DNA from: Paragordius varius | Taxonomy: Eukaryota > Animalia > Nematomorpha | NCBI GenBank assembly: GCA_964247055.1 | Contig: OZ176053.1 | Span: 11,408,001-11,472,000, forward strand | Length of the DNA stretch: 64,000 nucleotides | Direction: 5' to 3' | Part shown: piece after piece, positions 1 to 64,000 of the stretch | Layout: the number at the start of each line of letters is the position of its first letter | Numbering within the stretch: position 1 is the stretch's first letter | The notes under the pieces: generated by a model | Database searches by the model: none | What the model was told of the DNA's origin: nothing | The model's input: only the letters and a program-made list of their open reading frames with translations | Made by a program: the position numbers and the translations under genes

Positions 1-79
1 TAAAATCGTAAACAAAAATTGAATTGTTATACAACAGTGTTTGGTTAAGTAACAATTTCCAAAAATTTATACGCTAAAA

Positions 80-371
80 CAGGGATCATCACAGATTTCG
101 CGTGCCGTATTTTTAACTCAAAAAAACAGGTGGGCCGATTCACAATATATATGTGGGGATTAATAATTATTTTATGTTGCAAACAAGACTGTAAAAAGCA
201 AAACAATGTTTTTAGGTTTGTTGCCAATTGGATAAGTTTTTTCAGGAATTTTTTTAAAAAATAACAACAATTTTATTAAGATTTTGAGAGCATAATTTTA
301 CAAATTGTGTATTTCCAAATTTTTCGTGGGCCGCACATAATATTTCCGAAGGCTTTGGGTTGACACCCCTT
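80..371. mobile_element. hAT-type MITE (CAGGG..CCCTG terminal family), degenerate copy
   Basis: It ends in GGGCCGCACATAA...GTTGACACCCCT and shares internal sequence with the copy at 40253-40538. CAGGG termini with subterminal GCGGGCCGC are typical of non-autonomous hAT elements. Confidence 0.55.
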
Positions 372-506
372 GTTTAAAAGGGTATTTTCAGAGGGCAATG
401 CTTAACAAAACAGGCAAATTTAGAAGTCGCCAAACTTTAAATCTGTATATTTATTGTAAATGAATTATCAGGATATAATTTTTAAAATTTTTTTAATTAA
501 ATATAC

Positions 507-4809
<4,303 letters not shown>

Positions 4810-5603
4810 TATATTTTAAACAAATGTTAATATTTTTAAATATAAATTTATGTGAAGCGGTTATTAATTTTCATAAAGCAATTAATTATATGAGACAATA
4901 TATTCAATATTAATTATTTATTTGGATCTATTATAAAAATGCAATAAATATGCAAAAATATGGTATATAATATTATCCCCAAAAGACGAATTAATAATGT
5001 ATTAGAAAAATTATTTGGTATAAATGGATATAGAATTAGCACTAATATAAATTACAAATTGGTTACTTGAATTTATGGCATCAAAGGATTTAAGGAATAT
5101 CAGAATTAGACAGCTTTGCAGGATAATCATTTTTTGATTTGATAAAATATTTATTTGACAAAAAAACGGTATGCGTAAAAATATCAGAAAATGCGACTTT
5201 TATATAAAAAAATATGTGACACTTTTTTTTACAAACTAGAAATGTAAATAAAAATGAAAAACTTAGTTCTCTTTCTATTTAATTTTTGTTTTTTTATTTT
5301 TCTGAAAGAAAGTATATTACAACTTTACAAGAATTAGTATAAGAATTAAATGGGGATAAATTATTATAAATTAATTTTATGTGTAAATGTGAGAAATAAA
5401 CAAAATTATGCATATGTATAACATTGTAATGAAAATTTTTTATTTATGCTATCATTATTCAAATTTTAAAAACAGTATAAACATTTTTATTTTATAAAAC
5501 GATATGTGCAGGTTAGCCGCCGCCGATGACTTAGAGTTCGAGGAATATTTTATCAGCAATTAAATGAGGAAAAAATCGGGATTAAAAATTTTAATATTTT
5601 TTA

Positions 5604-6030
5604 TTATAAGGTTATAACTATTTCACAACATTTATCTAAAAATGGGTACAAAAATATTTGACCATGTTCGGCATATATGTATACATTATATTGTAAAAAT
5701 TTGTTGAATTTGCTTTCCATGCTATAAAAATGTCTCAAAATCAGCATTTTATAACTATAATATATAATGACTGCTGTAGTCACGAGATTTGAAAAAAACT
5801 TTATGGAAAAGGACAAATTTTAAATTTTTTTATACGCTTCCTCCAACAACATGTGGGGGACTTTTCCTTGAGATTGATAATGGATGATCTGCTTAAAACT
5901 GTTTAAACGGAAAGCAAATTCAAAATCACCATATTTGGCTAAAAAGGAAATATATATGGAGCCATTCTTGAATTCGGACGAATCTGCAGGTCCGGAATAT
6001 TACTCAATCAACTTGATTTTTTGTTCGCAT
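5604..6030 (-). mobile_element. Decayed Penelope-like reverse transcriptase fragment
   Basis: A stop-interrupted frame reads ..FKQIIHYQSQGKVPH..IKFFSNLV..YAEHGQIFLYPFLD. This resembles the PLE motifs Y-Q-x-x-G and FTxExE..LPFLD. Confidence 0.4.
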
Positions 6031-7269
6031 TAGAGGTTAATTTAAAAAGCGCTCATCTATATTTAAACCTGATACAAAGACGTAAAATCAATAATGAATT
6101 CAGATTATTTATCATATATTGGTTTAAAATATTTTTTAGGACTTAGTTTTTTTGGCAAAAAAATGCATTTTTATGGAAAGAGCGGCCAGACCCAGGGTAT
6201 TAATTAATAGGGTTCCGTCATTTGGCAAACTCATAAAAAAATTAGTAAATAATCTTTTTATAGAATAACCTTTTAAGCGATCCTATTATATGAAATATTT
6301 ATTAAATAAGTCATAATTTACTGAATATAATTCTTTATATTTAACCAGTTTATAGAGTGTTTAATTGAATACAACCGTTAGCATTTTTTGAACCTTAAAA
6401 ATAATTTTGACCCCGTTAAAACTGGATCTCTGAACAAAACTTTTTCAAACAAATCAAGGTTGTTTGCGTAAAATGTCGCTTATGACTAAAAAAAAGTGAG
6501 AGCAGACTACTTTAACTATATAATTTTCCAACCTGACACCTTTCACAATTAGAATCTTTGATCTTTGAAGAATTTAACAAATCAATTGCTATAGTCTTTA
6601 GCCAGTAATTGTGTAATGATTTAGAAACACAGCTATTTCAGAGAGCTGCTTAGCACTTCATGACCTTTTCACTTTTTTATCCGCGATGAAATATTTAATT
6701 ATATTAAAATTAAAAATTTTAGTCATTTATTATGACACATTTTTCTCATGTAATATAAAAAAACTCATCTTTTTTTCATTTTTGTAACGTCCAAAGTCTA
6801 AAATTAGGATATCCTTGAAACACGGTTGATATAAATAGCTGATTTTAACAATTTTTTTGCTGGAAAATGCAACTTGAAAGATTATAAAAGTTAATTATTT
6901 AAATTTTCTAACCATAATATACACTTATTTGCCTATTATATATACCGATAGCCTCAGCCGTAAACTATCTATCGTCAGCCGTAAACTATTCATCGTCAGT
7001 CGTATAAGAGGAAAAATTTAAGATTAGGATCTTTTTACATTTTTACATTTTTTTTAATTACTATGCGCCAAAGGCTAAAGACAACAATTTTTTAAATCGA
7101 ACTAATAATTTACACACTTTTTAAAATGCTCGAATTTTAAATGGCTCTTGCTAAACCCCAAAATATCATTAAGTGTTAAATTGGTATTACAACAGCCAAA
7201 TAAATATATATTGTTCAATTAATAATTAACTTTAACTACATTTTAATAACAATTTTTGATGATTAATTT

Positions 7270-7680
7270 AAAGTCAGCTGTTTGTGGCAATCAGGCTTCG
7301 AAGCTAAAACAATTGGGGACTTAGAAGTAGAAAACTTGTAAAATATATATGATTTTTTGTAGATTTGAAGAGTAAAACATTTGATGATAAATTTTGACAA
7401 AAACTATAAAAGAGTAGTTTATTTTAAACTAATAGTGATAGAAGGCTAATACAAAATATAGTCATTTACATAGAAAGAAATATAAGAAGTGTTGAGCCCT
7501 AAAAAATATTTGTTTTACTTTTGTTAAGTTGTTGTTTACCACCTTTATCTAATAAGTATTGTAAATTATGATACTATTGACCCAAATTCTTTAAACATGC
7601 AACTTAGTATTCGGATTTTATAACTTATTTGAAAATTCTCAAAAACCTAAATGCCTTACATTTGCTGATACATACACAGT
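7270..7680 (+). mobile_element. Possible very old LINE RT relic
   Basis: Fragments read FVDLK..FD and FAD across frameshifts. The match is weak and motif-only. Confidence 0.2.
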
Positions 7681-8618
7681 ATTCACAAAAAATATCCTGA
7701 TATAAATATATTTTCTGAAATTCAGAATTTGGTGCTTTTGATTTTGACCCTTACAAATATAGAAATTTATTTACACTTTTGTTGTAACTGCTCCATATTA
7801 AATAGCAAATGGGCACATTTCGAATGAAGTTTTTCCGTGAAAGATAAATGCCTTATTCCAAAAAATATCTTAAATATATTATAAACTACCTTGAGAAAAA
7901 TACAATTTTATGAAAATTTCCATTTAGATATAAAGTCCACCCGAATTCGCCTTTCTTTTTATTGATCAACCTTTTATCACTTCTGATTTAAATTTATTGT
8001 CTTTTAATTTATGTTCATTATAATTTTACCTCAAAGTTATGCAAAGTATTATTTAAACTCTGAGCTGACAGAAATTTCTAAGTTTTTTCTTACATTTAAA
8101 AACATGCTTCTCAAAAAAGTTTGTTACAAATGAAATTTCGACAATTTAGTTTTATACTCCTGGGGGATTTCGTAAAACATCTTGAAAAATATTTTTAATT
8201 GGGACTATAAGAAGACTCTTCTTAAGTTTAGACCTATGGTAATTTATAAAACCAAAATTGTAAAAAAATCTTGATCGCAAACTTTTCGCAGCCGTTTTAA
8301 TTTTTTGTAAATACATTACTTAATACCGTATTCAATTAACAGCAAATTTATTATATAAATTTTTCAGCTGTTCGTTTCAATCGTGTTTTGGAGTATTAAA
8401 ATTTGCTAAACGTTAAAAAACTGTTAAAAGGAGAGAATAGTTTAATAATTTATTTTTAAAACTTTAAACAGTAGTGTGCTAACTACTTTAAGCTGTGGCC
8501 ATATAATGCTTTGTAATATCATCGCGCACAAAATAAAAATTTATATTTTAAAGACCTTACAGAAATTACCATATGAGTTAATTAAAAAGCGTAATTACTG
8601 GTCCACGTTAAGTCAAGT

Positions 8619-11600
8619 ATGATTCCACAAGCTCTGCTTCGTGAATATCTAGAAATTCCTTTGATTACTCGAATATATACAACAGCTTGCTTTTTTGTAA
8701 CTTTGGCGGTGGTAAATATTTCTTTAAATTTTAGCAATTAGATCTCATTACCCCATTTCAAATATATTTCAATCCCTCCCTTATATTTAAAGAATTTGAA
8801 ATATGGAGGCTTTTCACCAACTTTATGTTTTTTGGTGTATTTGGATTTAGCTTTTTATTCAATATGATTTTTACGTTTCGATATTGTCGAATGTTGGAAG
8901 AGGGCTCGTTTCGTAACAAAACGGGTGATTTCGTAATGATGTTTTTGTTTGGAGGCGCACTCATGACAGTAAATTATTTTTCTATTTAATGATTTTTAAT
9001 TATAATGGAAATCATTACTTATTTTCTCTTTAAATTTTTATGGGTTATTGAACCAAAACTTAAATAATCATTCACACTATAAAATTTATTAAAAATATAT
9101 AATCAAAAATATATATATTTTTTTCCTTTTTAAAAAGGATACCTTGATTTTATTAGGACTTATGTAAGCCTTAACTCTCGCCTGCCCAAAACTGACTGAT
9201 GAAAAATTGCGCAGTTTCGGGTGTCGAATTCTGTTACACCACACAAACAGTGTAAGAGTCAAACATCCTACCTTTATACCAGATTGTTTAGCACAAATGG
9301 CTTTGCGGGCCGCATTTACTACTCAAGAAATCTGACAAATCGCATTCGAAATATATATAAGCATTGATGAGCTTATTTATTTTAGACTTGAAAATTTAAA
9401 TGAATTATGAACAATTCATATAATTTTAGCTGAATTATAATTGCAATATTATAATTTAATTTATTACTTTTACCCATCCAAAATTTGGATATACTTACAA
9501 AACTGTTTGATAAATTATTAAATCATTGTAAGTAAAAATTTTTATATTTGATAGATTTTTAAAAAACTTCTCACGGGCTGCAAAAACATTTCGGTTTTGC
9601 CCACCCCTGTATTATATTATACTTTTTGAAAATTTATTAACATTTCTTCTTTCATTTCTTTGTGGCTGATTACAATTTGGGGTAGTACCATAAATTTTTA
9701 AATGAACTCTTGTTTTGGTTAATATCATTTTTCAAACATTTTCTCCGGAATTAGATAGAAACTTATATATAAATAATTTAACATTTACAAAAATGCCAAT
9801 CTTATGATTTTTATAATATTACCTTTTGCATTTTTTTCTTTGTTTTTTTGGGAAGAGGGAGGGAGAACACAACAATTTTTTTGTCAATTTGGTAGGGTGA
9901 AAACAAAAAAAAGGTTGGGAACCGCCGGATAAGCATATTACTTACCACTAAATGAAAAAAATATTTATTATTAATTATCACTGAATAATGAATAAATAAT
10001 AACAAAAACCAGGGATAATTATTGTTAATAATGCATTTTTTTCTTATAGATGATAGCAATATATGTCAATGTTTTATTTCTTGGACAAGCTTTAACCATG
10101 ATGTTAGTTTATGTGTGGAGTCGAAGGAATCCATATGTTAGAATGAATTTTTTTGGTCTTTTAACATTTCAAGCACCTTATCTTTCCTGGGTCATACTTG
10201 CATTTTCAACGTTGCTTGGAAATTCTATCCTCATAGATGTTATAGGTAAACAATTTTGTCATTACGTTAAAATTCAATTAGTATCTCTAACTTTTTGAAA
10301 AAACTGCGTTATTAACATAAATTTAGCCATAACTTAATATATAAGGTGAATATGAAATTTTTGTCTCTTTGTAATTGCTGACTAATTTCTATTTATATAC
10401 CATTTACAATTCAAATACACTATTGAACAATTCAAATTTACCCTCGAACAGTTCAAATTCACCCTAAAAATGAGTTATGTGTTATCGGGTTAATATAACT
10501 AATTATTAATATGAAATATATCTTTATGGCTTAGTTTTTATTCTTTCGGAATTATTTTAATTTTTAACAAAATTTTATTTTTTAAAAATATAAAAAAATA
10601 TAGGTAATACTTAATAAAGGGTAGTCCACATTTGGAGTTTTCGTATCACGAAGTAATTCATATAATCTGAGGCGATTTTTTTACCTAACACATGCCCTTG
10701 TGCAACTAATGATTTTACAGATCATTAGAAACTGACCTTTGCCGTTAGCGCATTTTCATGTCTCAGCCAACACTGTGGAAAGGTGGCAATAGGACTTTGT
10801 AACAAACACATAATTTATATTTTAGGGTAAATTTGAAGTGTAATGGTATATATAATTAATATAAACCCAACTTTAACAATTTTAAATTATTGCTATTTAA
10901 GAAGTATTTATTTGCGTTTTCCAATCATTTTTAAATTTAATATCAAACTACACGCCCATATGTGCAACTTTTGAATTGACCAGGGGTCTCCGACACGCGG
11001 CCCGCGAGTAAATTTCAATATTACCAAATAAATACGAATTCCACAATTCACGAAAATGTACTCACAATACACTTAGTAAAATTGCTATTTTTTAACCAAG
11101 TTTTTAGGATAAATTTTCAATCAACAAGGAAATAATAAATCCCTTTATTATTATGCAATTATTTTCAGTCTTATGTTTTTGTAAATTTAATAGATTACAT
11201 ATTATTGCCCATATGTTTTTTAGGAAGCGGCCCGCGAAGCCATTTGTAATAGACACCCCTGTTATAAATTTTTTATAGTCTTTTCCTCATGGCAATAGGA
11301 ATTTGTTGGCTAAAATTTAATTAGGCCATGCTATTTATATCCTTATTAATTCTCTGTAGGTATATCCGTTGGCCACATATATTATTTTCTTGAAGACGTT
11401 TTCCCCAATCAACCCCAAGGTTTTAGGGTCCTAAAAACTCCACAATTTATGTAAGCCAGTCATCATTTGTTATAATATTTTTTCTAACGGGAAACTAATT
11501 TAAAAAGTTTTTTCTTTTTATACAAATAATTTAAGCCTGGTTAATTGAGAGGACATAAATTTATGCCTATGTTTCATGATAATTTTATTTTAAATATTAA

Positions 11601-12031
11601 TCAAGTGGTAATAAAGTTTATTCCTATTTGCTAAGTGATACTTATATGATTGTCATTTGTTTTTTTAAGAAAATTATAACTAGTCTGATCGCTATAAGAT
11701 GCAATCATAAGTAATCATTATGCCACAAATGTAAATATATGTTGTAAAAAAAGTATACTGTTTCAATTGGTTTCAATAATGTCAAAATTAATTAATGATT
11801 TTTTACCACATATTGAAAAAATGTTTGCTTAATTATTTATATGAGCGGTTAAAAATTACGGTGATTAATGAATGCATTTATAACCGGTTAAACCAGACCC
11901 TAATCACATTTAATTTTTTTGAATTTCTCAGAAATAATTTCTTTGAAATGCGTGACGATCTACAAACCCATAATCTTCCAGAAGAATATGAACTTATACC
12001 AGAGGACAGAAGGCCTCCCCCACCACCCTAA
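8619..12031 (+). CDS. DERL2: Derlin-2/3 (ERAD rhomboid pseudoprotease)
   Basis: Exons are 8619-8711, 8735-8968, 10050-10245, 11360-11450 and 11932-12031. They give [81 protein letters not shown], ending in TAA. Confidence 0.97.
8712..8734 (+). other. 23-nt GT-AG micro-intron (DERL2 intron 1)
   Basis: The intron is gtaaatatttctttaaattttag. Removing it joins ..VTLAV to QLDLITPFQ without a gap. Retaining it shifts the frame into TAG. Confidence 0.92.
9280..9609. mobile_element. hAT-type MITE in DERL2 intron 2
   Basis: It has a 5' ACAAATGGCTTTGCGGGCCGCATT motif and a 3' CACGGGCTGCA..TTGCCCACCCCTG terminus. Confidence 0.6.
10398..10848. mobile_element. TA-flanked MITE with TACCATTT(A/G)CA(A/C)TTCAA terminal inverted repeats
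   Basis: TACCATTTACAATTCAAAT is matched by ATTTGAAGTGTAATGGTA at the other end. Subterminal TTCAAATT(T/C)ACCC repeats are present, and the interior is shared with 54267-54478. Confidence 0.65.
10981..11261. mobile_element. hAT-type MITE in DERL2 intron 3
   Basis: It runs CAGGGGTCTCCGACACGCGGCCCGCG ... GCGGCCCGCGAAGCCATTTGTAATAGACACCCCTG, so both termini are present. Confidence 0.75.
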
Positions 12032-12889
12032 GACATTATTCATGTGTGTGCTCATAATTGTGAAATTAAAGTCACTTTAATAGTGTAATTAAGCAGGATA
12101 CAAAAATGGATCTTTGCTAAATTTCATTAATAATAGATTTTTCCAGACAAATGTAAGATTTGTACAAATATTATATCTATAAATCAAAACCAATAAAAAT
12201 TCTATGTTTCATATGTAATAATGCTTTTCTTCACAATACATCCTTATGCTCCAAATCTTGTACTTTTACATTATTTTACATTGCATAAATATATTTTATT
12301 GTATAGTAAAATAGTCATTTATTTTATATCACTTTATTTAATAAATTAAAACTTATGGTTTTCGAAAAAATAATGTTTAATACATAAAATGTATATATAT
12401 ATATATTTATATATATAATTATCACAGAAAAAATTTGACTTTGTGAGGAGACTTAATTTTAGGTACATTGATTGGGATATTTAAATTGTTTGATTAGATT
12501 ACGAAAAATATAAAAAGACTAAATAAAGATTTTGAAATTGTTTTTTTGATAAGATAAATGTTAATTTGTGGATAATAAAAATCCTAAGATATTTAAGTAA
12601 TGCGCAAATATATGTAAAAATTAATGTTTTTTTGTAAGGTCTACACGTATAATTTATTATAAAACAAATTTAGGCTTTTAAATTGGTTAAATTTAAGGTC
12701 TCATAACCTAACAATTTATTAAAAAATTTATGAAAAAAAAAATAAGTATTTAGAATTAGGATAATCTTTTCTTTTATTATAGGTGCGGGCGGGTCTTTAT
12801 ACTAAAAACTTTAACTTTATACAGTTTGCGCCTTTAAATTTTACTTTGTTAAAAAATTTAACATTCATTCTCAAAAAACATTTTTTGTG

Positions 12890-15885
12890 TTACACACAAT
12901 TATTTTGTGGATTGTTTTGAAGGGGGGATCTTTGTTTAGCATCACCATTGTTAAGATTAGATGGTTTAGAAAAACTTCCATGTCTAAACACGTGTGGATG
13001 TTTGCACGTATCAACTATGGTGTTTTTCATTTTATGAATAACGGCACACGGATCACTAGCTTTCATGATAGCCGTCCCAGAAACGATCATATTGGCACCT
13101 GCGGTTAGGCATTCAGATATATTGTCAAGACTGACACCCCCATCAACTTCGATGGGTAAATCGTGATAATTTTCTCGTAAATACTCAACCTATGAGACAA
13201 AAAAAAGAGTTTTAATAATTAAATATTCGATATTCTGTAAGCTAATCAACTTTGATGGATTCATAATATTCCGGTACATGTTTATACATAAAAGGAAGGA
13301 TTTCAAAAAATTATCTGATATTCTATAACTTTATAAACTTCGATGAGGAAATCGTGGTAATTTTCGCGTAAATATTCACCTAAGACGCGGAAAATTAAAA
13401 AAATGGTTATCAAGTTGTGTAAAAATAATTTTAATGAGTATAATCTTAAAGAAAATCAAACAACTATGTCATAATTATATTTTTATTGCGACGGCATCAA
13501 TGGGTATCATTGTGAAAAGCAGATTAGAAATACAATACAAGCGAGTTTTAACACGCTTTTATTCAAAATTTAATTAAGGTTATTGAAATGTATATAGATG
13601 TGAGAGGATATACAAAACTCTTCGTAATCTTAACAAGTTAAAAAATTCGTTTGTACCATATGCGACCTTAAATAAATTTAAAATTTAACAATGTTATATA
13701 AATAGGTATTATTAGTTTGGCCCAGATACTGGGATTCGATAGATTAGTTTACGATATATTCTCTATCTTTTGTTGCGTTTCAAGGTATGTTTAGGTACAT
13801 AATAAACTAAATTAAAAAATCAATAATAGCTATTAATATAATTTAAATTGTGATTTTAAATTAGGTTAAAAGGTTAAAGAAAAAAATAATCTTAAAAAGT
13901 ATTAAAAAAACATATTGCTAATTATAATATTTACTCAATTTTACATAATTTTATAATTCATTCCCAAATAATATATTATTTAATGTGAAAACTTTTGGCA
14001 TCATATCCCCCATAAATTTTTGACCCCCAAAACCAGGTTCAACTGTCATGATTAAAACCATATCGACCGAATTAATGTAAGGCGTAAGTACAGAAACAGG
14101 TGTTTTAGGTTTAATAGCTATTCCAACTTTCATTCCAGATTCTCTGATTTTGCGGATACAGTTGTTAGCATCAGAAGTCGCTTCGTAATGGAAAGTGTAG
14201 AGTTGAGCTCCTGCATCAGACATACAGGTAATCCACTATCAGAATAAGAGAAATAAAACAAAATTTATAAAAGTAAAAGGTTATAACGCTTTAAAAGATA
14301 CCATTATTTATTAATTTTATATATAACCTAAGATAATTGGAATTATAATATATATATTTTTGAGTTTCCTATTCACATTTTTTACATGGCATTAGGGAAA
14401 GAATATTGAATGTTTATATTATTAGTCTTGTGTTACATATGTATAACACTGGACAATAAATTTTTTTGCCACTCGAGTTTTTAGAATTTTCTGATATTTA
14501 GTATCATTTTAGCAGTAAATCTGAAATAAAAATCATAACTTGTTGGAAGAATTTTGTATAATTTGATTTTTTTGATTATGCGCCCTCTTTATCAAAATTT
14601 TACTAAAAAATATTTTTCTTTGAAAATATACAAGTAATGCCCAAATATATCATTCGAAAGAGTAATAAAAACTCTAAAAATGCATACTAATATGTATTAC
14701 ATCGACAGTTAATATTGGACACAAAGAGCAACAAACGCGCGAAGCGAGAGCATTTTTTTTAATTATTATATTTTTAAAACTAATGGATGAAAATAGCTCA
14801 AACTTTGTTTAGATGGTGATGAATGTCCAAAAAAGATAACACAAGAAAGTTTTTTTGATTAAAACATTTTATTATTGCTTTTAGTCACTAAAAACAGCCA
14901 TTTTTAAGTTTTATGTTTTTTAAAATTACCATCTCATCAAGATTAATTTATTTTCTTTACAGGGCTGATAATTTCGAAATTTTAAAGATAAAAACAAAGT
15001 GTAAGGTATTTTTGATCTTTTACAGCCATTATGTAATAAATTTACAGTTATAACTATGCATTTTAGTATCCACTAGGTAAAATATTTATGATAATAATAA
15101 TTTTTATTAAAAAAGCAAACCAAAAGCTTTTTCAGACATTTTTTTTTAAATTAAATACTAATATAACCCTAATAATTATATTAAAATAATTTATATGATT
15201 TTCAAATCAGTTTGTCTGTAAAAATTATTGACTTACTTAAGGATTGAAAATTTTGACCATTTAAATCCAAATAACTTTTACATCCGATTGATTTAAATGA
15301 CCTACTACCATTTAAAAGATGCAGTTTTTTGCGCTCTTTCGAATGATATAAAATACATGGCTTCATATCTAAAACTTTTACTTTTCGAAATTTCGAGTTT
15401 AATGTTAAATAGGGGCCAAAAATTATCGATAAACTCTAATATAAAAAATTCTTCCATGCTAGACCAATTTTCTTTTCAGATATACTAATTATGTACTTTA
15501 ATGAAATAAATTTTAAATTTACAAGAATGGCAGTTAAAAAAGTTAAAATTTGTTGTCTAGTGTAATTTTCATGTAAAAAATAATTAAAAAAGAATAAAAA
15601 ATAACGCATAATTACTTTTTCTGGTTCAGAAACCATCATATGCATGTCGAAAGGGGTATCAGGTAGATTTTTACGCAAACATTTGACCATAGAACAACCA
15701 AAAGTAATGTTTGGAACAAAATGACCATCCATTACATCTAAATGAATATAATCGGCTCCTTCATTCATCATCCTTTTACATTCGTAAGCTAAATTCGATA
15801 AGTCTCCATTTAATATAGAGGGGCCGATTTTACAATCATCACAGCTTTTTGCAAAATGAAAATCGGGCAATTTTGTGTTACTCAT
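12890..15885 (-). CDS. RPE: Ribulose-phosphate 3-epimerase
   Basis: Exons are 15885-15616, 14235-13993 and 13189-12890. Motifs are [62 protein letters not shown] and [12 protein letters not shown]. Confidence 0.97.
14447..15562. mobile_element. ~1.1-kb MITE with CACTRGACAA terminal inverted repeats, in RPE intron 1
   Basis: The ends are CACTGGACAA and TTGTCTAGTG followed by TA. It is the inverted high-similarity homologue of 30108-31230. Confidence 0.85.
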
Positions 15886-16706
15886 TAACCGTATTTATTA
15901 AGGTCACATTGATGTATTTTAAACAGGTGATTTTTATATGAAAATTTAAAAAAATCTTAGTTTATGTAAAAAAGTACGAACGCTAATAAAATTGATTTAG
16001 TGTTAAAAAATATTAATTTTCATTCATAGGTTATCAAATAAAGAATACATTTATATATTTTTTATTTTGAAAGGGAAACTCTCACTTTTAAAATTAAAAA
16101 GGGGGTCTTGCCGCATCTAAAAAATAACCTCAAGCAACTGATTTTTAATAGTTTCCTATCAACAAGTTCCTTATAAATATCTTTAATACTTATTATGGTA
16201 GGAAAATGTATAGGTCTTTTGGTATCGTCCCTAAAAGTGATTTTAGATTAGTTACACTTCTGGTAGCTGGCCAAAACCAATATCACTATAATAATCCTTA
16301 TAAATTTTTATAACAGAATATACTGATTTTGGACGCAGTGTATTATGAAAGATCTTAGCTATAATATTAATACTATTCAAAATATTAAACCCTTATATAT
16401 CAATAAACCTAAATTTTTAAGCTTATATTTTAAAGCTTCGATATTTGTAAGGGTACTAATAAAATAAAATTTAAATTAAAATTAAAAGTTTTTATAGAGG
16501 TTTATATGTAGAAAACTGTCGCATCGGTTTCAAAAAGTTAGTTGGCGCACTAGTTAATAGCCATTTTCTAGTGAAAACTTCTTATATTGCGACTCAAAAC
16601 TTGTTATATATACTTATCGTGTCGAGTAGTAGCGACGCGTGGGCACAACTATCAATATATAGCATCAATTATATAATTTATTAAATTTACCAATTTGTTT
16701 ACTAGT

Positions 16707-17952
16707 TGGATACAACACATTCATTTCATTCCTTTGATTCAATTGGGATAGTTGGATACCCCAGGCCTATTTAAAATTATATTCTTTAAAAATTAAGGAA
16801 GGAATCGAAACCATGGGAAAATTTTGCCCTTATATAACATTAATAAACCGAAATATATAAAAAATTTTATTCAAAAATTTATTTAAAGCTAAAACCGAAA
16901 GGTAAAAATTTCGTCAACGTGACATGTGTGAAATGGTAAAATTAAAAAATAATACAAAATAAACCGTTTTTTCTATTTCTATCAATGGTAGATGTAATTT
17001 TAATAAAAAATTAGCTTAAATTTTACCCTTAAAATTAAATGAAGACAATATTTTGCAAAAATTTGTAAAATAAAAATGGCGTCGAAGTAATTTGACATGA
17101 TTTTTTTTTAATAAAACAAAATTATATTTAGATATTTTGACATATTTATATAATTTTTATTAGGATAGAAGCATAAATTTAAATTAAGACCGTTTCCTTC
17201 CGTAGTTTTTTAAAAATACTAATTTAAATTTTGTCTGGGGTATTTCCCAAATTGAATCGGAGTGTTAAATTGGTTATACGCTAATTATACTAGCACATAA
17301 CCTTTATATTATTTTTGTAGATGTTTGCATTTGGGGAACCCAGAGCTTAAAATTACTAATAAACTACTGTGTAAGTTTTAAATAAAATAACCAAACATTA
17401 ATCTTTTGAATCTTAAAAAGCGTTTTTACATCTAGAGCCCGAAATCGGTTTCAAAAGCCAATGAAAACAAACAGCTGATTTGAAATCACATGGGGTACCT
17501 AAATACTTCAGACAATATTTACGTTGATATTTTATAAAACTGCTAAAAGAAACGGTTTCAATTTAACTTTATGCCTCTATCCTGATAAAAATCATACAGA
17601 TAAGCCGAAATATGAAAAGAAGTTTCATATCAAATTACTTGAACGCCATTTTTACGACATTTTTGCAAAATATGGTTGTTTGAAAGTTTACGTTTTTTAT
17701 TAAAATCGCATTTAATATAGATATAACAGAAAAGTTATTATGCTTTATTTTTATATTTAGCTTGTGTTTCAAGTTTTTTAAATTTGGTGAATAACTAATA
17801 ATTTTGAATTATTTTTTTAATATTTCATTGATGTAGGTGCAAACATTTGCAATGGTTTCAATTTATTCCATATCTTTTATATTTCATTTTAAACAAGCCT
17901 GTGGTATCTAATACCCCAATTTAAATCGAAGGAAATGAATGTGTTGTATCCA
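16707..17952. mobile_element. ~1.25-kb foldback-type element with long imperfect inverted arms
   Basis: TGGATACAACACATTCATTTC at the left is matched by GAAATGAATGTGTTGTATCCA at the right. The inverted similarity continues several hundred bp inward. Confidence 0.7.
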
Positions 17953-18379
17953 TGTGTTAATAATTTTCCAATAATTTATTTTGTCTTATAAATATAAATT
18001 AAATTAGAAAATACAATGAGTTAATTGCGTTATCATTTTTATGAGTTATTTTAATTTAAATCCATATCCATCAGTTTGGAATTTAAATCCCAAAAAAGCG
18101 ATTTTGTTCAAAATCATGCTGCTTTCATATTATTTTTGTGTTATTTTCTTGAATATAAGATAGATAATTTGTTATGGTATGGTTTATTGCGAGATCCAAA
18201 CGCTTCAATAAATTAATAAAATTTTTATTAGCGTGAACATATTGAGAACTTGTTTGATTATCATTATAATTTTTAACAGGATTTCTTGCCGCCTTTTGAA
18301 TGGCTTTTTTCGAAAAATGTTTAATGTATGCTAATTTGTGAGGTACACTGTATACAAAGCAGGCCGAATTATCTATAAA

Positions 18380-21225
18380 TCATAAAAGAACTTTAAATAA
18401 AATGTTGTTATTATTAATTAGAATGAAAAAACAAAAAATTTGGGTTTTACCCAAAGTATGTTGACGCATATATTTATAACGTTTTCGCATTTCCTTAAAC
18501 GACCCCATAATAATTGAGTGTGGCTGATGTATGGCCAGACATTCCACAAATTTCGGTGCAATAACGTACTTTGATCGTATTTTATGTGGGTAAAATCCAT
18601 CCTGAGGTCTTATTGGACCGTAGTGAGCTAACAAAGATTTGCTGTAGATTTTTGTCAAAACATCAAAATATTGAGATTCATTGATTGTATTTAATTTGGT
18701 GCCTATATTATTTGGGATTTTTGTTCGGTTGATGTACCAATAATTAGAATGATTTTTACTCCTTTCTATAGGAGTGTCCATATAACGGCTTTGAAATAGA
18801 AAACCACAGACATGGTCCGAATTTGCGTTGAAAGTCATTTTGTGTTTATCCATTCCTTTACCTTCAATAAAATGGACATGTCTCAGTAGTTTAGTTAATA
18901 GTACTTGGTATGTCGAGGCATCTACTTCATTGTATAACATTTCGTCCACATCATGAAAAAGTATATAATCAGCTATATTTAGTAGATAAAATATGTAAAA
19001 AAATTCAAATCAACATTCGTTAGTATAATTTTATACCATTGTCTAATCCATTACGATACAGACAATCTTGAATATGTGCCACTTGCCCATGATAATGAAT
19101 CCGTCCCCTAACTTGATCAGGCAAATTCCACTGTATCGATTCGATTCGAAATAAATTTCCATTTTCATTTTTGTATGATTGGCTTACATAGTATTGAATA
19201 AGTTGGTCAAACAAGGTTATATGTGAGTCTTTTTATATATTATAAAAATATTAATATAAAAATGTAAATCCCTCTTTATTAAGTGAAATGGAATATTGGT
19301 CAAATTATCAATAAAGTTGACCGATCAATAATCGATCTGACCGCCTCTGAATGCAGTGATTCCTGCTCATTCACAATCAATTAATACCACAATACAAAGA
19401 TAGTTATTAATGAAACAAGTTCAAAACGAATCAAAGTGGTAATTATTGTAAAATTTAATAATAAATATCAAACATCATAAGATTTAGGAATTATTTTATT
19501 AAATACTATTTAAATATATGTTATATTATTCAAATAAATATATGTTTTTCGACATATTTTATGAAGGCAATCACAGTCACGGTCATGATTGCATCCATAA
19601 CAATCTGCCACACATAATCAACTTTTTATATTGGATAGTATTCCATTTAATTCGATTTGTGATCATTCAATTCAAAAATTAATTTAATATAAATTTTTAA
19701 GGTTGTGTACTCTCAAAATAGCAAACAAATTTTGGGTTACTTTATAAATTCTAATGCTTTAATACGCATCAATGAATATAAATTAACCAGGCATCGATTC
19801 CATATAAAGTGTAATCTTATTAGCACCCATTATGCGATTCCACTCAATTGTTTGCATAGTTTGTAAAAAGAAGAACAATAATTGATTAGCAGCACCAAAA
19901 AACGGAGGTATACAGACATGAATTTTAAACCGATTTTTTCCTACAACCCTACATACATATAGAAATTTTTAACGCTAAAACAAACATTAATTAACATAAT
20001 AACATAGTTTTATTAGTTTAAGATCTTAAAAAAAGTAGGTATTTTTAAATGGCATTGACTATAATATTTAATTGATTTAAACAAGGACAAAAAAATAACA
20101 ATACTAAAAATATATGTGAGAATAATAATTTCGGGTCCTAGACTCCGTTGAAATATTGATTGATTTTTTTATTGCAAAAAATCATATATTAAAATATTTA
20201 CTAATATATTAAAATAGACAAAAAAACATATATGGATATACGTTCTAACTTTTTACTTGTCTCATTAGCGATTCCAGCGGTTTTTGTCACATGCAAGAAT
20301 TTCAATGGGTTTAATTGATTTATTATGTATAGAAAAGGGTATTCACCAATTATATCCATTTCGATTTCCAATAACCACCAATAAAGTTGCCCATACTTAT
20401 CATATCTGACTGTTTGTTTGGCATTATATGCCGGGGTCATGGATAAAGCAATATTTTGATGAATGGTTTTGAGAGTAGAAATACTTTGATAATCGTATAA
20501 TGCAACACCTATAGGAGTTAATGCATCATTTGTGTGATATGAAGACGTAGAGTTTTCATTGAAACGTGTTGGACAATAAATAATGGATGTTGTAAAAGGA
20601 TGTCCATGGTTTTCAGGTAATTCTCTACGAAACAAAGGGCTGAATGCAATTTTTAACACTTTTTTAGGATTTTGACCTTTTTCAGAAGTTCCTTGCCATG
20701 CCTCTAATAAAACCACACACCATAACGGATATAAATCAGGATGTGTATCAGAATAAGGCGAATACTGCATATCAAAATATTTTACATGACTAATCATTGC
20801 ACATATGTTAGTAGCAGACAAGATTTTAGCGTAGATTAACTGCACGTATGCAATCAATTTGTTAATGTAGCATGAAATTCGGTACAATATATTCCATACT
20901 TCATAGATCAATCTCGTATGATTTTCGCGAAACCGTCTACCCCTGTTAGTTTTAGTAATAGCTATTATTCTTATAACATTTTCTCCCAAAAACTTATTAA
21001 AGTTTTCTAAAGGTTTAGTCAGTTTGTTTGTGTCATAGTATGCTGAAAATGCATAAACTTGGCCCATGGAGTGCTGCTTTGATTTTAATGCTAGATTGTG
21101 CCATGTTTCGTTTGGTTCATAAAATTGGAAAAATTGTGTGATGGATTCTTTTTTTACATTATTAATATTTTTGGACAAATGATCAAGGTATAAAAAATCA
21201 CTATTTAGATTCCCAAATTCGTTAC
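18380..21225 (-). CDS. Glycosyltransferase family 92 (DUF23) protein. The 5' exon(s) are unresolved.
   Basis: Exons are about 21225-20250, 19940-19788, 19228-19037 and 18972-18380. Motifs are VYAFSAYYD, VIRIIAIT, ENHGHPFTTSIIYCP, VCIPPF..IEWNRIMGA..LY, WNLP..IHYHGQVAHIQDCLYRN, the DxD motif HDVDE, and SKYVIAP..IHQ. Confidence 0.82.
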
Positions 21226-21273
21226 CTATCGGGGTTAAAAATAAATTTAAAATTCACAACCTTATAGAATATA

Positions 21274-22446
21274 CCAGGTGTATTTATAAATATATACCGT
21301 TTTTTTGGTGTGTAAACATGTAATTTTTAAGGGAAATTATTGATATAATTAATCGTAATATTATCCATCGGTTATATACATGTCACCCATCTCACATGTA
21401 ATATATGAATGGCAGAAAAACTGTTTTAGCGGTAAACCATTTGTCCAGCCTTTTTCAAAGTTTTTCCAAATATTGAAGTGTTGCTCTTCAAAGATGTGTC
21501 CCATTGATGTGAAGAGATAAATTAGATGGCATCAGGTCAGGAATGTACAGCGGATCCATAACAAGTTTCCATTGAAGCAATTTTAAGGTGTCTTTCACTA
21601 ATTTTGTCGTGTGAGATGGTGTATTGTCATGCAGCAAAATCACTTTTTATGTTTTCCGGCCCATTCCGGTCGTTTTTCGATTAATGCCTGGTTTAAATTA
21701 ATAATTTGGCGATTGAGTTGTATAGCAGACTTCAGAATTTAATCATACCAGAAACATATCATGGTGTTTTTGCCGAACGATTCGGCCTTGGTATTGATGG
21801 ATCGGCTTGGAATGAAAGCCGTGACTTTTCCGCTTTGCATTTACAAAAAAGGTCACTTCTCTCACCCGTCGCAATCGGCGCAAAAATGATTCCTTTTGTG
21901 GACGTTGTTAAATCAGGATTTTAAAAGTTTTTGCGATATTAGATTTGACGGTCATTCAGTGGAGCACATTTACCGAATTTATTAGTCTTTTCCACTGATA
22001 TTGTAGCGTCGACAGATTGATCTAACACTTCTGCCGATTGCCATTTGCGTTGATGTCGTCCAATAACTCTTACAGTTTATCGTCTGCAAACTTGTGTCGT
22101 CTGCCAGAGCGCTGACTCTCTTTTACATTAAAATCCGAAAAATTTCAAAATCACGTTTCAGTCGATGGAGCATGTATACCATATGTTGGTGCCAGCAAAC
22201 AATGACTACCCTTTTTTAAATGAAATGAGAAATGCAATGCGCAACACCAATGTTCTTTTTCATGCACAAATATCGACATGATTACTAAATGATAAAAATA
22301 AGGCGCTACCTTTTTGGCGGACTCTAATTTAGCGTGTTTGTATATTAATTTTAGTAGAACAAAATGGGGTCTGTATCAAATTAAGCGTTACTTTTCGCTG
22401 ACGTATTCTCCTATTTAAACTTATAATAACTTAAGAATACATCTGG
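21274..22446 (-). mobile_element. Decayed full-length mariner transposon, Mos1/mauritiana-like
   Basis: The termini are TA|CCAGGTGTATT and AATACATCTGG|TA. A broken transposase starts at ATG 22279 and reads MSIFVHEKEH..FHLKK, PNR.GK.TMIC, IINLNQALIEKRPEW, LLHDNTPSHT, YIPDLMPS and RW.TCI.TDG. Confidence 0.88.
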
Positions 22447-25039
22447 TAAATAATAAAAAAAACTGCCATACATCAACCCAAAAAACTCGAAATTGATTAA
22501 ATAGTAACAATAGTGCTAATGATAGGCCAAATTCTAAAATATACATTTGCCCTTTTAGGCGCATTATACAAAAAATATTTTTACGTGAGTAAACTGAAGA
22601 ACTATCTAAAAGTTTTAGCCGCCAATGTGTATATGAATATATATTATGATTAAGAATTAAATTTAAAAATTTTGACATCAATAATTTATATTAACTAATA
22701 TTATATAAATATTGTAATCTAAACTTTATAGCTTATACTGGTGAATATGATTTAATTTTAATTATTAATAATTTTTCAAAAATACCATTTATTTAATTAT
22801 TTATCAACGGATTCGATATTTTTGAAAATTGAGACATAAATATAAAAGGAAGGATTTTTTTTGCAAAATATCAAATGTTTTACAACCCATTATATATCTT
22901 TGGTATGATATGACGAAAATACATGTTTTGATAATCAGCTGTTTATCATAGTTTGGTTTTGGATATTTAGTATACTTATATGTTTGATCTTAATTGTTAA
23001 GTCTATTATAATCACACTCTAAATAATTTTGATGAACCGAATCAAATTAATCAATATTTAATCAACATTTATATTTATAACCTTAGTTAAATCATATAAT
23101 ACATAAATATATTACATACTGTAACTGTTGAATGTATTAATTTTTATGTAGTAAATTAAATCTCCTTGAAAGTTGGATAATAATATGAATAAGAATGTTA
23201 AAATAATTGCATATATCCAAATATATTTCAATTTGTTTGTTGATAAAATTAATTGTTTTGCATGCATCCTTTTTATTAATGCACCATGTTATCGAATAAA
23301 TATCACAAAATCACCTTTGGCGTCTTGAAATAAATTAGGTTTTAAACGGATTAATTTTAAAATTAAATAAATTTAGACTAACTAGAAAAGTAACTCATGT
23401 GCAAAAATAAAGGCCAGTAAACAAAATACAAACAAATGAATACATTTATAATGTCTACAATGCTAAAATTAAATAAAAATTGGCATATTATATAAATATA
23501 GTATGCACATTTATATTGGCCAATTGGTGATACAGTAGCGTGTGATATCAAATTTTTTTTCGCAATTCAATTAACAAATTTATGTTGCTAGATGGAAAAA
23601 ATGTTTAATTTCAACCATTTGTCATATTTAATTCTACGCTAGTGAATTTCTAACTGAACAAAAATAATGTGAACCCAATATAAATGTGCATACTATATTT
23701 AAAAACAATTACATTGCACACATACTGTGCCCAAAATTTTATAATATATGAAAAACCAAGAGTTTATAAATATAATTGTAATCTCACCTTTTATCATTTT
23801 ATTTAGCATATGTGTAACTAGAGATTCGAGACCCATACTTTTTTATTTTCATCAACTAATGCCACCTGCACATCTTTCCTTATTCTAATTATTAAAATTT
23901 ATTCGCATACCAATTATCTTTTATGAGGGATCAAAGCATTGAACTCGTACCCTTTAGTCTAAGTTTGGCGAAGTTAGAACATCAAAGCTGCAACAATTTT
24001 TATTCTTAGTCCAAAAAAGGTTAGTTGTAAAGCCATCAATTTTAGTCAGCTAATTGCAAAAAGCGGCTTTTTGACATACAGATAAATACAGGTAAAATCA
24101 TTCAAGTTTGTGAATATTTATGTAGATTTTATATTTTTTCATGATTTGAAATGTTAATTATTATTAAAAAATAATAAATTTTTCAAATATTGATAATAAC
24201 ATTTAAATATATTTTTTTGACATTTCATTTTTTTTGTTTTTTTGCTTTACATTGTTGATTGCTATTAATTATGATATATTTTTTCGATTAGCACAGGTAA
24301 AACTATGTGATATTACTCTTTTTATTATATTGTTAAAAAATTTGATTTTTGCTTTTTTTAGTTATCATCATTGAGTAAAATTAGTACAAATAAAAATATT
24401 GCGGTTTTTAAAAAATTAAGTATTTTAATTTTTTGTTAAACCTTGCTAATTGTTATTAATTACCAAATATTGACATCCACAAATACAGTTAAAAATAAAT
24501 ATTATGCGGTTTTTATAATTATTTGTTATTGTATAACATTGTTAATTATGTATTATATATTTTTGACATATCTTTACAGTTAATAATTACATGTTGTGGT
24601 TTTATGTTTAAGATTTTAATTATCAAAATACAACAATACATATTTTAACAACCACCTTATGCCATCAATATTTAAATTTAAATTGATTACAAAAAAGACC
24701 AAGATACATAAACCATCATTATAGAGTAATAGCTGTCACGCTCCGTGTGACGTAGTCTCACCGATAATTATTCTTAATAATTTGCAATAAATAGAGGAAA
24801 GATAAAAAAAATAATAAAAATATTTATTAAAAAGAATGTCTTTAATTATTCTTTTACGGTTGCATGGGCTATTTTTTACTCGAAATTGACCATATTTAAA
24901 CTGTCCTTTATCAAAGTTAATATTCAATTATCATTGGATTTATTTAAGGATATTCGTTTTACGAAATCATGGTTAAAAGTTTTATTTTTTTGTGTTCACG
25001 CAGCTGGTGTCAAGGGATATAAAAAGTAAATCATTTGTG

Positions 25040-26040
25040 ATCCATTTTTTAAAGAAAGAATGATTATACAAATTCCTCAGAAATGTGTTTAACTGAACTC
25101 GTATTGCTTCTTAAGTTTCTTGAAAATTAGCTCCAAAACCACGCCATTTTTGTATGGCATCTCTAAACCGGTAGACCCCTACCCATAAACCTACATGGAA
25201 AAAGCGCCGAGTTAAATTCTTTGCCCTTATAGGGCAAATATTTGAAATCATCTTTAATACCATCGTCTCATGGGCTATTCGAAAAAATACATTAAATAAT
25301 CTTTATATGGTGGCGTAATTTTAGGGCTATAGCCTTAAATTGCTTATTTACAAAAGCCCGACCTTAATTTTTATCTAGTTACGGGTAATATTTCAAGCTT
25401 TTAATGAGCTCATAAGACTTTATAAAATTTCTGTAAATTAGCTCCAAAACAATGCAATTTCTATATAGTGGGGCGGTTTTTGGCGGGTAGCTCCCTACCC
25501 AGGGGCAGGTTTTAAAAAAGCGTTGGGCAAAATTTTTGCCTTTATATGTGGAATATCTGGAATTATTATGGATTCCATATGTTCCTATTAGTCTCTTAAG
25601 TTTTCTAAAAAATGGCTCAAAAGGCATGCTGTATCGATATGGTGACGCGGATTTAGCGGGTAGTCCCCTAACCAGTGGCGAAACAAAAAACGCTCGATTA
25701 AAAATTTTGCCTTAATTCGGGCAATACCTGGAATGGTGATTGATTTCATATGCTCTCGTGGAATTTTGGAGAAATCGCCTCAAAACCAAAAAGTCATTCA
25801 ATGCGCATTTTTCAGGGCAAGGGCCTAATTAAGGAGTAATTTAATAAAACCGCTCTACTTGAATTTATGTCTTTGTAATATATTAAGCCCTATTTGAACT
25901 CATGGCCTGATATGTTTTCTTAAAGTTGCCTTTGAAGTTACGTTGTATCGATATGGTGGTGCAGTTGTTGGCGGGTAGCTCCCGACCCAGAGGCTGATAC
26001 AAAAAAGCGATCGATTAAAATTTTTGAAATTTATGCCATA
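25040..26040. repeat. Degenerate array of ~150-165-bp monomers, collinear with 34500-35400
   Basis: The motifs GGCG..TTTT..GGGTAG..CTACCC..AAAAAGCG..AATTTTTGCC recur. The same monomer order appears in the second locus. Confidence 0.75.
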
Positions 26041-26084
26041 GTTTTATAAAATATCCCAAAAATGCAAATCCATCTGACCAACTT

Positions 26085-26520
26085 TAAAAAATATGGAAGG
26101 AATCTAAACCATGGCAAAATTTTGCACTTATGTAACAAAAACCGATATAAAAAATTTTATTCAAAAATACTTGATATTACTTATTTTAATGTAATAACGT
26201 AACATACGTGCAATGTGCTAAATAAAAAAAACCACTTTTTCTATTTCAATCAATGTTAGATGTAATTTAAATAAAAATTTAGCTTTAATTACCTTTAAAA
26301 TTAAATAAACACGATGTCTTGCAAACATTTTGTAAAATTAAATGGCGTCAAGTAGTTTGACATGGAATTTTTTTAGCGAAATTTTTTTAGATATCGCTTT
26401 TTTATATGATTTTTATTAGGATAAAAGCATAAATTAAATTAGGACCGTTTCCTTCATTAGTTTTTAAAATATTAATTTAAATTAAGTCTGAGTATTTAGA
26501 TATCCCAATTTAAATCCAAG
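26085..26520. repeat. Copy of the left arm interior of the 16707-17952 foldback element
   Basis: GGAAGGAATC.AAACCATGG.AAAATTTTGC..TTAT through GACCGTTTCCTTC matches about 16800-17240. Confidence 0.7.
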
Positions 26521-26745
26521 TGTTAAATGGAGTCAGATAAAGCAGACAATATTTTTTAAATATTTTCGTAAGCAGCCGCGTTTTAGCCGGCTCTAATCCG
26601 TAAAAACCAAACAATCTAGGATTAATTTATTTATGCAAACTAACATCACAATTAATAGTTTATATATGAAATGGATACACACACAAAAATTATTTCTATT
26701 TGTGGTAAATTGAAATAAAAATTATCATACAAATTTTCCTTATTA

Positions 26746-29074
26746 TTATAAAGGTGTTATTACATTTTGTCTATTTGTACAGCTATTATGGTTATTACCA
26801 CCACCATTCATCAAAATTGTTTTCATTTTGTGAAAAAAGTTTGTGTAAAAGTTGACATCATAGTACAAGGGGACAATGGATGCAAATATGAAATATAAGA
26901 AATCAAACGCTATGAGTACATTTATAAAAACACGATATCTAAACTGTAGATTTGATTTCGTGAGAAATCGATAATAATTGCCCAATACCCCGATCGCGAT
27001 ATCAGGTATCAGGCTTGCGCAATAAAATAGGATTAAAACCAAATTTAATTTATAACTCATTTCGTATTTGGTTGGTCGTAAACAGATACGTTTATTTGCA
27101 GCATCGGTCAAACAATTATTATCATGATTATGACCATTAGATTTGGCACCCGATGGAGACGGGGTTGGAGTTGCCGACCCATTTACACGTTTGTTTTTTA
27201 ATATCAGTGTAGATTTTATGCCAAAATACAGAATAATTAGCGTTGGTATAGTTGTCATGAACAGTAAAAAGCTATTGTAGTAAAATATGCGGTTAGTTCC
27301 CCAAGAATAAAAATACCAGACACGGTCCTTGGCCAAGCATTTATGAGTCGTTTGTCCATAAGCAAAATGCAAAAGAGTCAAAAATGTGGTGATTATAATG
27401 AATAATGGTATGAGATTTATTGTGATATTTTTCGTTACTTTGTGATAATATATGGGATAAACCAATGCCACATATCTATATCAATTATGAATATAAGTGA
27501 AAAATTAAACTTCTTGGATGTGGGTTTATCGAAAATTATTGACCCCGCCTTGATAACATAAAACTTGAAATGGTCAAAATTAAGAGTTTTAGTTATATAT
27601 CCATGTATTTTATATCATTCGAAAGGGCGCAAAAGACTGAATCTTTCGAATGGTATTTAGTGTCATTTAAATTATTCTAATGTACAAGATATTTCGCTTG
27701 TTAAATTTTCAACCCATAAAAATGTCAAATCAGAGACAAACAAATTTAATATCATATAATTATTTTAATATAATTATTCGGGTTACATTAGTATAATATT
27801 TAAGAATTTTTTAGTTAGCTTTTTTATATAAATCATTATTATTAAAGTTATTTTACACAGTGGAAACTAAAATTGGATTTTATAATTAAAAGACTTCTAA
27901 AGAAAAATGAGATAGTAATTTTAAAAAAACAAAAAATTAATAATGGGTGTTTTGGATAACCTAAAAACATTAAGTGGTTTAATCAAAATAGTTTTGAGTT
28001 ATAATTTTAGATATTCATAACAATATCTATCAAAGTTTTAAAAATTTATTTATTGACAAAAATGTTCTACAAGTTCTAATCTCCTATATTAACTATCAAT
28101 GTAAAACATAAGTATGCATTATATTACAAATGGGCATTTGTTGTTTGAAAGAAAAATATTTTTAGTTAAATTTTGATAAAGAGGGCCCATAATCATAATA
28201 AAATTAATATAATAATTCTTAAGTAGTAAAAAATTCAAATACTTGAATGGCTGAAAAATATGTTGTCTAGTGTAATCTTTAAATAAGAAAAAATAACTAG
28301 ATACAATATGTGTGAATTTAACAATCTAACATTGGTTAGTTCCCATTATTGTAACTTTATAATTAAAATTAAATAAGGTTTCAATAAATCTATTATCAAA
28401 TAATTGTTAACATGTTTATATTATATCTTTAAGGTTGTTTCTCCAAGATCTCGCGCCACCCCCTAGATTTCTTTAGGCCTCCTTTGGGGAGCGTTGTCCC
28501 CCAATTGGGAGCCACGCTTAAAGCTTTTTAACATGTTCGAGGAAACCAGTCCTATAAAAATTTTTTTGCGCAAAGGTCTAAAATACAAAAACCTGTTTAT
28601 CATGAGAAGGGCAAAACAAAAATGTGTGCTATTATAGATCGTTTTAGCTATCATGTCATTTGCAATGTCGGCTATCAATGATGCATACGTATAGTTTGTA
28701 ATAAAATCATAATAAAATGGATAACTAGTTTGAATTCTGGCCATTATTGTTAAGACATTTACAATGTTAAGTAGAGCTATATAAAACCAGATAACATACG
28801 TCGGCCGTAATAAAAAATGAGGGATATTGAGGCATAGAACAGTTATTAGAGCCGCATTCAAACACAATCCAACAAAGCATACAGAATGTGTAACTATGTA
28901 TACATAGAAGAAAAAGGTTTCATAGTTTACGAAACTTGGACATATCTTTATATTTTTGTTAAGAGCCGATGGATAAAAATATGTTTCATTAATACCGGTT
29001 AAATTTTTTAAAATCAATTGGCTGAAATTGAAGTAAGGGTATTGAAAAGTGGAATTAACCAAAACTTGCATCAT
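26746..29074 (-). CDS. Divergent rhodopsin-class (7TM) GPCR, two coding exons, ~403 aa
   Basis: join(29074-28593, 27475-26746) gives 1212 nt. It has N-terminal N-glycosylation sequons, TM1 GLCLN, an NRY motif spanning the splice junction (MINR|YVALVYP), and TM6 LIP among seven hydrophobic segments. Confidence 0.85.
27555..28272. mobile_element. Older, partial copy of the CACTRGACAA MITE, in the GPCR intron
   Basis: It is collinear with 30300-31230 and ends TTGTCTAGTG|TA. Confidence 0.7.
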
Positions 29075-30107
29075 TTTGGCATTTTTCTAATGAAAAAACA
29101 TTATTTTGTGTGGCACCTCAATATTGATTAATTATTTGTCACGTAAATAGTTGTACATATCCCTACTATGAAATTAGTTTGGCAATCAACCTTCATTTTA
29201 ATTAAAAATTAATAAATAAAATTTCCATAATTATACCAGAAAATTTATAATTAATATATAGAGATTTAAGGTTAATAAATAAGATATTGCGGTTCATTTA
29301 TACTTTTTGGATATCAAATATCATGGAAGATGGATTTTTATAATAAAAAAATATAAATCGAAAGAACAGAAATTACGGATATAATTTTAACAGGCTATAG
29401 GGCAAAACTCATTCACAATTCATATTAAATTAATTTATGGTAAAATATATAATAAATTTAATTATGCATTATTATTTTTAAATAACTGAAATATTTCAGC
29501 GCATGCACACATAGGAGAATTATATTATCAATCTATTGCTAATTTAGGGAAAAAATTTTAGAGCATTGAAATTTAGCCATGGAACCACGAGGATATACAT
29601 AAAATAAATTGACTCAAAATTATTTAATTACATACACAAAATATTTTATATTTTAACCTATTATTATTGCAAAGATTGCGATTACTTTAACATACCAAAT
29701 TTGAGGCTGCAAAAGTTTTGTTAAATATACCCAAAATACGGACTTTTTCTCAATTGTTTCCAAAAGTATTTTTGGATTCTTAGGGCCCAATTTTCACTCT
29801 AAAAATATTTTATTACAACATTCGGTGCTTCATATTGGCATGTAAGCCCGGAAAAGTTGATTTCAAAATAGAATAATATTTTAGACAATGTTAATCCAGC
29901 ATATTTGCAGGAAAATACACTAGGATATGTTATAAGTTTAGCGGATTCGCTGTCAAGATACATAGTGTTTACACAAAATATCCTGATGAATCATATATAT
30001 ATTCTGATAGGAAAATAAATAGGAATTATCAGGGTCATTTCACTTTTATTTGCTTCTTTACAATAATTTAAGAAAGTTATTTACACATTTGTGGTAAGTG
30101 CTCCATA

Positions 30108-31230
30108 CACTAGACAACAAATTTTAACTTTTTTTAACTGCCATTCTTGTAAATTTAAAATTTATTTCATTCAAGTACATAATTAATATATCTGAAAAGA
30201 AAATTGGTCTAGCATAGAAGAATTTTTTTATATTAGAGTTTATCGATAATTTTTGGCCCCGATTTAACATTAAACTCGAAATTTCGAAAATTAAAAATTT
30301 TAGATATGAAGCCATGTATTTTATATCATTTGAAAGAGCGCAAAAAACTGCATCTTTTAAATGATAGTAAGTCATTTAAATCAATCGGATATAAAAGTTA
30401 TTTGGATTTAAATGGTCAAAATTTTCAATCCTTAAATAAGTCAAGAATTTTCACAGACAAATTAATTTAAAAATCATATAAATTATTTTAATATAATTAT
30501 TAGGGTTATATTAATATTTAATTTTAAAAAAAATGTTTGAAAAAGCTTTTGGTTTGCTTATTTAATAAAATTATTATTATCATAAATATTTTACCTAGTG
30601 GATACTAAAATGCATAGTTATAACTGTAAATTTATTACATAATGGCTATAAAAGATCAAAAATACCTTAAACTTTGTTTTTATCTTTAAAATTTCGAAAT
30701 TATCAGCCTTATAAAGAAAATAAATTAATATTGATGAGATGGTAATTTTTAAAAAACAAAAAACTTAAAAATGGTTGTTTTGAGTGACTAAAAGCAATAA
30801 AAAATGTTTTAATCAAAAAAACTTTCTTGTGTTATCTTTTTTGGACATTCATCACCATCTAAACAAAGTTTGAGCTATTTTCATCCATTTGTTTTAAAAA
30901 TATAATAATTAAAAAAAATGCTCTCGCTTCGCGCGTTTGTCGCTCTTTGTGTCCAATATTAACTGTCGATGTAATACATATTAGTATGCATTTTATAGAG
31001 TTTTTATTACTCTTTCGAATGATATATTACAAATGGGCATTACTTGTATATTTTGAAAGAAAAATATTTTTTAGTAAAATTTTGATAAAGAGGGCGCATA
31101 ATCAAAAAAATCAAATTATACAAAATTCTTCCAACGAGTTATAATTTTTTTTTCAGATTTACTGTTAAAATGATACTAAATGTCAGAAAATTCAAAAAAC
31201 TCGAGTGGCAGAAAAATTTGTTGTCCAGTG
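30108..31230. mobile_element. ~1.1-kb MITE with CACTRGACAA terminal inverted repeats
   Basis: It runs TA|CACTAGACAA ... TTGTCCAGTG and is the reverse complement of 14447-15562. Confidence 0.85.
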
Positions 31231-33192
31231 ATATAAGAAAATGAAATTTGCAAACATTAATAAATTTTTTTTGGTGAAAGCTAAATACTTCATTCCAAGA
31301 AATGTGGGCTCAGAAGGTTGAATCCGTTTAAACTGGGCAAGATCTTTCAAATAAAGGCTTAAGGGTCGAGATTGCGCGATAAGAACAATTAATACACGAT
31401 AGTATCAAAAAATATATTTCATAAAAGCGCATCATATTCTGTTAAAAAAATTAATTTTATCAAAATTTTATTTAAGCTTACTTTATGGTTGTTTGAAGCG
31501 TGATCGATATAAACACTTTTTTTAATAAGAATGTTAAACATTTGCATCTGTTCAAATAAAGGTTAGTTCATTTTTTATAATTAAAATTTATAATCATCCT
31601 AATTTTGAAAACGAACGAGAATTTTAATCGAAATTCAGGCGTGTTGAAAATGTTTATCATCATCGAATTATGTAAAAAGAGCATTTTATACCGTTTCATC
31701 TTGCCACAAAATAGTATGAAGCACGATTCAACGCAATTTCTCTAAAAATGACATTTTCAACAAATTATGATATTTATTTAGTTTTTTGATTGGCAAATAT
31801 TATAAATTTTTATCGCGAAATCTTAGCCTTTAGGGTTAATTTTAAAACAACTAGAACATTTTAGAGGGGCTAATAATTTAGGACTTTCGGAATTTTAAAT
31901 TTTTTTTCGAAAATATTTATTTGTTTGAAATATTTTAATGATATTTTTTGAAGAAGCATTTAGCTTTTGCCAAAAATTTTTTATTTAACAAAATGAGCGC
32001 AAAAGTGAATAACATTCTTAAATTACTCGTAAAGGCCAAAAAACAATATGATAATCCTCTATCAGAATATATAATATTCCATCAGTATACTTTTTAATTT
32101 TATATGTTACTTGGAGAATGAGAGTTGTTTAAAAAATATTAGTAGAAAAAATGGCAAAAATGCTAAGGTTTTAATCGATTATATATATATATATATATAT
32201 AATCATTAGATTACTGAAAATATCTGACAAACATTTTTATCTGTATATTGCTTAATACTTAAACCCAAAGGTGTGCAACAAATCGATTATCGAAAACCCT
32301 TATTGAAAAGTATAGGACTGGTTACTAAATACCCATAAAAAATGTACTTTCATTAAACCTAACAATACAAAAGAAATGTTCACATATTCTTTTTGAGGTT
32401 TAAATTTATTAAGATATAAGATGCTATGTTGGGCCATTAATATGGTAAAATATATTCTTAATATGCTTTATTTATCAATTTATTCCCTCTTGTGATAGTT
32501 TGTCCAAGTTTAAGTAGCTTAAAATATATTTAGAGATTGAAGTAAATTCACAAATATGCACTTAATTACCATAACTTTCTCGCGGTAATTCTTTTCTTCG
32601 GATAAATAAATTGCTAATACAGCAGGCATAATGTATATTTTGGTTAAAAAAGATGAAAAATTAACTAAAGGTTTTAAATTATGATTTAGCATGAAATTTT
32701 TGTATCTATTGATTTTGATTTCACTGTTTCAATCGAGGAACCTATATCTCAATTTAGGAATCTAGAGGCCAAAAAATATAATATAGACTTTTATGTAAAG
32801 AAAAGTGTTTAAAAATAGTTATAAATTGTAATTAAAGTTTTCGTGTGCAGAACATTCCAAATATTTGTTTCAAAAAATTAAAAGGTAAATGAGTGTTAAA
32901 CTTAAGCTAATAATAATAATTTAATAACACACAATATGAAGATTATTATTACTATTAGCCTACTTTTGCAATTGGATAATACTTCCTATCACCAAAATTT
33001 TTAGAGGACAGTGTTTAGGTATCATAGTGAGAGACGCGTTTTGTTCTTGTTGTGCATTGTCATAATTTTTAGGACCAATTGTAATTGGTGAAAGAGAAAA
33101 CAGAGATTATAAAGGCCCTGAGAGGGCTACCGAATGTACTGAGATCAAGCCAATTATCTCTCTTTTTAACCCATTAGCCAAGATAGGGTATA

Positions 33193-33811
33193 TACCATTT
33201 GCACTTCAAGAGTGTCCTTGAACACTTCAAGTTGGTCCTTGAACATTTCAAGTTTTTCCTTAAACACTTCAAGTTGGTCATTTGACTTTTTTTGTTTTGT
33301 TTTGTTTTTAACTTTTATCAATCAAATCGTAAATAATTCATCTATTTTATTGTTTTAAACTTATTTTCTATTATCTAACATAAATTTTGAATCAATATCA
33401 ACTTTTCATTGATAAACTGTATATCTTCATTAATTTCTTAAATTTTTTTGGATATTTATAAGATTTTAACACGAAATGAAAAAATATATAAGTTTTCTGG
33501 GTTATTAATTATAATTTTGATTAAAAACATTTAAAAATTGTTCAATTAAAAATAATAGTTTGAAACAAAAAAGTGGTTTTTTAATAAACATTTTTATTTT
33601 TAAATGAAAAAATATATAATAAATAAAGAAAATTAGGTTTTTAAATAATAAAATAAAAAAATAAATGCAAAAATTATGGTTAAATCAAAATTTATAAATT
33701 TTAAGGACCAACTTGGTGTTCAAGGACCGACTCGAAGTGTTCAAGGATCAACTTGAAATGTTCAAGGACCAACTTGAAGTGTTCAAGGACACTGTTGAAG
33801 TGCAAATGGTA
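33193..33811. mobile_element. MITE with TACCATTTGCACTTCAA termini and 21-bp subterminal tandem repeats
   Basis: There are about 4 copies of CTTCAAGTTGGTCCTTGAACA at the left and about 5 inverted copies at the right. The interior is shared with 57777-58224. Confidence 0.8.
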
Positions 33812-34499
33812 TATTTCACTAGAAAATTGAACCCTAATCACGGAACGCCATCTTTATACTTAATAACAACATTATAGAGATAATGTTATTATTATTCCCT
33901 ATTGCAATTAGAAATCATCCGCCAAAAAATTATTAATATTATTAATAATATTTAAGAATGACTGTGTATCGATTGCTTATTAATTCTTTTTTTAACAGTC
34001 CATGATTTGGGGTAGCTATGTATGGATGCGAAATTCGAATATATACAAAATAAAATAATACGCCGATTGAAAAATATGCTTTTTTTAACCAGGCGATTTT
34101 CGAAGATTTTTATTGAAAAATGTAAATTGTAAAATACGGTATGCATTTTAATGGTTGCTTATTTAACACTATAGTTCGGCAATTTGCAACACAGTAGTGT
34201 ATGGAAAAAGAAAGGTAAAAATTGATTATTTGACATTTTGTTGTTTTTTCCATATACTACTGTGTTTTTTTTATTTTTTTAGATTGCTAATAAAAAGTCA
34301 ATGTTTATTATGGTTAAAAAAGTAAATTTACTTGAAAAACCAGAATACATTATAGCATTAAAAACTTTATTATTGATTTTGAATTAGGACTATGTTTCGA
34401 TCGTTTAAGAGCTGCCCCAATTTTAGATTCTACAACAGGGGTGCCCAACACAAATGGCTTGAAGAGCTGCATTTTCGACCTCAAAAATCTGAAAAGCCA

Positions 34500-36050
34500 C
34501 ATTTGAATTAATATATATCAAGACTACGCCATTTTTGTATGGCGTCTCAGTTTTAAACCAGTAGACCCCTACCCATAGACGTATATGGAAAAAGCGCTGA
34601 GTAATCTTTGCCTTTATAGGGCAAATATTTGGAATCATCTTTAATACCATCATACCATGGGTTATTCGTAAAAATACCTCAACACTAACTAATCGTTATT
34701 TGATGGCGTATTTTCAGGGCATAAGGCCCCTTAGCAGCTAATAAAAACCACTTACCTGAATTTTTTCTAGTCACAGGCATTATTTCAAGCTTATGAGCTC
34801 ATATGGCTTCATAAATTTTCTGTAAATTAGCTCCAAAACAATACAATTTCTATATAGTGGGGCGGTTTTTGGTGGGTATGCTCCTTACCTGGGGACAGGT
34901 ATAAAAAAAGCGTTGGTCAAATTTTTGCCTTTATATGGGGAATATTATTATGGATTCCATATGTTCCTATCAGCCTTATAGGTTTTCTGAAATTTGCTAA
35001 AAAGGCATACTGTATCGATATGGTGACGCTTTATGCGGGTAGCCCACTAATCAGGGGCAAAAGAAAACGGGATTATAATTTTTGCCTTAATTCGGGTAAT
35101 ACCAGGAATATGATTGATTCAATATGCTCTGATTTTGGAAAAATTGCCTCAAAACCAGGTGGCGCATTTTTCAGGGCAGGGACTCATTTAAGGGGTATTA
35201 ATAAAACCGCTTTGCTCTAATTTTTGCCTTCTTACGGGTAATATTTCAAGCCATTATTGAACTCATATGGCCTGATAATTCTAAAATTTGTTTCCAAAGT
35301 CACGTTGTATCGATATGGTGGCGCAGTTGTTGGCGAGCTCCATGCCCAGAGGCCGATACAAAAAAGCGCTTGATTAAAATTTTTGCCTTTTTACCGAGAA
35401 TACCTGTAATTATGATTGATTCCATATGATCTCAATGGTTTTTGGAAACATTCCTCAAAATTAATAAATCATTCTGTGGTGGCGCATTTTTCAGTGTGTG
35501 AAGCGACTAATTAACGGCTAATTTTAAAAAACTGCACTATTTGAATTTTAGCATTGTAACGGGTAATATTTTAAGCACCTGTTGAACTCTTATGGCCCGA
35601 TAGGTTTTCTGAAATTTAGTTCCAAAGGCACGCTATTTCGATATAACGGGGCAGTTTTTAGTGGGTATCTTCTTACCCAGCAGCCAATATAAAAAACGCA
35701 CGACTAAAATTTTTGCCTTTCAACAGGGAATACCTGGAATCATCATTATATTTTTATGGTCTCATACTTTGGGCGAAAAATAGATTCAATTATTTTTGTG
35801 GACTTTTTTTTGAAAAAAATCATATTTTACGGGGGGAGTGGGTAAAAAGAGGGCCTAAATTAAAAAAGCGAGCCGACCATGTTCGGCGTAATCGAAAAAA
35901 GTAAAAAAAATCATAATGAAATTGAATGGTCCAACACGTTTTCTAGAAAATTTCTCAAAGACAGGATTTTTGTGGACTTGTTTTCAAAAAAACCAGTTTT
36001 TCACACGGGATGGGCCCGAACTGGGGCTCTAATTTAAAAAAGGGCCAAGC
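34500..36050. repeat. Longer degenerate array of ~150-165-bp monomers
   Basis: About 9-10 diverged monomers alternate between two types and are homologous to 25040-26040. Confidence 0.75.
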
Positions 36051-36470
36051 TATTGTTGGTGCATTCTTTAATGATTATATTTTTTCGATGTTTGGATTTG
36101 AATGGGTCTACCGGTTTTCCGGAAACAGATCACAAAGCCAGCATTTTCCATTTTTATAAATATATGGATTCACGAAACGCACTCATCGTTAGTGTACAAT
36201 TAAGGCACATGGGTTTATTATTGGAATTTTGGGTACCATACTGCATTAATGTATCGATATTAATTAGGAAATAAAGTTCCGCAAAAAATATCTCAAAAAT
36301 CGCTATAACTCCCCACGATATTTAGAAAATTAAATTATTATTTACAGAGTTTACCAATTGCAAATATTTTCGAATATGTATAATGTTTTCAGAAATATGG
36401 CTTTTTCATAACCGAATAAAAAATAAGCTTTTTTTTACTTACATAGGAAAACAATGTTTGATGTTATAAC

Positions 36471-36986
36471 TAGGGTTGTGCATTTGACCGCTTTTTCAAA
36501 AAAGTTCCGGTCAGACCCAGTCAGACCATGGTCATGACCACTTTTTACCTAAGTAAATACCATTCGTTATTGGGTTGCGAAAATTCGAACGACATTTGCG
36601 TTTCACTGTTAATGTCATCTTTTTCTAAAAGTTTGTATTATACTTTTTAATATTTATTATATCAATATATTCAATCAAATTTAATCAAGAATTTTGTGTT
36701 CAAATAAATTTTGCCACATGTTTGTTTTGCAAAAGGCTTGATTGTTATGTTTTTCGAAATAACTGGATATGGTTAAATGATAATTTTATAAGGATGCATG
36801 TTTAACAATTTTATACTGTTAAATAAACAAATTTAAATATGCAATTTATATTTTTAAAAATATATCAAAAAACAATATAATCTTACTATCTCTCTTCCGA
36901 AAAAAATTGCCAGCAATTTTTCAGAAAAACAGCTGTTATATTAAATGACCATGGTCAAAAAATTAATAGTGGTCAGCACAACCCTA
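36471..36986. mobile_element. hAT-like MITE with TAGGGTTGTGC terminal inverted repeats
   Basis: It runs TAGGGTTGTGC ... GCACAACCCTA with subterminal GACC/GGTC motifs. The 8-bp flanks match only partially. Confidence 0.7.
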
Positions 36987-37096
36987 GTAACAAAAATAAC
37001 TTTCTAAACAGTAGCTTATTGAGGTGTTAATAATGGTGGAAATAATGCGTGATAATAATATAGGTTTTTTTTATAAGCTAAAAACTAAAAAATTAT

Positions 37097-37103
37097 CGTC
37101 CCT

Positions 37104-37149
<46 letters not shown>

Positions 37150-37170
37150 GACCGATTGCGCCACAGAGAC
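37097..37170 (-). tRNA. tRNA-Asn (anticodon GTT)
   Basis: The sequence GTCTCTGTGGCGCAATCGGTCAGCGCGTTCGGCTGTTAACCGAAAGGTTGGTGGTTCAAGCCCACCCAGGGACG folds as a canonical cloverleaf with A and B boxes. A T-run terminator follows. Confidence 0.98.
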
Positions 37171-37498
37171 CTTGGAAAAAGAAAATATAGTTATGTTTAT
37201 ATACCCAAGCTCAAAGGATTAAGCGCAACAAAATATTGGAATGTGGTATATATAAAACTTATAATTATAACCCTATTCGACCCCAGACGCAACAAGACGG
37301 CTGTCACTAAACCTCCATAGACTGGTGGAGAAAGGGCAACAAGCGACGCCTTTTGTGGACAGAAACAACGTGGATCTGCTACACCCTTTTCTTAATACAC
37401 ATTGATACCCTATTCTTGTGAGAAGACTAAATAATCAATGTTTTAACGATTCCCGTTATATAATTTTTAGAATTGCACATTTTTTTGATCGGTTCGCC

Positions 37499-40400
37499 AT
37501 GGATATCAGTTTAAGGCAAAGGTACACATTTGAACAGCTACAATTGAGTAATATTACAACCCTAGATGAGTTAGATTTTAAGGTATATTAATTTTAAATT
37601 TAGGTTCTTTCTTTCCAAAATCGTAAAATATTTGAGCGTCTTGAATTTTATCGTAATAATGAAAAGGATTTGAAACAAAAAATTGAACAACTTGAACAGA
37701 AGTGTAATTCAACAAACTCCATTCTTTGTTTGTTTAATCGATATTGGAATAGTTTGGATGATAACCTTAAATTAATACTTGACAAGTAATTTTTTATATG
37801 TTATAATAGAATCGCTATTGAGTTTACAGTAGAACGAGACAAATATCAATATGATACGGAGACGCAGAAACAACTGGAAAACATAGACATTCTTACTGAT
37901 TATGATTCTTTAATTTCAAAATTTGGTATATAATTTAATAATTTTTTAGTTTCTAAAAATGAAAATTCAATACAAAACATTAACGAAGAAGATTCTCAGC
38001 ATAGCGGAACTGAGGATGTGCTTGATGAAACTACGTAAGTCAATTTTGATCACTATTGTAATTAGATATCTTCGGTTAACACTTCATGACTTTTTCACTT
38101 TTTTGTCCGCTAAGACATATTGGGTAAGTTTTGTATACCAGAACTTTGTTTTGTAAATAAATTACTGTTTTAAAAGTTATTTTAGTTTAAATTTAATTAT
38201 AAAACATTTTTCTCGTGTAGATAAAAAAGATCATATTTTTTACAGTTTTGTGGCTTCTAAAGTCTAAAATTGCGACAGCTCCAAAACATGAATGAAAGAG
38301 GGGCTTATATAACATCATTTGATACGAATTTAAAGTTAATTCACATTAACCATATTATACATTTATTTGCCTGTTACAATAGCGTTTTAGGAAAAAAGGC
38401 GGCCAAAAAGTTTGATGATGATTTTTTGCAATTTCATTTATTTTTAAAATTTCTAGTATCATCCGCTTTAAAGGCTAAAGAATGCATATTTTAAAATTAC
38501 TGATACTTTAAATTCTTTTAAATATTTGAATTTTATAAAATACCCGAAAAGGTCATGGAGTGTTAAATAAAAGTGTCCTGAACCTTTGTTCATTCGCTTA
38601 AAGTATACTAATATATCATTTTTCTCTATAACCGTAGATTGTGAGCGTTTTCATAATTTCATAAGCATTTTGAAATGTAAAGCACTGGTGTTTTTTTATT
38701 ATAAATATCTCTTTTTAACTCATTTAGCACTATTTCATTTTTGCTAATAATAAAATATCAATATTTTATGATTGATCGACGTAATTTGATAATAATTGCT
38801 AATTTTAAACGATATTTGCTTTATACTCCAACATTAACTTTTTATGTTAGTTATTAAAAGCACACTGCGAAATTATATACCAATTACTGAATAGTTTTTA
38901 GTTATAAAATATTTTGCCCTAAAATAAATAAATTTATTATATAATTTTTATCTGCCAGGGATGAAAGGAAATATGGGAAATTGGCTAAGATACGAAAAAT
39001 GCAACAACTTGAAAAACGCATCAAACTCGATTCATCCTCGAATAATTCTACCATACCATTTCCCACAGAATTTAACATGAAATTTACAAAAGAACAAGGT
39101 AACCTTTACTTTTTTTTCTGGTTAAATTATATCAATTTGGGTCAAAAATGTCTGAAGATGTTAATCTATAATAGTATTGAATTTCTGTATTAATGAACAT
39201 TGAAGTAAATGATTGAAGTGATGTTTGAAATGGAAAATTTGTTTTATGAAGTTTTATCGAATTCCACATAGTACAAACTTTAGAGTTTTGGATTAAATAT
39301 TTTTTTTGCAATCAATTGGTCCAGTTTCATTGTTTTTTTTTGTTTTAATATTATTTTGTATTGTTTTTACAGATATTTTATTTTATATATAACGTGGATA
39401 ATTTGCATAAAGAAAGTAATTATATAAGCAAAATTTACCGCATGCTATTTGCTCCTAAAAAATAGATTAAATATTTTTTAAATTAAACATTGTTAACACT
39501 GGTTTTTTAAATGTTTTTAGAACCTGGTTGATTAGTAAGTTTTGAGAGAACAATTTCCCTTACTTTTATACTTTTATATTTCCAAATTTCTTTATCTTAC
39601 CCAATTTAATATTTATTGTTAACCGAAATATCTAGAAGCCATGTTACAAAATTATTTCGTTGAAGAATTATTCACCTGTGATTCCGGTATTTTGGATCAA
39701 AAGTTTGGAGATCGAATCGAATTTACGAAACGTACGTTGCTTAATGTGTTGAGACACATTGAAACGTTTTACATTATCAGGGACCATGTCATAACTAAAC
39801 AAAGACAACAAATGTTAAACAACACCAACAGTAATGGTTGCTATTTTTATATATAATTCTTTTAATCATTAATTATTAATATATAAATTGTAATATTTAT
39901 TCAAGAAATCCGTGATATATTTCCAGTTTATAGTGGCATGTTTCTAATTTTTAACTTTTCCAAAATGTTTAACCCCTAGAAAATTGTTTATTTTTGTCTA
40001 CATCGTTTGAAACGAATGGTAATAGTATTAGTCACAGCGAATTTTTTCATTTGAACATATTTATTTTCCTAATTTATTTTTAATCCTTCCCTCGATAACA
40101 TCATAACTTATTGTGCTTAACCACTTTTTAACAGTCCACGGGGTTAAATTTTATCATTTGATTGTAATTATTAAGTGTAACTGATTTTTTGACAATATCT
40201 GGGCGTAAAGGAAAAGAGTTAAAACATCTCCTCTCAAATTTTGGGTTTAAAGCAGCGGTATTTAACATAAATGGCCTTGTGGGCCGCATTTGAAATATAT
40301 ATGGGTGGGGTTTTTTATTGGATTTTAAGCATAAGACTGTAAAATGCAAACACACAATATAGCATTTTTTCTTTATTTCCTGCCAATTTGATATAGATTG

Positions 40401-43400
40401 ATTTTGGATAATGTTTAAGAATTTTTAATTTTATTAAGATTTTTCAACATATTTTTGCAAATTATGGATTTCCAAATTTTTAGCGGGTCGCACATAAGGT
40501 CTCAGAAAACCGCATGTGGCTTGAGTTAACCACCCCTGTGTTAGAGATTTACATCATGTAACTAATCATTTTCAGGTTAATATATATTTTTTTTGTTTGC
40601 TTCTGTGCAGTCTGCAAATGCTCGGCTCAAAACAATTTGGCTGCTTAATTTTTTAATTATTTTTAGTCTAGACATCTTTTATCTTCTCCTAATATATATC
40701 CTCGATTTTCTGTTATTGTATATGTTTCAAACGAATAAGCCTTAATTCTCCAAGTCTATTGTCGAATTATTATATTACTTGATACTTGAATTCCGTTTAG
40801 ATTTTAACTGAGTTCACCATGATCTTTGCATACATGTTATATCAGGCAAATTTTTACTTTTCACCTGTTTTTGTAGTAAAACAAATTTTAAAAAAAATCA
40901 TGCGATTAACATATTATCTGTTACAAAACTAACTAATCTAAAATGAAGAGTATAATCGCAGGAAAAAGCACTTTAATTAGTTAATAGTGGGCTTTAGGCG
41001 CGATACCTTCAGGACTTATATGGATATCAATAAATCTTTTAAACAAGCGTTGTTTTTTAGTCAATTGAATTTGCAATAATTATTTATAGATCAAACTAAC
41101 CTATGTCTTTTATAAAATTGAGATATTTATAAATTGATGGTTTTTGTCAAATACTTGATACTTGATGGTTTTTTGACTTCAAGTTAAGGTGTCCGTGAAC
41201 GGTCTTATTCCAAAGGTCCTTATCTAGACATTTGGTAATGTCGAGGTTTAGTATTTTTATGTCATTTTTAATGTTGTCGCAGGAATGTGTTGGGCGCCCT
41301 TTGCGGTTGTTTCCAAAGGGTTGTATGTGCTTAATGGTTTGGAGTGGCTGGTCGGTTTGTCTTTTAATGTCCAAGTATTTAAGCCTGCTTCTTTGTATAA
41401 ACTTTTCTACTGTGTCATTTTTGTGTTTAAGATGAATATTGTAGTCAGAACAGCAAGCTTTAATTATTTTGTTTTCCGTATTTATCATTTTGTCAAGATT
41501 TGTTTTATTTAGGGGCCATGTTTCGGTGGCGTAAGTAAAAGCTGGCCTGACTCCTGCTTTGTATATTAGCCATTTATTATTGTGAGATACATTTTTATTT
41601 TTAAGGACAAATTTTAGGGAGTTGACTTTACCCCGTGCTTGTTGGATTCGTTTCCGTATTGCTCCAGATATATGGCCCTAAGAGTCTATGACGTCTCCTA
41701 GGTATGTAAACTGGTCTACTTTTTCTATTGAGTTTTCGTCGATTGTCATATATGTCGATCGTGTTTGAGTTGTATTATTGTTTTTACAGTTGTCACATTT
41801 AAAGTTTATTTGTTCGTTGAGTTTGCCGGTGATTTTGAAGCATTTTTTGTGAACCCAGAATTTGCATTTGTTGCATTTTATTGAATTTGTTTTGACTTCT
41901 TTGTCGCAGATAGCGCATGAATATTTAGGGCGCTGCGTACGATCACCTGATATCATTATTTTTGTTTTATTAATATTTATTTTCAGCCCATGGTTCTCTA
42001 AACAGATTTTCCATGTTTTGAATTTGTTTGAGATGTTTTCCATTGAAGTATCTGTTAAAACGATATCATCCGCGAAGATTAACTCCCAGGGCGGTTGAGT
42101 AGATATGTTTTTTGTTATACAGTCTAATATTATAATAAATAGTAATGGACTAAGTACAGACCCTTGGTGTAGGCCAGTGTTTGTCTTGAAAGGTTCCGTG
42201 TCTCTTATTTGCGTGCGTACCATTGTAGTTGTATATTCATAAAGGAGTAATATTATTCTATTAAATATTCTTCGATGTAATTTTGTCTTAGGGCCCATTT
42301 GATTGTTGCCCTAGGGATATCAAAAGCTTTCTCCAGGTCTAGAAATATGTGGAATAGTTTTTGATTTTTTGAAAGGTATTTTTCCTGTAGTTGCCTGATT
42401 ATGAAGATGGCATCTGTAGTGCTGTGTTCTTTACGAAATGCAAACTGATTATTTGTTATTGTAATGGTTTGTCTAAGGCGGTTGTCAATGATGCTTTCAA
42501 ATATTTTGAAAGTGTGTTCTAAAAGTTTTAAGGGGCGGTATGAGGAGCAGACGAGACGATCCCCCTTATTTTTATATATAGGGATCGTTATACTTTTATT
42601 CCAGTCATGGGGAATTTCACGTTTGGTAAGAATTTCATTAAAAAAAGTTGTAAGGTAGGATGTTAAGCATGGTATTGGTTTAAGCAGATCGATTGATAGT
42701 TCGCTGGCACCTGACGACTTATTTGGCTTCATTTTTTGTATTGCTTTTAATACTTCATTTTCTGTGATTTCGTGGATGGGTCCGCTCGTGGGTGGTTTTA
42801 GCATTAGAGGGATTTTTAAATTGTTGGTTTGGTTCATTGATTCTTTCAAGCTTTCTTTCCATATCTTAATTACACTTTCTGGGTTAGAGGTTATTTCCTT
42901 CATATTGTTTTTTATACATTTGGTTTTAATGATGTCTTGTTTGTTTGAGTTTATATTCTTTATGTATTTAAAGATTTTTTTATTTTTAACCTGGTCCTCT
43001 AGTTTAGTGGCCAGTTTTAGGCAATTATCATATATAGTTTTTCTAATTTCTTTCTGCGCTTTGTGTTTTGCGATCAGATATGTTTGTCTGTTTTTATCAT
43101 TGCTATCCCTTTTCCATGCTTTGAAGGCGTCGTTTTTTTCTTTAGTAACCTCTTTTAATTCCTTTTTCCACCACCAATATTTCTTTTTTTTATTGTATGG
43201 TTTGCATCTCCCACAAGTATTATCAGCTGTTTTAACTATTGTTTTTAGGTTATCCCATCTTGAACCAATGGATTCATTGTTTTGCTGGAGCTTTTCGGAT
43301 GCCTGGTTGATGTATTTGTTCCTGATTGTTTGATTTTGTAATTTATTGTGGTTGATTTTGGCAGGTCTTTGGTATAAGGGTTTATTTTTTAGTTTTTTCA

Positions 43401-45622
43401 AGACTGCAATCACTATTTTGTGTTGAGTGAAGCTAGTTTGATGAGTTTTAATGTTTAATTATGGCCGTTTTATTTTAGGCAAAAGGATATAATCTATCAT
43501 GGTATATGAGTTTGCTGTTTGAAAAGTGCCAAGATTCTGGTTTTTTGTGAAATGGGTGTTGGCTATGATTTGTTGGTTTGCTTGGCAATATTCTAACATC
43601 TGTTCTCCCATCTTGTTAGCACTGCCATAGCCGTTTCCACCATGAACTTCCCTGAAATCGTGTTCATTATTACTAATGTGACTATTAAAGTCACCTCCTA
43701 AGAAGATAGATTCCTTGCCTGGTATTGTATTTGTTAGATCTTGGAGTTCCGTCCAAAAATGTTGTTTAATTTCGTCTTTTAAACCTGGTTGGGGCGCGTA
43801 TATCGATATTATATTTAGGAGTCATCGTGCACAACCTTAAGCTGTTTTATTCTTTCATTGTGTCTCGTTACTTGGATAACGTTTTCGCGAAGACAATTTT
43901 TAATCGCTATTGCTACACCAGCCTGACCATTTTCTTGTCCTTGATAATAAAGTGTGTAATTGTTCGTGGTAATTAAGTTGTCTCCTTTTAATCTGGTTCT
44001 TGTAAGCAGCAGATGTCGACATTCTTAGATTCGAGAAAATCAATTATCATGTGTAGTTTTCCATTTAAAGTACCGATGTTCCAGGTAGCAAATTTAAATG
44101 TTTTGAGATTATTCATAATTCAGGTGTCGTGTTTTTTATAATTGTTATATCAGTTTATTATTATAATTATTCGGTATTGGTTGTTATGATGAAATAAAAA
44201 GTATTAAATTAATTGGTAGGAGGATTTTGTAATTAAGATATAATGTTAATAGTAAAAATTAAATAAGATATAAATATATTATTGTTATGATAGTAGGTAG
44301 AAGTTATTAAAAATGTAATATCAATTATTATTGTCTTTTCGTTAGAGAGTAAGTAGTTTTTGAATAAGACGTGTTCATGGTGTATAGCTTGAGGCGAGGT
44401 TTTTACTTTTCACATGCCCTTGTGAAAAAACTCTTTACGGAGTAGATGTTGCAGAACATCCAAAACTGGCCTTTGCTGTTCGTTCACCAAAGGTGGTCAT
44501 CCGACCAACACCGCGGGGAGGTAGCAGTAGGGCTTTGTTGGTCGGTTTTTGTCAAATCTAACAATGTTAAATAGTACTAAATCAAATCAGTGTTATAACG
44601 GATATACGTATACTATTTTCTATATAAATCAATTTTAGAAGTTCAAGAAAATATGAATCCAGCTTTGGCCAACATGAGTTTCGAGAATATTGTGGAAAGT
44701 GTCCGCAATGAAAATTATCAACTTCGAAACATGTATAATGTGTTACAAAAAGTGTTTTACCAAGAAAATTTGCAAAGAAAATCCGTCAAAGTAAAATTAA
44801 AATTTCATTTTATTTAGTAGGTTTTGGGTTCATGATAATAGGATGTGAGATTGTCATATATAATTTTTTTTTAAAATAAAACTTTCTTTTTTAATTATTT
44901 TTTTTAGTTTGTTTCGCCATTGTGTTTGCAATTTATATTATGGTAATTTTCTATAGTTTCTTGTACATTGTTTCCATATTGCTTTTTAATATGATTTTTT
45001 TTGAATGCAAGTTTTTTTTTAAAAAATTTTCTCTCTTTGACACAAAAAGTTGTTAATAAATAAAAAAACCGTTGCCCGATGATAAAATATGCATTTGAAT
45101 AAAAATGGTTGAAGTTTAAAAATTTTCCTTGATATATAATTATCGTTCTTTATTAATATTTATATGAAAAAGGAATAGTAAAACTTTATTTATATACATA
45201 TATATATATATTGTTGTTTAGGACCAATTGAAACTTTCTCTCAATGCTAATGAAGAGTTACTCAACCGTGTTCAAGATTTGGAATATGAGTTAGAAAAGC
45301 GAAAAGCAAACGAAATCAAACTGAATGCCGAATTACTAAAATTGTCTGATAACTTTAACAAAGTTAAAAGGGTATTAATAGATAAATATTGTCGTATCCA
45401 TTTATTTTACTCTTATTAATAAATAATCTTAAATTTTTGGACGCAATTTTTTAACCTTATATAAAAGATTTTAATTTATAATAACTTACATTATATATAT
45501 ATTTATGTATATTAAATAGAAAAATACCCTTCTTTATTTATCGATTGTCCGAATAAGTTTTTGTTTCTACATTTTTTGTAATTTATATACTTGAATATAT
45601 ACATATATATATATATATATAC

Positions 45623-45663
<41 letters not shown>

Positions 45664-48600
45664 ATCAATGGATTATTGTCGTAATTGACATTTTATATAA
45701 ACCAATATGTATTTATAAATTAAGTAGGCTAGGAATTTTCTTTAAGACCACATTTTCCTAAAGAATTTCATTTAAATTATACTTCCCAATATTATAGATT
45801 TTATGTAAAATAATTGAATTATTTTTTTATACATATGCAACACACAAAGGAAAACGGCGAAAATATTATGAAAATTACTGCACTCGAATCCGCTCTAACA
45901 CTAGCTAATAATAATAGCAACCTTAATGCCAATACCATTGCCATTTCTAACAACCAAAATGGCAATCCAAATAATAACTTCCCGGCAAACTTTGGGATGA
46001 TTTCCTCCTCAAATAACAACATAATTGGCCACCAAAATAATGGAACAAATTTGTCAGCTGTTTTGGATTCTAGCGCTCTCGCTGCGGCTTACGTCCCAAT
46101 CGAACAGTTTAAAACGGTATGTATAATAGTAAATTAGAAAAGTATAGTTGTATATATAGTTAATTATTTTTTTTGGTTCATTATAACTTTGTGGGTTATA
46201 TATATTAAATGATGGATTCTCATTCAACATATTTATCTTTTAATGAGAAATAATCGATTTTTTCACATTTTAAGAGTTTTAAATAAAAAAATATTGTTTT
46301 TTTGTTGCCTATCATTTTTTCTTGAGTGACCATTTTCAGCATATTTTTAATATAAAATTAATGTATTAAGATTTTTATATACAGTTATAAATATTTGTCT
46401 ATTAACGGTCTATTTTTTAATTTTATAATTGAGCCTTAACATCATGTTTAGTGCTGTAAGATTTATGTATTGTAAAAACAAATTAAAAAAATATAAATCT
46501 ATATTGAAAAAAAACCCCTCAAATTTATACACAATATCCGTATTATATATACAGTTGGAATATGATTTACAACAAGAACGTATCATTTCATCCAATCGTT
46601 TAACCGATCTCGAGCGATTGAATGAACGTTTATGCCAAGCTCAAACTAAACAACACTACTTACAGGTGTTTCGAGATCGATTTGATGGTTATGTTTTGCA
46701 ACAAACACCGGATCAAAATGTGAATAGCTCATTTTGTAACAACGAGGAAGGAATTAATAACACCAATAAAAGTGATGGTATAATTGTTAAAAATGAATGC
46801 GGTACTACCAGTATGCAAACTAATATCACAGATGAACAAACCCAAGATTCATTAACATCCTTTGGAATAAATCAAGGTACGTTTTATCGAAGCTAAGAGT
46901 TTTTTTGTTGTCTTTTGTCAAATTGGGGATTTATTTGTTTTTCAGTTACATTATTAAAATTGTTAGCTTATTACCATAAAATGTATACCATTTTCCGCTA
47001 AAATAAATAAATACCTTTATTAATAGTCATATATTAAAAAATAAAAGTTAACTTTTATTTTAAAAAATATCTTACAAAAATTATGTTAAAATCTTGGTTT
47101 TAAATTGTTTTTGTCGAATGGCTTCACAATAGTAAAGTGCCTTATGCAATTAATTTTATTTATAAAACCCATTTCGAAAAACACATAATTATATTTTAAA
47201 ATAATTGTTTATACAGATGCGATAGGTTATGAAGATACGCGGGATTCTACAGCCTCTTACAAAGGTACATTACATATATTTTTTAAAATTAACTATTTAA
47301 TTAGATTATATTTGAAATAAAACAGCGGGTTATATTTTTGGTATAATGAGAAATTTTTTATAAAATAATTATAAGTAAGCGCGTGTAACCATATATTTAT
47401 ATTGTCTTTTACTAAAAGCCCAAACTATCCCCGTATTTTTACCTAATATACTTAATCTTTGTTCTATTTCCATCAACTGCCTGCGACTTGGAAGTTTTTG
47501 TTTCAATTTTTAAAACGTAAATTTATGGTTTTTGTTAATTATATTACTATTCTCTGTGATCTTAGGCTCTATACATTAATTTCATAATGTTATTATCGTA
47601 TACTAAGTTATATTTTTGTATGAACACAGTGAGAGAATAGATCAAATTTTTTACTAGTTAATATGAAGTTTAGTATTAAACTATATGAAAAAAAAAACAA
47701 TTTAGATAACATTAATGACTCAAAATATATTTTATTTATTATATATAGATAAAATTGGAGGAATTGTGCCAAAATCAAATTTTTATTTTGATGAGCAAGC
47801 GTTTGTTAAGGATTCTCATGATTACAAACTATTACAAAGCCAATTTGCCATCATTTTTAATGAAAACAAACAGGTATTATTGATTTTTAAATGTCTATTT
47901 ATATATGTGACACCAACAATTTATAGTGGTTTTCATTTCTAATATTATTAATCTTGTGGAGATAGGGTCGGTCATTTACATTACGCTCCTTTACAAAGAA
48001 ATATAAAATTGGATTAAGTTTTGAAATTCCCAGAACCCTAACGGGCTTTTAAAATTATTACCTAGTAAAATCAAAATTGGTGAATATGTTTTTTATCTTG
48101 CATCAAAATATTGATACTAATCCATGTCATTAATTGGGTTTAAAATATAATCTATCCTTTGATGTTATTTTTATTAAAAGAAAAAGTTTATTGTTATAAA
48201 TTTAATTATTATTTTTACTTGATCAGAATCCGAAAAATGTATAAAAAATTTATGATTGCTCTTTAGTATTTTAACTTGTTAACAGTTCTCTATAAATTTT
48301 TTTTACCATCAATACAATACTCTAAATGAAAGTCTATTATTGGTTTTAGCTTGGTATTTATACCAAACATAATACACTCAAATAATCAATAATCAAAAGA
48401 AATAATTGCCCATTTTATACAATGTATATCCGATTGTTTTTTACCCCTATATTATTAGTAACGAGAAATGATTTATCTTACATAATTTATTGAAAATATT
48501 CTAGTTTGGAACAAAAAACAATTTTATTTTTTACAATAATAACTTATACAATCGAAATTTAAATGAACCAATGTGGGCTCACTCTCGTACAATACATGAA

Positions 48601-51600
48601 CCGACATAAATGAAAAAAAAATAATTTTGAAAAATTGCTAATAAGTCTAATTAAATAATTTATTTTTCTTGAATATAAGACATTAATAGAAAAACAATCC
48701 AAACACACGGGCTTATTTAAAATTACGGTTTACAAGCGCGGTCTAAGGGAATGGACCTAAATTGTTAATTTTTGCCTCTATATAATTGTCTAAAGGTTTA
48801 AACAAGCTTCGATTTTTACTAATTATTTATAATAACGAATTCTATGTTTAATTCAATGCTTTTTAATAAATTACAGGTTTATTTGTTTCAATAACATATT
48901 TTTATACATCAATGTTGTTTGTCTACAAATGATTAGCTTAAAAGTCAAGCCAATGAGTTGAGAAAAATTTTGGGGAGTGTAAAAACCATACATCTCACTC
49001 AAATGGAACAAATGGCTAAAGTGCTTGAAGAAAATTGTGGCGAGTTTAAGAAGGAAGCCCTAAGCCTTCAAGAGAATTGGTTAAAGGTAGGTACTAAAAC
49101 TTAAAAATTAAACTTTTTTTACGCAAATTAAATAAGAAAAAGTTTTCAAAACTCTCTCTTTTTTCCCATTGAGTAAATATTTAAATTATAAAGATAACAA
49201 AACATAAAAAGCAGTAGAGAGATCAATATTACCTTTATGTATGAAAACAAATTTTGAAACCGTATTTTATCTCTTTAAAAATAATTTATTTTTTTGGAAG
49301 ACGAAATAAGGAATATACATCGTAATCGTAACACACAGGATTGATTATGTATACTAATCTTATAAATTTTACAGAATTATAAAGATAAACATAATAATCT
49401 TTTACTTATATTTGTTTTGTCTTTTAAATTTTAGTTTTATTGTATTATATTTTAGACTAAAAAAGAATTGGACACATTACGCGTTGAATATGATCAATAT
49501 ATGGCAACTCGGGAACAAAGTATGGCTATAAGTCAAGAAACTAAAATAACGATTGCCAACTTACATGAACACAATCGACAATTGAAGGTTATATTACAAT
49601 GATATTTAATAAAAAATATGGAAATTTATTTAAAACGTGTCATAATAAAATTTGCGTACGGTTTCGGACATTTTATTTATTCTATGACACGTTTTAAATA
49701 AATTTGCATATTTTTTATACTATTCACGTGTTGAAAATTTATATTCTTCAATGATATTGATTATTGAAATAATTAAACTTTTAAATTTAAACTTAATTTT
49801 TTTTATCGTAAAGCAAATATTACTTAAAATTACCTTTTAATTCGAAAAACATATTCTTTTTAAATAAAAATTTATTATTTATGCATATAAAACGTATTTT
49901 AGGGTTGAAATCATTTATACACAAAGAAAAATTAATATTTTTATAAAAGTCATCATATATATTACTCAAATTTTTTGCCATACATAGCGTGAAATTATGC
50001 GATACAAGAAACGATTTTATTCAGGTAGCGGTCCACCACCATCCCATGGTAAAATAACTTTTTATTACTTTCAATAAATTTGATAAAAATTTATATATAT
50101 TTTTCAAACTAAGATTATTAATTTGTTCTGGATTTTCTAGTTTTGATATAAGAGTCGGTTTGTGAAACTAATATTATATACAGTTTTAAATCCATTTTTT
50201 GTGTTTTTAAAAAAGCCTTTTCGATTAAATTTTTATTTTTACTATTAAAATAAATATTTTTAAACATTTATACTATTTTAAAATTGCATTTAACATATAA
50301 TTTGTTAAATATCATTTTTTTTCACCTTGTTTAAAGGTCATTCTAGCAATGTTTTATCACCAACGAAACAGCTGTCTTCTCACCCACTGCAATCCGGTTC
50401 AACAAATCAAAAAAGTGAAAATATTTTGCCTGCCTCTTTATCAGCAAATAACAGTAAAGATACTACTAGCGATCAAAATAATGCAAGGTATGGAAGTAAA
50501 TTAATTGCTAAAATCTAAAATAATTATTAAAGGGTTGAGTTTTTAACCATTGGACACATATAATAACCAATTGGACTGCTTATTAATGGAGTTATTTATG
50601 TATGGTTACAACCAGTAAATAAATCAATACCAAAATTGCAAATATAGGTGATTTAACTTAAAAATATATACTCTAAATCCATTTGATTACTCGTCTAAAT
50701 AGTGTTATTGATATACTATTTACAAACAAAAACCTAATGATATAATTTAAGTCTACACCCTAATTTTATTTCCGAATTCTAATGGTGTTTTTATACTAAC
50801 AAGGAAGTAATCCTTTTTCCTATCACTTCTCTCCAAAGGCATTAGGCTCATGTGTCTTCCATTTTTATATTAAACAGCTAGATCGTTTTCCACAATAGAA
50901 AGCCATTTTTCCTGGGATTTATATTAAAATTTGTAGAATTGTATATGCGATATAGCCAACTTTCATATGGACAATGCAATTCGTACACGAATATTCAATA
51001 AGTAATATCACAATGTACGGCTCAAATTTAGGCATTGTAGCTAAAGAGAGTCTTTGAAAAAAAATTTTTAAACATGTTTTATCTTAGTGAATTCGGTCAA
51101 AGTCATTTCCTCTGTTGCAAAAATTTGTCGTATGGCGGTAGTGTATACAATAGACTTGAATTTGAATGAGAAGTATTTACTATTTGTTAATATATATGTT
51201 GATGAACCTTGATCTAAGGGTTATTTAAAGTGAAAATGGACTTAAAAGAAAAGGGAGAGAGAAATTTGTTGTACCCCCAGAATTAAGTGAAAGTAAATCG
51301 GAATATTTGGCGCTGGTTACCACTTGAGCTTTGTACTTGACATATGATACCATTATTGATATCCATTCTTCGACACGCCTGTAAATTAGGATTCAAAGAA
51401 CCAGTTTTCGAACCACAGAATCGGATGCTTTTTAAAGATCAACCAAGGCATAAGATAAGGGGCTGTTTTGGAGGTGAGCTGGAGTTGTCCCATGTGTCAT
51501 TCCTTTGTTGGGCAAGAAAACGCATTGCATTTCATTTATATTTTTTCTTAAAACGCTTCATATCCTGCTTAAAGAGTTTTATTGTACGCTGGGTATTTGG

Positions 51601-54233
51601 GTTGAGTCGCTCGCCTTTGCCTTTGCATAGGGGTTTTATTTAACCATTGTTCCATTTAGTAGGAATTATTTTTCAATATTTTTAATGATAATATTACATT
51701 CAGTATCGGTATAATTTTGAATTAAAACCGTTTATCATTTCTATCGTCGATTTAAAGGATACAGCGGCGTTATTCTTTTTACATGTAACGAATAGCTCCT
51801 CTGTTATCTATTCCCACAACTTAGTATTAGCGTTGAGTGGCATAGTTATAATTGTGATCATATTTTGTGTTAGTACTTGTGCCAAACTTTTTTTTATGAC
51901 GATAGGATCGTGCTGATTGCATTGTTGTGATAAAATAGAAGGGTTTCCGACAGATTTTATAGATTGTGATATATTGAATGGAACGGAACATTTTTCTGTA
52001 AATATGTGTCATAGGATAATGTCTGGTAATTAATGCTTTTTGAAATGGTGGTGGGACGTTGAAAAATTAGAATTAGTTAGATTTAAGAATTAAAAAGCCA
52101 AAAATGGAAGAATGCAAATTAGAATTCATTGAAAAAATAATATCGTAAGGTGATAAGGGTATCAAGCCAAAAGTATACTATATAGAAGGTTAATTGCACA
52201 ATCAATCAAAATCTATATATATAAATAAATCAAAGATACATCCTCTAAACTATTAAAACAAGCTATTAGAGTACCTAACAATTTTGTTAGCTAAAGTCCT
52301 ACACCACCGCCATAAAACAGGTTTGGTGAAAGCATTATGACAAGATATTCATATATTTTATATTATTATATCAAGCAATTACATAAAATTTTCAATTTGC
52401 TTTATATTATGAGTGAGCTTTATTAATGCAATCATATTTAACTAGTTAGACTCAATCTTAACTATAACTTAATTTTATTTAACTTATGTAATTTATCCGG
52501 TTTTTTGCATATATAAAACAATTTTTATGTTAGAACATATAAAACAGAAACTAGTGCGAATACACGTAATACTAAAAGTTCATCTGAGACTTTACAATCT
52601 ACAACAACCAATGATGCCCTACAAAGTATCAAATACATTTAATTTAAATTTTTATATCAAAATCGCATAATTATATTTTTATTTAATATATAACAGAAAT
52701 TTATTATATACAGCACTTTACAAAATATTTATCTTTAAGTTATATATGATTTTTTGACTAGATAAGGGTGAAACACCCCTTACGACGATTGGTCAATCGC
52801 AAAAGCATTATCCACCCTCCTATTCATCGTCAACGAATGAAATCGCTCATTTACGGGAAGAATTGAAAAGAGCTCAAAATGGTATTTTTTTAAAGCAATG
52901 TTTTTTATATCCTAAGGTATAATTATTTTGGTTTAAAAGCAATAATTTTTTTTAAAAAAAATTATATTAAAATTATATATATTTCTTTATATCATTAAAA
53001 ATACCAAATATTTGTGGTTTGGATATTATCAAAATTTTTAATGGGTATTATCGAAATAGATATTTTTTGAGTAGAACTACCATGTTAAAACCTTAATTTT
53101 TAGATATAAGTAAGTAGATTAAAAACACATAAAAAAGTTTAAACATCCTTTTACACCTTTTTTTTTTATTTTTATATGATTGTCTTTGCGTTAAGGTAAT
53201 CGAGAATTAAAGTTTTTGCTTGATTCCTACAAAAATGCACCCAAAGAAACGCGCGAAAAAGCCGAAATTATAGCTTCTGAAAAACGGATCCAAAATGATT
53301 ATGCTATCTTGGAGGAACGTTTTAAAAGATATGAGGCGGCGTATTTGCACAGCAGTAATGTTGCGTCCACAATGACCATAAAATCTGGTAAGATGCACTT
53401 TTAAAATGTTGGTATTTTTTAAAATTTATAAACTTGCACAGTATTTAAAAATCATTCTATTTCCCTTTTTTTGTATTATTGAAAACAGCTCTGTAATTAT
53501 AATTTTTAGAATAATTAAACTGGTTTGTTGCTTTAGCCACTAGTAATATATATATATATATATTAAAATAAATATTGAATTGAAAGATGTAAAATTCAAT
53601 GGGTGTGTTTAATATTTAAAACGAAATAACATTTTTTATGCAATCGCAAAACTAATTGAAAGTAATTTATTTTTTTAACTAAAATATCCTTATTAAGACT
53701 TATAAATAATTTTCAATATATATATTTTTTTTTAAATTTGCATGTGAATCACTTTTTTCCATTTTTACTTGTAATATCCAAATGCTAATTGATTTTTTTG
53801 GTTGTATGTGTTTTAATTTTTATTTTTACCCCTAAGGGATATATATATAGTTTTAAGGAATAACCAACTTGATCAATTCGTTTTAAAATAAGAAAATAAT
53901 AATAAATTTTATTAATGGATAATTAATTTCAAACATTCAATTTATTTATAAAGTTAGTTATCCCATATTACTAACTCTGCTAAAATATATATCATTCATA
54001 TCAGGTAATGTAAATCCAACCACATCAACATTGACAACTATATCTTCAAACCCTCAAACCCCACCCCCCATAAACTTTCCCAAAAAACTTGCACAAGCAG
54101 AAGAAAAAATTGCATCTATGCAAAAGAAATTGTTTGATACCAAACAGGTATCATACAGAAAAAAAATTAAAATTGAATTATAAAGACAAAATACGAAAGT
54201 TAAAAAACAAATATTTTTTCTATATAAAGATAA

Positions 54234-54270
<37 letters not shown>

Positions 54271-57200
54271 ATCTACCATTCAAATTTACCTTGAAAATTA
54301 ATTATGTGTTTTCGGGCTAATATAACTCATTATTAATATGAAATATATCTTTATGGCGTTTTTTATTTTTTCAGTATTATTTTTAAAATATAAGTAATAT
54401 TTAATTTGTAAAAACATATAATTTATTTCAGTGTGAAACTAAATTGTTCAAGGGTGAATTTGAATGTGTAAATGGTGTATATTGTTTCAATTGATATAAT
54501 TTATCGTTTTGGGCTGCCAATTAGGGAATAGAGATGTTAATTGATAATACAACCTTTATTTTTCCCAATTTTATTATTATTATATAATTACAGTTCAAAA
54601 GATGGTTTTCTTTATTAAAAATTTACCTTTTTTTAAATTTTGTTTCTATAATTTTTTTATAATTTTATAAAATTAAATATTTTTTAACAACAACACCCCT
54701 ATAGGAAGAAGAGGCATTACTCAAAGAATTAGAGGTGACTGGTCAAGCTTTTGAAGATATGCAAGAACAAAATATAAGGTAAATAAGTAAATATATTTTT
54801 TTATTTGATAAGCTAAATGGATGTATATTTGTATACAAACCTTGTTTATATGCCTGCTAATATTATCATTGGAAGTTTTTTTTCAGAAATCTTTTTAATT
54901 ATAATATTCAAAGATGACATTCATAAGTTAGTTTGTCTTTGGCCGTGTAAAAAATCTTGCTAGACCACTTAATACATTTATTCACCGTCATAATCAATAT
55001 TTTAATGCTAATATATGATGTTTAATTTTAGAAACAAAATATAAATTGCCTATTTAAATTGATTTAAAACTATAAATAGTATAAAATAGACCCTCCCGCT
55101 TCATACTTACCTACTTAGAATTAACAATCTTAAAACTAAATCTGATAATCATGCTTATGGATTTTATAAGGTTCTATTTTTTAAATTAAAATCTTAATGT
55201 CAAGACTATTAAACTGGATTCAAAGCTCTTATAACACACAATGCATAAATCAAATTTTCCTTAATTTTAATCATTTTTTAATATCAAAAACATGAATAAG
55301 CCTCAAATTATTTCCAATTAGGGTTATTAGGAAAGCGGGGGTCCAGTGTATTAACGATTAACCTAAAAATAAATAACATTTTATATTATTAAAAATTTTT
55401 ATGCTATTAATTTTATCACCTGATATATTTTTGATGAAATTTTTGACTGGGTATTTGAAAACACGGTCAATGCATTTAAAACTGGTCAAAGTATACATTA
55501 ATTCCCATAATCTCAGGTTTAAAATAGATTTTAATTGCAATATCTATATATTATTTTTACCAATGTGTTGCAATCAATTATTTTCATATTACACACCCCT
55601 GTTATCTCTCAGATTGTTACAACAATTACGGGAAAAGGATGATGCCAATTTCAAGCTTATGACGGAACGCATCAAAGCCAACCAAATGACCAAAATTATG
55701 AAGGAGGAAAAAGATGCCCAGTTGGAAAGGGAAGAGGTCTTACGCACATCAAACACCAAACTCTCTGAAGCTATCATCATGTTGAAAGAACGGGAAAAAT
55801 TATTGCAGGTTGCTTATAATAATAATTATTGGTAATTATATATTTTTTACCAAGGAATTCGTAATTCGTAATTTAGCTTTGACGGAAAATTTTTATTTTA
55901 TATACCAAATCTAGGCTCTGTTTGTGAAGGACGGCCCTGAAAATATATTAAAAGCAAACTTTTATTTTAATAAAATTATTCAGTAACTATTAATCCGAAT
56001 ATGAAAGCAAAATAGACTTTATTTAATCATACCGCATAAAAATGTTGTTTTAAATTGAAATAAATATGTTTATTATTTGAAAAACGTCTTTTTACACAAA
56101 ATATTAAATTTGTACGAAATTAATGGAAAAATTTATTTATGCATATATTTAACCTGATATAAATTTGATTGTTTTTTAACAAAACATGTTTTATAATAAT
56201 TTCGCGCTCAAACACATAAAGTTCCATAATATTGCCAACGAGAACGATTGAATTCTCGTGAAATAAAATTTATTTAATTGAACTATATCCAAAATCTTCG
56301 ATAGATGGCAGTAATTATTTTTTTAATGGATGAACTAAAGTACAAAAGAAAACAAAATATAATTAAATAATATATATATTCTATAACTATTTTAAAACAT
56401 TCAATCTCTCCACATTTTGATTTATATACTTATTTAATTTATTTTTGGTAGACGGCTTTGCAAAACAGCGAACACGAATCACGTCTCCGTGTATCAGCTT
56501 GTGATGCTTATAAACTCAAAGCTATTGATTCAGCTAGCTTGGCTCTTTCACTCAAATCCAAAACTGAGGCATTAACCATCAGTATAGATGAACAAATGAC
56601 ATTAGCCACTCAAAGATTAACCGAACTGGAACGTGAACGCTTTAAAGCGGAAAGATTGAAGGAAGAACTCATCAAATTGAAAGATAAATATCGTTGGCAA
56701 CAAAAACAGGTATGATGCTTTAAAAATATTGATGTAATGTGAATATAATTATTGATTACATGTCGGTCCTTTGGTTAAGTAAATTGAAAGAGGTGAATGT
56801 TGATGCAAATAAGCAATTATAAATTTTTTTTGTTATTTTGCATGAATATGGGCTTGCTTACATATATTCTATGGGCTAATTAAAAGAGCATTTAAATATG
56901 ATTGCTATTTATTAGTGTCAGATTGTAACCTTTTTATCTCATTTTTAATGGTGTAATTTATGATTGATGTATTGTATATCATGGTGTAATATAAATTTTT
57001 TATATGATAAAATATATTTTATTTTATATGCACTAGCCTCTATGGTATTATGTTAGAAAAATTGTAAATAGGTTTAGGTGGAAATAGTTAAATAATTACG
57101 ACAATAAAATAGTTTAATTTTGACAATAGTAAATTTTATCCATACTATAAAAATCAACAAATATATATTTGCAGAAAATGTGGCTTAATTTTATTTTTAT

Positions 57201-60200
57201 ATGAACCAATTCATAGTATCACCAATCACTCCAACAAAGTAATTTGGAAAACGCTAATTCAAACTCCAACGCGGCCTTTGGGGGTGGAGATGGAGATAAT
57301 TCAAGCAGTCAGCACCAGTTAACATCTGAAATTATGGTTTTAACTGAAGAAATAAGGACATACAAAGAGCTCATGACTTGCCCCTCATGTAAATCTAATC
57401 GTAAAGATGCATTACTCACCAAATGTTACCATGTGTTTTGCTTCAAATGTTTGAAAACGAGGTTTTTTTTATTTATTACCAAAGTTTAAGTGATACACGG
57501 ACTGATAAAATTATGATAATTGGTTTTTAAAATTGGTCATATTAGCATAAACTGAAGAAATTGCATGAGGATTTAATTTAATAAAATTCAAATAATTAAA
57601 GATTATAAAAAATACACGGTCTGGTTCTAAATTTGATGTTGTTACTTTCATACGCATGGAATGAAATATTTAGTAATGTTTCATCTGTGTAATTATTAAA
57701 AACAATTAAATTAGAATCTTAATCTATATAAAAGCTAACTTAGATATGTGTATATATATATAATATATATATAATTTACCATTTTCAAGGTGTCCTTGAA
57801 CATCAGGTTGGTTTTGGTCCTTTAACTTTTTTGTTTCTACTTTTATCAATCAAATCGTGTCATTCATCTATTTTATCATTTTTAACCAAACCTTTAAATC
57901 GATTTCAACTTTTAATCATACAGAAACCGTATACCTTAATTTCTTTCTTTTAAAATATTTTTATAATAATAAGATTTTAGTACGTAAATTAAAAATTTAC
58001 AAGTTTTCTGTGTTATTTATTATATTTTTTTGTTAAAAACATTTATAATGTAATAGTTTTGAAATTGGAAATTAGTTTAAAAAAAGGGTTTAAATAAAAA
58101 AATTTATTTTTAAATGAAATGATATATAAAAAAAATTTATATAAAAAAATAATAAAATAAAAAACACATGCAAAAATTATGGGTAAATCCAAATTTTAAG
58201 GACCAACTTGAAGTGCAAATGATATATAATTTTTTTGGTTCAATAATATTTAGTTTAAAGCCTTAAGCTTTGGTAAAGATTAAAACCAGTAAGCTTAAAG
58301 GTTAACACATGTAACCCATAAGAAGGAAAAGTCAGTCTTGTTATTCTTTTTTTCAGATTTGAGTTGTTTTATCGTCTATTAAACATTTTAAAGAAAATGT
58401 ATTATATTAAGGTTTAAACGCCATATAAGAGAAAAAAAATGAAAAAAACAATGTGCCAAACCGCCGGGCTGTTTACCTGTATTTTGCCTAAATTTTATAT
58501 TAAAAGTAACAACAAGTGTAATGTTCATAACTTGTAAAGATTTCTCAACATTTTTTTTTCATCATGCCGTTTCATCACTCCACACAGCTTGATTAGGCTA
58601 TTTATTATAACATTTTATATTTTGCCGGACCAAAGAGTGTTATACTTGACCTTTTAAACAAATAAACCTTTATTCTTATGATTGTGACACCGGTCCTAGT
58701 AAATCAATATTAAAATTCATTTTTACATTAACCCATTAGATTGGGTAAGATAAATTGGAGAAATCGATAAATATTTCCTAAAACATATAATATGATGATA
58801 AAGATCGGGGGGCTCATTAAAAAATTGGACGGACCTCACCAATATATTATGTTTCTGACCATTCCCGAACAAAAGTAACCATTTTTCGCACTGATTATAT
58901 TATCTTTCCAACGTTACGGTCGTTGATTGCTAAACATAATCATTCGTATCATACGTATATTTCAGTAGGCCTCACAAAATCTATTTTTTAATAATCGAAG
59001 ATCATTTCATCAAATTTCTGGTCAAAGAAATTTTATCTTCCAGGATGTTAATTTAAGTTTTAGTGACTGCTTACAATGGGTTTTCAAAATATTCTGATGA
59101 TAAATATTATATATACAAAAAATACCCTGAATAAATATATATAATCTTTAAAAAAATGTATCAATAACGCTTTTTGTTTTGGGCCTTGCGAGTGATATAA
59201 AAAAGTCTTACGATTATTTTGGCAACAAGGTAAATTAATACTAAAATATATCATTAACCATATATAAAAAGCAAACCAATCTTTTATAAAATTATATATG
59301 TGTACTCCGAGAGCCTATTTTTGTACCCGCTGAAATGGGCAAGTTTTACTAAACGCAAAAAAGCCAATATTGCGCCAAAAAAATTTAATATGTGCTAAAT
59401 TTCAAAAAAGGTTTTTGGTATTTTTCTTTAATATAAAAATTTTTGGTAAATCGAGTTATATCGTATTTAGGAGCATGATGGAAACTTTATAAAAACACTT
59501 TTTCTATATAATTTGATGATGCTGAACTCCTCTATAACCCCAAAATTTTGATTTAAGGATCTGTTCATCTTTTATATTAATTTAAAATTAATATTTTTCA
59601 ATATTCACCCAAATTTAAAAGTAAACGAACCTTTACATTAAAATTTTGAGGTAATAGAGATGTTTAGCATCATCGAATTACATAGAAAATGTTTATGTAA
59701 TAAAAAAACGTTTTTTTTACCGTTTTTATCAGGCCAATAGTATGCGGTACCCATTTTTTTTAAAAATTTTTAGTCAATATCTTAATATAGATTATTTAAA
59801 ATTTTATCGCGTAATCTCTTCATTCTAGCGGTTATCAAAAATGAAAAACTTATTTTTTATAAGCTAAAAAATTTGCTTTGCCCATATTCAAAATTAAAAT
59901 TTCTTTTATATTGTTTTTACGTGTAATATAAGATATATTTTGGTGATATTTGTTGAATTAAAAGCATTTAACTGACAATGTAAAAATTCATTTTCTGATA
60001 TGGCGCATTTTTCACAAAAGTGTAATATTCTTTTATTACTTGTATGGGCCGAAACCAAAAGCACCATGATAATCTTGACACATTTTTCCAGAATGTATCC
60101 ATTTCATCAGGTTATTTTTATACTCCCCGATTTCGGACGCAGGGTTATTTAGGATTCTGTTTAACATTAGGTTTAGGCCAGTATAGACTTATGGCACTTT

Positions 60201-60579
60201 TTTAAATTTGATGCACTAAATACAATCTATCCTTCTTTTAATATTTTTAGGTATAACATGATCATACGAAATTTTCTTTAAGTCTTTATGATATTCCAAA
60301 AATCGACAGTTGTAATAGCAATAGTCGATTTAGGTCTATTTAGTAAGTATCACGTTAGTTTGTACGCGTGTGATGGATATAAACAGTTGCATTAGCTTGG
60401 TTTCTTTAGTTAAATATACCACCTAAGAATTTTTTTACGCTTTTTAAAAAAATTTGGTTTTTAATTTACCCGATTTATTTATTTTAATATATTTCAGATA
60501 CGATACCAGGCGAAGAAAATGTCCAGATTGTGCTGCACCATTTGGTGCCAATGATTTTCATCGATTATTTTTATATTAA
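37499..60579 (+). CDS. Bre1: E3 ubiquitin-protein ligase Bre1 (RNF20/RNF40 family), >20 exons
   Basis: The first exons are 37499-37582, 37604-37785, 37810-37925 and 37950-38034, and the last is 60498-60579. Conserved blocks are [73 protein letters not shown] and [20 protein letters not shown]. The C3HC4 RING reads [43 protein letters not shown]. Confidence 0.96.
37583..37603 (+). other. 21-nt GT-AG micro-intron (Bre1 coding intron 1)
   Basis: The intron is gtatattaattttaaatttag and contains three in-frame stops. Removing it gives DELDFK|VLSFQNRK. Confidence 0.92.
37786..37809 (+). other. 24-nt GT-AG micro-intron (Bre1 coding intron 2)
   Basis: The intron is gtaattttttatatgttataatag. Read-through gives AAG TAA, and removal opens the next 116 nt in frame. 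Confidence 0.85.
37926..37949 (+). other. 24-nt GT-AG micro-intron (Bre1 coding intron 3)
   Basis: The intron is gtatataatttaataattttttag. Read-through gives GGT ATA TAA. Removal keeps the frame to a GTAAGT donor that is phase-compatible with the next exon at 38959. Confidence 0.85.
40253..40538. mobile_element. hAT-type MITE in a Bre1 intron
   Basis: It runs CAGCGGT..CATAAATGGCCTTGTGGGCCGCATTT ... GCGGGTCGCACATAA..AACCACCCCTG and belongs to the same family as 80-371. Confidence 0.65.
41153..44543 (-). mobile_element. Full-length RTE-clade non-LTR retrotransposon (APE + RT, frameshifted), antisense in a Bre1 intron
   Basis: A perfect 14-bp TSD, GGTTTTTGTCAAAT, lies at 41139-41152 and 44544-44557. 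The ORF starts at ATG 44116 with [23 protein letters not shown] and IDY. The RT carries [34 protein letters not shown] and FTYLG. The 3' tail is (ATCAAGT)2. Confidence 0.93.
44474..44543 (-). ncRNA. HDV-like self-cleaving ribozyme at the 5' end of the RTE element
   Basis: Minus-strand fold: P1 GACCAAC/GTTGGTC, P2 TGCT/AGCA, P3 ACC/GGT, L3 TCCCCGC, P1.1 CC/GG, P4 CACC-TTT-GGTG, and J4/2 CGAA with the putative catalytic C at 44482. Confidence 0.8.
45595..45658. repeat. Compound (TA)n/(CA) microsatellite
   Basis: Read directly from the sequence. Shorter (TA)n runs also occur near 12391, 32181, 53546 and 54236. Confidence 0.9.
49609..49718. repeat. 110-nt inverted repeat with 36-bp arms and one mismatch
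   Basis: ATAAAAAATATGGAAATTTATTTAAAACGTGTCATA pairs with TATGACACGTTTTAAATAAATTTGCATATTTTTTAT. Confidence 0.85.
50650..52400 (-). mobile_element. Decayed LINE (RT relic) in a Bre1 intron
   Basis: Broken frames read LCLVDL.KA.DSV.RKL, GVQQ..LSPFL and YLG-like segments. The boundaries are approximate. Confidence 0.55.
54267..54478. mobile_element. Short TACCAT-terminus MITE directly after a (TA)n run
   Basis: Its interior matches 10440-10600 and it ends TTTGAATGTGTAAATGGTGTA. Confidence 0.65.
57777..58224. mobile_element. Deleted copy of the 33193-33811 MITE
   Basis: It runs TACCATTTTCAAGGTGTCCTTGAACA ... AAGGACCAACTTGAAGTGCAAATGATA with a collinear interior. Confidence 0.75.
58600..59080 (-). 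mobile_element. Possible LTR-retrotransposon integrase relic
   Basis: Broken frames give HPGR and [12 protein letters not shown], which resembles PYHPQSNG. The support is weak. Confidence 0.25.
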
Positions 60580-61889
60580 AAGTGAACACATGTTATCCAT
60601 ATGAAGAAAACACATTCATATTTTTATAAAACACGCAGATGATTATTTAATTCTAATAAATATCCCTACATAAGGTACATTTAGCTAACGATTAAATGAT
60701 TACTCTAAAATTATTATCAACATTAAACATTTTAATATTCTGGTGATATAGATTTCAATATATTATATTTTATATAGCCTAATAAACTATTTTTTAAGAT
60801 TAGATTTTAGTTGCACATTTTAAAAATAGGGACTAATATAATTATTTAGAGTTTGTGGTGCATACCGTGTTTGTATTTGCATTGGCAATATACGATATTC
60901 GAATTATTTGTCGTAACCAAAAATGTATATTCATTATGAAATTACTTTGCAATAAGTATCAGCTTAATGAAATGTGACGTATGACAACAAAAAGATTATT
61001 TATGCATTTAAAATTTCCTTTTATACCATCAATTAATCCGTTAATTGGGAGAGATTATCTTGATTTAAAACTGCGTTTTTTAAATTTCACAGCGTTTTAA
61101 TGATTCTAAAATTGATAACAATAATTTTGGATTTTATTTTTTATTTACTACATTTGATATAATTTGTACTTACTGCTTGTTATCAGATTGTGCAAAAAAC
61201 ATGTCAATGATAAGAAATAAAACCATCCGATAAAATTAATTATATTATTATTTTACATTATTTAATTTATAAACATACATATGTAATATATTTACTCGAG
61301 CCGGTATCATTTTAAACATGGGTGGATTTAATATATGGTGTAATGTTTACGTTACTTACAATTAAAAATCAATAACTGCAATCACATATAGGGCAAATTT
61401 TTTATAATAAAATATAAAATTATCCAATTTACATTAATTATATATGGGGCACTTACAATATATAATACATAAAAAATGTTTTCGATTGTATTTATCATTT
61501 GATCATTAGGGTCAATCTGCTAGTTGGTAAATATATTCTTAATAATTTTACTAATAAGTGTTAAACAAATATATAAATGAATGATATTAAACTTTTAAAA
61601 AAAAACTGTAAAAAAATAATTTTTACAACATTAAATAATAAAATTCTTTTGCTGTTAAATATTTACGTACCATTGGCGGCGGTATCTATGAAACATTGTG
61701 TTAAAGTTGAAAAAAATTACAATACATACAAAGCAACCAACTATCCAAACATTAAATAGGATAATATTTTGTTGCTTATGTAAAAGGCTAAATTTTTGCT
61801 TAAAGCTTTTTGCAAAAAAGTATTTGCAAATTGATTTTGATTTTTTGGTGAAAATGTGAGGGCATATTTTTGGTAAATAACCATTATTT

Positions 61890-62470
61890 GTTCTAAATTA
61901 GTTTAGTACGTTCGTTTTTTAAAAATTTTGCGGTTATAGAATGTAGAGAATTTTTTATTTTGTTAGGCTGGCTAGACGTTAAATATTGGCGTATGTACAC
62001 ACTCATATATTTCCTCATTATATGTATGATGTTCTTTTCAAGCCTAAAGTTTTTATCTTGATCCCATATGGATAATGTATTAATGGCTCTTTTCTTATTT
62101 GAATTTATTACAAATCCATTCAATATACCATGTTTCGTAATGCATTGTTTTGATCCCGAACGAACAGAGCATACCAAAAACTCGGAACCAGAACCGAATT
62201 ATATTAATAAATGACCTGTGCGGTTTTTGATATCACAATAAGATTGAGTTAATTTCTTTTCAAATCTCGATACTACTTTGAATATATCCTACATCAAGTA
62301 ATGGTCGTCTAAATTTTAGAATTTTTATCCATGAATCTATTTATTATACAAATCTTAATCATTATTAGTTATTTATTCATATCAATTTGTTCTTCATTTT
62401 ATCTAACAATATTAAATAAATTGCATGAGGGAATTTGTGTCTTTGAACCCCCAATCCTTTAGCTAATAAC
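61890..62470 (-). mobile_element. Decayed Penelope-like element, RT C-terminal part
   Basis: Across frames it reads PLLDV..YQKP, KNRTGHLL..F.S and KHGILNG..KRAINTLS..FRLEKNII. This resembles the PLE signature LPFLDV..YRKPT..K.G.I..RA..I.S..F..E..I. Confidence 0.45.
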
Positions 62471-64000
62471 GAGAAAAAAATAGCATATTTTATAAACTAC
62501 GCTAACTCAATTGTGAACAATCATAAAATATTTATGGAGCGTATATATATATATATTTACAAATTGTATGAATATATTGATTTATTACAGATCATTAAAT
62601 TGCAGCCAGGGATGCATATATATACTATATGCAATATTCAGCACATTAAAAAATGGTATATAAAATATTTTTTTAACAATATTAGGTATGTTAAATCAAT
62701 TACCGCTAAATGTTATTTTATCCATGGTTAAAACTTTAGCCATAAAAATAAGATATATATTTTGCTAGTTCATAAATGTTTGCATATAATGTTGTTACTT
62801 TTGTTGATATGAATGAATCATTTTAAACAAAATTTAATTGAACATTTTTATAAAACGTTTTTAGCACTAGTCATTTATGATTTATGCAAAATTATTTATA
62901 CATTACATTATCATATGGAAGAATGAATATCTTGACCTCATTTTCCATTTTTTTTTAATTTTTCGTATCTTTGCATGTTTGGAGGGAAATGATTTTTGCC
63001 TTTTTCCTATATGTAGGTAGAGGAATATTACAAGTGTTAAAATATTCAAAGGATTATGCCGCACTAATTACTTTGGAAATTTTTATCTAAACATAATTAT
63101 TATTGGGAAGCGAATCTTATATTCTACAGTATATTCACTAAATATTCGGCTGTATTTAAAGAAAAGCTAGCGTTAATAGTTCTAGACTATCATACGCTTT
63201 GGATTTTACAGTATGCAGTTTAATGGTTGCTTATTTCGCTCTATAATTGGACAAGTTGCAACGCAGTATTGTATGGTTTGTTCAACATTTTGTCGTTTTT
63301 TTCATTACACTATTGTGTTTTGCCCAAATATATAGCGAAATAAGCGATCATTAAAATGCATACGAGAAGTCCTTAATTTTATATGACTGTTAGTACCCAC
63401 CCAAAGTTAAGCCAAATCATTTATTTTCTAAAATTTGTAGGAAATAAATTTTATTTAATAAAATATTTTTGAAACAAAAAAGTTAAAATCTACTGAAAAA
63501 GCTTGATGCGAATATCTATGTAGTTCACCTCTAATTGGGATTATTACAGGTGGGGAGGGGTATAAAAAGATTTTTCCTTTTTGGTACTTAAATAAATTAT
63601 AAAAAGACCTAAACATTCAATAATAGCATAAAAAAGTTGCAATAAAATGCCTTAATTATGATTAACTCTTTTTAGAACCAAAAAAAAGTTTTTAAATTTG
63701 TAATATAAGGCAATACAATGACCCCCTTCCACTTCTTATTTACCATTCCACAACTTTTTGGAAAGGTACGGTTTGAAATTTAAAAATAGCATCTTTTCTA
63801 AATATTTAAGCTAAAGGCTCTTGGTATTTATTAAAAGTTGAGTATTTATATACATTTATGTAATTGAAATTTAAAATACTTGCTAACTTTATTGGCAAAA
63901 TTATCCGAAGTATTTAAACTAAACTCTCAATTTTTTCTTAATGCCTGCTAGGATTTATTTAAACGAATATTCAGTAAAAAAATAAAACGTATGATTTCTC

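Follow-up and report, generated by a model that had tools for sequence, protein, structure and literature searches.

The locus analysed here lies in a 64,000-nt stretch of the genome of the horsehair worm Paragordius varius (G000:C4:11408001-11472000, hereafter the window), which is AT-rich throughout, with a G+C content of 24-34% in 2-kb steps. On the plus strand of the window, a gene with five coding exons extends from 8619 to 12031. Exon 1 (8619..8711; 93 nt, 31 codons) contains the start of the first membrane helix and is separated from exon 2 (8735..8968; 234 nt) by only 23 nt. Exon 3 (10050..10245) and exon 4 (11360..11450) comprise 196 and 91 nt, respectively, and exon 5 (11932..12031), the last coding exon, which was placed by the frame sum of the whole model, comprises 100 nt including the TAA stop codon at 12029-12031. 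The other introns, placed with the help of outgroup gene maps, are intron 2 (8969..10049; 1081 nt, phase 0, after codon 109), intron 3 (10246..11359; 1114 nt, phase 1, in codon 175), and intron 4 (11451..11931; 481 nt, GTAAGC..TCTCAG, phase 2, in codon 205).

Exons 2, 3, and 4 match the Pfam DER1 family (PF04511) at consecutive profile positions, namely 20-97 (E 2.7e-26, 93.1 bits), 100-162 (E 8.6e-20, 71.9 bits), and 164-191 (29.4 bits), all above the family cut-off of 26.6 bits, which makes the product a member of this family. Named derlin-2 and derlin-3 proteins from a wide range of animals share 68-78% identity with the exons, whereas the match to human Derlin-1 chains is weak (E 1e-7, 35 bits). 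Judged from its sequence, the gene is thus an orthologue of Derlin-2/3, closer to this group than to Derlin-1. It shares with animal Derlin-2/3 genes (DERL2/DERL3, which encode a membrane protein of ER-associated degradation) a full-length colinear match and the common exons of 93, 196, and 91 nt, and differs from them in the loss of two introns, in the 23-nt length of intron 1, and in a divergent C-terminal tail. No second Derlin-2-type locus was found in the genome (a 110.5-Mb assembly of 44 contigs).

The 23-nt segment between exons 1 and 2 (8712..8734) starts with GTAAAT, ends with TTTTAG, and has a G+C content of 13%. The original prediction had described it as an intron that follows a 93-nt first exon and whose retention shifts the frame into a TAG codon, and both statements agree with the gene model. 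The ATG at 8619 is the first in-frame ATG past an upstream stop codon located 8 codons 5' of it, and the five exons add up to 714 nt, i.e., 237 codons plus a stop codon, only when the 23 nt are removed. If they are retained, they translate to 9 foreign residues, after which the TAG at 8739-8741 comes into frame; moreover, the three nucleotides directly 5' of exon 2 (8732-8734) form a stop codon in the frame of exon 2. With GT at its 5' end, AG at its 3' end, and a frame that is restored by its removal, the segment has the properties of a U2-type intron, inserted in phase 0 after codon 31. Such a length is below that classically held to be necessary for splicing in animals, and close to the shortest on record for animal introns. 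Strings of the form GT-N19-AG are common, with 227 occurrences on the two strands of the 64-kb window, so that such a string has little meaning by itself; what exceeds chance is the placement of the 23-nt segment, not the string.

This placement could be examined through the proteins on both sides of the segment. When compared with Pfam, exon 1 alone gave no match, and only 19 profile positions fall in this exon; a shuffle test was therefore used in place of Pfam. Residues 1-31 of each of six orthologues form a gapless alignment with exon 1, with 16-18 of the 31 residues identical and a z value of about 9, and its alignment score was reached by none of 20,000 shuffled sequences. In 149 orthologues, the alignments extend to the ends of both exons; in 146 of these, the residue that closes exon 1 and the one that opens exon 2 fall on neighbouring positions. 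Two alignments (A1 and A3) agree in this respect, and a third (A2) was set aside because it misplaced exons 1 and 5. Transcript-derived proteins of the same or a near species were also sought, both by a profile search in which the exons were entered as separate rows beside two orthologues and by a word search with exon 2, and no protein closer than 78% identity was found. Taken together, frame and orthologue position indicate that 8712-8734 is very probably a real intron, with splicing predicted to join 8711 to 8735.

To place this intron in an evolutionary context, annotated orthologous proteins of six outgroups were mapped onto their own genomic loci with a script that demanded exact translation and GT/GC..AG borders; spurious "exons" of 1-3 nt that it created at extreme 3' ends are artefacts and were ignored, and the turtle map was confirmed by an independent tblastn search. 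The outgroups were Caretta caretta (Vertebrata), Nematostella vectensis (Cnidaria), Limulus polyphemus (Chelicerata), Tribolium castaneum (Insecta), Ptychodera flava (Hemichordata), and Haliotis asinina (Mollusca). All six have a 93-nt first coding exon followed by a phase-0 intron after codon 31 (..AV|QL..), whose length is 2417 nt in Caretta, 85 nt in Nematostella, 1906 nt in Limulus, 51 nt in Tribolium, 683 nt in Ptychodera, and 1979 nt in Haliotis; none of the mapped genes lacks an intron at this codon. In Nematostella and the turtle, the exon series reads 93-66-74-94-196-91. Limulus, Ptychodera, and Haliotis share the series 93-66-168-196-91, and that of Tribolium is 93-234-287, where 287 nt corresponds to the fusion of 196 and 91 nt. 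The series of P. varius is 93-234-196-91. The exon lengths of 93, 196, and 91 nt, which the original prediction had given for the vertebrate gene, are thus found in six of six outgroups for the first and in five of six for the other two. Since 66, 74, and 94 nt sum to 234 nt, the size of exon 2 in P. varius, this exon represents three ancestral exons in one, and two introns have been lost, one after codon 53 and one in codon 78, whereas those after codons 31 and 109, in codon 175, and in codon 205 were kept.

As the position after codon 31 is common to all six outgroups, it is at least as old as the common ancestor of cnidarians and bilaterians, and the intron of 23 nt can consequently be regarded as retained and shrunken. 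In one plant-like Derlin, the first intron lies 3 codons downstream of this site; the word "ancestral" is therefore used here for animals as a whole and not for eukaryotes, and a eukaryote-wide ancestry of the site finds no support in the one plant-like gene examined. Two orthologues derived from Logan (P0123 and P0084) were also considered as evidence for intron position and were discarded, because both are single open frames (an intronless gene or a cDNA) and hence uninformative. The former occupies 1001-1741 of a 26.6-kb contig (L006, Logan SRR23031607) as one uninterrupted frame of 741 nt, and is apparently an invertebrate gene without any introns, including that at codon 31.

The identity of codon and phase in six of six outgroups also supports the earlier claim that an ancient intron was shrunk rather than newly gained. 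A young intron, inserted at codon 31 either de novo or after loss of the older one, would find a mild proto-splice site in the exon context G|C, and intron sequences carry no similarity by which continuity could be proven. Such a history would nevertheless have to hit the same codon and phase that are used in six phyla-level outgroups, in a gene that has kept three further ancestral positions, and it needs two events where simple retention needs no extra one; we consider it very improbable. Equally small is the chance that the gene is dead or dying and that the 23 nt are a frame-breaking insertion. The frame is indeed broken unless the segment is spliced out, but the remaining exons are all undamaged, highly conserved, and bordered by canonical splice sites, the locus is the sole one of Derlin-2 type found in the genome, and an insertion bounded by GT and AG at the exact ancestral site and in the ancestral phase would be a remarkable coincidence.

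A second gene of P. varius provides additional cases of introns of this size. A Derlin-1-type gene located on the minus strand at about 4679900-4680670 of the same contig (G000:C4; L004 2151..1409) is split by five GT..AG segments of 23, 22, 25, 26, and 23 nt. When searched singly, its exons match DER1 at profile positions 1-41, 42-75, 77-106, 107-138, and 158-191; the fifth exon, of 17 aa, is below the size handled by the Pfam scan, leaving positions 139-157 uncovered. Apart from this stretch, the matches are consecutive, from which it follows that the tiny segments join neighbouring profile positions. The first of these introns (phase 0, after profile position 41) occupies the same place as the codon-53 intron of Derlin-2, which P. 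varius has lost from its Derlin-2 gene. None of the six tiny introns (one in Derlin-2 and five in Derlin-1) has a length that is a multiple of three, and their G+C content is 9-26%. The genome therefore contains more than one intron shorter than 30 nt at protein-colinear positions, and the view that such introns form a class with support from a second gene is strengthened by the five paralogous examples of 22-26 nt. The TAA that closes the open frame of the Derlin-1-type gene shares nucleotides with a possible donor, GTAACA, and a further C-terminal exon may exist.

These six introns also bear on the exact 5' border in Derlin-2. A scan of GT..AG pairs revealed only one further donor that can be paired with the acceptor at 8734 without loss of the frame, namely GTGGTA at 8709; its use would define a real intron of 26 nt (8709..8734) and keep the frame at the cost of Val31, which would be missing either always or in a minor isoform. 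This donor is the weaker one, with G at positions 3-4, a feature seen in none of the six tiny introns, in which positions 3 and 4 of the donor are A or T and never G. Moreover, the junction ..LAV|QL.. is the one that is gapless in nearly all aligned orthologues, and the donors of all six outgroups are placed after the Val codon. A 26-nt intron is accordingly unlikely, with only a slight chance of being the true form, and the 23-nt intron is the preferred reading.

With regard to splicing signals, the 5' site of the 23-nt intron (G|GTAAAT) is a fair match to U1. No recognisable match to the yUnAy branch motif was detected within the 23 nt, and a tract of four T's is the only pyrimidine run. The T(T/A)TAAT motif is also absent from this intron; only one of the six tiny introns contains it, in a position overlapping the donor. 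A run of AAA 7-9 nt before the 3' end offers the only plausible branch adenosines. We propose that the major spliceosome would remove the 23 nt by cuts at GTG|GTAAAT and TTTTAG|CAA, with one of these three adenosines as the probable branch nucleotide and a distance of about 15 nt between the 5' site and the branch. Retention would expose the TAG 5 nt into exon 2 and yield a useless product of 40 residues, and such transcripts would probably be cleared by nonsense-mediated decay. We are thus highly confident, on the grounds of sequence and gene structure, that 8712-8734 represents a genuine U2-type GT-AG intron of 23 nt in a single Derlin-2/3 gene of an AT-rich genome, and that it descends directly from intron 1 of the animal Derlin-2 gene, worn to near the minimal spliceable size.

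The other introns of the gene have followed different paths. Minor (U12-type) introns are marked by a donor of the form RTATCCTT and a branch motif, TCCTTRAC, close to the 3' end. At codon 109, the donor is GTATC(C/T)TT in all six outgroups. Nematostella, Ptychodera, and Haliotis also possess an exact branch of the TCCTTRAC type at a distance of 8-12 nt from the 3' end, and the other three have only looser versions. In P. varius, the intron at this position (intron 2; GTAAATTA) starts with GTAAAT, ends with TTATAG, and contains no motif resembling the TCCTTRAC branch, and it is thus not of U12 type by these marks. These features point to an apparent switch of the codon-109 intron from U12-type in the outgroups to U2-type in P. 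varius. The codon-78 intron, which P. varius has lost, also has a GTATC(C/T)TT donor in the turtle and Nematostella and is a second intron of U12 type in these genes. Candidate genes for minor-spliceosome RNAs were found in the P. varius genome, including U6atac (66.3 bits; G000:C2:4857045-4857187, L014), U11 (62.7 bits; G000:C5:11395495-11395742), and U4atac (50.7 bits, just below the cut-off of 53; G000:C4:4407422-4407525), and U12 snRNA was not picked up in a genome search of the same kind as that which gave U11 and U6atac. In view of the U11, U6atac, and near-threshold U4atac candidates, the switch does not appear to have been forced by loss of the minor spliceosome.

Dispersed repeats are present in intron 2 at about 9147-9470 and in intron 3 at about 10978-11275. 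For each of the regions 9130-9630 and 10960-11290, at least 40 further matches with 67-98% identity were found, distributed over many contigs, so that much of the length of these two introns is inserted repeat. Copies of a 43-nt core (at about 9413-9455 of the window) are 93-98% identical and in some cases lie close together in inverted pairs, and the core looks like a miniature transposon. The original prediction had further proposed that the neighbouring ancestral introns were lost or grew to about 1 kb. The loss is confirmed for codons 53 and 78, and the growth could be assessed only in part: the lengths at the three other retained sites range from 46 to 6260 nt in the outgroups, so that growth of the long introns is not demonstrable. 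Within this one gene, two ancestral introns have thus been lost outright and three have remained long, two of the latter with transposon-like repeats. Because lost, long, and 23-nt introns share the same gene, size reduction appears to have proceeded intron by intron rather than across the locus.

Tiny introns have been described in several other lineages. According to the main text of a survey of 51 genomes published in September 2026, animal introns shorter than 30 nt occur only in myxobolid Myxozoa and Dicyema, and Nematomorpha are not mentioned there (PMC13644364); similarly, intron size is not discussed in the hairworm genome papers examined. The introns of myxobolids and Dicyema japonicum resemble that of P. 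varius in being GT-AG introns of about 20-27 nt that lie between conserved exons and occupy conserved ancestral sites (PMC13644364; PMC6736024). They are also alike in being AT-rich, in having no real polypyrimidine tract and a few A's shortly 5' of the AG, and in belonging to parasitic lineages; in the 20-27-nt introns of myxobolids and Dicyema, two or three weakly conserved A's precede the AG and there is no pyrimidine tract (PMC13644364). The spacing of about 15 nt suggested here between the 5' site and the branch is the same as the geometry proposed for the tiny introns of myxozoans and dicyemids (PMC13644364). However, tiny introns are the norm in the genomes of myxobolids and Dicyema, with a median of 22-27 nt and, in Dicyema, a mean of 38 nt, and their neighbours are short, whereas in P. 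varius the 23-nt intron stands beside introns of 1081, 1114, and 481 nt, the two longest of which contain repeats, and minor-spliceosome RNAs appear to have been kept. The introns of ciliates (about 25 nt in Paramecium and about 15 nt in Stentor; PMC9505925, PMC5014332) are alike in size range and in the frame break or stop codon that follows retention, but these organisms are unicellular, all of their introns are tiny, and there is no positional orthology with Derlin-2. Human ultra-short introns of 43-65 nt (PMC4463651; PMC8363638) are likewise shorter than the usual minimum in animals and are spliced by the major spliceosome; however, they are at least twice as long and involve special factors such as SPF45.

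The Derlin-2 gene of P. varius is thus a further, well-anchored case of an intron below 30 nt and not a new phenomenon. What it adds is an ancestral position with exactly conserved exon lengths, the occurrence of a 23-nt intron beside introns of 0.5-1.1 kb, and five cases in a paralogue. It would indicate that miniaturisation to 23 nt is possible for an ordinary ancient intron of an animal gene even where the neighbouring introns stay long, which bears on the lower size limit of splicing in animals, and with the horsehair worm, an ecdysozoan lineage of different, bimodal intron architecture would join those already described. A broader proposal, which we hold with somewhat less than even confidence, is that routine splicing of introns of 20-30 nt has a third, independent origin among animals in the horsehair worms, and that these, unlike myxozoans and dicyemids, do so in a repeat-rich genome with kilobase introns in the same gene and with the minor spliceosome kept. 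If this were true, intron miniaturisation would be a process that acts on individual introns instead of a by-product of genome compaction. To our knowledge, common gene finders do not model introns of 20-30 nt. Unless annotation permits introns as short as about 20 nt, first exons will be missing from gene models in such genomes, as would be the case here for the first membrane helix of Derlin-2. Should the broader proposal hold, an annotation artefact could account for part of the low BUSCO values and of the large loss of universal genes reported for Nematomorpha.

Several other features of the window and the genome were observed. The G+C content is about 27%, the same as in Gordionus montsenyensis (26.93%), and the assembly is smaller than published hairworm assemblies, which measure 200-300 Mb. 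Elsewhere in the window, three regions of the minus strand gave protein matches. A ribulose-phosphate 3-epimerase gene has its first exon (Pfam PF00834, E 2.2e-23) at 15616-15885, and an open frame at 1027-1437 has a weak match to a transferrin domain (E 1.8e-8). At 41678-43413, two overlapping frames match reverse transcriptase and a PHD/C1-type zinc finger, and these overlapping frames and matches suggest a retrotransposon copy with a frame break.

Coding palindromes in mitochondrial DNA are described as peculiar to Nematomorpha (PMC6649704), and the present assembly shows this pattern. The mitochondrial contig of the present assembly (G000:C44; L017, L018) has a length of 15,693 nt, with COX1 at 7480-8820, and contains inverted repeats, perfect or nearly so, whose arms measure 208, 140, 138, 131, 92, and 80 nt and are separated by almost no loop; examples of these palindromes lie at 5104-5519, 1431-1702, 1741-2021, and 6032-6293. 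In addition, tandem hairpin units with a spacing of 72 nt are present at about 6749-7451 of the same contig.

Follow-up and report, generated by a model that had tools for sequence, protein, structure and literature searches.

Three GT..AG segments of 21–24 nt in the 5′ coding region of a hairworm-like Bre1 gene are probable spliceosomal introns

Three short segments that interrupt the N-terminal coding region of a gene for the histone-ubiquitin ligase Bre1 in the analysed window, a 64,000-nt stretch of DNA from a hairworm-like ecdysozoan, are probably all GT-AG (U2-type) spliceosomal introns that are spliced from the Bre1 pre-mRNA; based on the protein alignments and reading frames, a probability of about 0.85 was assigned to this reading. 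An earlier note on this DNA had described the three as GT..AG segments of 21, 24 and 24 nt, all multiples of three in length and all introducing in-frame stops if retained, and both its coordinates and this description were found to be exact. Its interpretation of them as spliceosomal introns is supported by an intronless orthologue from the horsehair worm Gordionus, by the alignments with guide proteins and by the reading frame of exon 5. The segments, referred to as micro-introns, are as follows.

37583 to 37603, plus strand: putative micro-intron 1, 21 nt, phase 0, GTATAT..TTTAG, GTATATTAATTTTAAATTTAG; three in-frame stops (TAA/TAA/TAG) if retained.
37786 to 37809, plus strand: putative micro-intron 2, 24 nt, phase 2, GTAATT..AATAG, GTAATTTTTTATATGTTATAATAG; an in-frame TAA if retained.
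37926 to 37949, plus strand: putative micro-intron 3, 24 nt, phase 1, GTATAT..TTTTAG, GTATATAATTTAATAATTTTTTAG; an in-frame TAA if retained.

All three micro-introns start with GTA(A/T) and end with TAG, and their G+C contents were 8–12%, vs. 27–33% in the four flanking exons. Stops in the 5′ part of the gene were confined to these GT..AG segments, and excision of the three produced an open N-terminus of 155 codons that begins with the ATG at 37499 and extends up to the GTAAGT donor at 38035. That every length is a multiple of three may be chance in a set of only three. At each of the three sites, a single GT..AG pair was found among the 202–351 possible 3n deletions that open the frame. Because 0.36–0.62 such options per site are expected by chance, GT..AG ends alone are weak evidence; their weight comes from the coincidence of the sole GT..AG option with the deletion that the orthologue alignments require. 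When the whole window was scanned by ORFs only for removable segments of 15–40 nt, 11 GT..AG loci were obtained vs. 7–12 for control dinucleotide pairs on the plus strand, with no enrichment. This class of introns is undetectable by an ORF-only scan, and homology is needed to find it.

A micro-intron candidate of 23 nt was also observed in the Derlin-2 gene of the same window (8712–8734). It has in common with the Bre1 micro-introns the shape GTA.., A-run, ..AG in very AT-rich sequence, and TTTAG forms the 3′ end of the Derlin-2 candidate and of two of the three Bre1 micro-introns. The A-runs are located 4–13 nt before the 3′ end in all four, and are not diagnostic in sequence of 90% A+T.

The window carries a complete Bre1 gene from a fairly distant relative of Gordionus. 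Its parts on the plus strand are as follows.

37499 to 37582, plus strand: exon 1, 84 nt, M1–K28, ending in ELDFK; aligned with residues 1–28 of the Gordionus Bre1 (P0001), 11 of 28 identical.
37604 to 37785, plus strand: exon 2, 182 nt, VLSFQNRK...NRYWN...LILDK; 57% identity to the Gordionus Bre1.
37810 to 37925, plus strand: exon 3, 116 nt, ending in LISKF; gapless against Gordionus VAIELNVQKEK...
37950 to 38034, plus strand: exon 4, 85 nt, an acidic and Ser-rich linker followed by the GTAAGT donor.
38035 to 38958, plus strand: intron 4, 924 nt, with a very high-copy repeat at about 38076–38400 (from spliced alignment, read depth and loose ends).
38959 to 60576, plus strand: remainder of the gene, about 21 more exons and about 20 introns of 136–4826 nt.
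57290 to 57461 and 60498 to 60576, plus strand: RING finger, split over two pieces (Pfam match).

When exon 2 was used as a HMMER query against 1.84 billion representative proteins, 119 matches were obtained, among them full-length Bre1 orthologues from eight other animal lineages. The top match was P0001, an unnamed or BRE1B-like protein of 1132 residues from the horsehair worm Gordionus sp. m RMFG-2023, on whose residues 29–88 the exon 2 residues 1–60 aligned with 57% identity. Exon 2 also matched residues 51–109 of human BRE1B and BRE1A (E values 4e-7 and 4e-6, respectively), which belong to the known Rad6-binding part of yeast and human Bre1, and it contains the conserved N-terminal coiled-coil block (VLQFQNKKL...NRYWNQLDE) of Bre1/RNF20/RNF40. 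The C-terminal C3HC4 RING was recognized by Pfam zf-C3HC4 with an E value of 1.7e-6 and 28.2 bits vs. a cut-off of 21; only the RING exon scored when single Bre1 exons were searched against Pfam, and exon 1 alone, which is too short with its 28 aa, had no match among PDB sequences. In tblastn, P0001 was collinear with the window over residues 1–1132, from 37499 to 60576. The spliced model of the window gene is 1137 aa long and 47% identical to P0001, and its stop codon falls at the same residue as in Gordionus. The borders of some exons in the weakly conserved middle of the protein are uncertain, and a 51-nt "intron" at 57239–57289, where the frame is open, is probably an aligner artefact.

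The statement of the earlier note that the same gene has introns of 0.1–5 kb was confirmed by spliced alignment, which gave 136–4826 nt. As measured in Bre1 only, three of about 23 introns are thus tiny, and the rest are 136–4826 nt long with transposon inserts; a LINE-type element with a reverse transcriptase lies on the minus strand inside the 4.8-kb intron. The G+C content of the window is 24–34% throughout, and the LINE-type reverse transcriptase is one of its animal-type features.

The Gordionus gene of P0001 is a single uninterrupted ORF of 3399 nt (L001, 3001–6399) with no introns, so that the Bre1 of the closest relative found serves as a natural cDNA. In the tblastn of P0001 against the window, the N-terminus was aligned in one frame, and each of its three gaps coincided with one of the segments. 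When the segments were removed, the window and Gordionus proteins aligned without a gap for 126 residues, across junction 1 (K|V) and junction 2 (K|I vs. R|V). The claim that removal of the first segment restores the block ELDxK|VLxFQNxK without a gap was found to hold against nine orthologues. At junction 3, a one-residue gap against Gordionus is present in a poorly conserved, low-complexity stretch, and exon 4 is identical to Gordionus at 4 of 28 residues.

The exon borders were further examined with a custom protein-to-genome aligner that accepts GT..AG introns of ≥15 nt in all three phases. Guided by P0001, it returned exactly 37583–37603, 37786–37809 and 37926–37949, with phases 0, 2 and 1, respectively. 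Eight further guides, from a nematode, a sea cucumber, a coral, a tunicate, a flatworm, a midge and two unnamed sources, were also aligned. Micro-intron 1 was recovered with all nine guides, and micro-intron 2 was exact with five of the nine, its donor at 37786 being used by eight. Micro-intron 3 was recovered with two of the nine (Gordionus and the sea cucumber), and its donor was used by two more. Several guides skip the stretch of exons 3–4, because it is an insert common only to the two hairworm proteins. The reading frame bears on this stretch as well: with exon 3 leaving off in phase 1 and the conserved block of exon 5 (Gordionus KYGKIAKIRKMQ) being entered in phase 2, the two can be linked in frame only through the 85-nt exon 4, and only after the 24 nt with the TAA have been cut out. 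Exon 5 is in frame with the N-terminus solely when all three segments are absent.

It is improbable, though the likeliest of the alternatives, that the description fits just micro-introns 1 and 2, and that the third interruption is bypassed through different splice sites or another form of exon 4. Such an arrangement would suit the low complexity and weak alignment of the region, and the omission of the hairworm-specific exons 3–4 by several guides altogether. However, Gordionus carries the same insert, collinear with the window, and a direct junction of exons 3 and 5 would be out of frame (phase 1 against phase 2). At this site, moreover, 346 frame-opening 3n deletions are possible, and 37926–37949 is the sole one with GT..AG ends, and phase-1 introns of the nematode and midge orthologues are no more than one alignment column away.

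Searches of protein collections with exon 2, with the whole P0001 and with its residues 1–130 returned no other hairworm Bre1 and no transcript-derived protein of the window species. In tblastx, the flanks of the Gordionus locus gave no synteny match to the window, so that an orthologue and a relocated retrocopy are indistinguishable by this comparison.

The presence of the segments was then assessed in independent DNA assemblies. A contig of run X1 spans 37496–37839 with zero differences from the window; contigs of a second sample (X3, X5) contain micro-introns 1 and 3 ungapped and with substitutions of their own; and micro-intron 2 is likewise ungapped in a contig from X4, which is labelled as another organism. 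All four of these assembled runs represent unspliced genomic DNA. The earlier note had allowed that the segments might prove to be assembly artefacts, and this was not borne out: they are present in the DNA contigs of X1, X3, X5 and X4, and are therefore no such artefacts. The genomic DNA of at least two individuals carries the segments.

A comparison of two individuals gave nine substitutions and two indels within the 115 nt that precede the ATG. For exons 1–2 (266 nt) no difference was listed, with the count of contig X3 allowing at most one unlisted. In the second individual, the only change in micro-intron 1 is T>A at its fourth position, which leaves GTA intact. The three changes listed in exon 3 of that individual all fall at third codon positions, two of them synonymous and one D>E. 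This pattern of variation is that of a translated frame under constraint.

These data also argue against the reading that the segments are never removed, that is, that the 5′ part is in decay and translation of a shortened Bre1 begins at an ATG further downstream, or that the whole gene is a pseudogene. The poor conservation of exon 4 would fit this, as would the result with RNA-labelled runs of the same species, in none of which (0 of 5; fraction 0.00) sampled words of the locus were found. However, all four small exons keep similarity to the Gordionus Bre1 in one frame, and variation is low in the exons, high upstream and placed at third codon positions. Stops occur nowhere but within the three GT..AG segments, the remaining approximately 980 codons are intact, and among animals no part of Bre1 is better conserved than the N-terminal block. 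Retention of the segments is rated as slightly less probable still than a different third junction.

Removal of the segments from somatic DNA instead of RNA, by a programmed elimination like that of the internal eliminated sequences of ciliates, is very unlikely. The segments are short, AT-rich and interrupt coding sequence, and programmed DNA elimination occurs in some nematodes. However, their borders are GT..AG with a GTA extension and not TA..TA, they are present in every DNA contig seen (two samples and another labelled organism), and we know of no case of intragenic elimination of 20-nt DNA in animals. Least credible of all is an assembly or sequencing artefact, or a variant code that reads TAA and TAG as amino acids, for which only the AT-richness speaks, since the X1 contig is identical to the window and the segments recur in the contigs of the other individual along with distinct SNPs, and since TAA and TAG are absent in frame from all exons and the stop lies at the same residue as in Gordionus.

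If the three segments are spliceosomal introns, as we prefer to read them, they would be ordinary ones that became extremely short (21, 24 and 24 nt), and their removal from the Bre1 pre-mRNA would yield a normal N-terminal Bre1 region. Recognition would take place across the intron via a minimal set of signals: a 5′ signal GTA(W)(W)T, a branch site possibly provided by the short A-run 4–13 nt before the intron end, and a 3′ signal of a T-run plus AG, without a separate polypyrimidine tract. Such signals would be akin to those of short nematode introns and of ultra-short myxobolid and dicyemid introns. The same spliceosome would also remove the introns of 136–4826 nt further down the gene; as these long introns are in the same gene, one splicing system would handle both size classes. 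As each segment is 3n and contains a stop, translation of a transcript that retains it would terminate prematurely, and an aberrant full-length protein would be impossible. Nonsense-mediated decay (NMD) of unspliced Bre1 transcripts would be plausible.

To place the micro-introns relative to those of other animals, the intron positions in the N-terminal part of Bre1 were derived for the nematode Soboliphyme (L002), the sea cucumber Apostichopus (L003) and the midge Contarinia (L004), and vertebrate exon borders were read from genomic ORF fragments. A phase-0 intron directly before the E-E-L-D-x-K motif is common to the nematode, the sea cucumber and vertebrates, and another right after N-R-Y-W-N-Q is common to the nematode and vertebrates. 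At both of these ancestral sites, before D23 and after S75 of the model protein, the coding sequence of the window gene is uninterrupted. The first site and micro-intron 1 are separated by six codons (18 nt), the second site and micro-intron 2 by 32 nt; both micro-introns are on the downstream side and in gapless regions. As the ancestral sites are coding and the new ones are offset by 18 and 32 nt without gaps, the comparison places micro-introns 1 and 2 outside the ancestral positions, and they apparently did not merely shrink in place. Loss of the ancestral introns with gain nearby is the simplest reading, and no route was apparent for a protein-neutral sliding of an intron by 18 or 32 nt. 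It is possible, and put forward here only tentatively, that micro-introns 1 and 2 are lineage-specific insertions 18 and 32 nt downstream of two vanished ancient phase-0 introns.

For micro-intron 3, a shared phase-1 intron, 51 nt long in the nematode and 63 nt in the midge, lies within one alignment column, which suggests that it is probably ancestral. In addition, the longer window introns 39099–39638 and 54148–54704 have the same position and phase as sea-cucumber introns. The window Bre1 therefore represents the older, intron-containing state, and the intron-free copy of Gordionus is derived, by intron loss or by replacement with a retrocopy.

Two sources of micro-introns were rejected as candidates. 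They are not copies of a repeat or introner, each segment being unique within the window; a look-alike with three mismatches is present at 27791–27814 and has no coding context. Origin by tandem duplication of an exon piece containing AG|GT was also set aside, with AG|GT at both borders in micro-intron 1 only and no clear exon–intron similarity for the Bre1 micro-introns.

Introns of <30 bp in animals are stated, in PMC13644364 (Mol Biol Evol, September 2026), to be known only from myxobolid myxozoans and dicyemids, which have compact genomes, and further lineages with introns under about 30 bp are predicted there. The earlier note had named ciliates, nucleomorphs, microsporidia and dicyemids as the groups best known for introns of this size; that list is incomplete, such introns being published for myxobolids too, according to that paper. 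It gives median lengths of 22–27 bp for Henneguya, Thelohanellus and Myxobolus, and sequence logos of ultra-short animal introns with GTa and AG and two to three A residues upstream. The Bre1 segments of 21, 24 and 24 nt conform to this description of <30 nt with reduced GTa/AG signals, and are no size record, because 21–24 nt is inside the published myxobolid range (PMC13644364). The word "Nematomorpha" does not occur in the main text of PMC13644364, whose list of 51 genomes is in the supplement, and introns are nowhere mentioned in the Gordionus genome preprint or in the comparative hairworm preprint.

As described in PMC13644364, myxobolid introns have in common with those of Bre1 here the lengths of 20–27 nt, GTA...AG ends and A residues upstream of the AG as a candidate branch site, as well as the adjacency of short introns within a gene, the parasitic animal and the validation by conserved exon junctions. 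They differ in that the short class makes up the bulk of the introns in genomes of about 75 Mb, while in Bre1 only the first three are short and about 20 others are 136–4826 nt. A dominant short class in a compact genome was thus not seen here, with three of about 23 introns tiny in the one gene measured. Further, there is long-read RNA support for the myxobolid introns by that account, whereas the hairworm Bre1 micro-introns are deduced from DNA and comparison, and the lineage here is a hairworm-like ecdysozoan and not a myxozoan.

In Dicyema japonicum, introns average 38 bp (PMC6736024), and are described as similarly short in PMC13644364. This parasitic animal likewise has GT-AG introns of <30 nt with reduced splice motifs; in contrast, its genome is reduced (67.5 Mb) and its introns are uniformly short, while Bre1 here has two size classes in one gene. 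Compared with myxobolids and Dicyema, what differs is the lineage and the occurrence of tiny introns beside long transposon-bearing ones in a repeat-rich genome. The present analysis adds an orthologue without introns as a control, and the finding that two of the three micro-introns lie away from ancestral positions.

Ciliates have introns of the same size (about 25 nt in Paramecium, 15–16 nt in Stentor). Reportedly, as described by Jaillon et al. in 2008, retention of a 3n intron with an in-frame stop truncates the protein, and three Bre1 introns are too few to show such a 3n-with-stop rule. Unlike here, where the code is standard and long introns coexist, ciliates have TAA/TAG reassigned and almost only tiny introns. 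In nematodes, the sister phylum of hairworms, C. elegans introns have a mode of about 47 nt and a 3′ UUUUCAG recognised by U2AF, without a branch-point consensus. The T-run plus AG (TTTAG) in the Bre1 micro-introns suggests the same type of 3′ recognition, and the nematode Soboliphyme has introns of 51–69 nt in the same part of Bre1. However, the Bre1 micro-introns are half the C. elegans length, and the introns of the nematode orthologue lie elsewhere for two of the three.

If the splicing is true, introns of <30 bp would be known from a third, independent animal lineage, that of a hairworm-like ecdysozoan, and one animal spliceosome would handle both extremes, introns of 21–24 nt and kilobase-long transposon-filled ones, on one transcript. 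Common pipelines read such small gaps as deletions or bar them from gene models: the default minimum intron is 21 nt in STAR and about 39 nt in AUGUSTUS. In the Gordionus genome paper, STAR and BRAKER were used. Genes with micro-introns would be mis-predicted, and part of the universal genes reported as lost from hairworm genomes, and part of their low BUSCO scores, could be due to this. Further, the displaced positions of two of the three micro-introns bear on the question of whether tiny introns arise via shrinkage or gain. If the reading of these two as insertions is true, the hairworm lineage would possess, or would once have possessed, a mechanism by which introns of about 20–25 nt are created or moved in the 5′ coding parts of genes, and the class of tiny introns would stem partly from intron gain, not from deletion bias alone.

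Two ancient phase-0 intron positions of Bre1, common to nematode, echinoderm and/or vertebrates, are empty in the window gene, one before the E-E-L-D-x-K motif and the other after N-R-Y-W-N-Q, and two predicted micro-introns of 21 and 24 nt follow them downstream, at distances of 18 and 32 nt, respectively. A candidate of matching build, likewise close to the gene start, was found in Derlin-2. The tiny introns are the 5′-most ones in Bre1 and, as a candidate, in Derlin-2. The features concerned are as follows.

37562-37582 and 37722-37785: regions containing the two empty ancient phase-0 positions of Bre1
8712-8734, plus strand: 23-nt candidate intron of Derlin-2, GTAAATATTTCTTTAAATTTTAG, preceded by about 39 codons of open frame
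37810-39098: N-terminal insert of Bre1, about 110 residues (encoded by exons 3-5; in the 1137-aa protein model, roughly residues 89-200)
L001 3001-6399 (OX940786.2): Bre1 orthologue of the hairworm Gordionus sp. m RMFG-2023, an intronless single ORF of 1132 codons
37097-37170, minus strand: tRNA-Asn (GTT) gene, preceding the Bre1 start codon by about 330 nt
37300-37450 and 38076-38400 (the latter within Bre1 intron 4): very high-copy repeats, recognized by contig depth
41147-44116, minus strand: reverse transcriptase ORFs of LINE type (retrotransposon), within the 4826-nt Bre1 intron 6

The Gordionus orthologue was compared with the window gene. About 23 introns interrupt window Bre1 across 23 kb, while none was found in Gordionus, and two of these introns occupy positions that are also occupied in sea cucumber, which together argue that Gordionus Bre1 has either lost all its introns or been replaced by a retrocopy. 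The N-terminal insert is present in Gordionus too but missing in the seven other animal orthologues compared; judged from this alignment, it seems to have been added specifically in hairworms, between the two conserved coiled-coil blocks.

At the two repeats, the summed contig depth reached up to 141,657, compared with about 700 for adjacent unique sequence, and numerous loose contig ends were located at 38076, 38108, and 38149, that is, in the intron 4 repeat. Across the 115 nt that precede the Bre1 ATG (37385-37498), nine substituted positions and two indels (about 8%) were found in genomic contigs of a second individual. Since this divergence was far above that of the Bre1 exons, the comparison suggests a high within-species diversity of non-coding DNA.
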